A DNA stretch of 63,625 nucleotides, the filler included, from Rhabdomonas costata (lineage: Eukaryota): the NCBI GenBank assembly GCA_019059605.1. It is 35 parts of 35 records of this genome, joined end to end, with 100 filler letters (N's around TTAATTAATTAA, not from the genome) between each part and the next. Parts side by side here need not be neighbours in the genome. Positions count along the whole stretch, not along the records: positions 40,073 to 41,793 come from JAHMHO010010088.1; 34 more parts are not named here. One strand, given 5' to 3'. Positions within the stretch are counted from its first letter, which is position 1, and each line of letters starts with the position of its first letter. A model generated the notes under the pieces. That model was not told where the DNA came from, did no database searches, and was given only the letters and a program-made list of their open reading frames with translations. Below are positions 1 to 63,625 of the stretch, piece by piece. The position numbers and the translations under genes were made by a program.

Positions 1-1130
1 GGGATGTTGGAGCGTGTGTTGAAGGGGCCGACCTGTGTGGTGTGTGCTGTTGGGGTGCAGTCCGGGTGTGTACGAGTAGTGACACCAAGCCACAGGTTGG
101 CCACGGTAGCATGACCTCTAATGGTGGACATGATGAACCCACGTCAGAAGCATGTGGTAGTAGTACTGAGTTGGTGACCCAAGGTCGACCTGCAGTGGGC
201 CTGCGAAACTCATTGTAGGGGACAATAAACCCACACGATAGGCACAGTGGCTGAGGTGATGTGGTGACCAGCAGGGGTAGTGCAACGCTATCCACAGCTC
301 AAGCCACCTCACCCGAGTCGTACACGTACCGCCAGTGTTGAGGTGACTGGTTACTGGTGGGGGTAGCTGTGTCAGAGGGAGTACAACGATGGTGCATGAG
401 CCATTCGCGTATCGTAGCAGTACCGGCCCAGTCGTGGAGGTGCATCAACCCACACCGCTGCTGAGCTCACCTGCCAACCACCGATCCAACCACTGCGCAT
501 GAGGTGATTGTGTCCAGTGTATGTGCATAGTCGCTACGCTCCCTCCAACGTGAAGCGGTAGATGTGGTGGAAGGGTGACAGAGGCCAACAGCTACAACTA
601 GCCATGAGCTTCCATCCCACCACCGGGCTATCCTGAGGCAATGCTGCTGATGGTAGCGTGAGTGAAAGGGTGATGGCTGATGTCATGCCGAAGTAGGAGG
701 GCTGATGTCATGATGCCCTCCACTCCTGATGCAAGGCCTGAGGGGCTGAGGGTACTAAGATGCGTAAGGGAAGATGACATCCCTATCTACGATGCTGATA
801 CCCTACTGCTACTCCTACTCCTCGATGCCTTGACCCATGCTCCGTCTATGATGCTGAGACTGAGGGCACAAGAAGATGCCTAACGGCTGTGTCTCACTCC
901 GGTCGCTGGCCAAGATGTAAGAAGAATACCATCGTCGCATGTCCTACGGTCCATGCTCCTGCTCTTACTGATACCCCACGATGAATGTGGTCGAAGTTTG
1001 TTCGTGATCATGTAAGACTGATCTGAATTTTTCGCCCCTTCTGCAGCCTGTGGAATGTTTCAGCGGATGATTTTATAAAGTTGTGCTCCGCGCCGACAAG
1101 GCTGAGGTTACTTATTAATTTTGCCTGTAG

Positions 1131-1270
1131 GATTTACAAGGTGTGGTGGTCGTCGCCATTGCGGTCCTCGTCGCCCTGGCGGTGCTGCGGCGTGGCCTGC
1201 GCCGTGGTGTGGCGGTGGTGATGGCCCTGCTTCTATCTGCAGGAAAGCTTCTGCTGCCTCCTCCACTGTG
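1131..1270 (+). CDS. Exon of a membrane protein of unknown function
   Basis: Acceptor ttgcctgtag at 1121-1130, then a hydrophobic frame DLQGVVVVAIAVLVALAVLRRGLRRGVAVVMALLLSAG. The 3' boundary is uncertain. Confidence 0.45.
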
Positions 1271-1723
1271 ACCAGCCTGCTGATCAGACATGCTCCCACA
1301 CGCACTGCACCATTTCCAGAGGGAAGTGGCGTGCCTGTATCCTGCGCGCAGAGTGCTTTTGGACTGCGGTGGCTTCCGGGAGGCTGTGGGATGTCAGACC
1401 CGGCGGCTTGTGAGAGGGCTCGGTGCAGCTGACGTTTCGGAGATTTACACTTCAACCAACAGCAACAACAGCCCGCTGGCAGAAAGGAACTTTCATCGTG
1501 TTTTCTGAGTTTCTTCCTTAGTTTTGTGCTTTTTACCTTTGGTCATGGAATGTGAATGGGATAAATGCAATGCTTGCTTTTCCGCACGCACTTTTTATTC
1601 TTGGACGGACTTGACTTGGGAATGGGGAGGGTGATGGTGGGTTAATAAGAGAGGTGATGAGAGGAAAAGCAAGCATTGCATTTATCCCATTCACATTCCA
1701 TGACCAAAGGTAAAAAACACAAA

Positions 1724-1823
1724 NNNNNNNNNNNNNNNNNNNNNNNNNNNNNNNNNNNNNNNNNNNNTTAATTAATTAANNNNNNNNNNNNNNNNNNNNN
1801 NNNNNNNNNNNNNNNNNNNNNNN
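1724..1823. other. Artificial contig linker (first of 34): 44 N + TTAATTAATTAA + 44 N
   Basis: The same 100-bp spacer, with stops in all six frames, recurs about every 1.82 kb and separates 35 unrelated contigs. Confidence 0.99.
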
Positions 1824-2595
1824 GTTTACAATCCGCTCTCTACGCTCTCTACACTCTTTAACGCAACCTGCTCCCTTTTCTTCCGCCCTCTCTCTCATCG
1901 CCGCCTCCTTCGTGTTCTGGGCTATCTTCAGTGGCTTTCTCGTCCTGCGTCCGAGATAGCGATTTTTCTCGCTCCTCTGTATCACCTTGCGCAGCGGCAT
2001 ACTCTCCCTCGGTTTCTTCCTCTCCGTCTGTGGCCACCTCTTTCTCATTCTCGTTCATCTTCCTGCTAGGACAGACAAACCACCACTTCCTCTCACTTTC
2101 CCACCCATTTTTGTCGACGCCGCCCCAGACCCGCCTGGTTATCGTGTGGGTACCAATCACCTTGCCCGTTACCTCACCTCCGTCCGGGCTCCACTGTGGA
2201 TCCGCAGTCAAAATCAAGCCGAACTCTATGGGCTTTTCCACTGCATCCGATAGGCAGGTCTCCGCAAGTTCACCCACGTGTGCCTAATTACGGACTCTAC
2301 TGCTGCGTTCTACGCGTTATTGAGTGGGCGCTCTTCTTGTCGTCATGCAGTCTTCCTACGACTTCTCCGTCGCATTTGGCGAACAACACATCAGTACGGC
2401 ATACACCTCTCCGTTGCTCTCACACCATCCTCCCTCAATGCTGCCGACGCCCCATCTCGCTTACACCAACTTCCACCTGCTCCTATTGCGATCCGCAAAC
2501 CTACTTGCACTTTCCCTCCCCTTCTCACACTCTGCAGTTGTTCCACGTTTCTGGAACCGAAGCTCCACCCTTCCCGATTCTTGACGTTCGTTTAG
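1824..2595 (+). mobile_element. Decayed DIRS-group (tyrosine-recombinase) retrotransposon: RT thumb + RNase H, copy 1
   Basis: RRLLRVLGYLQWLSRP..FLAPLY (RT thumb), then a frameshift, then IFVDAA...NQAELYG...(TAG 2251-2253)...CLITDSTAAFYALLSGRSS..LLRRIW..IHLSVALTPSSLNAADAPSR, which is the DIRS-type RNase H D-E-D-D pattern. Confidence 0.8.
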
Positions 2596-3005
2596 GGTTG
2601 TGCAAGTACCAGAAAAGTTTGTGTGCTTCTGGTCTTCTCCCGGTGGGCCGAGAAACGAAAGTTTTCGAAGGAAACCGATATCCTATAAGTTCGCCTATAT
2701 CCCAGCCATTGGCGGGTCCTTGACCTGCTTGAACGTTTAGCTAGGGAGCACTGGCAACGTTTGCTTAACCCTTACAATAAGATTAAGTCATTTGAGAGAT
2801 CCGGCATGTGTTACCTGAACGTTTTTAAGCTAATGTAGCAATGGTTATGATTAAGATAATTTTTTCATTTATTTCCACTGGAAAGGGTCACCCCGCACAC
2901 ACAAGTTCTTTGCGTCAAGAGCTTCTTTGCGTCAAGAGCCTTTTTTCCTTCTTTTCTTTCCCGGCGAAGAGGCTTTTATTCCTTTTCTCTGCCTCTTTCT
3001 CGCAG

Positions 3006-3120
3006 GCCGGCCACCTTTGGGCCGATGGGCACGAAGACGCAGCGGGCCTTTACTGTTGTAGCGCCGTGCATCCCCCGGGGGCTTTTGATCCAGAAGCTAG
3101 CAAAGCTCATCCCCTTCGGG
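3006..3120 (+). CDS. Isolated exon, unknown protein
   Basis: Polypyrimidine + cgcag acceptor, open frame PATFGPMGTKTQRAFTVVAPCIPRGLLIQKLAKLIPFG, donor gtgtgc. Confidence 0.4.
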
Positions 3121-4746
3121 GTGTGCCCAATTATGTGTATACCTGATGAGCGAGTGAGGAGCGTTCGTTTTTTGTTGCCAGCATAGGTGTACATACGCTA
3201 TACACATAGACGCGCACTTGAGGAAGCCTGTCTTTTTGTATGGAGAAGAACCACCCACCTCAACATCATCATTTGCATAAAGCAATTAGTAAACGCGAGC
3301 TAAGCAAGTACAGCAGCAGCCGATCTCGAAGAAGGAAGGGTCTACTGTGCAATCCAGTAGAACCCTGGAGCGGAGAAATCGACAATGGGAGCTCGTGGCC
3401 AATCGGCCACGTTCTTTCGCTGTGACCAGAGAAAAAAGATTTGGAAAGGAGAATGACGACGATGACCAGTAGATAAGCGGTGTGTTCAGCCAGGAGCTCG
3501 AGGCACTGAAAAGCGTGTGACAAAAGAGGCAAAATTGCGCAAAGGANNNNNNNNNNNNNNNNNNNNNNNNNNNNNNNNNNNNNNNNNNNNTTAATTAATT
3601 AANNNNNNNNNNNNNNNNNNNNNNNNNNNNNNNNNNNNNNNNNNNNGTGTTCTCCACGTGCGTTGCTGTGGTGGTCTTTGGCCTTTTCTCGACGCCCGCG
3701 CCTTGGCGCGAGACATGCGGCCTCCACCCCTTTCTATTTTGCCCACAACAAGCACACCCTCTTCTGCCCTTCCATGCGCCTCCGTGCGCCTGTTTCCTTC
3801 GTCTGCCAGCGCGCCTCTCCTAGAAGCCTCCACTCTCTTAGATTCGGCCCTTTTGTGCTTCTGTGATTCAGCTGCTGCGTACTGCCTTGAACCCTGGCAA
3901 ACTGTAGCAAGCGGCATTCCCACTCACCTTCCAGAAGCTGTCCGGCCGGCGCCGTCGCCACCAAGTGTGCCCTCACCGCCTGTGGCGCCATATCAATGGC
4001 TTTTACAAAAAAGGAAACGAGAGATCTGAAAAACATTTCCCAAGGGCTCAGGATCATTACCTCCATTGGGACATTTCGCGCTGCGGTATTCGGTGCGTCC
4101 AAGGTGTCGGCTCATTGCGCGTCTCCGGCTTTTCCTGTGGGTTATTTATACGTATATACTGTCGTGAAAAGATATTCATTCCTCCCTAAGTTCAACTTCC
4201 GTTCATATGTGGATTGGGCAAGTTTCCCGTTACAAAACCGATCCGCAGCGCAGAGAAGTTCACTTAGTTCACTTGCAAGCGGTGGAGCCCGAGTTTTCGA
4301 CACCGTTGTGGGGCCTAAAAGCTGTTAACCACAGTTGCTGCCTTGCTACCTGTTTCCAGTGGTTCTGAGACTTACAGTTCAAGAGACCTCTTAAATATAG
4401 CTGTCAGGCGTATGCATATATCAGTTTTACGGAGTAATAACACGCTTGTTATGGATCCGTTGGCTTTCCAGTGGCTGATATATTATCCGTCTCTCACACA
4501 CACTCCGTTTCCGCCGTTATGAAAGAATTAAGATCATTTTTCTCTACCCAGAACCCGTTAGATATTACCCAGCTATGCAACCCGCAACATGCTCCACGTT
4601 AATGTTAAAGCATCCCCACAGCACGCAAAGGCCAGCCCATACGTTTGGAGGTTATGCCTTCCACGTTAGAAGCTCGAACCCATACTCCGGAAGCGGTGGA
4701 ACCTCCCGATTATGACAGTCGCGCGTTGGAAGCTGCAAGTACTTGG

Positions 4747-5270
4747 AATCGCAAGAAGATTGCGACACGGAAGGATGTCCAGTAGCTGATAAAAAACTTG
4801 AATCAAGCCACATTTTGCCACCCTTGTCAGACAGCACCATTATCCGTAATTCCCAAAGACCAACAAATAGTACAAGGAGCACTTTAAGTTGCACACAGAA
4901 TTGCCCACGCAACATAGAACACAGCACCGAGAATTTCGCATCCAGGCGGTAGTGGTATATAGTCCAGATCAGAGCGATGATGCGGAACTTATGCAACATT
5001 TCAAGGACCTGTACTACCAATACATCAAGGATGTCACTTTGCCACATTGCTCAGTGATACCGTTTGTCCATAATGACAATGGGAGTCTTCGAATGGTGAT
5101 GTACTACAGCAGTTGTTGGAAAAGTACCACATGCCACGTATTGCCGAGATTATTGATCAAGTTGGAGACCGTTTTGACTTCTCCAAAATTGAATTGCACT
5201 ATGGATCTCACCAAATCCTGGTACATCCGAACCACGTGGCAGTACGCTGTATCCTGCAACAAGTGTGATA
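4747..5270 (+). mobile_element. Decayed Ty3/Gypsy LTR retrotransposon pol (pre-RT region and RT N-terminus), copy 1
   Basis: ELMQHFKDLYYQYIKDVTLPHCSVIPFVHNDNGSLRMVMYY, frameshift, KYHMPRIAEIIDQVGDRFDFSKIELHYGSHQILVHP. This matches the Gypsy consensus SPxxxPvlFVxKKDGSLRMCxDY...YPLPRIDELLDQL..FSKIDLxxGYHQI. Stops and frameshifts are present. Confidence 0.88.
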
Positions 5271-5526
5271 CTAGTTACGCGAGGAGAGCTTTTTTGCGGG
5301 GCAGTAGAAGTGTACCTGGGCTAAAGTCGAGTACTGTAGCCCAGGTACACTTCTACTGCCCCACAAAAANNNNNNNNNNNNNNNNNNNNNNNNNNNNNNN
5401 NNNNNNNNNNNNNTTAATTAATTAANNNNNNNNNNNNNNNNNNNNNNNNNNNNNNNNNNNNNNNNNNNNGTTTTTGGGTGGATTGGAGGATGTTTCTGCC
5501 TTGTCTGTGACTGGCCGAAAAATCAG

Positions 5527-6834
5527 AGCGATCTGGTGGAGCTGCGCAAGAAGCTGCTTACCCTGGAGCACATTCCTGCTCTGGTGGACACCTTCCCGTC
5601 CCTGGCGATGCTGCTGGGCTCGCACATCGCCCCAGAGCTCCCGCCGCCACCGCAGAGGCGGTGGCGGCTGCGGCTTTCCCTGGCGGCCGTACTGGACGTC
5701 TTCGCGGATTTCTTCGTGCGGCCCGTGTTCTTCTTCGACGAGATGCAGGTTTGTCTGTGGTTTTGGTGCAGTGTGTTTGCGCGTGTCTCAAAGGCCCCAC
5801 ACACACCATCGGAGGTGGGTCCCGAGGGACGCCAATCCTGCGAGTCAGGGAAGTGTAGTATGAGGCAGAGTGAGGCCGGATGGGCCCATGCGGAGAAACG
5901 CGCGTCTTCCCCCTCGCCGAGTGCACATAGTATGTGTGTGTTTGAGGTTTGCTTGAAGTTTCCCAAAAACCTGAGCCCAACAGCAGAAGGATGATTCGCA
6001 CCCCCGACAGGCAGCGGGAGAGAATTTGAAAGCCCGCTGAAATATCTCCACCAACCCAATGCCTTGTGCACGTAGTGTGTGTCTGCCGAGAATAGAGCAG
6101 AATTTTATGATCGTACTGTCCAACAATATTCTTTTTCTTAATTTCTTCTCGAGAGTGGTTTCACTGATCGATAGGGAGGGTGTGTTCACTTTGTATGTTA
6201 CTGAACTGTGTGATTGGGGGCCAACGGAGTCAACCACTGCAGATTCTTTTCACTTTCATAAGAGATTGCACCATGTCAACGTTCATCTCCTCCCCACTTT
6301 CAGTCCCAGCAACAGTGCTCCGAACGGCATTGTTCGAAACAATCCGTTTTTGAGCAGTTACCATCCAAAACGTTTCCGCGTCGAAGCACTTGTCTTGGCT
6401 CACGGCCATCTCCCGGTTGTCCTGCTTTGCAGCACATGGACACGGAGACCCTCCAGATCCTGCAGCAGCTGTACCTCCAGAACATCCGCGTCACGGTGGT
6501 TGGGGCTTTCCCCGGGGGCTACCCCAAGGCCAACCCCTTTGCCAAGCTCACCCTGCTCTCCGACACCGCCACCCTGGGCTTCGCCTCGTTCCAGATCTCC
6601 GGGCCCTCATACCGCCCCGGCGTCATGCCAGTCCCCGCGGCCGGCGCTGGAGGTGGTGCGCTTCTGCCCTCCACGCTGTCTCCCTCCACATCCGTGGCAG
6701 AGGCCAGGCAGTGTCCCGCTGTGGTAACGCTGAGCACCCCTCAGGCCGTCCTGGAGCACATCGTGGAGATGCTCATGGAGGCATTCTACCGCTCTAAGGA
6801 TGCCTGTGAGCCCCTGGCTACCTACCTGTGGTGT
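5527..6834 (+). CDS. COG3899-type STAND/AAA ATPase domain protein (two exons, partial)
   Basis: Exons 5527-5748 and 6433-~6834; GT-AG intron 5749-6432. The join reads LVDTFPSLAMLLG..ELPPPPQRRWRLRLSLAAVLDVFADFFVRPVFFFDEMQ|HMDTETLQILQQL, resembling the Walker B region PLVLFLDDLQWAD..SL.LL. Confidence 0.65.
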
Positions 6835-7479
6835 GTGAGTTTGAGTGTGCGTGTTTCGCAACTGACCGCTACAGAACACCGGCGCAATTGCGACTGTGCA
6901 CGTCTCATCGTCTTCACCATGTCTCACTGTTTCTTGGGAGGGAACGCTCACCTGCTTGACGTCTGCGGAAGCCATCGCGTGCGTGGATGCGGGAGTGCAA
7001 GTTTGCTGATTGACTGTTTTGTAATGGGCTCAGATTTGGGACTGGGAGCTGTTGTTTGTGGTTACCACGGGGTTTTTGTAATTAGCGAATTGGTCGAACA
7101 TGTTCGGCTGAATGAGAAAAGGACATTGCGCCTGGACCACAAACAACAGCTCCCAGTCCCAAATCTGAGCCCATTACAAAACAGTCAAAAANNNNNNNNN
7201 NNNNNNNNNNNNNNNNNNNNNNNNNNNNNNNNNNNTTAATTAATTAANNNNNNNNNNNNNNNNNNNNNNNNNNNNNNNNNNNNNNNNNNNNTTTTGTGGT
7301 TCAGACAGATATACTCTGTCATCAAGGAAAAAGCTAGTTCTTTCTCCCGCCTCTGCAATCCATGCTAGATGAATTTGGGTTTTCGTTACAACAATCCCAG
7401 GTTTTGGATCTCCTGCTCCTTTCCTTAACTTGCTGTGGTAAAACTATGCCATTAAACAACTTCGCCTTTTGCTGCATCT

Positions 7480-8800
7480 GTGATGTATTGCAGCCTTCCT
7501 CAGTGCTTGGGGGAAAATTTTCAACTACCCAGATTTTATTTTGTAGGAATCTGTTACTAACGCGCTTGTGTGTTTGCCTGAAAACATGGAGGACGCCATT
7601 AAGTCGTCCGATGAGGATGTTGTTGGTCAGTTATTTATGAGCTGGATAAAGGATACCCATGAAACTCCAGCAAAAGAGAACTTTCTCAGGCATCCCGTTA
7701 TTACATTTTCTGTTGGTGACGTTGTGCTAAATTTGTGTTCGGATAACGTATTTGGTTCATTATTGAGGGTCGAAACGAGGGGCAGAAACTATGTGGTTAC
7801 AGTCCTATGGTCTCGATTTCAGCGACTTTGTCGACCAGACCACTCAGGACATCCCTGCAACTCTCGAAAAAAATTATGAGGTCTCACCTATTGGAATGGG
7901 TCAGCATCCAGAACCCCAAGTTCGCTCACTTCGCCGCTTTCGTGGCATCAACTGTGGCTTCCCACTGGGAGAAACTGTTCCTCCCAACTCGGAATTCTTG
8001 GCTGTTGCTGGTCAGCTTCTGTCTCAACTCCACCATGATTATCACCCTTTCATCGTGGCTTTCTTCACACGTCAGTACCGCCGCAGAGGCTCTAATTGAG
8101 CAGAAGCAGCACGAACAGAAGTTCTGGGACGACCAGAGTCACTCCAACGTTGCGCAGGACCCAATGGACGCAATTCCCATTCGCGACGGGGTTCGCCTTC
8201 AGAGACAAGGTGAGCCTCCTTCTGGTGAGTGGCTGAGTGTTTAGCCGAACACGCTTCTTGGGCTTCATTTTGGTGCCGCCGAAAACCATTCCATTTGGGA
8301 ATTCCCCCTTTCCCACCTGAAGCGGCGGGGTCTCCCGTGCGAGTACTGTGGTACGTACTCGGTGATCACGTGGTCGTAGGTCGCCACGCTGTTCTCTGGG
8401 GTCGTCACAACGCGTTACGTGACTCTGTTACCGTCATGGACTTGTGCCGAAGACCTTGTCGCTGTGGATTTTTCTGGGGTGCACCCTCTGCAGCCGTCGT
8501 GCAACTTGGCGGAGGTGCAAGAGCCGCATCGCGGGCCGAGAGCACGAAGCGTCATGAAAGCGGTCCTCTCTGCAAACGGGCGGGCTGGGGATTTCAGCCT
8601 TTCGCCTTCGAGACCGTCGGCTCTTTTGGTGGGAGCGCACGCTTCCGTGTCAACGCCTGACCCGTGCGTGGTCACTGCACCACGGCTGCTTGCTGCAGGA
8701 AGCAGGTCGTGCAGTTCAGCGCGCTCTCGGTTGTGCTGTCCTCCGCGCCGTGGCCCGCCAGCTGGAGAGGGGATTCTGAGGGGGACGGTGGGGAAAGGTC
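7480..8800 (+). mobile_element. Decayed CRE-clade-like non-LTR retrotransposon: RT thumb + restriction-like endonuclease
   Basis: Frameshifted pieces in the expected order: IQNPKFAHFAAFVAS (thumb), RLQRQGEPPSGEWLSV*P, CEYCG (8338) / GDH / RHNALRD (8403; zinc-knuckle and RHN motif), LLPSW..DLVAVDF..VHPL, AASRAESTK, FQPFAFETVGSFG, ALSVVLSSAVARQL. Confidence 0.82.
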
Positions 8801-8934
8801 CCTACCCAGCTGATGTCACTCTGAGGCGAGCAACCGCACACCAGAGCCCAAACTATTTAGAGCCGAATAAAGGTAGCTCATCAGGAACGCACCAGCGGGC
8901 CGGGGACAAACTTTCTTCTCTGTTTTGTCACTGT

Positions 8935-8937
8935 CAC

Positions 8938-8973
<36 letters not shown>
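8935..8973 (+). repeat. (CA)n microsatellite
   Basis: cacacacgcacacaca... seen directly. Confidence 0.95.
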
Positions 8974-8974
<1 letters not shown>

Positions 8975-9470
8975 ATTAATAGCAGGTGGAAGACGAGCAC
9001 GTGTGACCAAAAACCNNNNNNNNNNNNNNNNNNNNNNNNNNNNNNNNNNNNNNNNNNNNTTAATTAATTAANNNNNNNNNNNNNNNNNNNNNNNNNNNNN
9101 NNNNNNNNNNNNNNNGAACTTGTAATCTTCCCAGATGTGCGCATTGGCGCTGAGGATGGTTGCACCCCGAAACCCAGAGGAACGTATGTCATGCATTTCA
9201 AGCTAGTAGACCCCATATATTATGATCGTCTGCACCATGGCGGTTGTAAGGCCCCGTGATACACCCCGCCGTTTGTTGTGTGCCTTTCGTATATAGCAAT
9301 TACATTCCACAGGCGCAAGAGATTCAGAGAGAAGTCCTACTGCCTGCCAACTTTGGCCTGCACTCGTCACATATGTTTCCGAAAAAAAAACATATCGGTT
9401 ATGAGTCAACGGTCTTGCTTCACCTTCACGGTCTGTCCCCACCGCTCGTCCATTCGGTGTGCATCTCCAG

Positions 9471-9655
9471 GGGTGCGCCTCACTCGTGGCGCATGGCAGC
9501 AATCGTACCTGTTCTACGCCGCGGTGTGGCTGTGCCTGGACGTCGCCCTGTTCTACGGTGGTTTGGTGCCCTCCACCCAAGTCCTGCTGGTGAACGCTGT
9601 GCGGGCGGTGGTGGTGCTTCCCGTGATGTCCTACCTCCTGCACAAGCAGCAAACC
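9471..9655 (+). CDS. Exon of a multi-pass membrane protein, unknown
   Basis: ctccag acceptor, VRLTRGAWQQSYLFYAAVWLCLDVALFYGGLVPSTQVLLVNAVRAVVVLPVMSYLLHKQQT, donor gtgagt, high GC3. A possible in-phase upstream exon lies at 9135-9242. Confidence 0.65.
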
Positions 9656-11938
9656 GTGAGTGAAGCTTGGCCTGCGTGTAAGGTTGCATGCTGTTCTGCG
9701 TAAATGTGTGTGTCCCGGAGATGAGATGATTTCCAAGCTTTTTTGTTGCGGAGGGACTCTGTTAGGCGTTGTCTTCCACTTGTCCTTCCCTCCCATCTTT
9801 CGATGTTGGTTGGGGGTTCTTTATGTGTTGCGTGAGGCTCAAATGTACAATGTTCCCCACCCTCTTCCACTGACTTTTAAGCAAAGGCGCTGTTTGGAAA
9901 TCGGAGCCGGAGCACCGCCCGATTCCGTCAGCACCCTTGTTTTTGTTATACTGTCTCCTGTGAACATGGAAAACATCTTTCCTCTTTCCTCTGTCGACCT
10001 TTTCTCTGTGGAGTGCGTTCCGTTCTGTTTTTGCTGTCCCTTTTACTTCGCTTGTTGTTTTTTGTTTGCGGCCGACAACGTGCTCAAGAATACCACTGGG
10101 TTTACGTTTGATACAAAAAGAAAGCCCAATCCTTGTACTTGTTGCATCGTCTGTTCTGATTAACTGTCGTGAGTGTGCCCCTTCTCCGCTGGCTTGTCCC
10201 CCAGAGAGCCGTTATATGACTTTCATCTTTGATTGCTCTGAAACAGCAACAACTCCTGAAAAAGAATGTATGTATCGCTGATCGTCGCAACGCTTTACAT
10301 GGTGGTGAGCCCCAAAGCTCGGGATGCGCAGGATGGTTTCGTGATTGCAAGTCAGGTACTCGCCAGGAATGGTTAAATTCTTTTCACGCGTTGTTTGCAA
10401 CCTCAACCAAGGAGCACTAGTGATCTGTTGAAGGGGATGATGCGCTGAGATTTTCGTCATGAAAAGTGCTTTTTGAATTTCTGGCTTTGCGAAACTTGCG
10501 AAATTTTCAGGAAAAATATTGATTCTCCTGAGATAGGGCAATGCAAGTAGGGCCAATGAAATTCTGCACATCTGCTTACCGTCCAAATCAGCAAGCGTAC
10601 TCTCCAAGACACTGGTCCCTGGTATTGTGACGATTGGAAGAGACGGTCAAATCGGGGCTGCTTTCACTTCCGTCAGAAAAATTCATGTTGAGCCCCATTT
10701 CATTGGTTTCTTTTTACGGTGGAGGTGCTCGGTTTTGCTCATCTTTTTTTCCTCGTGGCAGGCCTTGTTATTCTTTGATCCCTACAGCTGTGACCCCTAT
10801 CGCCTCAATGGTGTCGCTTCCCCCGCCTCCGCCGACANNNNNNNNNNNNNNNNNNNNNNNNNNNNNNNNNNNNNNNNNNNNTTAATTAATTAANNNNNNN
10901 NNNNNNNNNNNNNNNNNNNNNNNNNNNNNNNNNNNNNGGTGTTTTTGCTGTTGTGCCTGGTGCACAGTGCAATAGTTGTTGCCTTTCTTTTTCTGGATTC
11001 CCCGGCCCACTCGGATTGATTAACATCGAGCTGCCAATGTTAACCGCGGAGAACTAACCTGCCCATTCATCATCACATGGTAACAGTTGCCACATATTCT
11101 ATTTCAGGCGCGAATGCCGTTTTGGGATTTACACTGATCGCCGCCTCGGAAGCAGTAGCCACCTCGACAGCCCGTCGCGGCACAGCCGTTCCAGCCCTCT
11201 CTCTGAGCCTCTTCCCTTGCCCCGCCCGTGGAGGGGCCGTGACCCCAGCCCCGACATTAGGTGGGCTCCCCTTTTGCCCTGTTGCCAGCTGCCTTTTGTG
11301 CTCTGACTCAGAGCTTCGGTTTAGGAGTTCCGTTGCGCTCTGGATGATTGTGGAGTGTTTGAAGTGAAAGACGTGTGGCAGGTATATCGTTTGTCACCCG
11401 CCCTTTCCAGCATGCAGCATGGATTCGAGCATCGTCGCACAGGTTACGTTATAGCCTCTGTGGGGGCTAAGATATGACAGTTGTGTTGGGGGGGCTCACT
11501 TCCACGTACGACAGGCATGCCGATGATTTTTATTATGAGGGGGCGATTACGAAGTTTGACGGCAGGTGGTGTTTACTCCTGCAGGGGAATCGCAGTCCCA
11601 TTTGTGCTCTTTGTGAGATTTTATTTTGGATGGAGTTTGTAATGGTCGTTTTGAAGCGAAAAGCTTTTTGCTTGCCTTCGTTTTTCCATTCTCCAAACGC
11701 GGGGGTCCACCCGCTGTTATCTGACTCCTGCTCGAGCGACACTCTCACTAAATATCAGGATAACCCATTCTCTTTGTCATATTTGCAATCGTGCCCCCTT
11801 CCACTTGAAAAAAACATGCTGAAAAGAGCTTCTCCTGGCTGTTGTGGTGTTCCCTATACGTATCTTGGACACAGAAACAAAATGAATGTATGTACAAACA
11901 AACAAATGACGCAGTGTTCTCTCGGGTCTGAGCTTCAG

Positions 11939-12197
11939 CCCCAGTGAGCTGGGCTCCTTGGCCAGCCACATGCTCGTGGAGGGCCGCGGTGACCTATCCC
12001 CCAGGGAGTCCACTCCCCAGCTGCAGACCCCCCCGCTGACCGGGTCGCCTCTGCTGGACGACCCTCCGTCGCTGTACCTGCAGAGAAGGGTGTACGAAGA
12101 TATGTATGTGGACGAGGAGGAGGAGGAAGGGGGCTCCAGTGAGGTCGATGGGAATGAGGCTGGCCCGTCGTCTCACCTTTGGCATGACGACGAGTGA
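11939..12197 (+). CDS. Terminal exon with an acidic low-complexity tail, unknown protein
   Basis: cttcag acceptor, PSELGSLASHMLVEGRGDLSPRESTPQL...DEEEEEGGSSEVDGNEAGPSSHLWHDDE*. A possible upstream exon near 11515-11575 reads HADDFYYEGAITKFDG. Confidence 0.55.
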
Positions 12198-15100
12198 GAG
12201 GTGGGAACAAGGTGGTGATGTCTCTCTGGGCATTGCCCAGGCACAAAGTACCTGCATGCCGATATGTAAAAGTTATGAATCCTACCAGGGTTGGGTTTTG
12301 TTCGGAAGTCTGCTGGAAGCTTCCTGAAATCCCCGCAAGATTTACATACAAGCGGTGTGCCATTTGAACCCGTGTGTAAAATGGTTTAGGCGGTCTGCGC
12401 ACCTTAGACCTCCGAAAAAAGGTTGCACAAAGCTGGAGAGCAAAGTAAGCGGCAGGTGACGGACAGGAAAAGGGGCTCTGCACTAAGTTATTGTTGGACG
12501 TTGGACGGCTTCCGGAGAAAAGGCCCGCCTTGTGTGCCCAGTATGTTCGCCTAAGAAGTGGCAAGGCTTCCACGACGGAAACGTGGGGCGGGGGAAGCAA
12601 AGGACGTGTGCATGTGTGCATCATACCGTATTAGCATGTGCATGCATCAACACACACACCNNNNNNNNNNNNNNNNNNNNNNNNNNNNNNNNNNNNNNNN
12701 NNNNTTAATTAATTAANNNNNNNNNNNNNNNNNNNNNNNNNNNNNNNNNNNNNNNNNNNNTTTGTTTGGGGTTGTCGATGGGGGAGGTAATGCTTTGAGC
12801 TCGGTTCAAATTGCTCTGTGCAAAACAAGAATCTTCCATCTGTAAGCTCTGTTACAAAGCCATATGCCGTCCACTTTTTGATCAACATCTTTGCCTGTTT
12901 GTTGACTCTTTGCCTGCCTTTGCGTGTCTGTGGAACGTTATTGAGGGTTTCTTGGCTTTGCGCTCACCCCATATGCTCACTTTGATCGCAGACGACAGTG
13001 CGGCGTTCTTTCTCTTCTGTTTGAAGGTATGATTGGGCATTAGGTAGTTTCTTGTGTTACGCCTCTTGATCTCTAGCTCCATCGCTCTCTGTTCCCACAG
13101 CAAAGAATACTTACGCTCTTGTTTACCGTTGATAACTTCTTCGTTTTTCTAAGCACCCCGACTTTGCTGGTGTACTGCGGAAGGACGATGATGGGCAGTG
13201 ACGCCAATTATTTTTTTGCCACTACCAGTTCGTTCCTGTATTTTACTTGGCAGGATACATCTTTTGAACTGCGAAACAACATGGCCACATTTTTGCCTGC
13301 AACTTCATATCGATGGAGCTGATTTCCAAAAAAGCTCATTGTCTTTCAATCTGCCTCCTAAAGTTATTCTATTTTATCTTGTTCCGGTCTTAATTCAGTC
13401 AGTTATTGGTCGCGCTTTCAGACACGCGCTTTTTTGCTTCATTTTTGATTCCAATACCAAATTACATGTTCGCGGTGAGCTGCCATTCGCTCGCCATACA
13501 CTAATAATGGGACGCCAGCGAAGGAATGAGATGCCAAAGATGGCTACGGTTTTCAAGGGTCCTACTGTCAAGATCAAGGTTCTGCGCAGCATTCCGCTGA
13601 AGGCAGCCTCAGCAGCCCCCGCACGGTCCGACCCACAAGAAACATTGAAGATCATGGCAGCGACGGCTGGTGACCACGCTGGTGTGGCTTTATCTGTGCT
13701 CTCGCTGACTCTATGTTGACGTGTATGACCCTTCATTGTTTCATTCATTGGGGCCGCTGCATTGTGCTTGGGGAAACAAACCAAGGAGCACTGTGTGGAG
13801 TTTTAAATGGATGAGAAGCAGTGTCTGGTGACCTCGCATCCAGAACGCAATCACAGGACAGCGTTAAAGGGGTTTCGAATATGCCACCCGCCAACAATCG
13901 CAACGCTTGCCGACCACTTTCGGCCCAATTGCATTGCATCCATTTACGCATCGATGCCTCGACCCCCAGCGCCGGGATGCAGGCTCGGGTCCAGGGCTTC
14001 TGACGTGGAGAATGAAACGGCGGCTGGGAAGAACCCCATGGAGAAGAGAAAGAACAAAGACCCGCAGCCCCAGGCGGCGAGCCACGAGTCGAAGAATTCT
14101 TAGTTGGTAAGCGTGACCAAACGGAAACCGGAAACCATTCAAAACACCTTACCGGACCACACCGGACTTTGCCATGCTCAACAGTGTCTCCCGCCCCCAC
14201 ATCTTGCGAAGCGTACGCAAGTAGTTCAAAATCCGTGGTTCAGGGGTTTTTTAATTTGAAAGATAAAGGGCATACCACCTTACAGATGTACCATTGGGTT
14301 CAGACATGCGGAGCGTGCAATCCTAACACGTAATGGCCACCAAACCCCCGCTACCGCAACTGTTTTTATGGATGGTCAATGATAACGTTCAGTCCCCTGT
14401 TTTTTTTGTTCCATGTCATGGTGTGGAACAAAAAAAACAGGGGACTGAACGTTATCATTGACCAACCNNNNNNNNNNNNNNNNNNNNNNNNNNNNNNNNN
14501 NNNNNNNNNNNTTAATTAATTAANNNNNNNNNNNNNNNNNNNNNNNNNNNNNNNNNNNNNNNNNNNNGGGTGTTGGTCACATGATTGGCGTAGTTGGGGT
14601 GAGAAGAATCCCTCACTGACTGTTTTTCATTAGGTGGGCTGTTTCGATTTTTGCTTGGCTTGAGGGTTTGGCGGACGAGGGTGACAGCCTCAGATGAGGC
14701 CAGCGCCGCGGAGCCGTAGCAATCGACTGAGTGACGATTTTACTGTCATGTTCCGTATTGTAATCTGTTCCCTTTGCTTTCCCTTTGTCTCTCTCACTCA
14801 GAGAAATGTGCCTCTCACGTCCCTTCGCAAGGCCACCAAAACGGCGACTCACCGTGTGGCACTCTGTTGGGCTGTGCCGACAGGAGGTGTTCGTGGATGT
14901 CCAGAATTGGTCTTGGAAATTGTTGCACCCTCTGCAAATTGCCCCCCCCCCGTCCCATACGACAATATTAATCATTCTCCATGCCATCGCCTTCCGGGCT
15001 CTGCAGAATGTTCCTTTTTGGTTTTCACTCTGAAGCAAAGCACGGGGGGCGTGGGGAGGAGTCCCGAGGTCGTCGTGTCCGTTGGTAAGCCGAACCTTTC

Positions 15101-17401
15101 TCCGAACCACCTCCATGCCCCACCCCCCTCTCCCATTAATTTGCGTCAAGCACAGCGCGTTGATGCCAGAAACATCCTTCCCACTTTCTTTTTCGAAAGC
15201 TCTGCCCAGTTCACTTATGTTTTAGTCTGCTCTTACACACTGCGACAATAACTCCTCTTTGCTGTTGGCGCACCCGCAGGCCTTAGCCCCTCTGCCCTTT
15301 CCATGCGCTGTGGCCCACGGGCCCAATCGGTGCTCTGGCTGTCCAGTGTGGGGCAGCCGCCACGGCAGACCTGAGGAGTTGCCCTGGCGCTACGCTGTCC
15401 CAATAGCGTCTGGTGTGTGTTTGCCCAACATCGCGGCCGCCGCCGCCACCAGTCCTTTCACCCGATCGTCTTTTGTGTTATTCCTTATGGAATTTCCCTG
15501 CCACCAAAGTTTAGATTGTCGTCAAGTTCACTATCCTTCTCCTCCACTCCACCGATTGCAATGCAATTCTTTTTGTTCTTTGGACAGTCGTAAACGATGT
15601 CTTTAAAGACTATCACGAACTAGTTTTGCAATGGTCATCATTGAGTTCATAAGAACGATCATCAATAAATTGATACTGGCGATATACTTCGTGAAGGGTC
15701 ATTTCGATCCTGATGGTTGAGGTTGGTTGGGTTGGTGTTCGTGTTAGAGAATGCGTGAAAAGGGGCTGCACCCCACACAATGAGCTCCCCCTCACGGTGT
15801 CCTCTGCCTTGAGCATTCCCCACTTTCACCCCTATTTCGGTAGCTTTGAGCAGTGGTGCTGCGCTCTCGCTGCTCATTCATATTATTTGCTAACCTTTCC
15901 TACAGGCTGGGCAGCGAACACTTGGGTGAGTCTCGAATCGTGCTGCCCACTCCATCGTTTACGATATATTTCAGTCTAATTCCGTCTTAACGTAGTAGTA
16001 ACCGTAAAATAGCTCTGAAGTATTGGACACCAGCGGCAGCGCGAAATCCCAACGCACTGCTGAGTTTGCTTGTATGAACCGCTGTGTGCTCCAATGGTCC
16101 ACACTTTGTCATCACAATATGCTTACTCCATCTTATTCCATTTACCATTTACCTTCTTCATCTTCTGGCGGGTTGTGTTTTCCGTCACTCACCTTACCAG
16201 AAAAACTGCAATCGCGAAGCACCTGGAAACCCAAATTGGATCGCCCCGAAACTGTTTAGCTCCTTTTCCTCGGCATCCCACCCACCCGCCAGNNNNNNNN
16301 NNNNNNNNNNNNNNNNNNNNNNNNNNNNNNNNNNNNTTAATTAATTAANNNNNNNNNNNNNNNNNNNNNNNNNNNNNNNNNNNNNNNNNNNNTAATACTT
16401 CTCTGAGTGGTGATGATAATTCCTCCTGAGTGGTGATTACTACTACTATGTATTACTATTACTATGTTTGATTCCAGTAGTATCCTGAATGGTGTTTCTG
16501 AGTACGGGCGGAGGATGGTGTCTAATACAAGCGGGTGTGGGAAAGTTCAGGTGTCCTCGGGATTTAATCATTTTGATGACGCCGTCCGCGCCGCATCCAA
16601 AAGGGGGTGCAATCGTCCACCCTCTCTCTTCCATCCCACAATACAGTCGTACATAGCCAATATGCTCAATGGGCATCCCGACCATCTGCTTCACCCGGTG
16701 CTTCCCCTATTACCCTCTTGATGATCGATTGCACGCCTGCACTGCAAATACGCTGAGAACGATGTTAGGTCGCCTGTTAAATGCTGTTGGTTGGTGAGCA
16801 CGATCCAAGGTTGGGTAGCGATAGTGGGGTCATCAAGCAAGCAGAACCCCAGCTTCACCAGCTTCACACAACACACGATAACGCACGAAAGCGCTTTTCC
16901 GTTGTGATCACGTGGTCAGACTTTTGGACCACCACTCCACCCCGTTCAGCACATTTTAATTTCTTTGAGCACCGCAAAACTTACTCAAGAACAGTCAGGC
17001 CAGGCCCAAACCCTACATCACTTACCTCCCGCTCACCTCACATGCACAAGCAAACGTACCCCAACCTCATCCCCACCCGGCTCAAGCCCCAGCGAAAATC
17101 GAAACAGCTGATGTGACACAACGAAAGCCAATCCCCAAACCCGCAAATACCAATGCCCGAGTGCATTTTACCTGTTCCTTTTAAAGTGCCTGAACGGAAG
17201 CCAAAGAGAAATTGATAACTTTGTTTGTTTGTTCTCGGGTCCGTCTGAATGCATGTCCGTCAATAAAAACTGCTTCAGCGCTTCACCAGCTTTCCACTAG
17301 GTCGGCCGAGAAAAACAGTGCTCAAAATCCAGTGATGTGAATACTTTCAGGGGGAGTGCACTCGTTCCATAATTCCACAATCACGCCATTCTCATGCACA
17401 C

Positions 17402-17527
17402 CCTCCTGGAAGGAGGCCGAAAGGACGCTGAGGAAGCTGCAGATCTGCTTGAGCTCCAGCACGGGCACGTCCGCGATGCGGGGGCATGAGCTGGCCTCAT
17501 CAAAGCGTACGGAGCCCAAAGGGAAGT
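17402..17527 (-). CDS. Isolated exon, unknown protein
   Basis: ctctccacag acceptor, DFPLGSVRFDEASSCPRIADVPVLELKQICSFLSVLSASFQE, donor gtgtgc, high GC3. Confidence 0.55.
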
Positions 17528-20500
17528 CTGTGGAGAGCACAGGAGGAAGATTTCCCGCAAAGAAAGGAGGAGGGAGTGTAGCGGTCCAGGTCGGCGCGCC
17601 CGCTCCCTTCGGAAGAGACCCAAACCACCTGGCGCCCCACGTCCACTCACTCTGCATCCCAACCATACTGCAAAAAATGGTTCTAGACACTAAAAGTTCC
17701 GGTAAGCGACTGAAGCCGCAATTTGTATCAGCTTCGTGGGAGGAACACATAGGACCGTAATTTTGGGGAACCCTCGCACTCTCTCCTGCTTCCTCCTCAC
17801 ATCAGCAATGCAAACCAGGTTGGTGGCCAAGCCATGTTGGTGGTGGAGACGGGGAGGGGGCGGAGCATTTATCAGAACAATGGGAACCGTGGCTAGAGTA
17901 TCCCACGAATCTTTACGAATCGACAAAACTCGAAGAAAAGAACTCGAAAAAAGCCGGTCAATGTCGGGCCCAAATAAGTGCATGGGCCCTGTGGGACACA
18001 CTGCAATCAAAGTGTCCAATCCAATTGACATCGACATTGAACATAAGGGGATACGGGGTTACAATATTGAAAATATTGAAAAATGCCCTGCAATGGGCAG
18101 AGCAGACAAACCNNNNNNNNNNNNNNNNNNNNNNNNNNNNNNNNNNNNNNNNNNNNTTAATTAATTAANNNNNNNNNNNNNNNNNNNNNNNNNNNNNNNN
18201 NNNNNNNNNNNNTCACAGCTGAAGCGTGTGTGTGAAGTGTCATATTTTTCTTTTGCATCTGTCTCCGGTGTTATCAACTCGCGGGTTTCATTGGTGTCAT
18301 CACAACCTTTGAGGGTTCCATTCCTATTTCTGGGCCTCTTTCGTTGGCATTGTGTATTTTACGGTGCGTTTTCTCGCACTGTGACCCACAAGAACTATCT
18401 CCTCAGCACTAACAGAACCTCACAGGTCTTTTCCTGTAGTTCAGCAAAACCAGTGGGCCTCAACTTGTCCTTCCCAGATCTTCCCAGATCCCCAGAATGA
18501 TGGTTTGCCACCCGAAGGGGAAAAACCGTCCGAAACCGTTGCGCAGTTGTTCTCCCAGATTAGCACTAAAATGGAGGAGGGGCTGTAGTATGTGATTGGC
18601 AGCTCTGTCAGCTACTTCAGCTGCATGACGTTGTCGTGGTGGGGAAGGCCACTCGCATGACGTCGCACGCAATGAATGCCCTTGATTCCGATTTTTGTGC
18701 TGTATCCTAAGAGAATCTGAGCCTGAGGAAAACTCGAGACAATGGTATCAACTGACTAGACTTTATGCACGAGAGTTAGATCGAGGAGAATACCGCTACG
18801 AACCCCCACACACTGTCCCATAACGCGCCACTGATCTTCTGTATGGCGGCCGGTTGTTTGGTGAAGGCAACGGCGCGGCTGACTTTGGTGCGAAATTGCT
18901 TTTTCCGGTTTGCGGACGGTGAGAGGTTCATGTCCATTCATTCGTTTTTTCTAAGCATTATGCGCTGGTGGGTAACGTTGGCTACTGTCCGGATGATCGT
19001 CGGCACTGTTGAATTGAGAGAAGCCCCCGGGGGGACGAATATGGCCAGGGCTAAATCTTCCGTTTCTCGTCGGATTGGCGCCAACGTACGCGCGCAACTC
19101 CTGTTGCTCTGCAGGATTCACCCGAACCCCGCTCCGGCGCTACTGCGTGGCACTTTCTCTGTGCCTCTCCGATTGCCTTTCTGAAAGCTTGCTCCGGGCT
19201 GCTCTGCTTGCGCTGCTGCGACGCACCCGCTGCCTGTGATACCGGCGTCTCCATCTGCATCTTTGCAAGGTGTGTGGTGGGTAAGCGACGCGCAGCGGAG
19301 CATTGTCTGTGTGTGTGCTACTCTCGACGATCCACCCACCAGATGCTCCTCTGAGAACCATAAATCATAAACCAATACCATGGACATTGCCTTTCCTCGG
19401 GCTTTCAAATCGGCCTTGACCTGCGGACGATGGTTTAAGGCCTAACGGCATATCTGAAGCACAGGGCATCATCACTGCCAAAGTTTCTTGCCCCTTCGTT
19501 TTCTAATGCAGAGTTATAATTTGTTGGCCAACTATTCTTTGACCAGCGATTGGAAGCCGATTTCAGTAAGACTGCCTAGAATTGGAATTGGCTCAGCATC
19601 AACAGCCACGCAGAAGCTCCGAGCTGGTTTCTGATCTGTTGTCGAGGCTGTTAGTGTGTACGCACGTTGAAGTGGGTGTGGATGACCTGAATCTGGTGCC
19701 CCATCAATCCCAATTTACTATAATAAAGTCCAATCTCTGCACACTGATCCTTTCCATTTAATTGCAGCGTCATATATATTAAAATACATTGATTTTCTTT
19801 CCTCAGGCCGCCCTCCTTCTTTTTAATTTAGTTCTTTCCTCCTTGCGCTTGCCGCATCTTAATCCCTACCGATACCCCTTGTTGGCGATATTATTTTCGA
19901 CACCATCTGACCAACTTTCTTCCCAACCCACACNNNNNNNNNNNNNNNNNNNNNNNNNNNNNNNNNNNNNNNNNNNNTTAATTAATTAANNNNNNNNNNN
20001 NNNNNNNNNNNNNNNNNNNNNNNNNNNNNNNNNGGGGTTGGTGTCAGTGTGTCTTCCTTCTTGCTCTCTTGGTGTGTCGGTGTGTGGCTTTTGTACGCAG
20101 TGCTTGTGGTGGCTGGTATTCGTGGTTTGTGTGTCGGATTTGGAGGTTGTGCTTGGCCTTGTTGTTTTTGATGTGGGTGGGTGCTTGGGTTCCTTTTCTG
20201 TCTCTGCTTCTGTGTATCTTATTGGCTCTGTGTCTACGCATTCTGTGTATCCTGAGTTCTGCGCTTCAGTTACACGATGCCTTCCATTGTATTCCTTCTG
20301 TTGATGTCATTGTGCGTATTCCTGTAATTTACGTGACTCCTTCCTCTTACGCATCGATAGAAGTGGAATTTCCGATACTGATTCCAGAGGGATGGGTGAC
20401 GTAGCATTATGGGGTGTCAAGAGGAGTGTCAGAGGGCGTAACGGATGGTCCAGGAGTTACAGAGGTAAGATGCTGACATTGATGCCAACTTTGATGTCGA

Positions 20501-23089
20501 TGCCTTTAACTGTAACGAAGATGTCTACCGCTATGCTGATGTTAGTGAGTTGGGAAGTGGGGAAAAGGGATGCATGTTCCTACCAGGTATGTCTAAGCAT
20601 CATCACCTCTATCTGCGATTCCCTTCATTTCTCTACTACGCATGGTGCCTGCTACGCAGAACCATGCTCCGTGCATAAAAACTGTTGGATGTTAGAGTGG
20701 AAGGGCCCCGCAGTTTGAGTTCTGCTATTCAGTCGTCAAAGCTGGGCATTTTATCGCTTAGGTCGTCGCTCACTCCGGTCGTTCCCCCTAAATGTTTGGA
20801 TCACTTGCTCCACGTCGTATACCATAACCGCCCGCCCCTCTTAGAAGCTTTCTCTCCTAGCTTCGTGTCTTCCCTGCCTTCCTTTGGCATTTGTGGCCCT
20901 TCGTGGCGAAGGGCCTCATAGCCGATCCCCGATGTACAAATGAACCATGCCCGTTTAGAAGCGAGACAAGAGTCGAGACAAAGGAGGATGTGTCCTTGCG
21001 AATGCCTTGGTTCCGGGGCCCCGCCTATCAGGTCGGTGGGCATAAAAAGCCTCCTTGCTTTTTTTGGCGGCCTTTTCCACCAAAGATTCTTCCAATGCCC
21101 TCCACAACCACTTTCGGCAGCATTCAAGAAGGGCCCAATGCATTAATTTCTTGCGGGTACCGCCCGCGAGTACCTTTCGTCCAAAGGCAATTACCAATTA
21201 TTGGGGACCCAGTGTTTTTGTCGAGCAGGACGGATGGAATGTTCGTATTTGGTTTTTTGACATGCGTTACAACAGCGCCGGGGGCACAGAGTCAGAAATC
21301 GGTATAAAAAACGGAACGGTCGCCGGGCACAGAGGTACCCAGACCACAAATGTTTTACAAAGGACAAGTAGATGAGCGAGCGAGAGCGAGGGAGAGGAAG
21401 CAGAGGAAAACGGCAAGAAGCAAAAGAAAAGAACTGAAAAGAGAGGTTGCAAAGAACCTCCGTAAAAAGTCATAGTACGACCGTAAGGCCTGGAACCCGG
21501 CGGCCACTAAACTGGGCATTTTCGCTAGAGAACAGTGGAATCGTTGAGAATTTGGGAAACCCAATCCAATCCAGACGACTCCAAGGTCACACCCCCCAAG
21601 TGGCCTGCCTGGTTCCTCTGCCACCCAAGCAAGGAATTTGCAAGGAAGAACAAGGCTTCGGGACTACTGAACCGATCCGCCATTGTGACAAAATAGATTT
21701 GGCGAACAGCCTACAAACGTGCCCCTGGCGGCAAAGTACTACGCACCCAAAACCCNNNNNNNNNNNNNNNNNNNNNNNNNNNNNNNNNNNNNNNNNNNNT
21801 TAATTAATTAANNNNNNNNNNNNNNNNNNNNNNNNNNNNNNNNNNNNNNNNNNNNGTGTTGGGTGTGGTTGGTGTGTGTTTGCTTCACTACCCTCCCCCT
21901 CCCCCCATCGATGCAAAAAGTGCGTACTTGTTGGTGATGTCCCATGTTTTTGTGCATTGCTGTGACTTGTAAGATGTTGCCGCTTTGCTGGGAAGCTGAA
22001 GAAAAGACAGGGACCTTGGGCTTCTCTCTTTTCGGCTTTGCATTGTAAGAAGGGTAATATCTGGTTTCCGCCTGGCGCTCACTCAAATAAAGGTCTGTTT
22101 TCTATCTGTTCTATGCGGGTAAGGTCTTCCGTTTTTTTCCCACTGATTTCTTCGATGGGCGCAAGGATGGTTTCCCAAATGAAGGGGGTGTGTTTTTCCA
22201 GAGCAAAGCTCTTGATTCACTGATCGAGGCTTCGTTGCCCGCTTACATCCAGGGCCATTGCACTTCACCTCATTCAACTCGTGCAGGGAGACTGATTCAT
22301 AGTTTATGGCCTCTAAGTCTTCGGGAAGGGCTTTGCAGTGATACCTTGCCAGCGCCGTGAGAGCCGTGCCAGATAGGGCGACTTTGGATACGCCTCCTTG
22401 ATGTAGGGCCTATGTAGTCAGATGGCTTGTGACGTAGCTTTTCGGGCACTAGCGGAGGCCATTATTCAGTAGTAAACTACATTGAGACGTTGGGAGGAAC
22501 CTTTTTCTCAAGGGTTCACCAAGCGCTCCAGTCGACAAGTGCGCCGTTCTCAGCTTTGTGTTTCAAGTCACCCCCGGGAAGTCATTATCAATGCGTCCAT
22601 ATTGATCAGTGAGGGGCATCGGTTTGGTGGGAACTCATCCCCCCCCCCGTGACTGGGTTTCACGAAGTTATGGCCACCTACCCCCAAAAAAATTTTGGCG
22701 AATTTTTTATGCATTTTCAGGAAGTTTCGAATTCTTTAAACCCCAAAGAATTTAAATTCACAAAGTTTAGGAACCATTTAGGACAGTCAATGCGAAGTTG
22801 TGGGGATCCCTGATGGATGCCTTCATGGATATGGATGAATGGAAGCAAGGGGACCAACAGCGACCACAGGGCACCTGTTCAGTCGTTCCCCCTTCCCTGT
22901 TCTAAGGCTGTGTGCCTTTCTTTTACGTTTTCTTCCTTTTTAAACAGAATTTAAATTCTACATTCTATTTGACCGGCCTCTCCCAAGTTTCCCAGCGGAG
23001 ACATACCCAGCAACGTGTCCGCGGCTTGCAGCCCATAAACCATGCCAATGTTCCCTCTACCAACGGAGCGATGCCCAACCACTGCACAC

Positions 23090-23337
23090 CTCCTTCGCCT
23101 TGTTGCGGTCCGGGTGCCACTTCATTGCCAGCTTGTGGTAGGCCTTCTTGATCTCCTCTGTGCTAGCTTCTGACGACACCCCAAGCACGGAGTACCATGT
23201 CGTGCCATCCCCGGGGCCAAGCCCACCAGGGCCACTGTACTGCCGCCGGGGAACCGCACCCGTCCTTCTTCCTTTTCGGGCGCCGGCTTGAACTCGGAGA
23301 TCGTCGGGTTGAGAGAAAGGTGTGGTGGCCTGAAGGT
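23090..23337 (-). CDS. DnaJ (Hsp40) J-domain protein exon
   Basis: Frame absent from the ORF track: ...[41 protein letters not shown], with the HPD motif; donor gtgtgc at 23089. Confidence 0.93.
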
Positions 23338-24020
23338 CTGAAGGAACCCAAATTCGGTGTTAAAAAAGATTCTCGTTACAAGTCCCCGCCTCGGAAGCAT
23401 AATCGCGCTTTCGATTTTCTGAGCCAAACTCTTTGCCGATCCTTTCTTCCACTTTTACCCTCTCGATCGAAAACGGGGCATCCAAACCCCTCGAGTCGAA
23501 AGCCGTCTGGCTGCTAGGGTTTCTCTATCTTTTCCCGCGGATCGGCTACCGCAGAAAAGATAGAGAAACCCAACCCNNNNNNNNNNNNNNNNNNNNNNNN
23601 NNNNNNNNNNNNNNNNNNNNTTAATTAATTAANNNNNNNNNNNNNNNNNNNNNNNNNNNNNNNNNNNNNNNNNNNNGTTTGTTTGTCCCCCCTTTTCTTT
23701 TTCCGGGTCCAGCAGCCGCACCGCGCGAGCAAACCTGCGAAAAAAAAAGGGGGGACGTTCAAAGGCATACGCTGTTCCCTCGTAGCGAGGGAAGACCGGT
23801 ATCCACAAGAGCGCAATAGTGGTGTGCATAACTCAGGCAATACAGCGGTATTCCAGCATGAGGGCCAATCAGGAAAAAGGTACACGTGCAAACCTTAATC
23901 GTTACTTAATGGATAATGGTTGGGACCGAGTCTGCACCAGGAAGTTGCGGCGCAGTGTAAACCAGCCACTAAGTTTCCCGACAAGCGGGGCAGCAAGAGA
24001 GTGTAGCGAGGCGTTCACAC

Positions 24021-25193
24021 CGCGAGGGAAGCACCATAGAGTCTTCAGCGCACTGGTCCACCAGCTCAAGCAGCTTGTTCATGTATGCCAGCACCGTCTG
24101 AATCCGGTGCCGCCGCACCGCAGCCAGAAAGCGCCCACTGAGGAAAAAGACCCCCCGCCTTGCATTTCCATTCCATGCATATGCGGACCACTTCATGGGT
24201 TTGAAAATAAACAAACAACAGGCACGGCGTAGGGCCTCAAAATGCATCGAGTTTCCAGGCTTGCTGGCGTGACGTCACAAATTAAGGAGGAGGGTGAAAG
24301 GTGCGGGCAAGGGTGAAGGATGGGTAACCTGCTTTGTGTGGAATCAAACAGTCTGCCGTAGAACACTGCTGCCGAAGGCTGAAAGCCGGAGGGGGGAGGA
24401 AGGGTCAGAAACCAGAGTTAACATAACAACATAACAACAGGGCAAACATAATTACAAAAGTCGAAGAACACAAAGCAAAAGAATCCTCCGACATCTTCAC
24501 TCATGAATGGTAGTGCGGGCAAATTGTTGGAGGATCTTGACAGCCTGCCGAACGAGTGGTGCTCGGCACCTGTGCGCTGGATGAGGGGTGGTGGGTGGAG
24601 GTCAAGAGCCCCATTCACCTTCAGACCTGATCTTGGAAAAGGGCGTACTGCAATGCGTACACCTCCTTCGCCGTGGAGCATGGGCAAACCCGCCATAACA
24701 CGGACAATACTGCCTGTTCGTGTATGCCCAGAGGAAACAGAAAAGGGGACGTTCGTGTCCGAGGCACATTGATCGCAAAAAAGAGAAAGTGGTTCGAGAA
24801 ACAACAGTGATAAAAATCCTGACTCAGACACACGGTGACTCAGACACACGTCAAAGGCAACGCTGCAACATGCCATTTCTTGCAGACATTTCGCACAAAA
24901 TAAATTAGGCTCAGCAGTTTCTGTTTCTGGGCCAAATTGTGAATGGATGGGGAAGGGTATCTAACTTCGGGGATTCCGCTACATTCGAGATTGCCCAGTA
25001 AAACAGCCGGAAAGCAGCGGACATGACGCAACTGATTTACACAAACAGAGGCGATAGACAAGAAAAAGAGAGCACGGAAGGCGCACCGCCCGGGACAGAA
25101 AGCCCTTGCCGTTAATGTCCATCTCGGTAAGAGCAGTTTGCAAGTCCGCCACGAACCCTTCGCAGTCATCCCGGGCCTCTGTGGTGAGATTCC
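24021..25193 (-). CDS. EF-hand protein, TSNAXIP1-like (four exons, partial)
   Basis: Exons 25087-25193, 24627-24713, 24501-24544 and 24021-24137 are phase-compatible with GT-AG introns: ..LQTALTEMDINGKGFLSRA|AVLSVLWRVCPCSTAKEVYALQYALFQDQ|AVKILQQFARTTIHD|GRFLAAVRRHRIQTVLAYMNKLLELVDQ. DxNGxGxL is an EF-loop. The family call is tentative. Confidence 0.6.
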
Positions 25194-26200
25194 CTGAGGA
25201 AGCCACGGAAAGAATATGTCCGATACATTTGGAGAGGATAACATTGGTGAGGGTTTAATTCAGTAAAATTCATAAGAACAGGGAAGCATGCTGAAAGCAA
25301 TTGAAGGCAAAAGCAGAAAAACCACTATCATACGAGTATCCAAAATTTTAAAAGATAATACAAGCATCGCTGAATTGTGCCGTATTTACCCACACCCNNN
25401 NNNNNNNNNNNNNNNNNNNNNNNNNNNNNNNNNNNNNNNNNTTAATTAATTAANNNNNNNNNNNNNNNNNNNNNNNNNNNNNNNNNNNNNNNNNNNNGGT
25501 GGGTTGTACAATCGGAAGAACCCACCCCCGCTCGGCGCTTGTGCATGTGTATTCATAACTTTCATTGTTGGGGATAGGGCGCGCGTTTATCGATACACCC
25601 ACCGAAACGCGTTCTTCTGTCTTCAGGCAACGACTGCGGCAGCGGAAGCACCTCCTTCGAGTCCCTTGAGCCGCTTCATCGGTGCACAGGTTCCTTTCTG
25701 CGCAGCGGAACGGATGGGGGGGTGGGGTTTGCGATTGGCCTAGCTTCCTCCCGGAATTACCTTCTGCAAGCACATGTACCCACACCAGGAGAACTTCGAC
25801 AACACGCCCACTGCACGGTTATTAGATCGTGTTGGTAATCGAATGCTCTTTGGGCATCGCCTGCCACACCATGACGTGCTGTGCCTGCTGGAATTGTGCA
25901 GTGCCCATCTACAGCTGCTTACCATGGCCAGACGTGAATAGGTCCTCACACCAGACGCCAATCTCAAATGGACACTGGAACACACCAAAGCAGAGAAGAA
26001 ATCCGAGGACACCAGTGGTTGGTTTCCGAGCATTCCGCACAGGATGGGTCAAAGTGGAACGCTTAAATGGAGGATTACAAGGCTACACGTCAGGGTAAGA
26101 TAAGATACAACCGGTAGGAGGGATGGGGGGGATGGATCTTGCAAGGGAATAAGAAATCGTGTGTAACACGGTGGCTGTCTATGTCTCCCATTTTCTGCAG

Positions 26201-27008
26201 GTCCAAGACAGGAATGTTGTGGAGGAGCTGCTGGCGTGCAAGCAGGCTCGGGAGCTGGAGCTGCTTGAGGTGCGGCAGGCCGCCCTCGACCGCATTGCCC
26301 TGCTGCAGGCCCTCGTGGCAGATGTGGACCGCAAGCTGGGTCCCTGCCCCGCACCCTCCCCCTTTCCCCGATATAAAGCAAGAGCCCTTGCTTTCTCCGG
26401 CGTTGTCTTTTATGTGCAAAAGTTACTCAGCACGCGCCCCTTTGTTTATTTCTCTGCTCCTGCTGGGCGCTAAAAGAGCGCTCGCAATAGCTTACTTTCG
26501 CGGTTTGGGCTTTTCCTACTGCCTTTCCGGTGGAAACAAGTGTTACTTTTGAGCGTTTCTATCCTTCAGCCATTTTTCATTTTTCCCTTCTTCAGCTGCA
26601 GTTGCAGATGTTGGATGACCTCCAAGTTGTGTTATTTTGGAAATAGTTTCCCTCACCGCTATGTCGTGGTAATTTTTTTTTGCGTTGGCAATGCCATCGT
26701 ACCTGCCACCAGGCCTGCCTTCGTTGTTTCCACCACGCACTTTGCAGCGAGGTCTTCGCGATCCACCATCTCTGTTTCGTGGTATCGTTTCAACGTTTTG
26801 ACACTTCTGACATTGTGAGGTGAGCGGCATCTGTCAACCACCAGAGGTTCGACCGTCGACCCCCACCGCCGGCCCAATAGTATTTCGCTTGTGCAGGTTA
26901 CCTCAACGAAAAGTTTTCGGCCTGCGTGGACGATGTAGCGCTGGAGCTGGAGGCGACCGTCCGTCGGGCAAGACATTCTGTGGAAACCCCGCTGCTTTCG
27001 AGCCTTCG
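26201..27008 (+). CDS. Coiled-coil protein (two exons, partial)
   Basis: Exons 26201-26339 (VQDRNVVEELLACKQARELELLEVRQAALDRIALLQALVADVDRKL) and 26897-27008 (GYLNEKFSACVDDVALELEATVRRAR) join in phase. Confidence 0.65.
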
Positions 27009-28428
27009 GTGAGAATGGCCTGCGAGTGGCCTGGCCCTATTGCCTTTTTCGATTGCTTTGTGAGGCCTTGCCTTTAACTGTGTGAGATGGCTTTTTAGAA
27101 TTTATGCCTGTTCACATTGCCTTGTGGAAAACCTCATTTTGTGCAGGCAGTCATGTACTGTAACTGTTCTTTCTGGCTCCCTTGTAACAACAGCTTCACG
27201 GGTTTCCCAACATGGCTTNNNNNNNNNNNNNNNNNNNNNNNNNNNNNNNNNNNNNNNNNNNNTTAATTAATTAANNNNNNNNNNNNNNNNNNNNNNNNNN
27301 NNNNNNNNNNNNNNNNNNGTTTGTGTTGAAGAAGCCCGAGAGCCTGGGCTCCAGCGAGCCATCCTCCGCCACTGCCCCCGAAAAAAACCGAGGTGCTGTC
27401 TCCCATCCATTGCCCCCCATCCCAACTGAACCACCACATGTGGGCAACGGTTCATGCCAGGGCGTCAGACACAAATCGTTCGCGTTTTAACCAAGGTTTG
27501 GCGCCATGGCATTATGGGACCCCCCCCCCCCTATCGAGTTGTGTTTTGGGGACCCTCCCAGTTTTTGGGGTGTTTTACCCAAGGTTACCCAAGGCACCCA
27601 AGGTTTCCCATGCAGGACAGTCCATCCGCCTGTTGGGGATCAGGTGTATTTCACTCCGCGCGATTCGCCCTCTGACCCCATGCAAGACCTTGTGCCTTGT
27701 CCCAGACCACGTAATAACAGAGCCACTGGTGGGGTACTTTCTGAAGGCAGTGTTTCAGGCTTTAGGGCTTTCGCCAAACTTGTACCCAAACGTTTCCACA
27801 AAAAAACTGGCGAATGCACATGTTGTAAGGGTGTCGAAGAATGAACAAAAATAAAAAGGGGAGCGGGACAGAACTAGAACAAGCCAACAACCTGTGACCT
27901 TTTACTCATCTTCACATCTTTTACTCATCAAATATATAAATTTCACCTTTTTGTTAAATACCCTTACCCGGATGCAATGGCAGAATTTCTCCCCCTCCCA
28001 ATCCAGCCAACCAAATATGAAAAGGCATCCCAAAAAAACCCAGTGGACGTGGCCCACGCAGATTCTTTTCACTGTGTTCTTACTTCTGGGGCGCAAGGAG
28101 CGCGGGCTGTTGCGTGACTGGATTTTGGTTCCGCTGTGGACTCACGGGCGCACGCGTTGTTGGCCACAGGGGTTCTCGCGGGAGGTATACCGAGCATTCG
28201 AGATGCGGTAACCACCCTTCTGCCACCACGGGTGCAGGGCTTGTCTTTGTGGGAGGGTTTTACGGCTACTCGCACTGCTCCGTTGCTGTCTGTGTGCACA
28301 CGTGGGGGAAGGAGGAGAAGGAGACCAATAAACTTCTTCGCGAGAACAACCAAACCCGCCCGAGCCTACAGAACCCAGCACCTCATACACTGCCCGTAAG
28401 CAATCACAGCCAGAGGAGGCCACCACAC

Positions 28429-28716
28429 CTCCAGTTCGAATCGATCGGGCTCGGATCACCCCAAACGTGGCCTGCTTGAAGTTCAGCGTCAGGCCCTTCG
28501 AGGCCTCCCCTCTGCCAGCCCCAAGCCCTGCGGCAGCGCCGGGGACCGAGGAGGCCGTGGGCTTGCGGGGCGGATGCCCTACGACCAGACGGACTTCTGC
28601 ACTCGACCGACGCCCTGCCAGCGAGGAAGCCGACTCGAGGGACCGAGTGGTGATCCCGGCGTGCTGCGAGGAACGGGTGCTGTTGGAGCGGAGCATCTTC
28701 AGAGTGCGGTTGGTGA
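28429..28716 (-). CDS. Ser-rich exon, unknown protein
   Basis: ggccag acceptor, TNRTLKMLRSNSTRSSQHAG...GLTLNFKQATFGVIRARSIRTG, donor gtgtgg. Confidence 0.5.
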
Positions 28717-29533
28717 CTGGCCGGGGGGTTACGGAGTCGGGACGGAGCGAAGTTTCAGGGCAGAAAACTAAACGTCCAGTGACCGGTGGGAAACATTTCG
28801 GGCTGCCAGTGAGGTGCGATGGATTAAAGAGTTTTCGGGTGAAAGAGATGCGCATAATATGGCACCCTTGAATTTCAGATGTAAACCCATCATTGATACT
28901 GCAACATTTTTGGCATGCGTTTCGGAAAATCCAACTGGCATTCCAAAACATCTCAAAAACATCTCAACACCTCAAAAATCCTGCGGTGCAGGAAAGCTAA
29001 CCTTCCTTGGTATATGCGTACCTTAAGGAAACCACCCACNNNNNNNNNNNNNNNNNNNNNNNNNNNNNNNNNNNNNNNNNNNNTTAATTAATTAANNNNN
29101 NNNNNNNNNNNNNNNNNNNNNNNNNNNNNNNNNNNNNNNGGTTTGTTTGAATAGCTGGGGAACGTGCCAACTTTGTATTGATGGCTGCCGTGAAACGAGT
29201 TTATTTTGGGGAGGGGGAGTCGCCAGACTTCGCCAGACTTCGTTTATGTGGCTCTCAGTGGCTCAGCATTGCGTTTCTGTGGCAAACAACGAAGCAATAC
29301 CTGACAGCTTTTAACAAAAATAACCTGTTTCACACATGGGGGCGCATGAACAACACGAACCAACTAACAACAAAAAATCAGGTAGGGTTACCAGCAAAGG
29401 TAGCGGGCTTTTTCATTTAACTCCCTGTTACGCAAAAGCTTCTTCTGCTTATGGTTATCCACATAAAAATAGAAACCGAAGCGTGCCCGAGTCAGGGTTG
29501 GGGTTAAGAGGCTCCAGGGTTGCAGCCACGGAC

Positions 29534-29788
29534 CTCAACAGCACTCTGGCCTTGGGTCTTAATGGTGCTGACACCCTTGTTGGCGGCCTGCCAAGACACC
29601 ATCCACAGCGCTATGGTGGGGCAAATGGTGAAGACACACGTAGCCACCACCAAAATGGGCTTCAGCGAGACCCGGAGGACGGCTCTGTGCAGCTCCGGTG
29701 TGCCCTGGCGCGAGATGGAAAGTGCCTCGCCCCCTTCCCCGTCGGCACTTCTGTCATGAAACACCGCGGGGGTCTGGGAAACCGACAT
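29534..29788 (-). CDS. First exon of a receptor-like membrane protein
   Basis: ATG at 29788, ...RVSLKPILVVATCVFTICPTIALWMVSWQAANKGVSTIKTQGQSAVE, donor gtccgt; one transmembrane helix. The strand is not fully certain. Confidence 0.5.
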
Positions 29789-32700
29789 TTAACGGAAAAG
29801 GTGGTCATTTTACGCAAACCGACATTTTGCAGTGATAAGAGTGAAATGAAAGACACGCAGAAGTGGCAATGCCCACGAAAGAGGATCTAAAAACGAGAGA
29901 AAGCCATTGTAGACAGGGGTGGTGGCGGCGGCAATAATGATTATTTCGGCAATAATGATTATTTCTGCGGGATTTATATCCGAGTCCTTTCAGCGTTTCT
30001 TCCTTGACTCCGTCCATGGACAATTGTGTTGCTTGCTCGGGTCGGTGACTGATTATGCAAAGAAACAATGGAAAGGAAACATGCATCGACCGCACTAGTC
30101 CTTCGACTATCCCCTGGTAGATAAAAAATGAAAAAATGATTGACAATCAGCAACAGTTTGGGCCAATCAGAGCCCAAAGCTGTTCGACGTTTTTCCATCT
30201 GCACGATATGGTGAGAAGGCATATGCCTTTGAAGAACTCTTAATATCAGATGAGCGGCGCTACCACCAGAACCACGGGAACCCGCCATATGAAAACAGAA
30301 AAAATTTCCGCCTGATTACTCGCCAAGGACCACTCCGGTAGAGCCCAGCGGACGGCACAGACCTTGGTTCGTTCACAGGCTGGTTCATTACCACGACAGA
30401 GAAAGGAAGGAAAACAGGGCCTGTCGGTCAAAATACTTTTACGGCTTAATCAAGGTCACCTGGCGGCCCAGGTTGCACTTTCTACCTGGAGTATCCGAGC
30501 ATCTGGGTTTTGGGGTGGCAATTTAAGGTTCGAGAACCTAAAGTCGAAAAACTTATTCTGGGTGTACCATAGAGAACGTGTATAACCTGTCGTGCTTACC
30601 CTCTCCGTAATAATCAAGCACACGACATGTTCAGTCCAAATCAAAACGGGGGGCCGTGTAAAATGTCGACCTAACAATGAACCCAACAACCTGAGTCAAG
30701 GGTAAAGCCAGGTATCGAAAATCAAAAACTTCACACCACACATTACAGCTCACCGGTACCTTCCCCAAAAGGGCGAAACAGCGTGTTGGGGGCCGGCACA
30801 CATAAACGAAAGGCGATCAGAAGCGAGCGCGAAACTGAAAGAAAAAAAAGCAAACACAACNNNNNNNNNNNNNNNNNNNNNNNNNNNNNNNNNNNNNNNN
30901 NNNNTTAATTAATTAANNNNNNNNNNNNNNNNNNNNNNNNNNNNNNNNNNNNNNNNNNNNTGTGGTGGGTGTGGTTGGGTGGGTTTGGAGAAGTGTGTTG
31001 CTTGGAGACTCATGAAAGAGGTTTGGGAGGCATGGTGTATGTCGCGTGGTTTTGTATTGCTTCTTATTTAGTCGCTTTCTTTGGAGAGGTGCCCCTTGGT
31101 GCTCCTCTCTCATTTAATTTCCAGGGAAGCGGCAGCTTTTGTTTCTCTGTTTTTCCGTCGCGGCTTATTCGCCGCTATGAATATTCCCTTGACAACCATT
31201 GCGGATGAGTAATTCGGCTGTGTGCTTTTGCGGTTTGATGGGAATGGGTATCGCCGACCCTAGCCCTGGGAAGGTGAAGGAAGACTCAGAAAAATGTTTG
31301 CGAGCTGAAGTCTGTGTTCAGCTGTACTAGTGACATGCAGCATGGGCATGTGGATATGCATGTGCTTGTGTCCTGTTCGGCAAGGCCCGTCAACTGCATT
31401 CTGTCCATGTATTGCTCCCCAGTCAGCGCTGTGTGTCATGAGGCGGCAGCCGCAGAGACAAGTGGACGAATCTTTTTATTTCTATTCTCAAAAGGGGTTC
31501 AGCACGTCCCGCAGGAAAAAACACAGCACGACAAAGGAACGAACGGGGTGTGCCACGCACAAGCGGGTAATTTTGAGAGACAGGTTCGTAGACTGCTTTC
31601 ACACCTCCCAGGAAAAGCAGAACAACCGCAAAGCTTCGTTAGGGTACCACAACAAATATAACAGCACACACGGCCGGCCGGTTCCCGCTTTTCCCATCCC
31701 GTGCCTTCCGGTTTCGCGGGCCCGTGCTTTGACTCCTGTCTCTTTTCCCGGAAGTTCTGTGTCTGCTCATTCCGGCGTTGGCTTCCAGATGGCCCCGGCG
31801 AATTTGGCAAATTTGCGACGGTGCAGTGATGTTTGGTCGGGGTTGTTTGCAATTAACCCTCGCGTGGGCTGGCGTTGGGGTCGCGGTCCGGCGGAAAGCT
31901 TCTTGTGGCGCCCCAAGAAGATGTTCAAAAAAGATAAGGAGAAAGGAATGTCAACTCCTCTTTCGTCGGTGCGTGTTTCCTTCCTTGCTCTCTATCTCTT
32001 CTTGTTCTTCTTGATCTCCTTGCTTGTTGGCGCCTTGATGTGATTCTTTGTCTCGCTGGCCTGCCGCCTTTCTCCTGCGGGATCTTTCCCGAAACAAACT
32101 GGTAAAGAAAATCACCCCCAAACCTCGGACCATGAAATGCTTTGATGCCTTCCCCTACCCTTCATGTTCTCATCAGCTTGCTTGCTTTCATCCCTCGCTT
32201 CCCTCTCTCACGCCGCTACCTCTTTTTTCCTCCCCTAAACTGCTTTCTGCCTCCCGACTCTTGTCTTCCCCACCTACACGATCAATGCCTTGTCACCCAC
32301 CTTCGCCTTGGCAGCCAATCCCCCACGCACGGCCTCAATCTTGTGAGCCTCTCTTCTGGCACACTCTGCGGCAATTTTCTACACGACTATAAATAGCCTC
32401 CCCATTCCTCTCCGGTGAAACCTCCTTGACTCCAGGTTTTGGTTTCTTCCACCACACGACGTGCGGTTCCCTATTTTCGCTTTTTTCAACTTCCGTCATA
32501 AACCTCTTTGTTGTCCACCGCCTGCGTCGCATGGCTTTTCACATCTGTTAAAGCTTTTTGATTAAAGGCTTTTTAGCCTCGTGCAAATACTTGCTCAAAA
32601 AAGCTTCAGTCGGCACACACATGCATACGCACACCCTTGCGCACACTTATCAGCACTCAAACTGACACAAGCCCACCACACANNNNNNNNNNNNNNNNNN

Positions 32701-32875
32701 NNNNNNNNNNNNNNNNNNNNNNNNNNTTAATTAATTAANNNNNNNNNNNNNNNNNNNNNNNNNNNNNNNNNNNNNNNNNNNNTTTTGTGTGGAGCCCTAC
32801 ACAGACTGGCCCGATCCCAGCTCCACCTTGTACACGCAGAGCTTCCGGCCTCGGGAGCTCGCCCGGGAGGTCAAG

Positions 32876-32903
<28 letters not shown>
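32876..32903 (+). repeat. (GT)n microsatellite, possibly starting at a splice donor
   Basis: gtcaag followed by a (gt)n run. Confidence 0.9.
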
Positions 32904-32907
<4 letters not shown>

Positions 32908-33498
32908 TCAAGTATTGTGACTGCTCCAGACCTAAGGCAACTTATGCCCCCCACCAGAGGCACGTGCAGGCCCCCATGTTTCGCAGGGGAAGACCTGGTT
33001 GAGTGGGGTCAGAGTTGCCTTCACCCTTACGCCAAGTCGACACGAACGTGGTAGACCGTGAATTGATTTGAGCGGATTTCGGTGCGCAACAGTATCCGCA
33101 CCAGTGTTTACCCTTCACACCCAGCTCAGTGTGTGCGCGCCCATGGCTGTGCTGCTACAGAGAGCAGGTAAGAATTCAAAAGGTTCGCGCCCCGGTGAAA
33201 TACACCAGCACAAGGGACAGTGCTACAATTCGGCTTTCCATGTGCTCAGTAGAAGCTGACCTGAAGATCCTGGGTAAGAAGTCGTAGAGGCGAATTTTAG
33301 GTCTCCCAGCCATGAAGGCCAGGTTGGGGGCGAGCGTGTATGGTTTTCCCCATTTCAAAATTTTGCAAGGCAGTTGCTGCTCCCTCGTTTGCTGTCGTTT
33401 CGTCGCTTGTTTCCTGTGAAATGAATGCGCTTATTGCTCCGCGCCCGTTTTTATTCTGTTCTCCGAAACCGAAACCCCCCACATCCACGGGCACGCAG

Positions 33499-33588
33499 CA
33501 TAAGGACCCAGTGAAGCAGCGCATCGGGTTCTCGTCTTCCGTGCGAAGCGGCACCGACTTCGAGAAGTTCGAGTGGAAGCCTCTGTAG
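33499..33588 (+). CDS. Terminal exon, unknown protein
   Basis: acgcag acceptor, HKDPVKQRIGFSSSVRSGTDFEKFEWKPL*, high GC3. Confidence 0.5.
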   Translation, partial: HKDPVKQRIGFSSSVRSGTDFEKFEWKPL

Positions 33589-34355
33589 AGCTCTTTGTGC
33601 GCGGACCTTACTGTCTTGTTCTGCTCCGTGTTTGCCCCAAGAAATACAAGTGTTCTTCTTCCCAATGTTTGAATGTTTCGTTTTTTTTACTTATGCAGCC
33701 GTCGTCGCGGATGGTGGCGTTGGGTCTCAGACCATTGTGACCCCGCACATAGTCCTTTTTCGTTGGGTGCTGGCGTGCTGGCTGTATGTTTGATCCTGAC
33801 GCGTCTTTGTGCTACTGGGGGGGGGAGCACTGCCTTGAAACTCCTCCGGAACTCTTCGTAAATGATGGACTCATCTGAATTTTTTAATCCGATTGAATTC
33901 ACGGTTTGCTGTCTGAGTCACTTACAAAATCGATACTGTGTTTTTCCCCGTGACTTTTTCTGTACCAACTGCTGCTTCCATTCTGCTTGTAAAGAAATGT
34001 AGTGGCTGTTAGTATAGTGGCAGTTCCGCCTTCCTCACGCCAGATTCACCGGAACATTCTCTTGTGAAGGTTCTTTGCGAAAGATGTTGGTTGTTTGGAG
34101 TTGAAATACTGTGCTGTGCACCCCTGGGCACCACTGGTGCCGCCGCCGTGCATCAAAAACCCATATAAAAGCGGATACACTCACCTTTAAACGACAGCCT
34201 TTTAAGTGAAGGGAACAATAAATTGTTTGCACCAGGCGGGTTTCTTTTTATGAGAACCTGCACTTTTGTTGTGTGGGCGTCCTTCTGCAGGTTGACGTTT
34301 TCCTTGTCGTTGGCAGATTTTTCTCGTTTTCTGCTTTGTGGACCCTGAGCCCAAA

Positions 34356-34442
34356 ATGGCAGAGCTCAGGATGCGGGTACTGGAGGCGCGGGACTTGCCC
34401 ATCATGGACCGCAGCTCCAAGCTCACCGACGCCTACGTTGAG
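34356..34442 (+). CDS. C2CD5: C2 domain-containing protein 5-like, first exon
   Basis: MAELRMRVLEARDLPIMDRSSKLTDAYVE resembles the C2CD5/KIAA0528 N-terminus (LKVKIVAGRHLPVMDRASDLTDAFVEV); donor gtccgt. Confidence 0.8.
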
Positions 34443-34746
34443 GTCCGTGGGTTTCTCGATGCAACCCCTTCTGGCTTCACCTCACGCAGAACTGCATCGG
34501 ACACCACGCNNNNNNNNNNNNNNNNNNNNNNNNNNNNNNNNNNNNNNNNNNNNTTAATTAATTAANNNNNNNNNNNNNNNNNNNNNNNNNNNNNNNNNNN
34601 NNNNNNNNNTTTGTGTGGGTGTTCAGCACTATACTGGAAAAAGGCAACAAGTGACAGGCAATGATCGCTCATAACTGTTGCCAGAAATATGTGGCATCCC
34701 ATTGTCTCCTGAACCTGGCGTTTGTCCTGCCTCCTGCCTTTTTCAG

Positions 34747-36172
34747 TGATGCACCGCGACATCTGCCCGGCGGTCTTTTTCCGGCTGCCTAACGGGGACC
34801 TAAAGCTAGCAGGTCGCCCTCTCCCGCTCCTCTCCGGCGAGTCGACATGCTATGTGCACCCAACATGGCTAAAATGCACATCATGGGATCTCTGCACGTA
34901 TTGTTGACTGGTGCGGATGAGCCACACTGAGCACTCGGTTGTCCAGCAGCGTTCAACACATCCTTGCAGGACCGGAGCACAGCAGAGGGTCCTGGCTGAG
35001 CTGTAAATGACGTTCCTCTTCGTTGTTCGTTGAGCCCAATGCTTTGCACCACACATTGTGTGTCGATTCCTTGTTCTGCACCCGCAAGCTTCGGTTGGAC
35101 TGCGACTGAGATGGGAGGGTTTTTTTGGTTTATGCTAGCTGGAGCGTGTATGGGTTGGGCGCATCTGCGCAGACTTCGGAAAATGCGTGGTGATCGACGG
35201 GAAGGCAGGCAGGCCCCGGGCTGACGTGGGGACGGCGGGCTACAAGTGTGTCTCTGGGAAAGAGGTTGCGGTACTGGCAGCAGGGCATGGCAGAAACAGT
35301 GGGAGGGGATCCTGCTTCTATGGTGGCCATTGGCCCTGAGAGAGGGTAATCTTCACCAGTGTTAACGGTGAGTCCATAACATATCAATTGAAATGGCATT
35401 TGATGAGCCCCTTCAGTGTTTTTCTGGTTTCGCTGCGCAGCGGTCAGAATACAAACGACGACGATAAAGGCTCCCTGGAATTATAATGGTTTCGAAGCGT
35501 TTTGCGGGGAACCTGGTGAAGGTTCTTGGGATCCTGTTTCCTCCATCGAGTTTGAGTTTGAGTTGGACGTTGGAAATGGCGTTTGTTCGGCGTTGCTAAG
35601 ATTCGTTTTGTGTATGTGTGTGTCTGTGCGACATTGGAAGGAGAGAGTTCCAGGATACGCGAAATGGAGGATGCTGTGGGGGTCTGCTTTTAGGGCTCCG
35701 GAAGTGGTGGCGAACCTCCCCTCGGGGTATGACTTCAAAGCTGACATCTGGGTACCCTCTCCCCCTTCCTTTTGTCGATTGCCCTCACATTCCCTGCTAT
35801 TCACTTCGTTGTCACCACCTTTGTTGTTTCAGTTATCTCATGTTGTTTAATTTATCTCTATCTTGTGGATTTGTGTGACAGTGAGGGGAAGAAGGAAATG
35901 TAGCGGCCGAAAAATGCGATCGCATCGTTAGGACTTCAGAGCGTTTATTTGAAGCGTTTATGTTTTTTCATTTATGCTAGCGTCTTCTTTTGTGTGGCCC
36001 CCACAATATTTGGGTGCTGGAATCGGTGGAACTCCCTAAAACCAGTGAGGTCCGAGCGCTGTTGGTAATAACGTTTCTGGTGGCGCATGGGTGGGATTCT
36101 CAGAGTTTGGGATGCTTGGCCTTTATGATGGCCACGCTTCAGTTTCCGTTCCAAGAGCAGCCCACGCTGGAG
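34747..36172 (+). CDS. Ser/Thr protein kinase, subdomains VIb-IX (four exons, partial)
   Basis: Exons 34747-34812, 35173-35245, 35694-35751 and 36104-~36172 splice in phase to MHRDICPAVFFRLPNGDLKLADFGKCVVIDGKAGRPRADVGTAGYKAPEVVANLPSGYDFKADIWSLGCLAFMMATLQFPFQEQPTLE. Confidence 0.92.
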
Positions 36173-36705
36173 GCGACGCGGTTCGCGTGCTTTTGCGTGT
36201 GCATGTGTTTGTGCGTGCGTTCGCACGGTTTGATTCTTTAAGTGCGAAAGGGCTGGGAGACCAAAACCATTCAGGGCTCATCCTCAATCCGCGGAAACGA
36301 ACACAGGAAAGTATAGGGGACCACACAGCANNNNNNNNNNNNNNNNNNNNNNNNNNNNNNNNNNNNNNNNNNNNTTAATTAATTAANNNNNNNNNNNNNN
36401 NNNNNNNNNNNNNNNNNNNNNNNNNNNNNNTTTTGGTGGGGAGTCAAGCCTAGAGTATTGTCCCCAGCTCCTCTGTAATTTACTGGCTTCTCTCACTAGC
36501 CCCCAGAGCTCAATACTCTAGGCTTGACTCTCCAGCAAAACATTTGCTATGAATGCATCCACTCACAAAACAACAGCTGCTGTTATTGCTACTTGTGTGG
36601 ATGCTTGCACTGCAGAGAGTTCTAGGTGTGCAGCTCGTGCTCATGAACCGCGTTTATCCCAGAGCACACGGAAAAGAGCAGCTGAGAAGAAACAGCGAAA
36701 CGAAC

Positions 36706-37726
36706 CTGAGAGCGCCGCCCCCATTGCGGTCTCCAGCTGGTACACCGCCGGGTTGTTGGGGTCCCTGGGGTCTACGGTCTTCTCATTGCGCATCACAGGC
36801 AGCGGCAGGCACCCTCCACCCTTCACCAGGGCCTGTCGCAGCGTGTCCAGCCGGAACCACAGGTTGTTGGTGTTGAAGAACCGATGTCTGTTGGCGCGCA
36901 TAGGCCCAGTGCCCAGCAGAATCGATGAAATCGATGAAGAAGATTGAGGTGAGCGAGTGCACAGCGAGTTCTTGTGCGTATGAGCACGGGAAGCCAATGA
37001 CAACCGCAGGAGCTTTTGCATTCTCTTGGATGATGCGACCTTTCGGATTGCAGGGATCGGGATTTGCCAGGATATAGTGGAGTACGAAGGAACGCGGCTA
37101 TTTAGTGCAGAGCAGGCCAAATAAAACGAAGGAAAAGAGCCCCCCTTCGCTTACGTTAGTTCCTCAGGGTCACAGAACCATGAAAAGGGCTACTACAGCT
37201 CTTTTCACCCAACGAAACGTTGAGCCTTCACTACGCAGTTGTGACGAGCAAACGAGCAAAGTCATGGCACACGTTGTTCGGCCTAAATAGAGGAGTGGAC
37301 TGGGGGTTCATGCGGTTCTTGCTCAAGGCGCTGCAGGAAATCTTGCAACCAGCAGAATATACAATATAAGCCACGAGTTCGCTGGAGTGCACGAAAGAGC
37401 CGCCATAAGACTGGGGACACGTGAGGCAGCGGGGGTTGAAATAATGTCGAGGAATGCGTGTTACAATATCAATAGGGCAATCTGTTTTACCCAGAACCCG
37501 AAACCCCGCTGTGGATGTGGTTGCTTTGGCCTTTCTTTTTGCATGTGAAGGGAAAACCGAGGGATAGGTCAGAACCGCACAAATAAGAGGTGTGCCTGTG
37601 GATGTCTTGGAAGGCGGGAAGGTCGGTCGGGGGGCACTGGGCGAGCTCCCGGAGAAGCAGCTCGTGGGAGGCGGCGCGGCGGGCCAGGTGGCCCCCTTTG
37701 CGGTGAGTGGGGCCCCGGGGGCAGGC
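36706..37726 (-). CDS. UGP: UTP--glucose-1-phosphate uridylyltransferase (UGPase), two exons, partial
   Basis: Exons 37596-37726 and 36706-36887: RKGGHLAR..LLLRELAQCP..FQDIHR|HRFFNTNNLW..LPLPVMRNEKTVDP..VYQLETAMGAA. These are hallmark UGPase motifs in their trypanosomatid-like form. Confidence 0.96.
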
Positions 37727-38375
37727 CTGCAGAAGCATCGGCGCCCCGCTGCGGGCAAAGTACGTCAGAACCTTCAGCTCTAGAGTGGCCCCTGAGGAGA
37801 GAGTGAAGCTTGTATGCATTTTCGGGTGGCGCATACCAGGTAAATCACCCACACGGTTACCCACTAGCTGTCGCTCTTCTGCGTTAGGAGCACACACCCA
37901 CACGCACATTTGGCAAGGATGAATTTCTTCTGGGGAGAACTCGAGGTCCACTGCCCCCCTGGGCTCGCACCTTTCGATGGGACATGGGCCCATCGGGCCT
38001 CGCACCCTTTTTGGACCATGGTACCTTGTCCCGCTGTCTTGTCACGTAGGGTTGACTTACTCCATGTGATTCCCAATCCACATTAGTGTACGCGGGGCCT
38101 TGGGAACCCCGATTGGCGCGTTTAGAGATCTCTTGATGAGTACCCAACCACNNNNNNNNNNNNNNNNNNNNNNNNNNNNNNNNNNNNNNNNNNNNTTAAT
38201 TAATTAANNNNNNNNNNNNNNNNNNNNNNNNNNNNNNNNNNNNNNNNNNNNGCACTGATGCTGCGATTGAGGTGGATTAGAGGTGGAGAGAGAGAGAGAG
38301 AGAGAGGGAAAGAAAGTGGTGTGCGTCCGTTCCAAGTTTTTTCCTTCGATTGTAATGGTGGCTCTCTCCCCCCAG

Positions 38376-39315
38376 GCTTTGGCATGGCTGGGCCACCCAT
38401 GGGCATGGCTGGACCACCTATGCTTGGACAGGGGAGCTTTTCGGGGATGTCAACTGCTCCAGGCCAACCAGGTTTGTCTGCAGTTTTATCCCCTTCTGAA
38501 ACTTTCACTTCTCTTTGCATTGAGGTGTTAGAAGGCCACATGCGGAGACTTTGTCATTCCCGCCATTGTTGCGAGGTAAAGTGCCAATTGGTGGGGGCAG
38601 GCTTAGGTGTCGGAAGGGGCCCTGGATATGCGGGGATGGCATCGACCCACCACCGCGTCAATAGCGACTTCGCGGATTTCCAGGAGGCGCCCCGCCAGGG
38701 CCCACCCGCGGGCACCACAGGTTTGTCTTGTGTGCCACTGAATTTGTATACGTGAGAAACGAAGCGGAAATAAAAGCAAAGCTCAAAGGTCTCCGTTAGG
38801 CTCAGGTGTGAAATGGAATTCTATTTATCGGAAATTGAAAAGAATGACATTGGAGGCGTGGGGAACAACACAGGGAAGGAGCATAACATTTAGTTTCAGG
38901 TTCTTTATTTAGAATATGTGCAATCCTCATCTGTATTCTTCTGTAGTTTACTGCGTTTTATCTGAACTGAGATGAGATTTCGGGTGGTGTTGTCAGACTG
39001 GGTCGGACCGATGGAAATCTTTGATTGGGCATCCTTCAAACTTTGGCATCGGTTTTGTCACTTTGGATAGAGAATGTGGGTTTGGTAACTTGTGATCAAC
39101 GAGAAACTCCCAACGATTTGGCGCGCTGACTCAAAGAAGCACAAAAGCGCACTCGCACGCCATCAGGTGCCACGACGGCTTCCGGGCACACCCGAGGGAA
39201 CAGCGATTTCTCAGACTTTCTCGAGGCTCCGGCACCTGCCCCTCCGCCCTCGACGACGAGGGCGCCCCCCACAACAACAAAGTCGGACCCCCTGGCTGAC
39301 TTGTTCGGCTTGTAG
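38376..39315 (+). CDS. C-terminal disordered region of a clathrin/AP-1 accessory protein (epsinR/ArfGAP/synergin-like)
   Basis: Exons 38376-38471, 38601-38720 and 39167-39315 are in phase: GMAGPPMGMAGPPM..HHRVNSDFADFQEAP..HTRGNSDFSDFLEAP..KSDPLADLFGL*. Confidence 0.7.
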
Positions 39316-40407
39316 CCCTCCACTTGCCTTTTGTCGTTGGGGTGTGACTCAGTCTCACGGTCCTTCGTTTGGACTGGACTGTAGAAAGTTCATGGCCTCA
39401 CGAGCTTTAAGCGAGCCGGGGGCTTGCTTTCTCCTGCACTACTCCGGACAACCTATTACGCTGCTTTCCTGAGAGTCAGCAATATGATCGGTCGGCTGGA
39501 ATTCGAAGGCCTGGAGAGAGATTTTGTGTCGTTTGTACGGTCGCTCGTACTCGACATTCGGGGAAAAGTACACAAATGTCTCTTTGCAGGTACCTGGGCG
39601 CTTTCTTCGGATTTCTTGCGCTTTGTTCTTGTGCTTTGAATCCGAACCTGAAGAGTTCCCTTGAGCTTGGAAAGGTGTTCTGTGAGAGTAACACTTCGGT
39701 CATTAATGGAGGGCACTGGCATGGCCCTAACCGCCGGAAACGGGAGTGGTGGGACCTCCCCTGGAGCTGCTCAAGCTCTGGCCCGGCCTGCGTTCTCGCA
39801 GACCCTGCTTAAGTACAGTCATCCGATTCCCTTGGCTGACTGCCCACCCCACTTGGTAAGTGTGTATCGCGAAAGGAAATTTGTAATGCTGAGCATAAAA
39901 ATAAAAAATGAAAATACGCAGGGTTGGCCACTTTTTTTTACCTTTGTAGAAAAAACGTATAAAAAACACAACNNNNNNNNNNNNNNNNNNNNNNNNNNNN
40001 NNNNNNNNNNNNNNNNTTAATTAATTAANNNNNNNNNNNNNNNNNNNNNNNNNNNNNNNNNNNNNNNNNNNNGGGTTTTGGTGTACGAGGGATGGAGGTC
40101 ATTCAGCCTGGACCATTACAGGGTTTCTCGTGGGTCTCCGAAAGTGAGTCACCAAATTATGCGCTGCCTGGTTGGCCTTATGTTCTGGCTCGGGAGTCTG
40201 ACCAGGATCCCCCTATGCGTAGCACCACTGTCAGTTCCCATTTCTTCTCTGATGCCGATTGCTCACCCTCAGCTGTTGGAAATCTCTATGGCTTTATCTT
40301 CCTCCTTTGCGAACACGATCGCTCTCTTATACCCGTTGGGTTTTCAATATCCTGTGCCTTTGCCCATGTCCACTCTTTCCTCTGTTCCCTTTCCCAACAT
40401 CCTTTGA

Positions 40408-41789
40408 ATGAAGCCCGTGGCACTTGCTGGGGTGCTGGTGGTGTGGGCGCTATCGTGTACCCCCTTCCCCGCGCGGGCGCTGCCCTCGGCCCTGCGCGCT
40501 GGGTTCGTGTATGACGCTGCGACCAACGACATGGCGTGGACCTGGTACTGCCCTGCCAGTCGTCCCCCGTTTCTCGCGCAGTCCAACCAAGCTCCTCCAA
40601 GAGTCACCCCATCCTAAGTCTTTCTTTTTCGTTTTTTTAGAGTGACTCCCGCTCGCGAGGTCCAAATGCAATCTGCGTGGGTGATCTTTGCGATGTGCTG
40701 GAACACGAAAGTTGCACGTATGCAGCTTTGAATGCTCCAAGTGTATGTAATCAACGCTGTGAGTTTGGCCATGCCAACGCTTTCTAACATACCAATGGCA
40801 TTTGATGCGAGTTCCCAACAACTCGTTTTTGCCCATGCTGAGTGACTTTTTCACACACGTAAACACGTGTTCTCCATTCGGCTTGTCACTCAGGCGTCTC
40901 TCTTTGCTCTCACATGAACATTTCTGGAAAGGAAGAAGAGGTGGAGAGGTGGGCACTGTGCGCTGTAAACACACAGCTGCTTGCTTTTTTTCTCGCCTGC
41001 GGTCCTCCAGCAAGGTCACTCGATGCTGGTATTCTAGGCTTTCCATTCATTCCCCCTCAGATTCATCTGAAGCGCGGCATCTCATGCGTCGATTTCCTTC
41101 ACCACCTCCATCAGTCTCACCTCCGTTTCCCTGATTGGTCTTTTTGGAAACAGGAAGCACAACCAGGGCGTGGTGCAGATGCACACTGACCTGCAAGCAA
41201 TGTTCCCTGCCCTGCAGATCGCGACGGCGTACAAGGAGAATGTCCCGGACCCAGGGCCCTGCGACCCCATCTTCGCCACGTGGGCTTCCCAGGTCTGCCC
41301 TTGCATTCACAAGGCTTTCCAAACCAACCGTTCAAGAAGCTCAGCATCGCCAGCCCTTGTTTATAAATTCTTAGCGATGGAAGTCTACCAAACTTGCAGC
41401 CAGGTCTCCAAGTCTTTTCAGGAACTCTCCATCGTCGAAGCCAGAACGTAAACGCTGAAAGCCTGTTTACAAGCAGGAGATGAAGAGTTGGACAACCGGC
41501 AATGCTTCCTTTGGGTGCACCCGGTGCCCCCGCCATTCTTCAGGGCTATGACCTGGTCGTGGGCTGCAGCTTTGGCTACCAGGACTGCATGATCAGCGTG
41601 GCTGCGCAGTATCCTAACACGATGTTTCTGCACATCTCGGGGTGGAAAACCCCCACCCCAAACTTCGGAGTTGGCTACGCCCGGCTGTATCAGCCAATGT
41701 ACTTGGCTGGCTACACGGCGGCCCTGGTCTCGCAGACGGGGGTGCTCGGGGTGCTGGGTCCTGTGCCCGTCCCCGAGACGTACCGCCAG
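40408..41789 (+). CDS. Signal-peptide protein with a BMP/PnrA-family solute-binding domain (three exons, 3' truncated)
   Basis: Exons 40408-40544, 41154-41292 and 41544-41789 are in phase: MKPVALAGVLVVWALSCTPFPARA-LPSALRAGFVYDAATNDMAWTWKHNQG..YKENVP..WASQGYDLVVGCSFGYQD..VAAQYPNTMFLHISG..NFGVGYARLYQPMYLAGYTAALVSQTGVLGVLGPVPVPE. Confidence 0.88.
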
Positions 41790-41981
41790 GTGCNNNNNNN
41801 NNNNNNNNNNNNNNNNNNNNNNNNNNNNNNNNNNNNNTTAATTAATTAANNNNNNNNNNNNNNNNNNNNNNNNNNNNNNNNNNNNNNNNNNNNTTTTTTT
41901 TGTCTGCTGTTGCTTCGATGCTGCACTTGGGACTCCGCTTTTGTTGGAGCATACGGATGGGTCGTTTCCAAGCACGCTCAG

Positions 41982-42829
41982 CGTCTTGGAGCGTTTGGAG
42001 ACATCGCTGCGACTGGATGTGTTAACTGGTGGTAAGATGGCTTGAAACGTGTGGGAGTCACTAACCTCCCTCCTACCCCCTTGCTATGCGCTGCATTTGA
42101 ATCCACCTGACATTTCTGTCGCTCACGCCTTTGGGAAGGATGCCGCTCCCCCGAGGAGATTGCCGCAGCTCTGGAGCAGCAGGTGGAGCCGCTGCTTCGC
42201 GAGGACCCTGCCGCGGTGGCTTTGCGTTCTGCTCTGCGGAGCTCTGTGAAAGTGGAGAGCAGTGCAGGCGCCGGCGAGGATGCCGCGGCGGACTTGCTTC
42301 TGGAACTGTTCGGGCTGCAGGGTGGGCAAGAAGAGCTAATTGCGGCACAGATCATGCAGCACTGCTTTTTTGCGGAGGTGTTCCGCCCCGAGCACCTGGA
42401 GGTGTGTGTGGTGTGTGTCAGTTATTCCGAATTCGCTCTGCCTTACTATGGGGTGACACCCTCCCAACAAAGGTTGCGCTGGGGGGGGGGCATTGTTGCA
42501 CGTGGTTGCAAGACGTTGCCTGTGCTGAACTGGCTTTACTTGTGTGACAGATTTTGCCAGAACGATCTCGGCCTTACGGTGTTGTTGTCTCTGTCCCATC
42601 TTTGTTGTGATACACTGTGCAGCACTCAGTTACATGCTGTTCTCGAGGGAATGGTTGATGAGCTGTGATGTGATGGTTGTGCGCCTGGAAAATAATGCCC
42701 CCATCCTTCTCTCGACAGGTTGTGATCAATCCCTTCAATGGGGTGACAATCCTGGAGGGCGACCCCGCTGGGATTTCCGAGAACAACAGCGAGGCCATCG
42801 CGGCTTTCGTGAGCCGAGCCGTTGCCAAG
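41982..42829 (+). CDS. Unknown protein (three exons, partial)
   Basis: Exons 41982-42028, 42169-42401 and 42719-42829 are in phase with GT-AG boundaries: VLERLETSLRLDVLTALEQQVEPLLRED..FAEVFRPEHLE|VVINPFNGVTILEGDP. Confidence 0.65.
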
Positions 42830-44293
42830 GTTTCGGTTCGCAGTAAGTCGACTTTGCCTTTTTGTGTTGGGAGGTGGATAGATGTGTACATTTTTCATCG
42901 CTAGTAGGACAGACTTGGGCGATGCCAGCGCCGTGGCATGCTCCAGGAAAGTTGCGGTGGTCCGGAAAATTTACACATGTGAACGTGACCAACGCAAAAA
43001 AAAACGGTATAGAAGTAGAGACTTGCGTGATTTGGCGGAATTCAAGATTTGCGCCTTCTGCATTGGGGGGTGGCGTTAAACGCCCTAATTCAATTATGTC
43101 CAGGGGACAGAAAAACAGTTTACCTAACCCTCGTAAAAGAATAACATCCCAAATGTGTCTGATTCAGACGTTTAGCCGCGCTAACGGGAGCTTCGCCCAT
43201 TCCATGGAAGGTCCCAACCCATTCGCCCGCTCCTGCGGCACCGTGGACTGGCCTCCGCGGCCCGCCGCGGCACTGGCCTTCGCACCTAAAATAATCGTGT
43301 CCCTTTTGCGTTTCAAAGTCCCAGCAACGACGCTGTGTGGAAAATATGTAAAGCAGGTTACACCGTAAGTGAGATTTTGCGGTCTGAAGGTAAAAACAGA
43401 ATATCCAACGCCGAAAAAGGCCACCGTTTGAATGTCACCGAGAAAAAATTCATATCGGAGTTGCGCACTACTCTGTTACTTTTGGGATGTTACTTGCTTT
43501 ATAAAAAACGGTGAAAAATGTGGAAAGAACGGATAAAACCTTGCTTTGGTTTGCTTCACATCTCGCCTTGGGTTTTCTCAGCCCTAGCCCCTTGATACCC
43601 TAAGAGCTTAATACNNNNNNNNNNNNNNNNNNNNNNNNNNNNNNNNNNNNNNNNNNNNTTAATTAATTAANNNNNNNNNNNNNNNNNNNNNNNNNNNNNN
43701 NNNNNNNNNNNNNNACGGGATGCATTTGATGCGTAAGAGATGTTGTTTTTCCTCCTCATGCGGTGATTCCTGTTGTTTTTGCTTTTGGGGGGAGGGGGGC
43801 AGACAGAACTGTGGTCCCCTGGGGTGGCATTTGACACGTATTGAGATGCAGTGGATTTGGAGAAGGGGGAGGGGAATAATCATTTGTCATTGGAGCTGTT
43901 TCAAACATCCCTTTCCTTTTCCTGTGCACACCACACCCTACCCCGCACTGCCCCATGATTGATGTAGACACCCTCTCCCCATCTACACACATAATTCAGT
44001 TTTTCCTCTTGCGCGCACTCTCCTCGTACAGGAAACGCTCCCCTCCTGTTGTTCTGCCCTTTCTTCCTCTGCTCTTCGATCCCTTCGTTCTTCCGATCAT
44101 CCCCTCTCCATCTCCACTCTCCACTCTTCTCCACTTGAGTGGCGGACAGCACATTGATTCATGTTGGCCAGGTAGAGCTCCTCACTGAAATAATGACTAT
44201 CGCGATTGTTTTTTGTAATTATGTTTCTTGCGGTATCATGACATTTGCAGCTGCAGTAGCCCAGCGTCCGATTGTACACCATTTTTCCCACAG

Positions 44294-45340
44294 GAGACGG
44301 CACGTGAGCACGAGCGCTGGGTGGCCCGGTACATGGCCACGCTGCAGCCGCACATCATCGGGCGATGTGGGCGGCACGTCATGGGCCGCACCGCTGCGGG
44401 CACGGACATCCCGCTCTCCCTCGCCGTCAGCGAGAGTCTCCGCCCTGACGGCACCAGGCAAACGCTGCACACTGAACATAGATGCACACGCAACGACACG
44501 TGAGCTCGCATACCTCGCCTCGAGTTGTTGATATTGCGTGCTTCATTTCAAAATGGCGAGGCGGTGGAAACGTTTCTGAAAGCACCATTCGGACTTCCAA
44601 AGGTTTGGAGGGGGGGAATCGCATTTTTATCTGCACTGTCTAAATTTGCCTCACATGTGACTGTTGTCTTTTGTGGATTTGCACACGTAGACTGATTGCT
44701 GTTTTCTGAGAAGAACGCGCGCTGCTTAGGAGGATTTCCGAGATTTTGCCACAAATTAAGGACTGCTGTTGTTTGTGTGATGATCACTGAAACACCATGC
44801 ACACACACTGCGAGTATTTTTCTTCGTAGTTTTGATCTCTTGCTGTTTTGCATCCCAATATCTCACTTATGAGTTGAAACCCGCCATATCCCAGTGGTAT
44901 GGACGAAAGTTAGTGGGGATTGGTCCCGGGCTCCTTTCTCGCTCGCTTCCTCGCCTCTTCTGGGACCTCGTGTTCCCAGGATTGCAGACACCAAATCGGT
45001 TACTAATGCGTTTGCCCGCGTCAAGTTTCGCTGAGGCGAATTTTTTATGCCCCTCTTGCCAGAGTTGCAACCCGTGCTCAGAACCTAACAGATGTTCAGC
45101 GCAATCACGGCGCGGCGTGTGTCAGCGTTCTTCCCGGCTTGAAAGAAGAAGTTCCTGCCTTGATGATTTGACTGGTCGGGGAAGCGATGGAGAAAGAGGT
45201 ACGGGCTCGCCACCGTGTGCGTGAAACTAAAGAAGGGTAAGGGGGCGGTGGTCGAGCGCAAGTCTTCCTGCTCTTGCAGGCTGTTCGCCGCGATTTTCCA
45301 CGACCAGCGGCCGGATGCAGCAAATTCGATTAACCGCGCA
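44294..45340 (+). CDS. FixL-like PAS domain protein (two exons, partial)
   Basis: Exon 44294-44457 ETAREHERWVARYMATLQPHIIGRCGRHVMGRTAAGTDIPLSLAVSESLRPDGT joins an exon from 45280, RLFAAIFHDQR (final PAS beta-strand). The intron is GC-AG. The 3' end of exon 2 is uncertain. Confidence 0.85.
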
Positions 45341-48300
45341 AGGCAGAACAAAAGAAGGCAACGATGCGGTAACTACCAATGACATGGTAAGTACCAATAC
45401 CAGGAGCTTCTCCTCAGCCAAAACAAGTAAAACANNNNNNNNNNNNNNNNNNNNNNNNNNNNNNNNNNNNNNNNNNNNTTAATTAATTAANNNNNNNNNN
45501 NNNNNNNNNNNNNNNNNNNNNNNNNNNNNNNNNNGAGTGCTGAATAGCGTTGAACGCATCTACCAGTCAAGGGTATAACGATGGGTAATGTCAGCGCATA
45601 CCATCGGGTGGTAGAGTAGCAACGGTTGTACGGAGCTGCTCTGTGTCACTTGCCCTGTAAGCACTGCCGATGCACAGTAGGAAGGGTGAGACCGATACCT
45701 TAGGCCGATACCCCAGCGTACACCTTACCCTGGTATTCCTCTGTGGCTACGCCCGGACGACGGAACGAAGGCACCTTAGGGTGGTGGAGTGACGGAGTGA
45801 GGGTAGAGGGGTGGGACGCGAAGCGGACCGACGGGAAGGATATAATCCTACTCCACATGCACGGTACCTCGCATGCTACGTTGATGCATGCTCGGAATGC
45901 CATCTCGTACCTCGATGCCATCCCTCCACCTCTAATGCTGATATCCTGATGCTCCCCACATTCCCTCCGGTCGCCCTTCTTTAACGCTTTGTCGCTCCGC
46001 TCCGCGCTAAGGATGCCATCCCGATGCTATCCTTCCATCAGGGCGACGCCCGGACGGAGCATGCACGTAAGCGCCTTATGGGGCTGGAGGGCATGCTTAG
46101 TGACAGGTATAGAAGAGATAGAAGAGTAAGAAGAGGGCCTCCGGCCCCGCTTGCGCTACGCTCGTCACTCCTACGTCGTTCTTCGCTAAACGGAAAGGGT
46201 CTTTTCGGACGTCGCTACGTTCCTCCCTCCTGTTGGGTATTCGTTCCTATTCCTATCCCCACTCACTGCGTTCTGGGGCCCCTACCTCATGGATGGAAGA
46301 CCCCATCCCTTACTCGATGCCTGGACGAACCCTCGGACCGTTAACTGCGACAAAGGCCTTGTTAAGCAGAGTCCTTCGGAAAACGCTCTCCTTGTTTTTG
46401 TCGGAGCCTTCCGGGAACACCCGGCGTTGGAAAATTTTTTTGTGTTTGTGAAAAAATGACTCCTATATTTCTTTTGGTAGAGGCCATTGGTTTTTTGGTA
46501 AAGGTCCTGGCTTTCAAGGCGCCAGAGGTTTTAGGCAAAAGACCGGTCCGTTTGAAGATAAAAAACGATAAAAACGCCGAATCGTCGGCTGGCCAATACT
46601 TTGGCTGGAATCTCGTTTCGATTCAAAGATACCGCCATGGGCCATCAGGAGGGTAATGGGACGACGTAAAACGTAGGTTTTATGGACTGGTTTTACACGG
46701 CGTTCTACACCGCGTCGCGGCAGCGTAGGCGTTGTGACCAACGGCCTGCAATGGACAGGAACGACTGTTGCAAGGACAAACAGCAAGACGCACTTTCCAC
46801 TAAACCGATGAAAAATGGCAATTTTCGAAGAAGCAGCATGGCATGCGCGGCCACATTAAAGAAAAGCAGTCATGGGCATACCGCGGCCATGAAAGCACCA
46901 TCTGCCGTGGGGCACCATCTGCCGTGTTTTCATGGCGATAGCTACCTTAAGATTCCTCAGCTGCAAATTTTCCAATTTCCCGGTTCATGACACTTTCCGA
47001 TTCATCATCAAATGTGATATGCCATCTCACCGTCCCGTGCTGCGGAACCAACAGCCAATTTAAAACTTCCCCCTTCACCCCTTCGGACCGACATTCCGTC
47101 AAAAAGTGTCCACCACAGTTCAGGTACGCAAGAACTTCAGACAACCACTAACCATTGCACCATATGGTGCACTGAAGTACCACAGTGCAGAACGATTTCC
47201 ATGCAAACACACACCTACACACAATAAGCAGATTTGCTGTGCATCACAAACACCNNNNNNNNNNNNNNNNNNNNNNNNNNNNNNNNNNNNNNNNNNNNTT
47301 AATTAATTAANNNNNNNNNNNNNNNNNNNNNNNNNNNNNNNNNNNNNNNNNNNNGGGGGTTTTGGGCAATTGTGCGAGTTCACGCCTGCTCTGCGTTGCC
47401 AATGCTGTTTCTCGTGCGATGAAACCTGCGATGGTACGCTTTTGTAGGACCATCCCTTTCCCAAGAAAGCGATAAAAAAGTTCTGATGAATTATTGGGAT
47501 ATGGTGCAAGCCTTGCTTCGTCAGTCCAAAACCACACAAAAAGTCATCAATAGGCGACACGATGCCTGCAAGCTTTTTCTTGACAGGAAAGGTTGAGGGG
47601 AAGGAGGAAACCATGCAACGTTTAACAGAAACCACTGGAAACCAGCAGGTTTTCACAAGGAATAGCATTCTGCATCGACCTGCAACCCTGCACCGTGGGG
47701 GGATCGTCGCTTCCGTTTGCTCCGCTCGCTCAGTGTTTCTGCTCGATCCCCAATCTATTGCCCTTGTTACCTGCTCCATCGCGGCTTCTTTGCGATGTGA
47801 CAGGGTGCCCAATTATTCTTGCTTCCCTTACCCCTCCCCCTCCCTCCTCTTCTGTGCTTTTCTGTGTTTCTGTGCACACCATAATCTTTCCCCTCAATTT
47901 TCATGACGAAGACCTAGTTTTCCCCCCTGCAACTTTTCGAGCGTGTGCATCCTCGTTTTTCGTGCTTCTCGTGACATGGACAGTGAATCCTCCGGCCCTC
48001 TGTCGGGGGACAAGCAGTCAGACATTGACCGCCCTCCCAATGGTTGCCGCGCCGCTGCGCACTCCCACCAGCCTGTCGCACTTCATCGGACACATTCGTG
48101 CTACACTGTTGCCTCCGCTATGAATCGATAAATTGTCCGCGTCATCCCAAAAAGTCGCAACCAAAATAAATGCACTCTATTTCAGGCATTTTCGGACTTA
48201 GATGCCTAAACGGGGTGGTGAAAAAACTGGTTTTGACCTGGAGGTGGTTTTGCCTCTTTTCGGCGTGTTCTTTGTGTGTCTACACCTACCTCGAACTTTT

Positions 48301-48674
48301 GAGATGACGCGGGCCAAGGTAACTTGGTCCAGGTAACAAGGTAGCCTGATCCAGGGGCTTTAAAATGCTCTTGGACAAAAAAATGTGGCTTGCTGAAGCA
48401 TGCACCCAATTTTTTTACCACCTAGCTTCTTAGTCCGAAAACGCCTGATTTAGAGTGCACTTTTGTAAATTGTGACTTTTTGAGGTGACGTGGACAAACA
48501 AATGCACAACACAAAAATCGGTCTTGACGCACAGTGGTGCACGGTTTGCCGGCGGTCGCGCTTGTTTTTCCGAGGTGATTTTCAACCGCCTACTATCACC
48601 TCTTTCTTTTTGAGGTGACGCGGGCCATATTATTGAGGAAAAGTAGAAAATCGCGGAGCTTACGGTTCGGGCCT

Positions 48675-48709
48675 TGTGTATGTGTTTGTGTGTGTGTGTG
48701 TGTGTGTGT
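48675..48709 (+). repeat. (GT)n microsatellite
   Basis: tgtgtatgtgtttgtgtgtgtg... seen directly. Confidence 0.9.
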
Positions 48710-49481
48710 TTGGTGTTTGAAATCCCCTGCCTTCTGCCCACGCGCATGATAGGACTTCTAAGACCTGCGGTCCCCACCACTTGTCAAAGTAATCAAACCG
48801 TGAGAAGTGAATTCCGCTTGAGCGTTACCTTTTCAGAGTATGAATACCTCCAGGAAGTAGTTTGGATTCAGAGTCGCTGGTTGGACACTCCGTGAAGATT
48901 GGCTTCATTGCTTTGTTCGCTGGATCATTGCTTGTGCAGTCAACTCCCGCTCACGGGCTCGCAAGTCTAGCCACGCATCTGGCGGGGCAAAAGGGCAGAG
49001 CAGCGTGTCCACTTTCATTTCCCCTTCGGTGGCATTGAAAGTGGACACGCTGCTCTGCCCTTTTGCCCCCACAAACANNNNNNNNNNNNNNNNNNNNNNN
49101 NNNNNNNNNNNNNNNNNNNNNTTAATTAATTAANNNNNNNNNNNNNNNNNNNNNNNNNNNNNNNNNNNNNNNNNNNNAGCCCACGCGTAACTTTCACTTA
49201 CTAACATTTGGGGGGAGAACTGTCGATGTGATTTTTAAAAGGGAAATGTAAGTGTTCACTTTCCAACCTTGAGCGGCCAATAACCTTTGGTTAACGTGCT
49301 CGCGGCCACCGAATTCTGATATTTTTTAACCTGCTGAAAAATTTTCGTTCAAATGAGGGGAGTGCGACATTTGTTGAGATCTGGAAGGTAAAAGAAGTGT
49401 GCGTGTTCTCAGCGATTAACGGGCTTGCCTTTAGTTGATTTCTCTGTTCAGATTGGCGCACCGGAAGCCGTCTCTTCGCAG

Positions 49482-49580
49482 TCTGCTGCAGCATCTTCCG
49501 CTGCAGGCCGTCTGTGCGCAGCTGGCAGTCTCCGCTGAGGAACTCGCTCAACTTCGGGAGACTTTACTGGATGTGCCGCC
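49482..49580 (+). CDS. Possible isolated exon
   Basis: tcttcgcag acceptor, LLQHLPLQAVCAQLAVSAEELAQLRETLLDVP. The strand is ambiguous. Confidence 0.35.
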
Positions 49581-50762
49581 GTGACGGACATTTGAACTTT
49601 TTTGAATGTTTCAGAGAAAGCACTGTTTGATTATTATTCTGCACAACCATGCCTGCGACTATTGAACTTTATCCCTGCTTGCTAGCTTTTTTGCTTCGAA
49701 TGCAAACGCTGCGCATAGTGTGGGGCGGCGGTACCTTTGTTGGCTCCTTGTCTAGCCTGCATCAGTGGGTTATGTCCCTGTTATACTCAGGAGGCTTGTG
49801 CTGTGTTCCTGCTGCTTCGGAGTACCTCATTCGCGGAGCAGTTTCGATAATCCTTGTGGTCAAGTCGGTTGATGCGCTCATCCTGCCATTTCCTCAACGC
49901 ACCATTCACCCTATGCGTGATAATGAGCTTGACAAAGTTGTAATGATTAGATGATTGAAGATGTTTATGGACTTTTTGATTTTTCTTTGGAGCACACCAA
50001 ATTCCGTCATTTAGTCGATCCATCGCCCCGAAAATGAACCGGAACCTCATCGAGAATCAACGCCATGTAACCCACATAAACGCGGGCCACATCTTGGGTG
50101 TTCACCAAAACGGAAAAGGTCGAGGTGATGTTGGGAGAGTGTTGCCCGGAAATTCTGAAACGCCGATTGAGGCCCCATCCTGGCAGTTTTTCGGTCACCC
50201 CCCCCCCCGCACGAACACCCTGCTTAATTTACCTTGCGGCTGTATTGCCGGATTTTCGGTGGATTTTCGGTAAAAACCGGGTTTGTCGCCATGCGTGCTT
50301 TTCCATTGCGCATCATTTCCCACCTCTGCCGGGTCTCCCGGTACCTTTTTGCTGTCTTTTTTCCTGCGTCCCGTGCGTTGGCGCGTGGCGTGCGCTTTCC
50401 CGTTTTGGTGCCCAAGGCTGGAAAACGCTGATGGGAAAATGCCTCTTCCCCGTTTCCCTAGACAGAACATCCGCCCTTCCCCCAAAAAAAAGACCCATGA
50501 CGTTTGAGATTTCGGTTTCGGTCGATTTTTGCACCCTGGATCTGGTTAATCGGGCTTTTGTTACGACCTTTCCTCGCATTACGCCCTTGGAAAATTTACG
50601 TAGTCTTGCTCGAACCCGCGGCCCCGTTGATTAACGGGTGTGCCCGACGTTGAACATGGCTCACGGGTCATTTAACCGCCCGCCGCCGTTATCGTTCCGA
50701 ACACCCCTCTTTCATTCTTGGTTGGTGTCCCAATCACCCGGGGCAAAAAAAGAATCAGACAT

Positions 50763-50839
50763 GGCCGGTCTTTTGTCTGAGTGGTCTGGGGGCCGGGCTC
50801 TTGGCTGCAAGGTTGCGGGTTCGATTCCCGGACCCGGCC
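50763..50839 (+). pseudogene. tRNA-like element (tRNA pseudogene or SINE head)
   Basis: GGCCGG...CCGGCC acceptor-like stem, A-box-like TGTCTGAGTGGT, B-box GGTTCGATTCC (50818-50828) in a CGGG/CCCG T-stem. No canonical anticodon arm. Confidence 0.6.
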
Positions 50840-51720
50840 GGGGCGGCCACACGCCCGTCTTGGCTCCTGGTTCCCGTCCGGGTCCGGGAATCAAACCNNN
50901 NNNNNNNNNNNNNNNNNNNNNNNNNNNNNNNNNNNNNNNNNTTAATTAATTAANNNNNNNNNNNNNNNNNNNNNNNNNNNNNNNNNNNNNNNNNNNNCAC
51001 TTTCTTGGCAATATTACCAGAGCTTTGTTGAGCTGCTGTGCGACATACTGTGGACAGGCAGGTTTTTAAAGCCGTTGAACCAAATAAGAGTGCCCAGTGT
51101 CAGAGTTGGTTTTGTAGAGTGGAGTTTGTTGGGCGGTGGTGCGTGCGGTTGCGCAGGACTTCTACGACTTCTCGGCCTCGGTGTCCTCCACATCCACCTC
51201 TGTGCCCCGAGCGGGAAACGCCACCGAAGAGCCCCCGGGGGCAGCCCTGGGCAGGCTTCCCGCCCTGGCCTGGCCCGAGCCCCCCACCGCAAAGGGCTCT
51301 GCAGAGCCCTTCGGCGCACCGGAGAGGCCGAGAGCCCCAGCCCAACTCAGAAGGGCGTCACCTCCCCACAGCCTGGTCAGCGTGCCCTTTAAGTCTGCTT
51401 ACCTGGGGGTGGGGGCATGTCCGCTTTGAAGCAGTCAGTAGGAGGCGGACAAACCCAGCAAGAAGACATAGGGGCATACCGCAGTGAGCCTCGGAGCAGG
51501 ACCGATAATAGAGCGAGTCCTGATGGGCTCATGCGCCTGTCCATGATAAGGAGTGGATTTAGCGGCTGCCTCATGTGCTTGCACACACATACACACTCTC
51601 TCTTTTGGTACTTGCCGTATGTCCCTCTAGCGTAATGCTTTGGCACATTAAGATTGCATTAGCATGGCAATGAACGTACTATTTGAGTGTTTCATGCAAA
51701 ATGTCTTCCCAAACGCGCAG

Positions 51721-52675
51721 CGCGGTCCTGGAGGGGTCAGGTCAGCCTGCACTCCCACTTCGACGCGGTGCGGTGCATCTCGTGGCATCCCAGCAGCACC
51801 CTACTGGCCTCCGGTGTGCACCAACCTCAATCGACCTGTGTGGAAACAATTGTGCCGCTTTCTTTACAGCAACGAGAACTTTGATTTGGGACTGTCAGGA
51901 CGTGGGAGGGGTACTAATGTTAAAAATGTTAGAAGAGTACTGATGTTAAATAATGTTACTACTAATTGTGTCAAGCAGATTGTATGACACAAGATGCACC
52001 AGACGCTGCCAGAGGCTCCTTTTCTTATCGTTTTGGATCTTTTTGTCTTCATGCTGTGGCGGATGGTGGTTATGGTTTCCCCATAGCTTCTGTTTCATTT
52101 TACAATGGATAGTGCCCATTGTTCAGCAATTATTATTGAAAAACGCCCACTATCTGAACCTGGACCCTTCGCTTTCTTCTCATAATGGTGAGCCCTGTCT
52201 TCCTCCGGTCAAAATCCTCTGGCCAGAGACCATCTGCAGAAGTCCAGAGGTTAGGCCACATTCTTTTGTGGTGCTGCGCTTACTAGTCAATTAGGCGCGC
52301 GCGTAAGGCGAGAAAAAGAACAAATGGGAGCATCATCTGCGAAGCAAACCTGCGCATGACAGGAATTTAACAAAGTGATCCATTTTTTCCGCATTCTCGG
52401 CCATATCTTGTCACAACCCAATCGTGAGGGACTCATTTTTTTTCTAAACTGTCCCTGAAAGCCAGTGGCCCACAGAACGGAGTCCGCTGCTTTGTGCATC
52501 TACCAGTCCTCATGCTGAAATGAACTTCCGCTGGCGAGCGCTGACCAGTTCATATGCAGACACAAGCCCTCCCATATGCACCCGCAAGCATCCACACAGA
52601 AACGCAAACGCACACACCTTCGCTCTTGCAGGCTCAGAAGACCACACACTGAAACTCTGGAGCTTGACTGGATGG
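51721..52675 (+). CDS. STRN: Striatin-like WD40 protein (two exons, partial)
   Basis: Exons 51721-51813 and 52632-~52675: RSWRGQVSLHSHFDAVRCISWHPSSTLLASGSEDHTLKLWSL, versus the striatin first WD repeat TWNPKFTLRSHFDGIRALAFHP..LITASEDHTLKMWNL. Confidence 0.78.
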
Positions 52676-52814
52676 GTCCGTTCGCGCAGCCCTGACCGCA
52701 CAACCGAGCTCACCNNNNNNNNNNNNNNNNNNNNNNNNNNNNNNNNNNNNNNNNNNNNTTAATTAATTAANNNNNNNNNNNNNNNNNNNNNNNNNNNNNN
52801 NNNNNNNNNNNNNN

Positions 52815-53950
52815 TTTTTGCTGGGGATAATTTGTACATGCACGGAGCTGTGATGATCAATTTCTATGGCAAGTCAATGCTGTAGTTTGTAGGAGGAGCT
52901 TGTAGTAACACTGGTGGCAGCTTCTCTGTAAAGAGATTTTTGTACTCATCATTGATCTTGATCACTCTGTGTGAATCAAAGCTGTCTGAACCGGATGGAA
53001 ACAGGTCGCTGTATCAGGGTTCTTGGTTAATTCCTGAACGTCTTTGCGCGCAGACAGCTTCTTCTGATTCATCGCCTTCCTTTTGTGGTAGTGAGGAGAG
53101 AAGAGCACGCCTGTCCATATTGTAAGGTTTCACCTCTTCTAGACTATGGAGGCCAGAAATGGTGGAGAAGGGCTCCTCTATTGATCTAAGACTGGAATAC
53201 TGCGGGTGGTTTGGGTGCTGGCTGAGGAGTTCTACTGGGATAACAAAAAATGATTGAAAGTTCAACCTGTGGAGATCTATAAGGAGAAGCATTCTGCAAT
53301 TACTGAGCTGCCAAAATGGAATACGCCTGATTCCAAACGTCTAGCTGACGCGCAACTTTGGCTTTGGTTTCGTTCACTTCTTCGGTTAGCTGCTCTAAAA
53401 CAACAGTGGCAAGTGGTTCCAAAAACGAGCAACTCCAGAGGATCCAAACACATCTTCACCTCGCACACTCCACTGAAGTAGTAGAACAACGCGCACGGGT
53501 GTGTTGCAATATACTACAACGGCAACTGCGCAACCATAACACACTCCTTGAAGTGGGAGTCCATAGTTTAGTGGTTGAACAGCAAGAGCTTCAAAACACT
53601 GCGCGGCGCAATGGAAATGTCACATCTGTAGGATTGAGAGCATAGACTCCGGCTGCAATAGCCACCTCAGCAAGGTCAAAAAGCGCGGCGATAGTTGTGT
53701 TTTGATACATTTTACCAGAAGAGTTTCAGCCTCTGACACCGAAACTTTCCCTTGAGCAGCCGCATGAGCAGCCACTTGGTTCCAATTCTCTCTAGCTCAT
53801 CTATGGCCCATAAAGTCCTTGAAAAAACGAATCGGAGACAAGCAAAAAATATGCACCAATCTTTTGCATACAGCACCACAGAGTACAAAGCCATTTAACA
53901 TCATAGCCATGGATAAAGAAGCAGCTTTGTCATTGAAATTCCACCTCCGG
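52815..53950 (-). mobile_element. Decayed Ty3/Gypsy LTR retrotransposon (protease to pre-RT region), copy 2
   Basis: Minus strand: IAALFDL (protease-like), NQKKLSARKDVQELTKNPDTATCFHPVQTA, and EYKNLFTEKLPPVLLQAPPTNYSIDLP*..MYKLSPAK (Gypsy pre-RT motif). Homologous to 4747-4836. Confidence 0.75.
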
Positions 53951-55469
53951 TTCCACCATGCTTCATGGGGGGGATTTTATCACAATTTGCAGTTGAGGAT
54001 TGGATCGAGAAGCTCTGAAACAAACGAAGTGTTCCGGTGGACTCGTGGAATGGTTGGTTCATTGGAAGCACCGCCAATATATCAAACGAAAGGAAAACAA
54101 AAAATTGAAGAAGACACGGAAGTCAATCCAAAGTGACTTAAGGATGTATTTACCAAAAAGAAAGCTAAAGAAGGCGACACGAAGAACGGTGAAGCCATTA
54201 GCATTATAAGCTTCTCTTGAAGAGGAGTTACAATCACACGCAGGAAAAAACCCACACCGGCAACTCCCTTATCTTCCCTTGCATGCGGACATGGTGCTTC
54301 ACTGTTTATCTATTTTTAAGTTTAACTGAAGAAAATTGATATAGGCGGGTAAAGGACAACCTACTGTCTCCAGCCTTGGATTCTATACGCAAGGGGCCGC
54401 GAAGATGGCCAAGGCAATCGGCCAACAAAGCAAGACAATGTCCTCCGCAGACAACGATGCTGCGGGTACACCGCATTGAAGGATTTGAACGCTGAATTTG
54501 CTTCACGGCGGAGGGGGGCTCTACCCACAAAACCNNNNNNNNNNNNNNNNNNNNNNNNNNNNNNNNNNNNNNNNNNNNTTAATTAATTAANNNNNNNNNN
54601 NNNNNNNNNNNNNNNNNNNNNNNNNNNNNNNNNNGCCGCTTCTTTTTCCACCCAGCCCTCGCGTTTCTTTTTTGTAAATCGAAGATTTGGCTTGAAATGC
54701 ACTTATTTCTGCACTTTTTGCATCGCATTTTCGGTTTTCCCAGCCCTTTACATTGGCCGCTGCATACCTAGGCACAAATGGACGTTTCACATTATTAATA
54801 CGTACGAAACTTAGTACGAATATTGTATGGGCTCACAGTCGTGCGAGGTTGCCGGTGTCGACTGCGCGGGTTTCGAGACACCTTAGAAAGAAACCCTTTT
54901 GAGTTAGCACCCTCAGTGACCTCAGCACCACGTAGCAGGGAATAGTGAGCAGAAACGGGTCCCTGCAGTGTGTACAATCCAATTAGCCGTGCTGTAACGA
55001 GGAAATGCACTGTGACAAACTCAACCGAGGCAGGTTAACCCGCCTCAACGAAACATAAGTCAGCCCTTCTTCCCGCGCAGAAAGTGTTGGCTCTAATCCT
55101 CTCCTGGTGAGTTTCGAGGCTTTTCCAGCAATTATGTATCCAGAGGCTGGTTTTTCGTTGATCTGGACAGCTTCTCACCAACTGACCTCCATGAGCTTCG
55201 GGCAGCGCTCATGGATCGCAGGAGCACGCGGATCAGTTCCTGGTTTACAGTCATGATTCAAAGTCAAACTTTGCTTCTGGTTTGAAAGGGTCATTGCGCG
55301 CAGTTGAGTCAAGGGTAGTTGATGGAAGCGGCGTTGGGCAACTGCCTTGTTGGAAAATTTACTTAACTTACTTGTTAAAAATACTAACTTAAACTTACCG
55401 CTGTATGTTGGCATGCAGGTCTGATCAGCTTAATCTGCTGGAGCAATTTCTTCAAAAGAACGGCAGCCC

Positions 55470-56010
55470 TTCTCTCAAAGCCCACTGCACGTTGTCCTTT
55501 CCTCCGGGTTGCGAGGCTCACCCTAAGCCGTCTGCCCGCCACGCTGGGTTTTATCCAATGGCTTTCTCGTCGGCTTCCAAAGCTGAAATCTTCGTGGTCC
55601 TGTTTTACTCTCTCGTCCAACGCTCGCATGTGCCTCGCTGCCTCCCTTCACAGCTTTGGAAGCCCCTATGTGTCTCCTACTTAGGGACAGTTTCTTCAAA
55701 TCCTGCTGGCCCTCCAGTACAGGCCCCACCATGCCCTTTAACCTTTCCCGCCCTTTGTTGGCACCAACCAGCACTGTTGGCAACTGAGGTCTGTGACATC
55801 ATCACCCTGGGTCCGCAGCTACAACCAGGCGGAACTCTACGCCTTGTTTCTTGCATCCTGAAGACAGGCTTACACAAGTTTAGCCATCTGCGCTTCATCG
55901 CTCCACCGCCGCACCTCCTGTCTCCACCACTCGTTCTTGCGCATCCTCCGGCGCATTTGGCGCACCGCACACCAGTATCCTTGGTCTTTCCCAGTAGCCT
56001 TAGACTTGCC
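55470..56010 (+). mobile_element. Decayed DIRS-group retrotransposon RT thumb + RNase H, copy 2
   Basis: RLPATLGFIQWLSR/ASKAEIFVVLFYSLVQRSHVPRCLPSQLWKPL..PLTFP/VGTN..PWVRSYNQAELYALF/GLHKFSHL/FLRILRRIWRTAHQY aligns colinearly with 1890-2400, with frameshifts and deletions. Confidence 0.85.
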
Positions 56011-56875
56011 CTGGCTCTTGTTTCTTCGAAAGATGACGTAGCAGATATCCTGCATACATGTCTGTCCGCCTGCCGAGAGTCGCACCCATCCAGTCTCACT
56101 GCAGGGGTTGCATTGAACTTTGAACGTCGCCGAAAATGCACAGCAGCCCTATGGTAAAGGGCGTTGTTGCAAAGTCGCTCACTCCTCCCATACTTGAGCT
56201 CCACCTCACATCCGGGGTTGCACTCCCGCACGATTGACATCCAACGCTCGTAATTCGGAAGGGAGCCGGGAAACCTGCAAACCGAAAACAGGGGAAGCAG
56301 GCAGCACCCCGCCTTACGCATCGAGCCAGAAAGGGAGCCTGCTCCCCACCCACANNNNNNNNNNNNNNNNNNNNNNNNNNNNNNNNNNNNNNNNNNNNTT
56401 AATTAATTAANNNNNNNNNNNNNNNNNNNNNNNNNNNNNNNNNNNNNNNNNNNNTTTTTTCATTGGGAGATACAGCTCCCGAAAAGAATTGATTCGTTCC
56501 GAGCTGTAGCATGCAGGGAATCATCCTCTAACAGACCTGTTATGAGTCAGTGCCGGTGCAGTTTTTCAGTGGTGTAAACAGTACTTCTCCTCGTGGTGGT
56601 GTAGTTTTCATCGGTTTCGTCTGAGACACGATGACGCGCACATGAAGTATTTCGTTTCACAAGAACTGATAGCTTTTACTTGAGACGAGCAGCAGCACTG
56701 CAGGCAACCACATTGTATGCGCTGTGATAAGTTAGATGCGCCGCGGCCTTGGGCCCCCTCCCAAAGCTACACCTGGGAAAAGATGTGGTGTCGTCACCTG
56801 CGCCATATCACTTTTATGCGCTTGTTTCTGTGTTTGTGCTTTGCAATGCTTTGCATTATTACTGATGATGTGCAG

Positions 56876-56932
56876 CTCCTCCGGCTCCTCCGTGAGGCAT
56901 ACTCCGACAGCGTGCAGGACCTAACCATGTGA
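56876..56932 (+). CDS. Short terminal exon, unknown protein
   Basis: gtgcag acceptor, LLRLLREAYSDSVQDLTM*. Confidence 0.45.
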   Translation, partial: LLRLLREAYSDSVQDLTM

Positions 56933-57873
56933 CAATTTTCGGGCTACGTGTCTCTTGGGTGAGAATTACGCTGTGTTGGGTAAGGTGTCACGTTCGTTTT
57001 ACGAATGTCCACTGAAAACTCTGGCCGGCGGATATGCGCTGACTCCCGCGGGATTGTCTGCCGCCATTTTGAATTTTGGTGGCATGGGGATGGCTTCTTC
57101 TGTTTCGGTACTGGTTTGAAGATCTCTTTCCGCTAGTGCTTTGAAGTCGGAGGGTGAGTGTTGGTTTATCCTTGGAAGAAACCGCTCCCGAAAAGATTAG
57201 CGCTGTTCAGACCTGGGGCTCGTTTGGGAATAGCTTGCAATAAGTCCTCCTCCGACAGACCTGTTACGAGTCAGCTCAGCTTTGGTGTAAATAGTAAACT
57301 GTCAATAGATCTCCTCGCGGCTACAGTGTCCGTCGGTTTCACCAAAGACATCAGGAAGCGGACTCGCTGTCGAGCGGCCTCTGTTCCCAGTGCATCTAGC
57401 GGCGCAAGGGCAACTACTTTTTTGCATTGTTCTTCTCCGCAGTGGCTAACCCCATAGTCATTTCTAGGGTTTTGGTTTCTGATCGTTTACCTGTTGTGCT
57501 TTCTGTTGAAAGTTGCTGTGCTTAGTGGGAGCAGAGCTCGGGTAAGGGGACTGAGGCCCCCTCTCTCGTAGTATGACTGCCAAGAAGCGGGGTGCGAAGG
57601 GCAAGCGCGGAGCTGAGGTTTGAATGCTCTTTTGTCCAGCCAATCACGCGCACCCCCCTCACTCTTCCCTCCCTAAGCATGCTTTTTCCCGCCACTTTAG
57701 GCTCTGTCCCTCAGAAAAGACTTTAGCATTTTGCCGCTGGAGCCCGTCTTTGTTTTTTTTGTGTTTCATCTTTGCTTGGAATAAAGCAGGCGGAGGAGTG
57801 AAGCGCCCTTTTTAAAGCATATGAATGTGTCATGGTCACCTTGTGCATCGCAATGCGTTCTTCTCTGTGCCAG

Positions 57874-57991
57874 TCGATCAATGGGAACGACTCCAACGGG
57901 ATTAGCTACGACACGGTGCAGCAGATGTGGGAGCACGAGCTGGCCGAGAAGCACGAGGGTGGCGACACCCCTGTGTGGTACACCAAGACAG
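57874..57991 (+). CDS. NTMT1: Alpha N-terminal protein methyltransferase (NTM1-like), N-terminal exon
   Basis: SINGNDSNGISYDTVQQMWEHELAEKHEGGDTPVWYTKT fits the G.D.nG..y....eMW..el.....WY N-terminal extension of protist and plant NTM1; donor gtgatc. Confidence 0.72.
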
Positions 57992-58526
57992 GTGATCTAG
58001 CACAACCCCCATCCCCCACTTTTTCCCCTCACACCTCTTGACGAGGCGCTGACGATTTACTGGCAGAAGCAACAAAAGGAGAAATTAACTATGGTTGGCT
58101 GCTTTTGAGACAAGTGAGATAAGTTGTTGGGGTGAAGGCATAGCTTTCCTTCAAAGATACCTCACACCACCCCCNNNNNNNNNNNNNNNNNNNNNNNNNN
58201 NNNNNNNNNNNNNNNNNNTTAATTAATTAANNNNNNNNNNNNNNNNNNNNNNNNNNNNNNNNNNNNNNNNNNNNTGTTTTGTTGCATTTTGGATCCGGGG
58301 AGAATGGATGCCATGACCATTATTTTTGTACCCTGTCCGCGACTCGTCCGCTGGTTTGCAATTGCACTGAAACGCAGCTAAGGCATTAATTATTTCAGCG
58401 GGGTGCACTGCTGATCCATCGGCCGCCAGCTGCAACGTTTCCGTTTCTGTGCCCTTCCGTTGCAGTCGTGGATGCTGGAAGAGAAGGAGGCCACCCCAAC
58501 GCGTTCGCGCCATTTTGTCGTTTCAG

Positions 58527-59309
58527 GGGACGACCTTCGTACACAGCTTCCAGGACTTGCTTACGGTTGTGCTGGAGTGGCACCGGGTTCCTACCGTCAG
58601 CCTGCGGGATGCCTGGGGCCTTCCAGAGTTCCTCCGCATGGCTGCGGACCACCCCAAGGTCCCGGCACCGGGAGTGGGCTCTGGTCTGAAACATATTCCT
58701 GCATTCTCCTTCTGCACAGCGCCATCTTGGGCTGCTGCTCACTGCCCCACGTTGAAACGCTTGGAAGGGAAATAATACGAGTATGGAAGAGACGGTGGCA
58801 GCGACGGCGGGAAAGGAAGTTCTCTGCCCTGTTAGTAGCGGATTTCTGTTGATTTCTTTTTGAAAATATCCCTTTCGTCCGAAGACAACGATAGATGCTA
58901 GAGTGTGAAGGCGCAGCTGAAAGGGCCGTGCTAACAGGGTTTCGCTCGAGCACATCCTACTGCCTATATGCAGCCGTGGAGTCATCCTGTCACGCTGTTG
59001 GGATCGGTTAAGTGAGATTCAACGACAATGTTAGCCTCTGTGCCCTCATTCGATGTGGCATCTCATTGCCTCCCTACCTCTCCCAATGACTTCGGCTCTC
59101 CCACACACACACTCCCTGATACTTTGCATTTTCTTCTCTCAGCCTTTGCACTACGTGAACTGCATCGATTTCTTCCCTTTCTCAGGGCAGACCCTCCCTG
59201 CCGTCGCAGCCTCCCTTGTGGTGGCGCTGTTCACCGCGCTGTGGCCCATGGCTTGCCCAGCAACACCTCCCACCCTTCCCGCGAACACTGACGTGGTCGG
59301 CTTTGCGCG
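58527..59309 (+). CDS. Unknown protein, possibly SGNH-hydrolase-like (exon fragments)
   Basis: Exon 58527-58658 GTTFVHSFQDLLTVVLEWHRVPTVSLRDAWGLPEFLRMAADHPK and a GC3-rich exon near 59143-59309. The family call is weak. Confidence 0.4.
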
Positions 59310-60085
59310 GTGGGGCTACTTCCCCACACCACTGCATCCCGCACCCCCAACAGGCCGCAGCCCCACCACACCATTTTTGAGGGGGACGGGGTGGTTTTGG
59401 GACCGGGTTACGGATTGTAAGTCTAAGTTTACGTCGTCCCACTTTGGAAGTCGAAGTTGAGAATTCAGATAGACTTCAGTTGAATACGGTGCAGAAAGTC
59501 AGAGTCTGGAATGGGTTGTAGTCTATTATGTACTGTTCTGTGATATGGTTCTCGAAGATTGGGTGACGTTGACCCCCCCCCCCCCAGCCTTCGGGAAGGC
59601 ATAATAATATTCCGAATGCTGCTATTTAGAATGTTATTAAAGACCCGTGATTGTTTTTGGCGGCGGTGGAAATCACTGCCGTAGGTAACTTATTCGCATT
59701 TTTTGTAACTCGTGTGGGCCGTTTTACCACAGCAAGTTGGAGGAAGTTGGAGGAAGGTTTTCTGATTGCTGCCTCCGATAATTGCGGCCTTACCACGCCA
59801 TGCAAACAGAAGAAATGTATGTTGGGGTGCTGGAATTTCACCCGTATCACTCGACAGGGCACCGAAGAGGTGTGTCGACGGGGCCAACAGTGACCTAAAG
59901 TCGGGAATATTCTCTCTCTCTTGCGAATAATAACCACGGACGCTTCCCCGTGACCAGGTTCCACACACACCCAAACACAACCCCCNNNNNNNNNNNNNNN
60001 NNNNNNNNNNNNNNNNNNNNNNNNNNNNNTTAATTAATTAANNNNNNNNNNNNNNNNNNNNNNNNNNNNNNNNNNNNNNNNNNNN

Positions 60086-60925
60086 GGGGTGGGGGACATG
60101 GTGGACACCCGCGGCCGCAGCGTGTCTGCGCTTGTCGTGAAGTGTTCCATGCCTGTGGAGGAGGCTGAGGCCGCGTCAAGCTGCCCCACGAAGAGCTCTT
60201 CCTGTCCGTGTCCCTTCCGCTGCCGAAGGGGGCATCATGGGGAGGCCTTCGAGGACGGCGATGATGGCCCCCTGTCTCACTCCCAGCGGTCGCAGCCTCC
60301 GCGGGCGGGAAGCCCTGTGCTGGTTGAGGAGCCGCTGTGTGGGGAGGCGCTTGTGACGGCTCTAGAGGAGTACAGTGCGGAGGGGGGTTCGGGAGATGAC
60401 GAGGCCTTGTGCTCGGGGCCCTGCTCCGTGGTCGGGATCTCGCGTTCCTGCCCGTGTGCACTGATCTCGAACGGGCCGTGCGAGGAGGTCATCCTGTTCC
60501 GCAACCAGGTAAGCAAGTAGTGGGCGACAAAGAGTGCAAAAGGCTCTCTGGGGCATCTTTTACCACGAGCAGAATCGCTTCGCATCGATTGTGTGTTGTT
60601 GGTTAAAGTATCCAGCAACGCTTCTGGCATTCCTTTGTTCCGATCCCAGCTTCCTGTGAAACGCCACGTCTATTGACTTCAACCGCTAGCTCCCCTTTTG
60701 AAAAACCCTGGAATGTCCTTCCGAATCACCGAATGCTTTCTGGTTGTACGTTTGCTCCTGCCTCGAAGAGCTGTGCTTCTTGTGCGGGAATTGGTTCAGG
60801 TCTCGGGGCGGCATCTGTTCTTCACCACGAAGAACGGCTACCTGTGCAAGGAGGTCCGTGATCCTGCCGAGCTGGCGTTCTACTTGGAGCTGGCGAAGGA
60901 CAAGGGAAACCTCTTCAACCGATTC
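60086..60925 (+). CDS. Inositol polyphosphate kinase family (IP6K/IPMK-like), two exons, partial
   Basis: An exon ending at 60508 (donor gtaagc) joins exon 60800-60925: ILFRNQ|VSGRHLFFTTKNGYLCKEVRDPAELAFYLELAKDKGNLFNRF, matching the IPK N-lobe pattern F.hQVgGH....lcK....E..FY....F. Confidence 0.75.
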
Positions 60926-62009
60926 GTATGCATAATGTTGGGGATTACACCCACAAAGAAAGAACAGTCAGCAAAGAAACAGGAGGGAACAGTCGAAGAA
61001 GCAGGTCCGGGGTCTTTTCACTGAATATTGGCCCTCCCGAAGGACGGTCCTTGCGTCCTCAAGCCGGTACCCACCCGTTCCCCTTGGCGGCTCTTCCTTT
61101 TTTATCTTGTGCGCTTCTTTCCCCACCGCAACAGAGGGTTTGCCACCCACAACTCATGTACAAAAGCCCACCTGCCTGTATACCCGCGAAACAGTTAGAG
61201 CTTGTCGTGTAAAGCCGTAAGTGACTGTGGAGGGAGCACGAAGTCATATGAACCCTGAACAGCTTTTGCGCGGCAGCGGTTGGGTCGCAAAGTTTGGAGA
61301 TATTTTCAAGCTGACTGGGCAAAAAAAATTTTCTTGCCCGCTGTATTGGTTTAACCAGCTTCTTTTTAGCTCTGAGTTTACGACCCTTATGAGCTGTAAC
61401 GGCCCAATGGAAGTTGTGTGTGGGTAACGGTTACCAAGAAAACTGGCGAAAAATTTTTTTTGCTAAATTACCTTAAAGGGGTGACGTAAAGCATGCCAGC
61501 ACTCTGTCGAACTGACTGAATTTTGTGTAAGGGGGTTAGGTAAGCTTTGCCAGTGCCCCCTAGATGATTGTTTTTGCTTAGCAGCTGAAAACTACTGGAT
61601 AAGGACTCGCCAATGGTTGGGATATGGGCGGACGAGTAGGACAGCAATAGTTTAGGGACGAAGGCCAGTCCGCGCCGCGGCTGGAGCGAGCGGCTGGGGC
61701 GGGGACGTGACCTGGGGGCCCTTTAACAACTTTTATAAATAGGCTCACATCGTTGAAATTGTTACCACTGATAACTGTTACCACCCCCCCCCTGCCAACC
61801 ACACANNNNNNNNNNNNNNNNNNNNNNNNNNNNNNNNNNNNNNNNNNNNTTAATTAATTAANNNNNNNNNNNNNNNNNNNNNNNNNNNNNNNNNNNNNNN
61901 NNNNNTGCTAAAGGTGGTGAGCATGGATAAGGCATGCCCATCGATAAGGGAGATAGGATATCGGATCGGTAAGTTTTGGTGACTTATGTGCACGGGTGGG
62001 AGGCTTCAC

Positions 62010-62117
62010 CTGCATCTGTGCCTTTTCGTCGGAGGCAGCCGCACGCTCCAGGTCAGCCAGACGTTCCCGGAGGGCAGCAGAGGCCGGGGGCTCAGCCCGC
62101 AGCCCACGACCAGACAT
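62010..62117 (-). CDS. Possible first exon, unknown protein
   Basis: ctgtag acceptor shortly before the ATG, MSGRGLRAEPPASAALRERLADLERAAASDEKAQMQ, donor gtgaag. Confidence 0.4.
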
Positions 62118-63625
62118 TTGTTCTCAAAGCTACAGGGCAATGCACACAGTACTAGCAGAACAACGGACACTGTCTGAAATCCAGAGGGGGTTGCCATAAT
62201 GACCCACATCGTTGAGGAAAGAAGGGTACAGGCACTCACGGAGGGCATACAATGGAGCAACGGTATACTTTGTGGGTTCAAGTGCACAGGCGCGGCGGTT
62301 TTGCCGATTACAAAAACAAAAGAGGAATGTACCAAACGCACAGGATTTCATCCCCAGCACCTACTGGGAGATGAAAAGTTGTGTAGAACCCAATAACAAA
62401 ACGAAACAGATCCCCAACCCTCCACTGCCACGCATCAATTGATCAGTGGTAAGAGTATGTTAGAGGTGACCCACCTGCAATCTACCCACCCTGTTGCAAG
62501 AAGGCCTTCCGATTTAACCTGACCCACGCTGCGAAAGTTGCGTAGAACCCACTGCCCCCCAACCTGCAGTCGACAGCTGCACTGCAGGAAGGGGGATCAG
62601 GCACCACGAAAGCATGTTGTACTGCCTATGAGGTATAGAATTCCTGCCCCATCCCCTTCCATTTGGAAGTTCCTGTGCAGAGGGAAAGTATTTCGGCACG
62701 GTAAGCCAAACAACACAAGCAGATACAACAAGTGTACGGGCCACACGAGCATCATGCATGTGTCCCGGGTACAGCTTTCCATGAAATGAGCGGGAAAAGA
62801 ACTCGGGTCTTCCAGCAGAAGCGCTATTCAAAAAATAGCTAGCAAAGTATCATCACAACTCACCAAAGCATCATGGGGTAATCGGGATGTGACCTTGACC
62901 TTCCTTGCTGGGACTCAGACGTGGGCCCTTCCTCCACTCCCACTAGCCATGTGCCACTGAGTGGCATTTTGATGGGCTCACGGCATTCCACCGACAAAGC
63001 GGAAGGGGAAGCATTGCTCTTGGGTGGCCGTCAAGCCCAATTCGTAGCGAAATAAGCTTCCGGCATCCAACGCTTTCAAGCCGTCGACCGAAGAGCGGCC
63101 AAGAAAAAAGGGTGGGAGGTGGCCGAAGCGAAGAAAAATCACTCAAGCAGTGAAGAGAGCGCACATGAAAAACTGCGTTCAACTTCACGATGCACCTGCA
63201 GCTTCTCGTCGGCAAACACATTGCAAGCCGATCAAAAAACTCAATCAATTTCGAGAAAAAAGATACGATAGGAGCGGTGTGTTCTATTCATCTGTGTATT
63301 TCGTGAACCAAACACGTAGGAGGCCTGGGAGAGAGGGATAGGGATTACAACAAACAGACGCAAGTGCCATGTGCCGGTCGCGTAGCCCACGGCTATGCAA
63401 GAATCTCACCAGTTGTCCGACGCACGAAGCACTGCAGCAGCAAACTTGTTCCGAAAATGATCGCCTTTGTCCCGCGAACTCAGATAAAGATAGCATTGGC
63501 ACCGACCTTTCAGGAAGGCTAGACAAAGATAGAAGCCGCATGCACAAGTACAGGAGCGAATGCAAAAAGTGAACAAACGTCCCGGAACAACATTTGACCC
63601 AAAAATAAGCAGCTACCCACCACAC

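Follow-up and report, generated by a model that had tools for sequence, protein, structure and literature searches.

An incomplete, spliced euglenid gene with a predicted purine-base-binding Bmp domain is a candidate single-pass receptor

Several groups of receptors are built on the bacterial binding-protein fold, namely class C GPCRs, natriuretic-peptide receptors and the receptor cyclases of trypanosomes. The trypanosomatid ESAG4/GRESAG4 proteins are single-pass receptors that join an extracellular domain of periplasmic-binding-protein fold to a cytoplasmic class III cyclase, and their ectodomain is, as far as is known, of a periplasmic-binding-protein family other than Bmp. To our knowledge, the ligands of protist receptor cyclases are still unknown. 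Bmp domains have been described as the ectodomain of class C GPCRs in Dictyostelium, which has 13 Grl proteins, in Allomyces and more widely (passages of PMC1885808, PMC3251606 and PMC3971589). For the Bmp protein AtzT, guanine is reported to lie between Tyr45 and Trp194, together with Ser97, the Phe98 backbone, Glu165, Asn218 and Asn220, with a Kd of about 110 nM for guanine and 2.5 uM for adenine, and adenine was the ligand built into the model of 3S99, a 'basic membrane lipoprotein' of Brucella (passages of PMC6834077). Among the cyclases, the Euglena genome paper reports families with BLUF or with HAMP and Cache domains; its main text leaves BMP unmentioned. The literature that we searched, which is a part of the whole, yielded only the Bmp plus 7TM form and no single-pass Bmp cyclase or kinase receptor.

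Here we describe a Bmp gene found in a 63,625-base stretch of DNA from the Rhabdomonas costata assembly (the window), which consists of 35 pieces of 1,707-1,727 bases joined by 34 N-TTAATTAATTAA-N linkers. Because unrelated small contigs are joined in this way, neighbouring sequence in the window is not genomic context. One contig carries the 5' part of a euglenid nuclear gene, with the following features:

40073..41793, no strand: contig holding the gene, 1,721 bases, with N-TTAATTAATTAA-N linkers on both sides
40405..40407, + strand: in-frame TGA immediately 5' of the ATG at 40408
40408..40544, + strand: exon 1, 137 nt, with the start codon, the signal-peptide-like N-terminus and the first Bmp strand and loop (GFVY..NDMAWTW)
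40537-40539, + strand: Trp44 codon, in exon 1
40545..41153, + strand: intron 1, 609 nt, gt..ag, phase 2, 50% G+C
41154..41292, + strand: exon 2, 139 nt, encoding KHNQG...ENVPDPGPCDPIFATWASQ, with 80% identity to residues 47-92 of P0001
41293..41543, + strand: intron 2, 251 nt, gt..ag, phase 0, 51% G+C
41544..41793, + strand: exon 3, 250 nt, open at the contig end, which runs into N's
41568-41573, + strand: Ser101 and Phe102 codons, pocket residues in exon 3
41775-41777, + strand: Glu170 codon, pocket residue in exon 3

Joined together, the three exons encode 175 residues in one reading frame throughout, with all codons open. An earlier note on this DNA had described three in-phase GT-AG exons, and these are present in the sequence with the frame kept; its end of the feature at 41789 has to be moved, as exon 3 is open to the contig end four bases further on (41793). 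The spliced peptide aligns without gaps over residues 1-175, across both junctions, to two transcript-derived R. costata proteins (132/175 identical, 75%), and shows 74% identity over 150 residues to a third RCo protein. In addition, tblastn with relatives returned three gene pieces at the same exon borders. Since the gapless alignment and the tblastn borders agree, the two intervening stretches are exactly absent from the mRNA-derived relatives. The exons have a G+C content of 63-69% (GC3 83%) versus about 50% in the introns and the 5' flank. The introns mark this as a nuclear gene; they give no date for a transfer.

Outside this contig, tblastn of seven relatives against the window gave only noise (E 0.15 and 0.85) and no further part of the gene. 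On the contig itself, Rfam had no match at E up to 1, and an antisense ORF at 40453-41046 (198 aa) had no Pfam match and is taken as chance. Searched against longer proteins (word index, proteins of 147-2000 aa only), exon 3 had four matches, none identical to the gene product; three of them are RCo051988, RCo051984 and RCo051993, with 82-84% identity, and these three RCo proteins are referred to below as P0001-3. RCo identifiers denote proteins predicted from the Rhabdomonas costata transcriptome, with no gene prediction made on the genome according to the passages concerned of PMC8219788. Either the gene is a fourth Rhabdomonas costata paralogue, in addition to these three transcripts, or it belongs to a related species and corresponds to them there.

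The spliced product begins with a hydrophobic core (Kyte-Doolittle mean 2.6 over 11 residues starting at residue 4) and an ARA motif, both in exon 1, which bears out the signal peptide-like N-terminus noted earlier; the signal-peptide-like segment covers approximately residues 1-24 (40408-40479), with cleavage after ARA as judged by eye. When examined for a lipoprotein or TAT signal, this N-terminus proved to be a plain hydrophobic signal, and the A-L-S that precedes the Cys at residue 17 presumably does not fit a lipobox. With a plain signal and a spliced nuclear gene, the product is not a bacterial ABC-transporter binding lipoprotein. A search against Pfam Bmp (PF02608), which had been proposed as a check, placed exon 3 alone above the curated cut-off (E 2.5e-14, 53.4 bits against 24.1, profile positions 60-138 of 301), and the exon 1 piece alone gave no Bmp match in Pfam. 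The spliced 175 residues matched our own Bmp profile, built from 40 matches, with an E-value of 3.2e-48 at positions 40-184 of 375, so that the visible protein covers approximately the first half of the Bmp domain; its RCo paralogues score 97-100 bits against Pfam Bmp. The Pfam match, the gene model and the N-terminus thus agree on a Bmp/PnrA domain in a spliced eukaryotic secretory gene, as had been claimed. The BMP motifs that had been listed are present too, and it is only the spacing at the first junction that differs, where the motif reads NDMAWTWKHNQG, with three residues and not two between AW and HNQG.

Comparison with solved structures points to one branch of the Bmp family. When P0001 was searched against the PDB with phmmer, the closest entries were 3S99 (E 1.2e-38) and AtzT (6PI5, E 1.3e-37), with PnrA, BmpD and Med-type entries far weaker. 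An AF2 model of the paralogue P0003 (70 aligned sequences, pLDDT 95, pTM 0.90), which shows the two-lobed type I periplasmic-binding-protein fold, matched AtzT in Foldseek at a TM-score of 0.91-0.92 and an rmsd of 2.1-2.3 A, and 3S99 at 0.90, compared with just 0.70-0.78 for the nucleoside-binding PnrA and BmpD. Mapped through the alignment, all four AtzT pocket positions that lie within the contig are kept (Trp44, Ser101, Phe102 and Glu170); the remaining three (AtzT 194, 218 and 220) fall past the contig end. The RCo paralogues keep the second Trp (AtzT Trp194) and carry Arg/Ala in P0001 and P0003, and Glu and an alignment gap in P0002, at the positions of Asn218 and Asn220; P0003 also retains the pocket Glu, and in the Euglena-type family described below most pocket residues are lost. 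Judged by its sequence and by the model of its paralogue, the domain is a predicted member of the purine-base-binding branch that includes AtzT and 3S99. Because the closest structures bind purine bases and the visible pocket residues are kept, our best guess for the ligand is a purine base or a similar flat heterocycle, a nucleoside being less likely. The ligand may nevertheless differ, given the changes at the Asn218/Asn220 positions in the RCo proteins and the loss of most of the pocket in the Euglena-type family. Of the nucleoside or purine ligand proposed earlier, the purine part gains from closest solved relatives that bind guanine and adenine, whereas the nucleoside part loses ground with the greater distance of PnrA and BmpD.

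To place the domain we ran the phylogeny with Bmp relatives that the earlier note had suggested, in the form of two quick maximum-likelihood trees without a fixed root: one under LG+G4 with 83 rows, 26 of them receptor-type, and one under LG+C20 PMSF with 66 rows, 33 of them receptor-type, in which 24 of 57 SBP rows had been thinned out and seven Euglena-type rows added. Rows P0005-P0154 carry no taxon labels, and SBP rows are read as bacterial only from their lipoprotein-like N-termini. In both trees, a branch with SH-aLRT 99 separates every receptor-type row from every SBP-only row. The SBP rows nearest to the receptor clade in the 83-row tree have lipoprotein-like N-termini and keep the full purine pocket; the 66-row tree leaves the nearest SBP rows unresolved. 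Within an 18-row clade (100), which also takes in the Euglena-type family, P0010, P0012, P0029, P0008 and P0071, the gene groups with the RCo proteins (99-100). The simplest reading of these sequence relationships is that the receptor-type Bmp module had one old origin within bacterial purine-binders, common to GPCR, cyclase and kinase receptors, with a direction of bacteria-eukaryote transfer that we infer. As the receptor-type Bmp domains form one clade, their acquisition would be old and shared and not lineage-specific. The horizontal acquisition proposed by the earlier note may accordingly stand in a deep sense, with one receptor clade and SBP rows nearest to it, but not as a recent transfer into this lineage.

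The wider family shows what can follow a Bmp domain of this kind. Run against 1.84 billion representatives, exon 3 yielded 923 matches at E up to 0.001, and we scanned with Pfam the 30 long proteins among the best 150 of these 923. Guanylate_cyc follows Bmp in six of the 30, including P0082, in which a kinase precedes the cyclase; Pkinase is present in two more, which brings the kinase forms to P0024, P0054 and P0082. Four of the 30 carry 7tm_3 (P0013, P0019, P0034 and P0048), none of these four with Ephrin_rec_like. A stalk with or without one TM and no Pfam effector is found in eight, Bmp alone or in tandem in seven, and other fusions in three (PNP_UDP_1, Peptidase_C14, and tRNA_SAD plus DHHA1). 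In the single-pass forms, the stalk is followed by one strong hydrophobic segment. In P0012, the Guanylate_cyc match (E 7.6e-23) retains all catalytic motifs, and its best PDB match is T. brucei GRESAG4.1 (1FX2, E 1.8e-30). After their Bmp domain, the RCo proteins P0001-3 continue into cysteine-rich repeats that match Ephrin_rec_like (E 2e-9 to 4e-8), with TNFR-like matches below the cut-off. NCD3G was considered as a further domain of the RCo proteins and rejected, at 31.5-32.6 bits against a cut-off of 38.9 and over profile positions 28-54 only.

The only Bmp-bearing match of P0001 longer than 820 aa is EG_transcript_1622 (880 aa, 37% identity over 82% of the query), in which we take the EG_ prefix to stand for Euglena gracilis, as in PMC6776534. 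With residues 431-880, its cytoplasmic part, as query, 17 more proteins were found, all from the EG_transcript or GGOE01 transcript sets. Including the query, 13 of the 18 listed proteins have a Bmp domain (at least 13 Euglena-type transcripts), mostly with lengths of 860-905 aa, and in three of the 18 a PF12849 domain of phosphate-binding type stands ahead of the same cytoplasmic part. Moreover, a juxtamembrane motif of about 70 residues (..QFSNDNVA.ECA.AIA..) is common to the cytoplasmic tails of nearly all stalk-bearing forms. Pfam found nothing in the Euglena-type cytoplasmic region at E up to 1 in whole proteins, nor at E up to 10 in residues 601-880 of P0155, and hhalign aligned the region to true cyclase domains in the right register with an E-value of 0.0086 and a probability of only 4.7%. 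After this weak hhalign result, it was the fold search that settled the cyclase fold of the Euglena-type tail. An AF2 model of P0220, a natural 508-residue stalk-TM-tail form (28 sequences, mean pLDDT 80, above 90 over residues 256-430), matched class III cyclases in Foldseek with E-values of 6e-11 to 1e-8 and target TM-scores of 0.7-0.82, best CyaB (3R5G, E 6e-11), followed by Cya2, Rv1625c, rhodopsin-guanylyl cyclases and GC-A. In cyclases of this class, an Asp pair that binds metal, a Lys and an Asp that bind the substrate, an Asn and an Arg have catalytic roles. Alignment with the true cyclases among the relatives shows that the Euglena-type domains still have the second metal Asp, but that the Lys is lost, the Asn is replaced by Pro and the first metal Asp is mostly lost. 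Because the fold is kept while the Lys, the Asn and mostly the first Asp are lost, these cytoplasmic domains are probably pseudo-cyclases.

Judged from these relatives, we believe that the full protein is probably a type I membrane receptor. Its ectodomain would be the Bmp 'Venus flytrap', followed by a stalk of ephrin-receptor/TNFR-like cysteine-rich repeats, one membrane helix and, most likely, a cytoplasmic module of class III nucleotidyl-cyclase fold, which may be active as in P0012 or degenerate as in the Euglena-type proteins. The natriuretic-peptide receptor cyclases and the ectodomains of class C GPCRs suggest, as analogues, how such a receptor might work: the lobes would close on a small aromatic ligand sandwiched by the two Trp residues, probably adenine or guanine or a heterocycle like them, and the rigid stalk and the helix would pass this change to the dimeric cytoplasmic module. 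We have good confidence in a membrane-anchored form for this gene, and rate a cyclase-fold effector for it as a somewhat better than even prospect. The idea of a receptor ectodomain on a cyclase or kinase, as put forward in the earlier note, thus finds backing for the family, in its cyclase, kinase and cyclase-fold members; for the gene itself, the contig ends inside the Bmp domain.

Two other outcomes concern what lies beyond that end. The gene could encode a secreted or merely membrane-tethered purine-binding protein without a signalling domain, which might serve nutrient capture at the surface of an osmotroph. The four closest relatives (P0001-3 and P0007) indeed lack a membrane helix beyond the signal peptide and end within eight alignment columns of each other, and the pocket of the gene is better kept than that of the Euglena-type receptors. 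However, the RCo proteins break off in the middle of a cysteine repeat, all four proteins stop 2-24 residues ahead of the point at which seven full-length relatives reach their TM, and P0007 is cut at its N-terminus too. Their source is, moreover, a transcriptome described as fragmented, with a median contig of 430 nt (in the passages concerned of PMC8219788), and no full-length member of the 18-row clade is without a TM, so that we consider a secreted or tethered form unlikely. Rather improbable, in our view, is a different membrane or effector part, be it a multi-pass form as in P0008 with a possibly histidine-kinase-like tail, a protein kinase, or a class C 7TM region like that of Grl proteins. 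P0008, with about six further hydrophobic segments and no cyclase, does fall within the same 18-row clade, kinase and 7tm_3 forms exist in the family as listed above, and Bmp plus 7TM is documented in Dictyostelium (passages of PMC1885808). Against this, the 7tm_3 rows form a clade of their own (98-99) outside the stalk-bearing clade of the gene, whose branch lies in their sister group in the 66-row tree, and they lack Ephrin_rec_like; the kinase forms sit in other subclades than the 18-row clade; and, examined as class C GPCRs, the RCo paralogues stay under the NCD3G cut-off and the clade of the gene stands apart from the 7tm_3 clade.

Two further readings concern the state and the origin of the gene itself. 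That it is an unexpressed or decaying copy would agree with its incompleteness on the contig, with only 75% identity to its nearest relatives and with the lack of an identical protein among the transcript-derived proteins searched. But all 175 codons are open, the gt..ag borders are intact, GC3 is 83% against 50% G+C in the introns, and all four visible pocket residues are kept; the protein search, limited to 147-2000 aa and a word index, could miss a short fragment, and the source species may differ. A pseudogene therefore appears very improbable to us. We find it scarcely credible that the sequence is a bacterial contaminant or a recent lineage-specific transfer from bacteria, even though the Bmp family is overwhelmingly bacterial and the ESM Atlas returned for P0001 nothing but bacterial or phage Bmp clusters (score 0.84, a lead only). 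The contig has two introns of spliceosomal type and a contrast in composition between exons and introns, the closest proteins come from euglenid transcripts, structural alignment with the best solved bacterial relatives gives only 28% identity, and the receptor-type rows fall into one clade. Furthermore, a pattern scan with P0001 over the genomes of 185,579 prokaryote species, a method that sees close relatives only, gave four weak partial matches of 31-43% in Lactobacillales; an alignment used in place of P0001 offered no sufficiently conserved stretch.

Compared with AtzT (6PI5/6PI6/6PII) and 3S99, the gene shares the Pfam family and, judged by the model of P0003, presumably the fold, and keeps the aromatic sandwich position, the Ser, the Phe and the Glu of the guanine pocket. 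Unlike them, it is a spliced eukaryotic gene, and its signal peptide is of eukaryotic type where theirs is a TAT or lipoprotein signal. Further differences are the cysteine-rich stalk that follows the domain in its paralogues, the changed Asn218/Asn220 positions of the RCo proteins, and the ABC transporter partner, of which none is known for the gene on its 1.7 kb contig. With the Dictyostelium Grl and other 7tm_3 receptors it has in common a Bmp domain after a signal peptide, which serves there as the extracellular ligand-binding module (passages of PMC1885808, PMC3251606 and PMC3971589), and their kind of Bmp domain lies inside the same receptor clade. In contrast to these receptors, the branch of the gene has an ephrin-receptor/TNFR-like stalk, and its complete members have one TM and a cyclase-fold module and no 7TM region. 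ESAG4/GRESAG4 is approached from the cytoplasmic side, in that the cyclase domain of P0012 is closest to GRESAG4.1 (1FX2), whereas the cyclase domain of the Euglena-type relatives is degenerate. GC-A likewise has an ectodomain of the Venus-flytrap type that is joined through one TM to a dimeric class III cyclase; its cyclase domain (9BCV) matches the Euglena-type cytoplasmic domain in Foldseek (E 4.4e-9), and its succession of kinase and cyclase recurs in P0082. Its ectodomain, however, is ANF_receptor and not Bmp, it is without a cysteine-rich stalk, and its ligands are peptides.

We rate Bmp plus 7TM as published, the single-pass Bmp cyclase or kinase architecture as a new variant, and the gene as one more, incomplete member. 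One Bmp module sits on cyclase, probable pseudo-cyclase, kinase, kinase-plus-cyclase and 7TM outputs, and with a common Bmp origin and a Euglena-type module that is also joined to a PF12849 ectodomain, the family would offer a clear case of modular receptor evolution. Because the ectodomain is close enough to solved purine-binders for its pocket to be read, it yields a concrete ligand hypothesis, testable on a single expressed domain. We offer as a tentative possibility that these proteins form an undescribed, widespread class of single-pass receptors, in which a purine-binding Bmp domain on a cysteine-rich stalk would drive one of three outputs, namely a kinase, a pseudo-cyclase or a class III cyclase, the nearest active relative having one that resembles GRESAG4. 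If this is true, it would be the first receptor-cyclase lineage in Euglenozoa with a ligand (adenine, guanine or a similar heterocycle) that is predictable from sequence and open to a direct test.

The window (1-63625) chains 35 contigs, each of 1,707-1,727 bases and in roughly descending order of size, through N-TTAATTAATTAA-N stop-linkers, and any finding that spans such a linker is an artefact. Among the 82 ORFs of at least 130 aa that were scanned in the window, two gave Pfam matches, both to UDPGP (UTP-glucose-1-phosphate uridylyltransferase). These two frames lie on one contig and are listed here together with a long stop-to-stop frame opposite the Bmp gene:

37490-38041, minus strand, UDPGP ORF, Pfam match to profile positions 200-265
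36644-37150, minus strand, UDPGP ORF, Pfam match to profile positions 262-317
40453-41046, minus strand, stop-to-stop frame of 198 codons, overlapping exon 1 and intron 1 of the Bmp gene in antisense

The region 36644-38041 (minus strand), with its two UDPGP-matching frames, is another spliced gene. The antisense frame, for which the Pfam scan returned no match, probably arose by chance.

Among the protein relatives of the Bmp domain, three join Bmp to other Pfam domains outside the receptor forms, namely PNP_UDP_1 (a purine/uridine nucleoside phosphorylase domain) in P0079, Peptidase_C14 (a caspase-like peptidase) in P0130, and tRNA_SAD plus DHHA1 in P0076. The fusion found in P0079 is in keeping with this branch having a role tied to purines or nucleosides. 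P0008, a relative from the same clade as the window gene, has about seven hydrophobic segments in all after its stalk and looks C-terminally cut; its tail includes NHTLKNT, which we take to resemble the H-box of HisKA_2-type histidine kinases.

Three Euglena-type transcripts (P0224-P0226, ~1,080-1,097 aa) carry a PF12849 ectodomain (PBP_like_2, phosphate-binding type) in front of the juxtamembrane motif and the cyclase-fold tail that the Bmp forms also have; this cytoplasmic module is thus common to receptors with differing binding-protein ectodomains. Moreover, in six relatives outside the euglenid clade (P0021, P0033, P0089, P0152, P0054 and P0024), the stretch that runs from the juxtamembrane motif up to the kinase, or to the C-terminus, can be aligned to the cyclase-like domain and displays its GD..W/F and G..V motifs. 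Kinase receptors of this class may thus contain a degenerate cyclase domain N-terminal to the kinase. Finally, the relative P0082 (1,082 residues) runs from Bmp through a single TM to a protein kinase domain and ends with a cyclase domain; animal receptor guanylyl cyclases have the same domain order, with the difference that the ectodomain of P0082 is Bmp.
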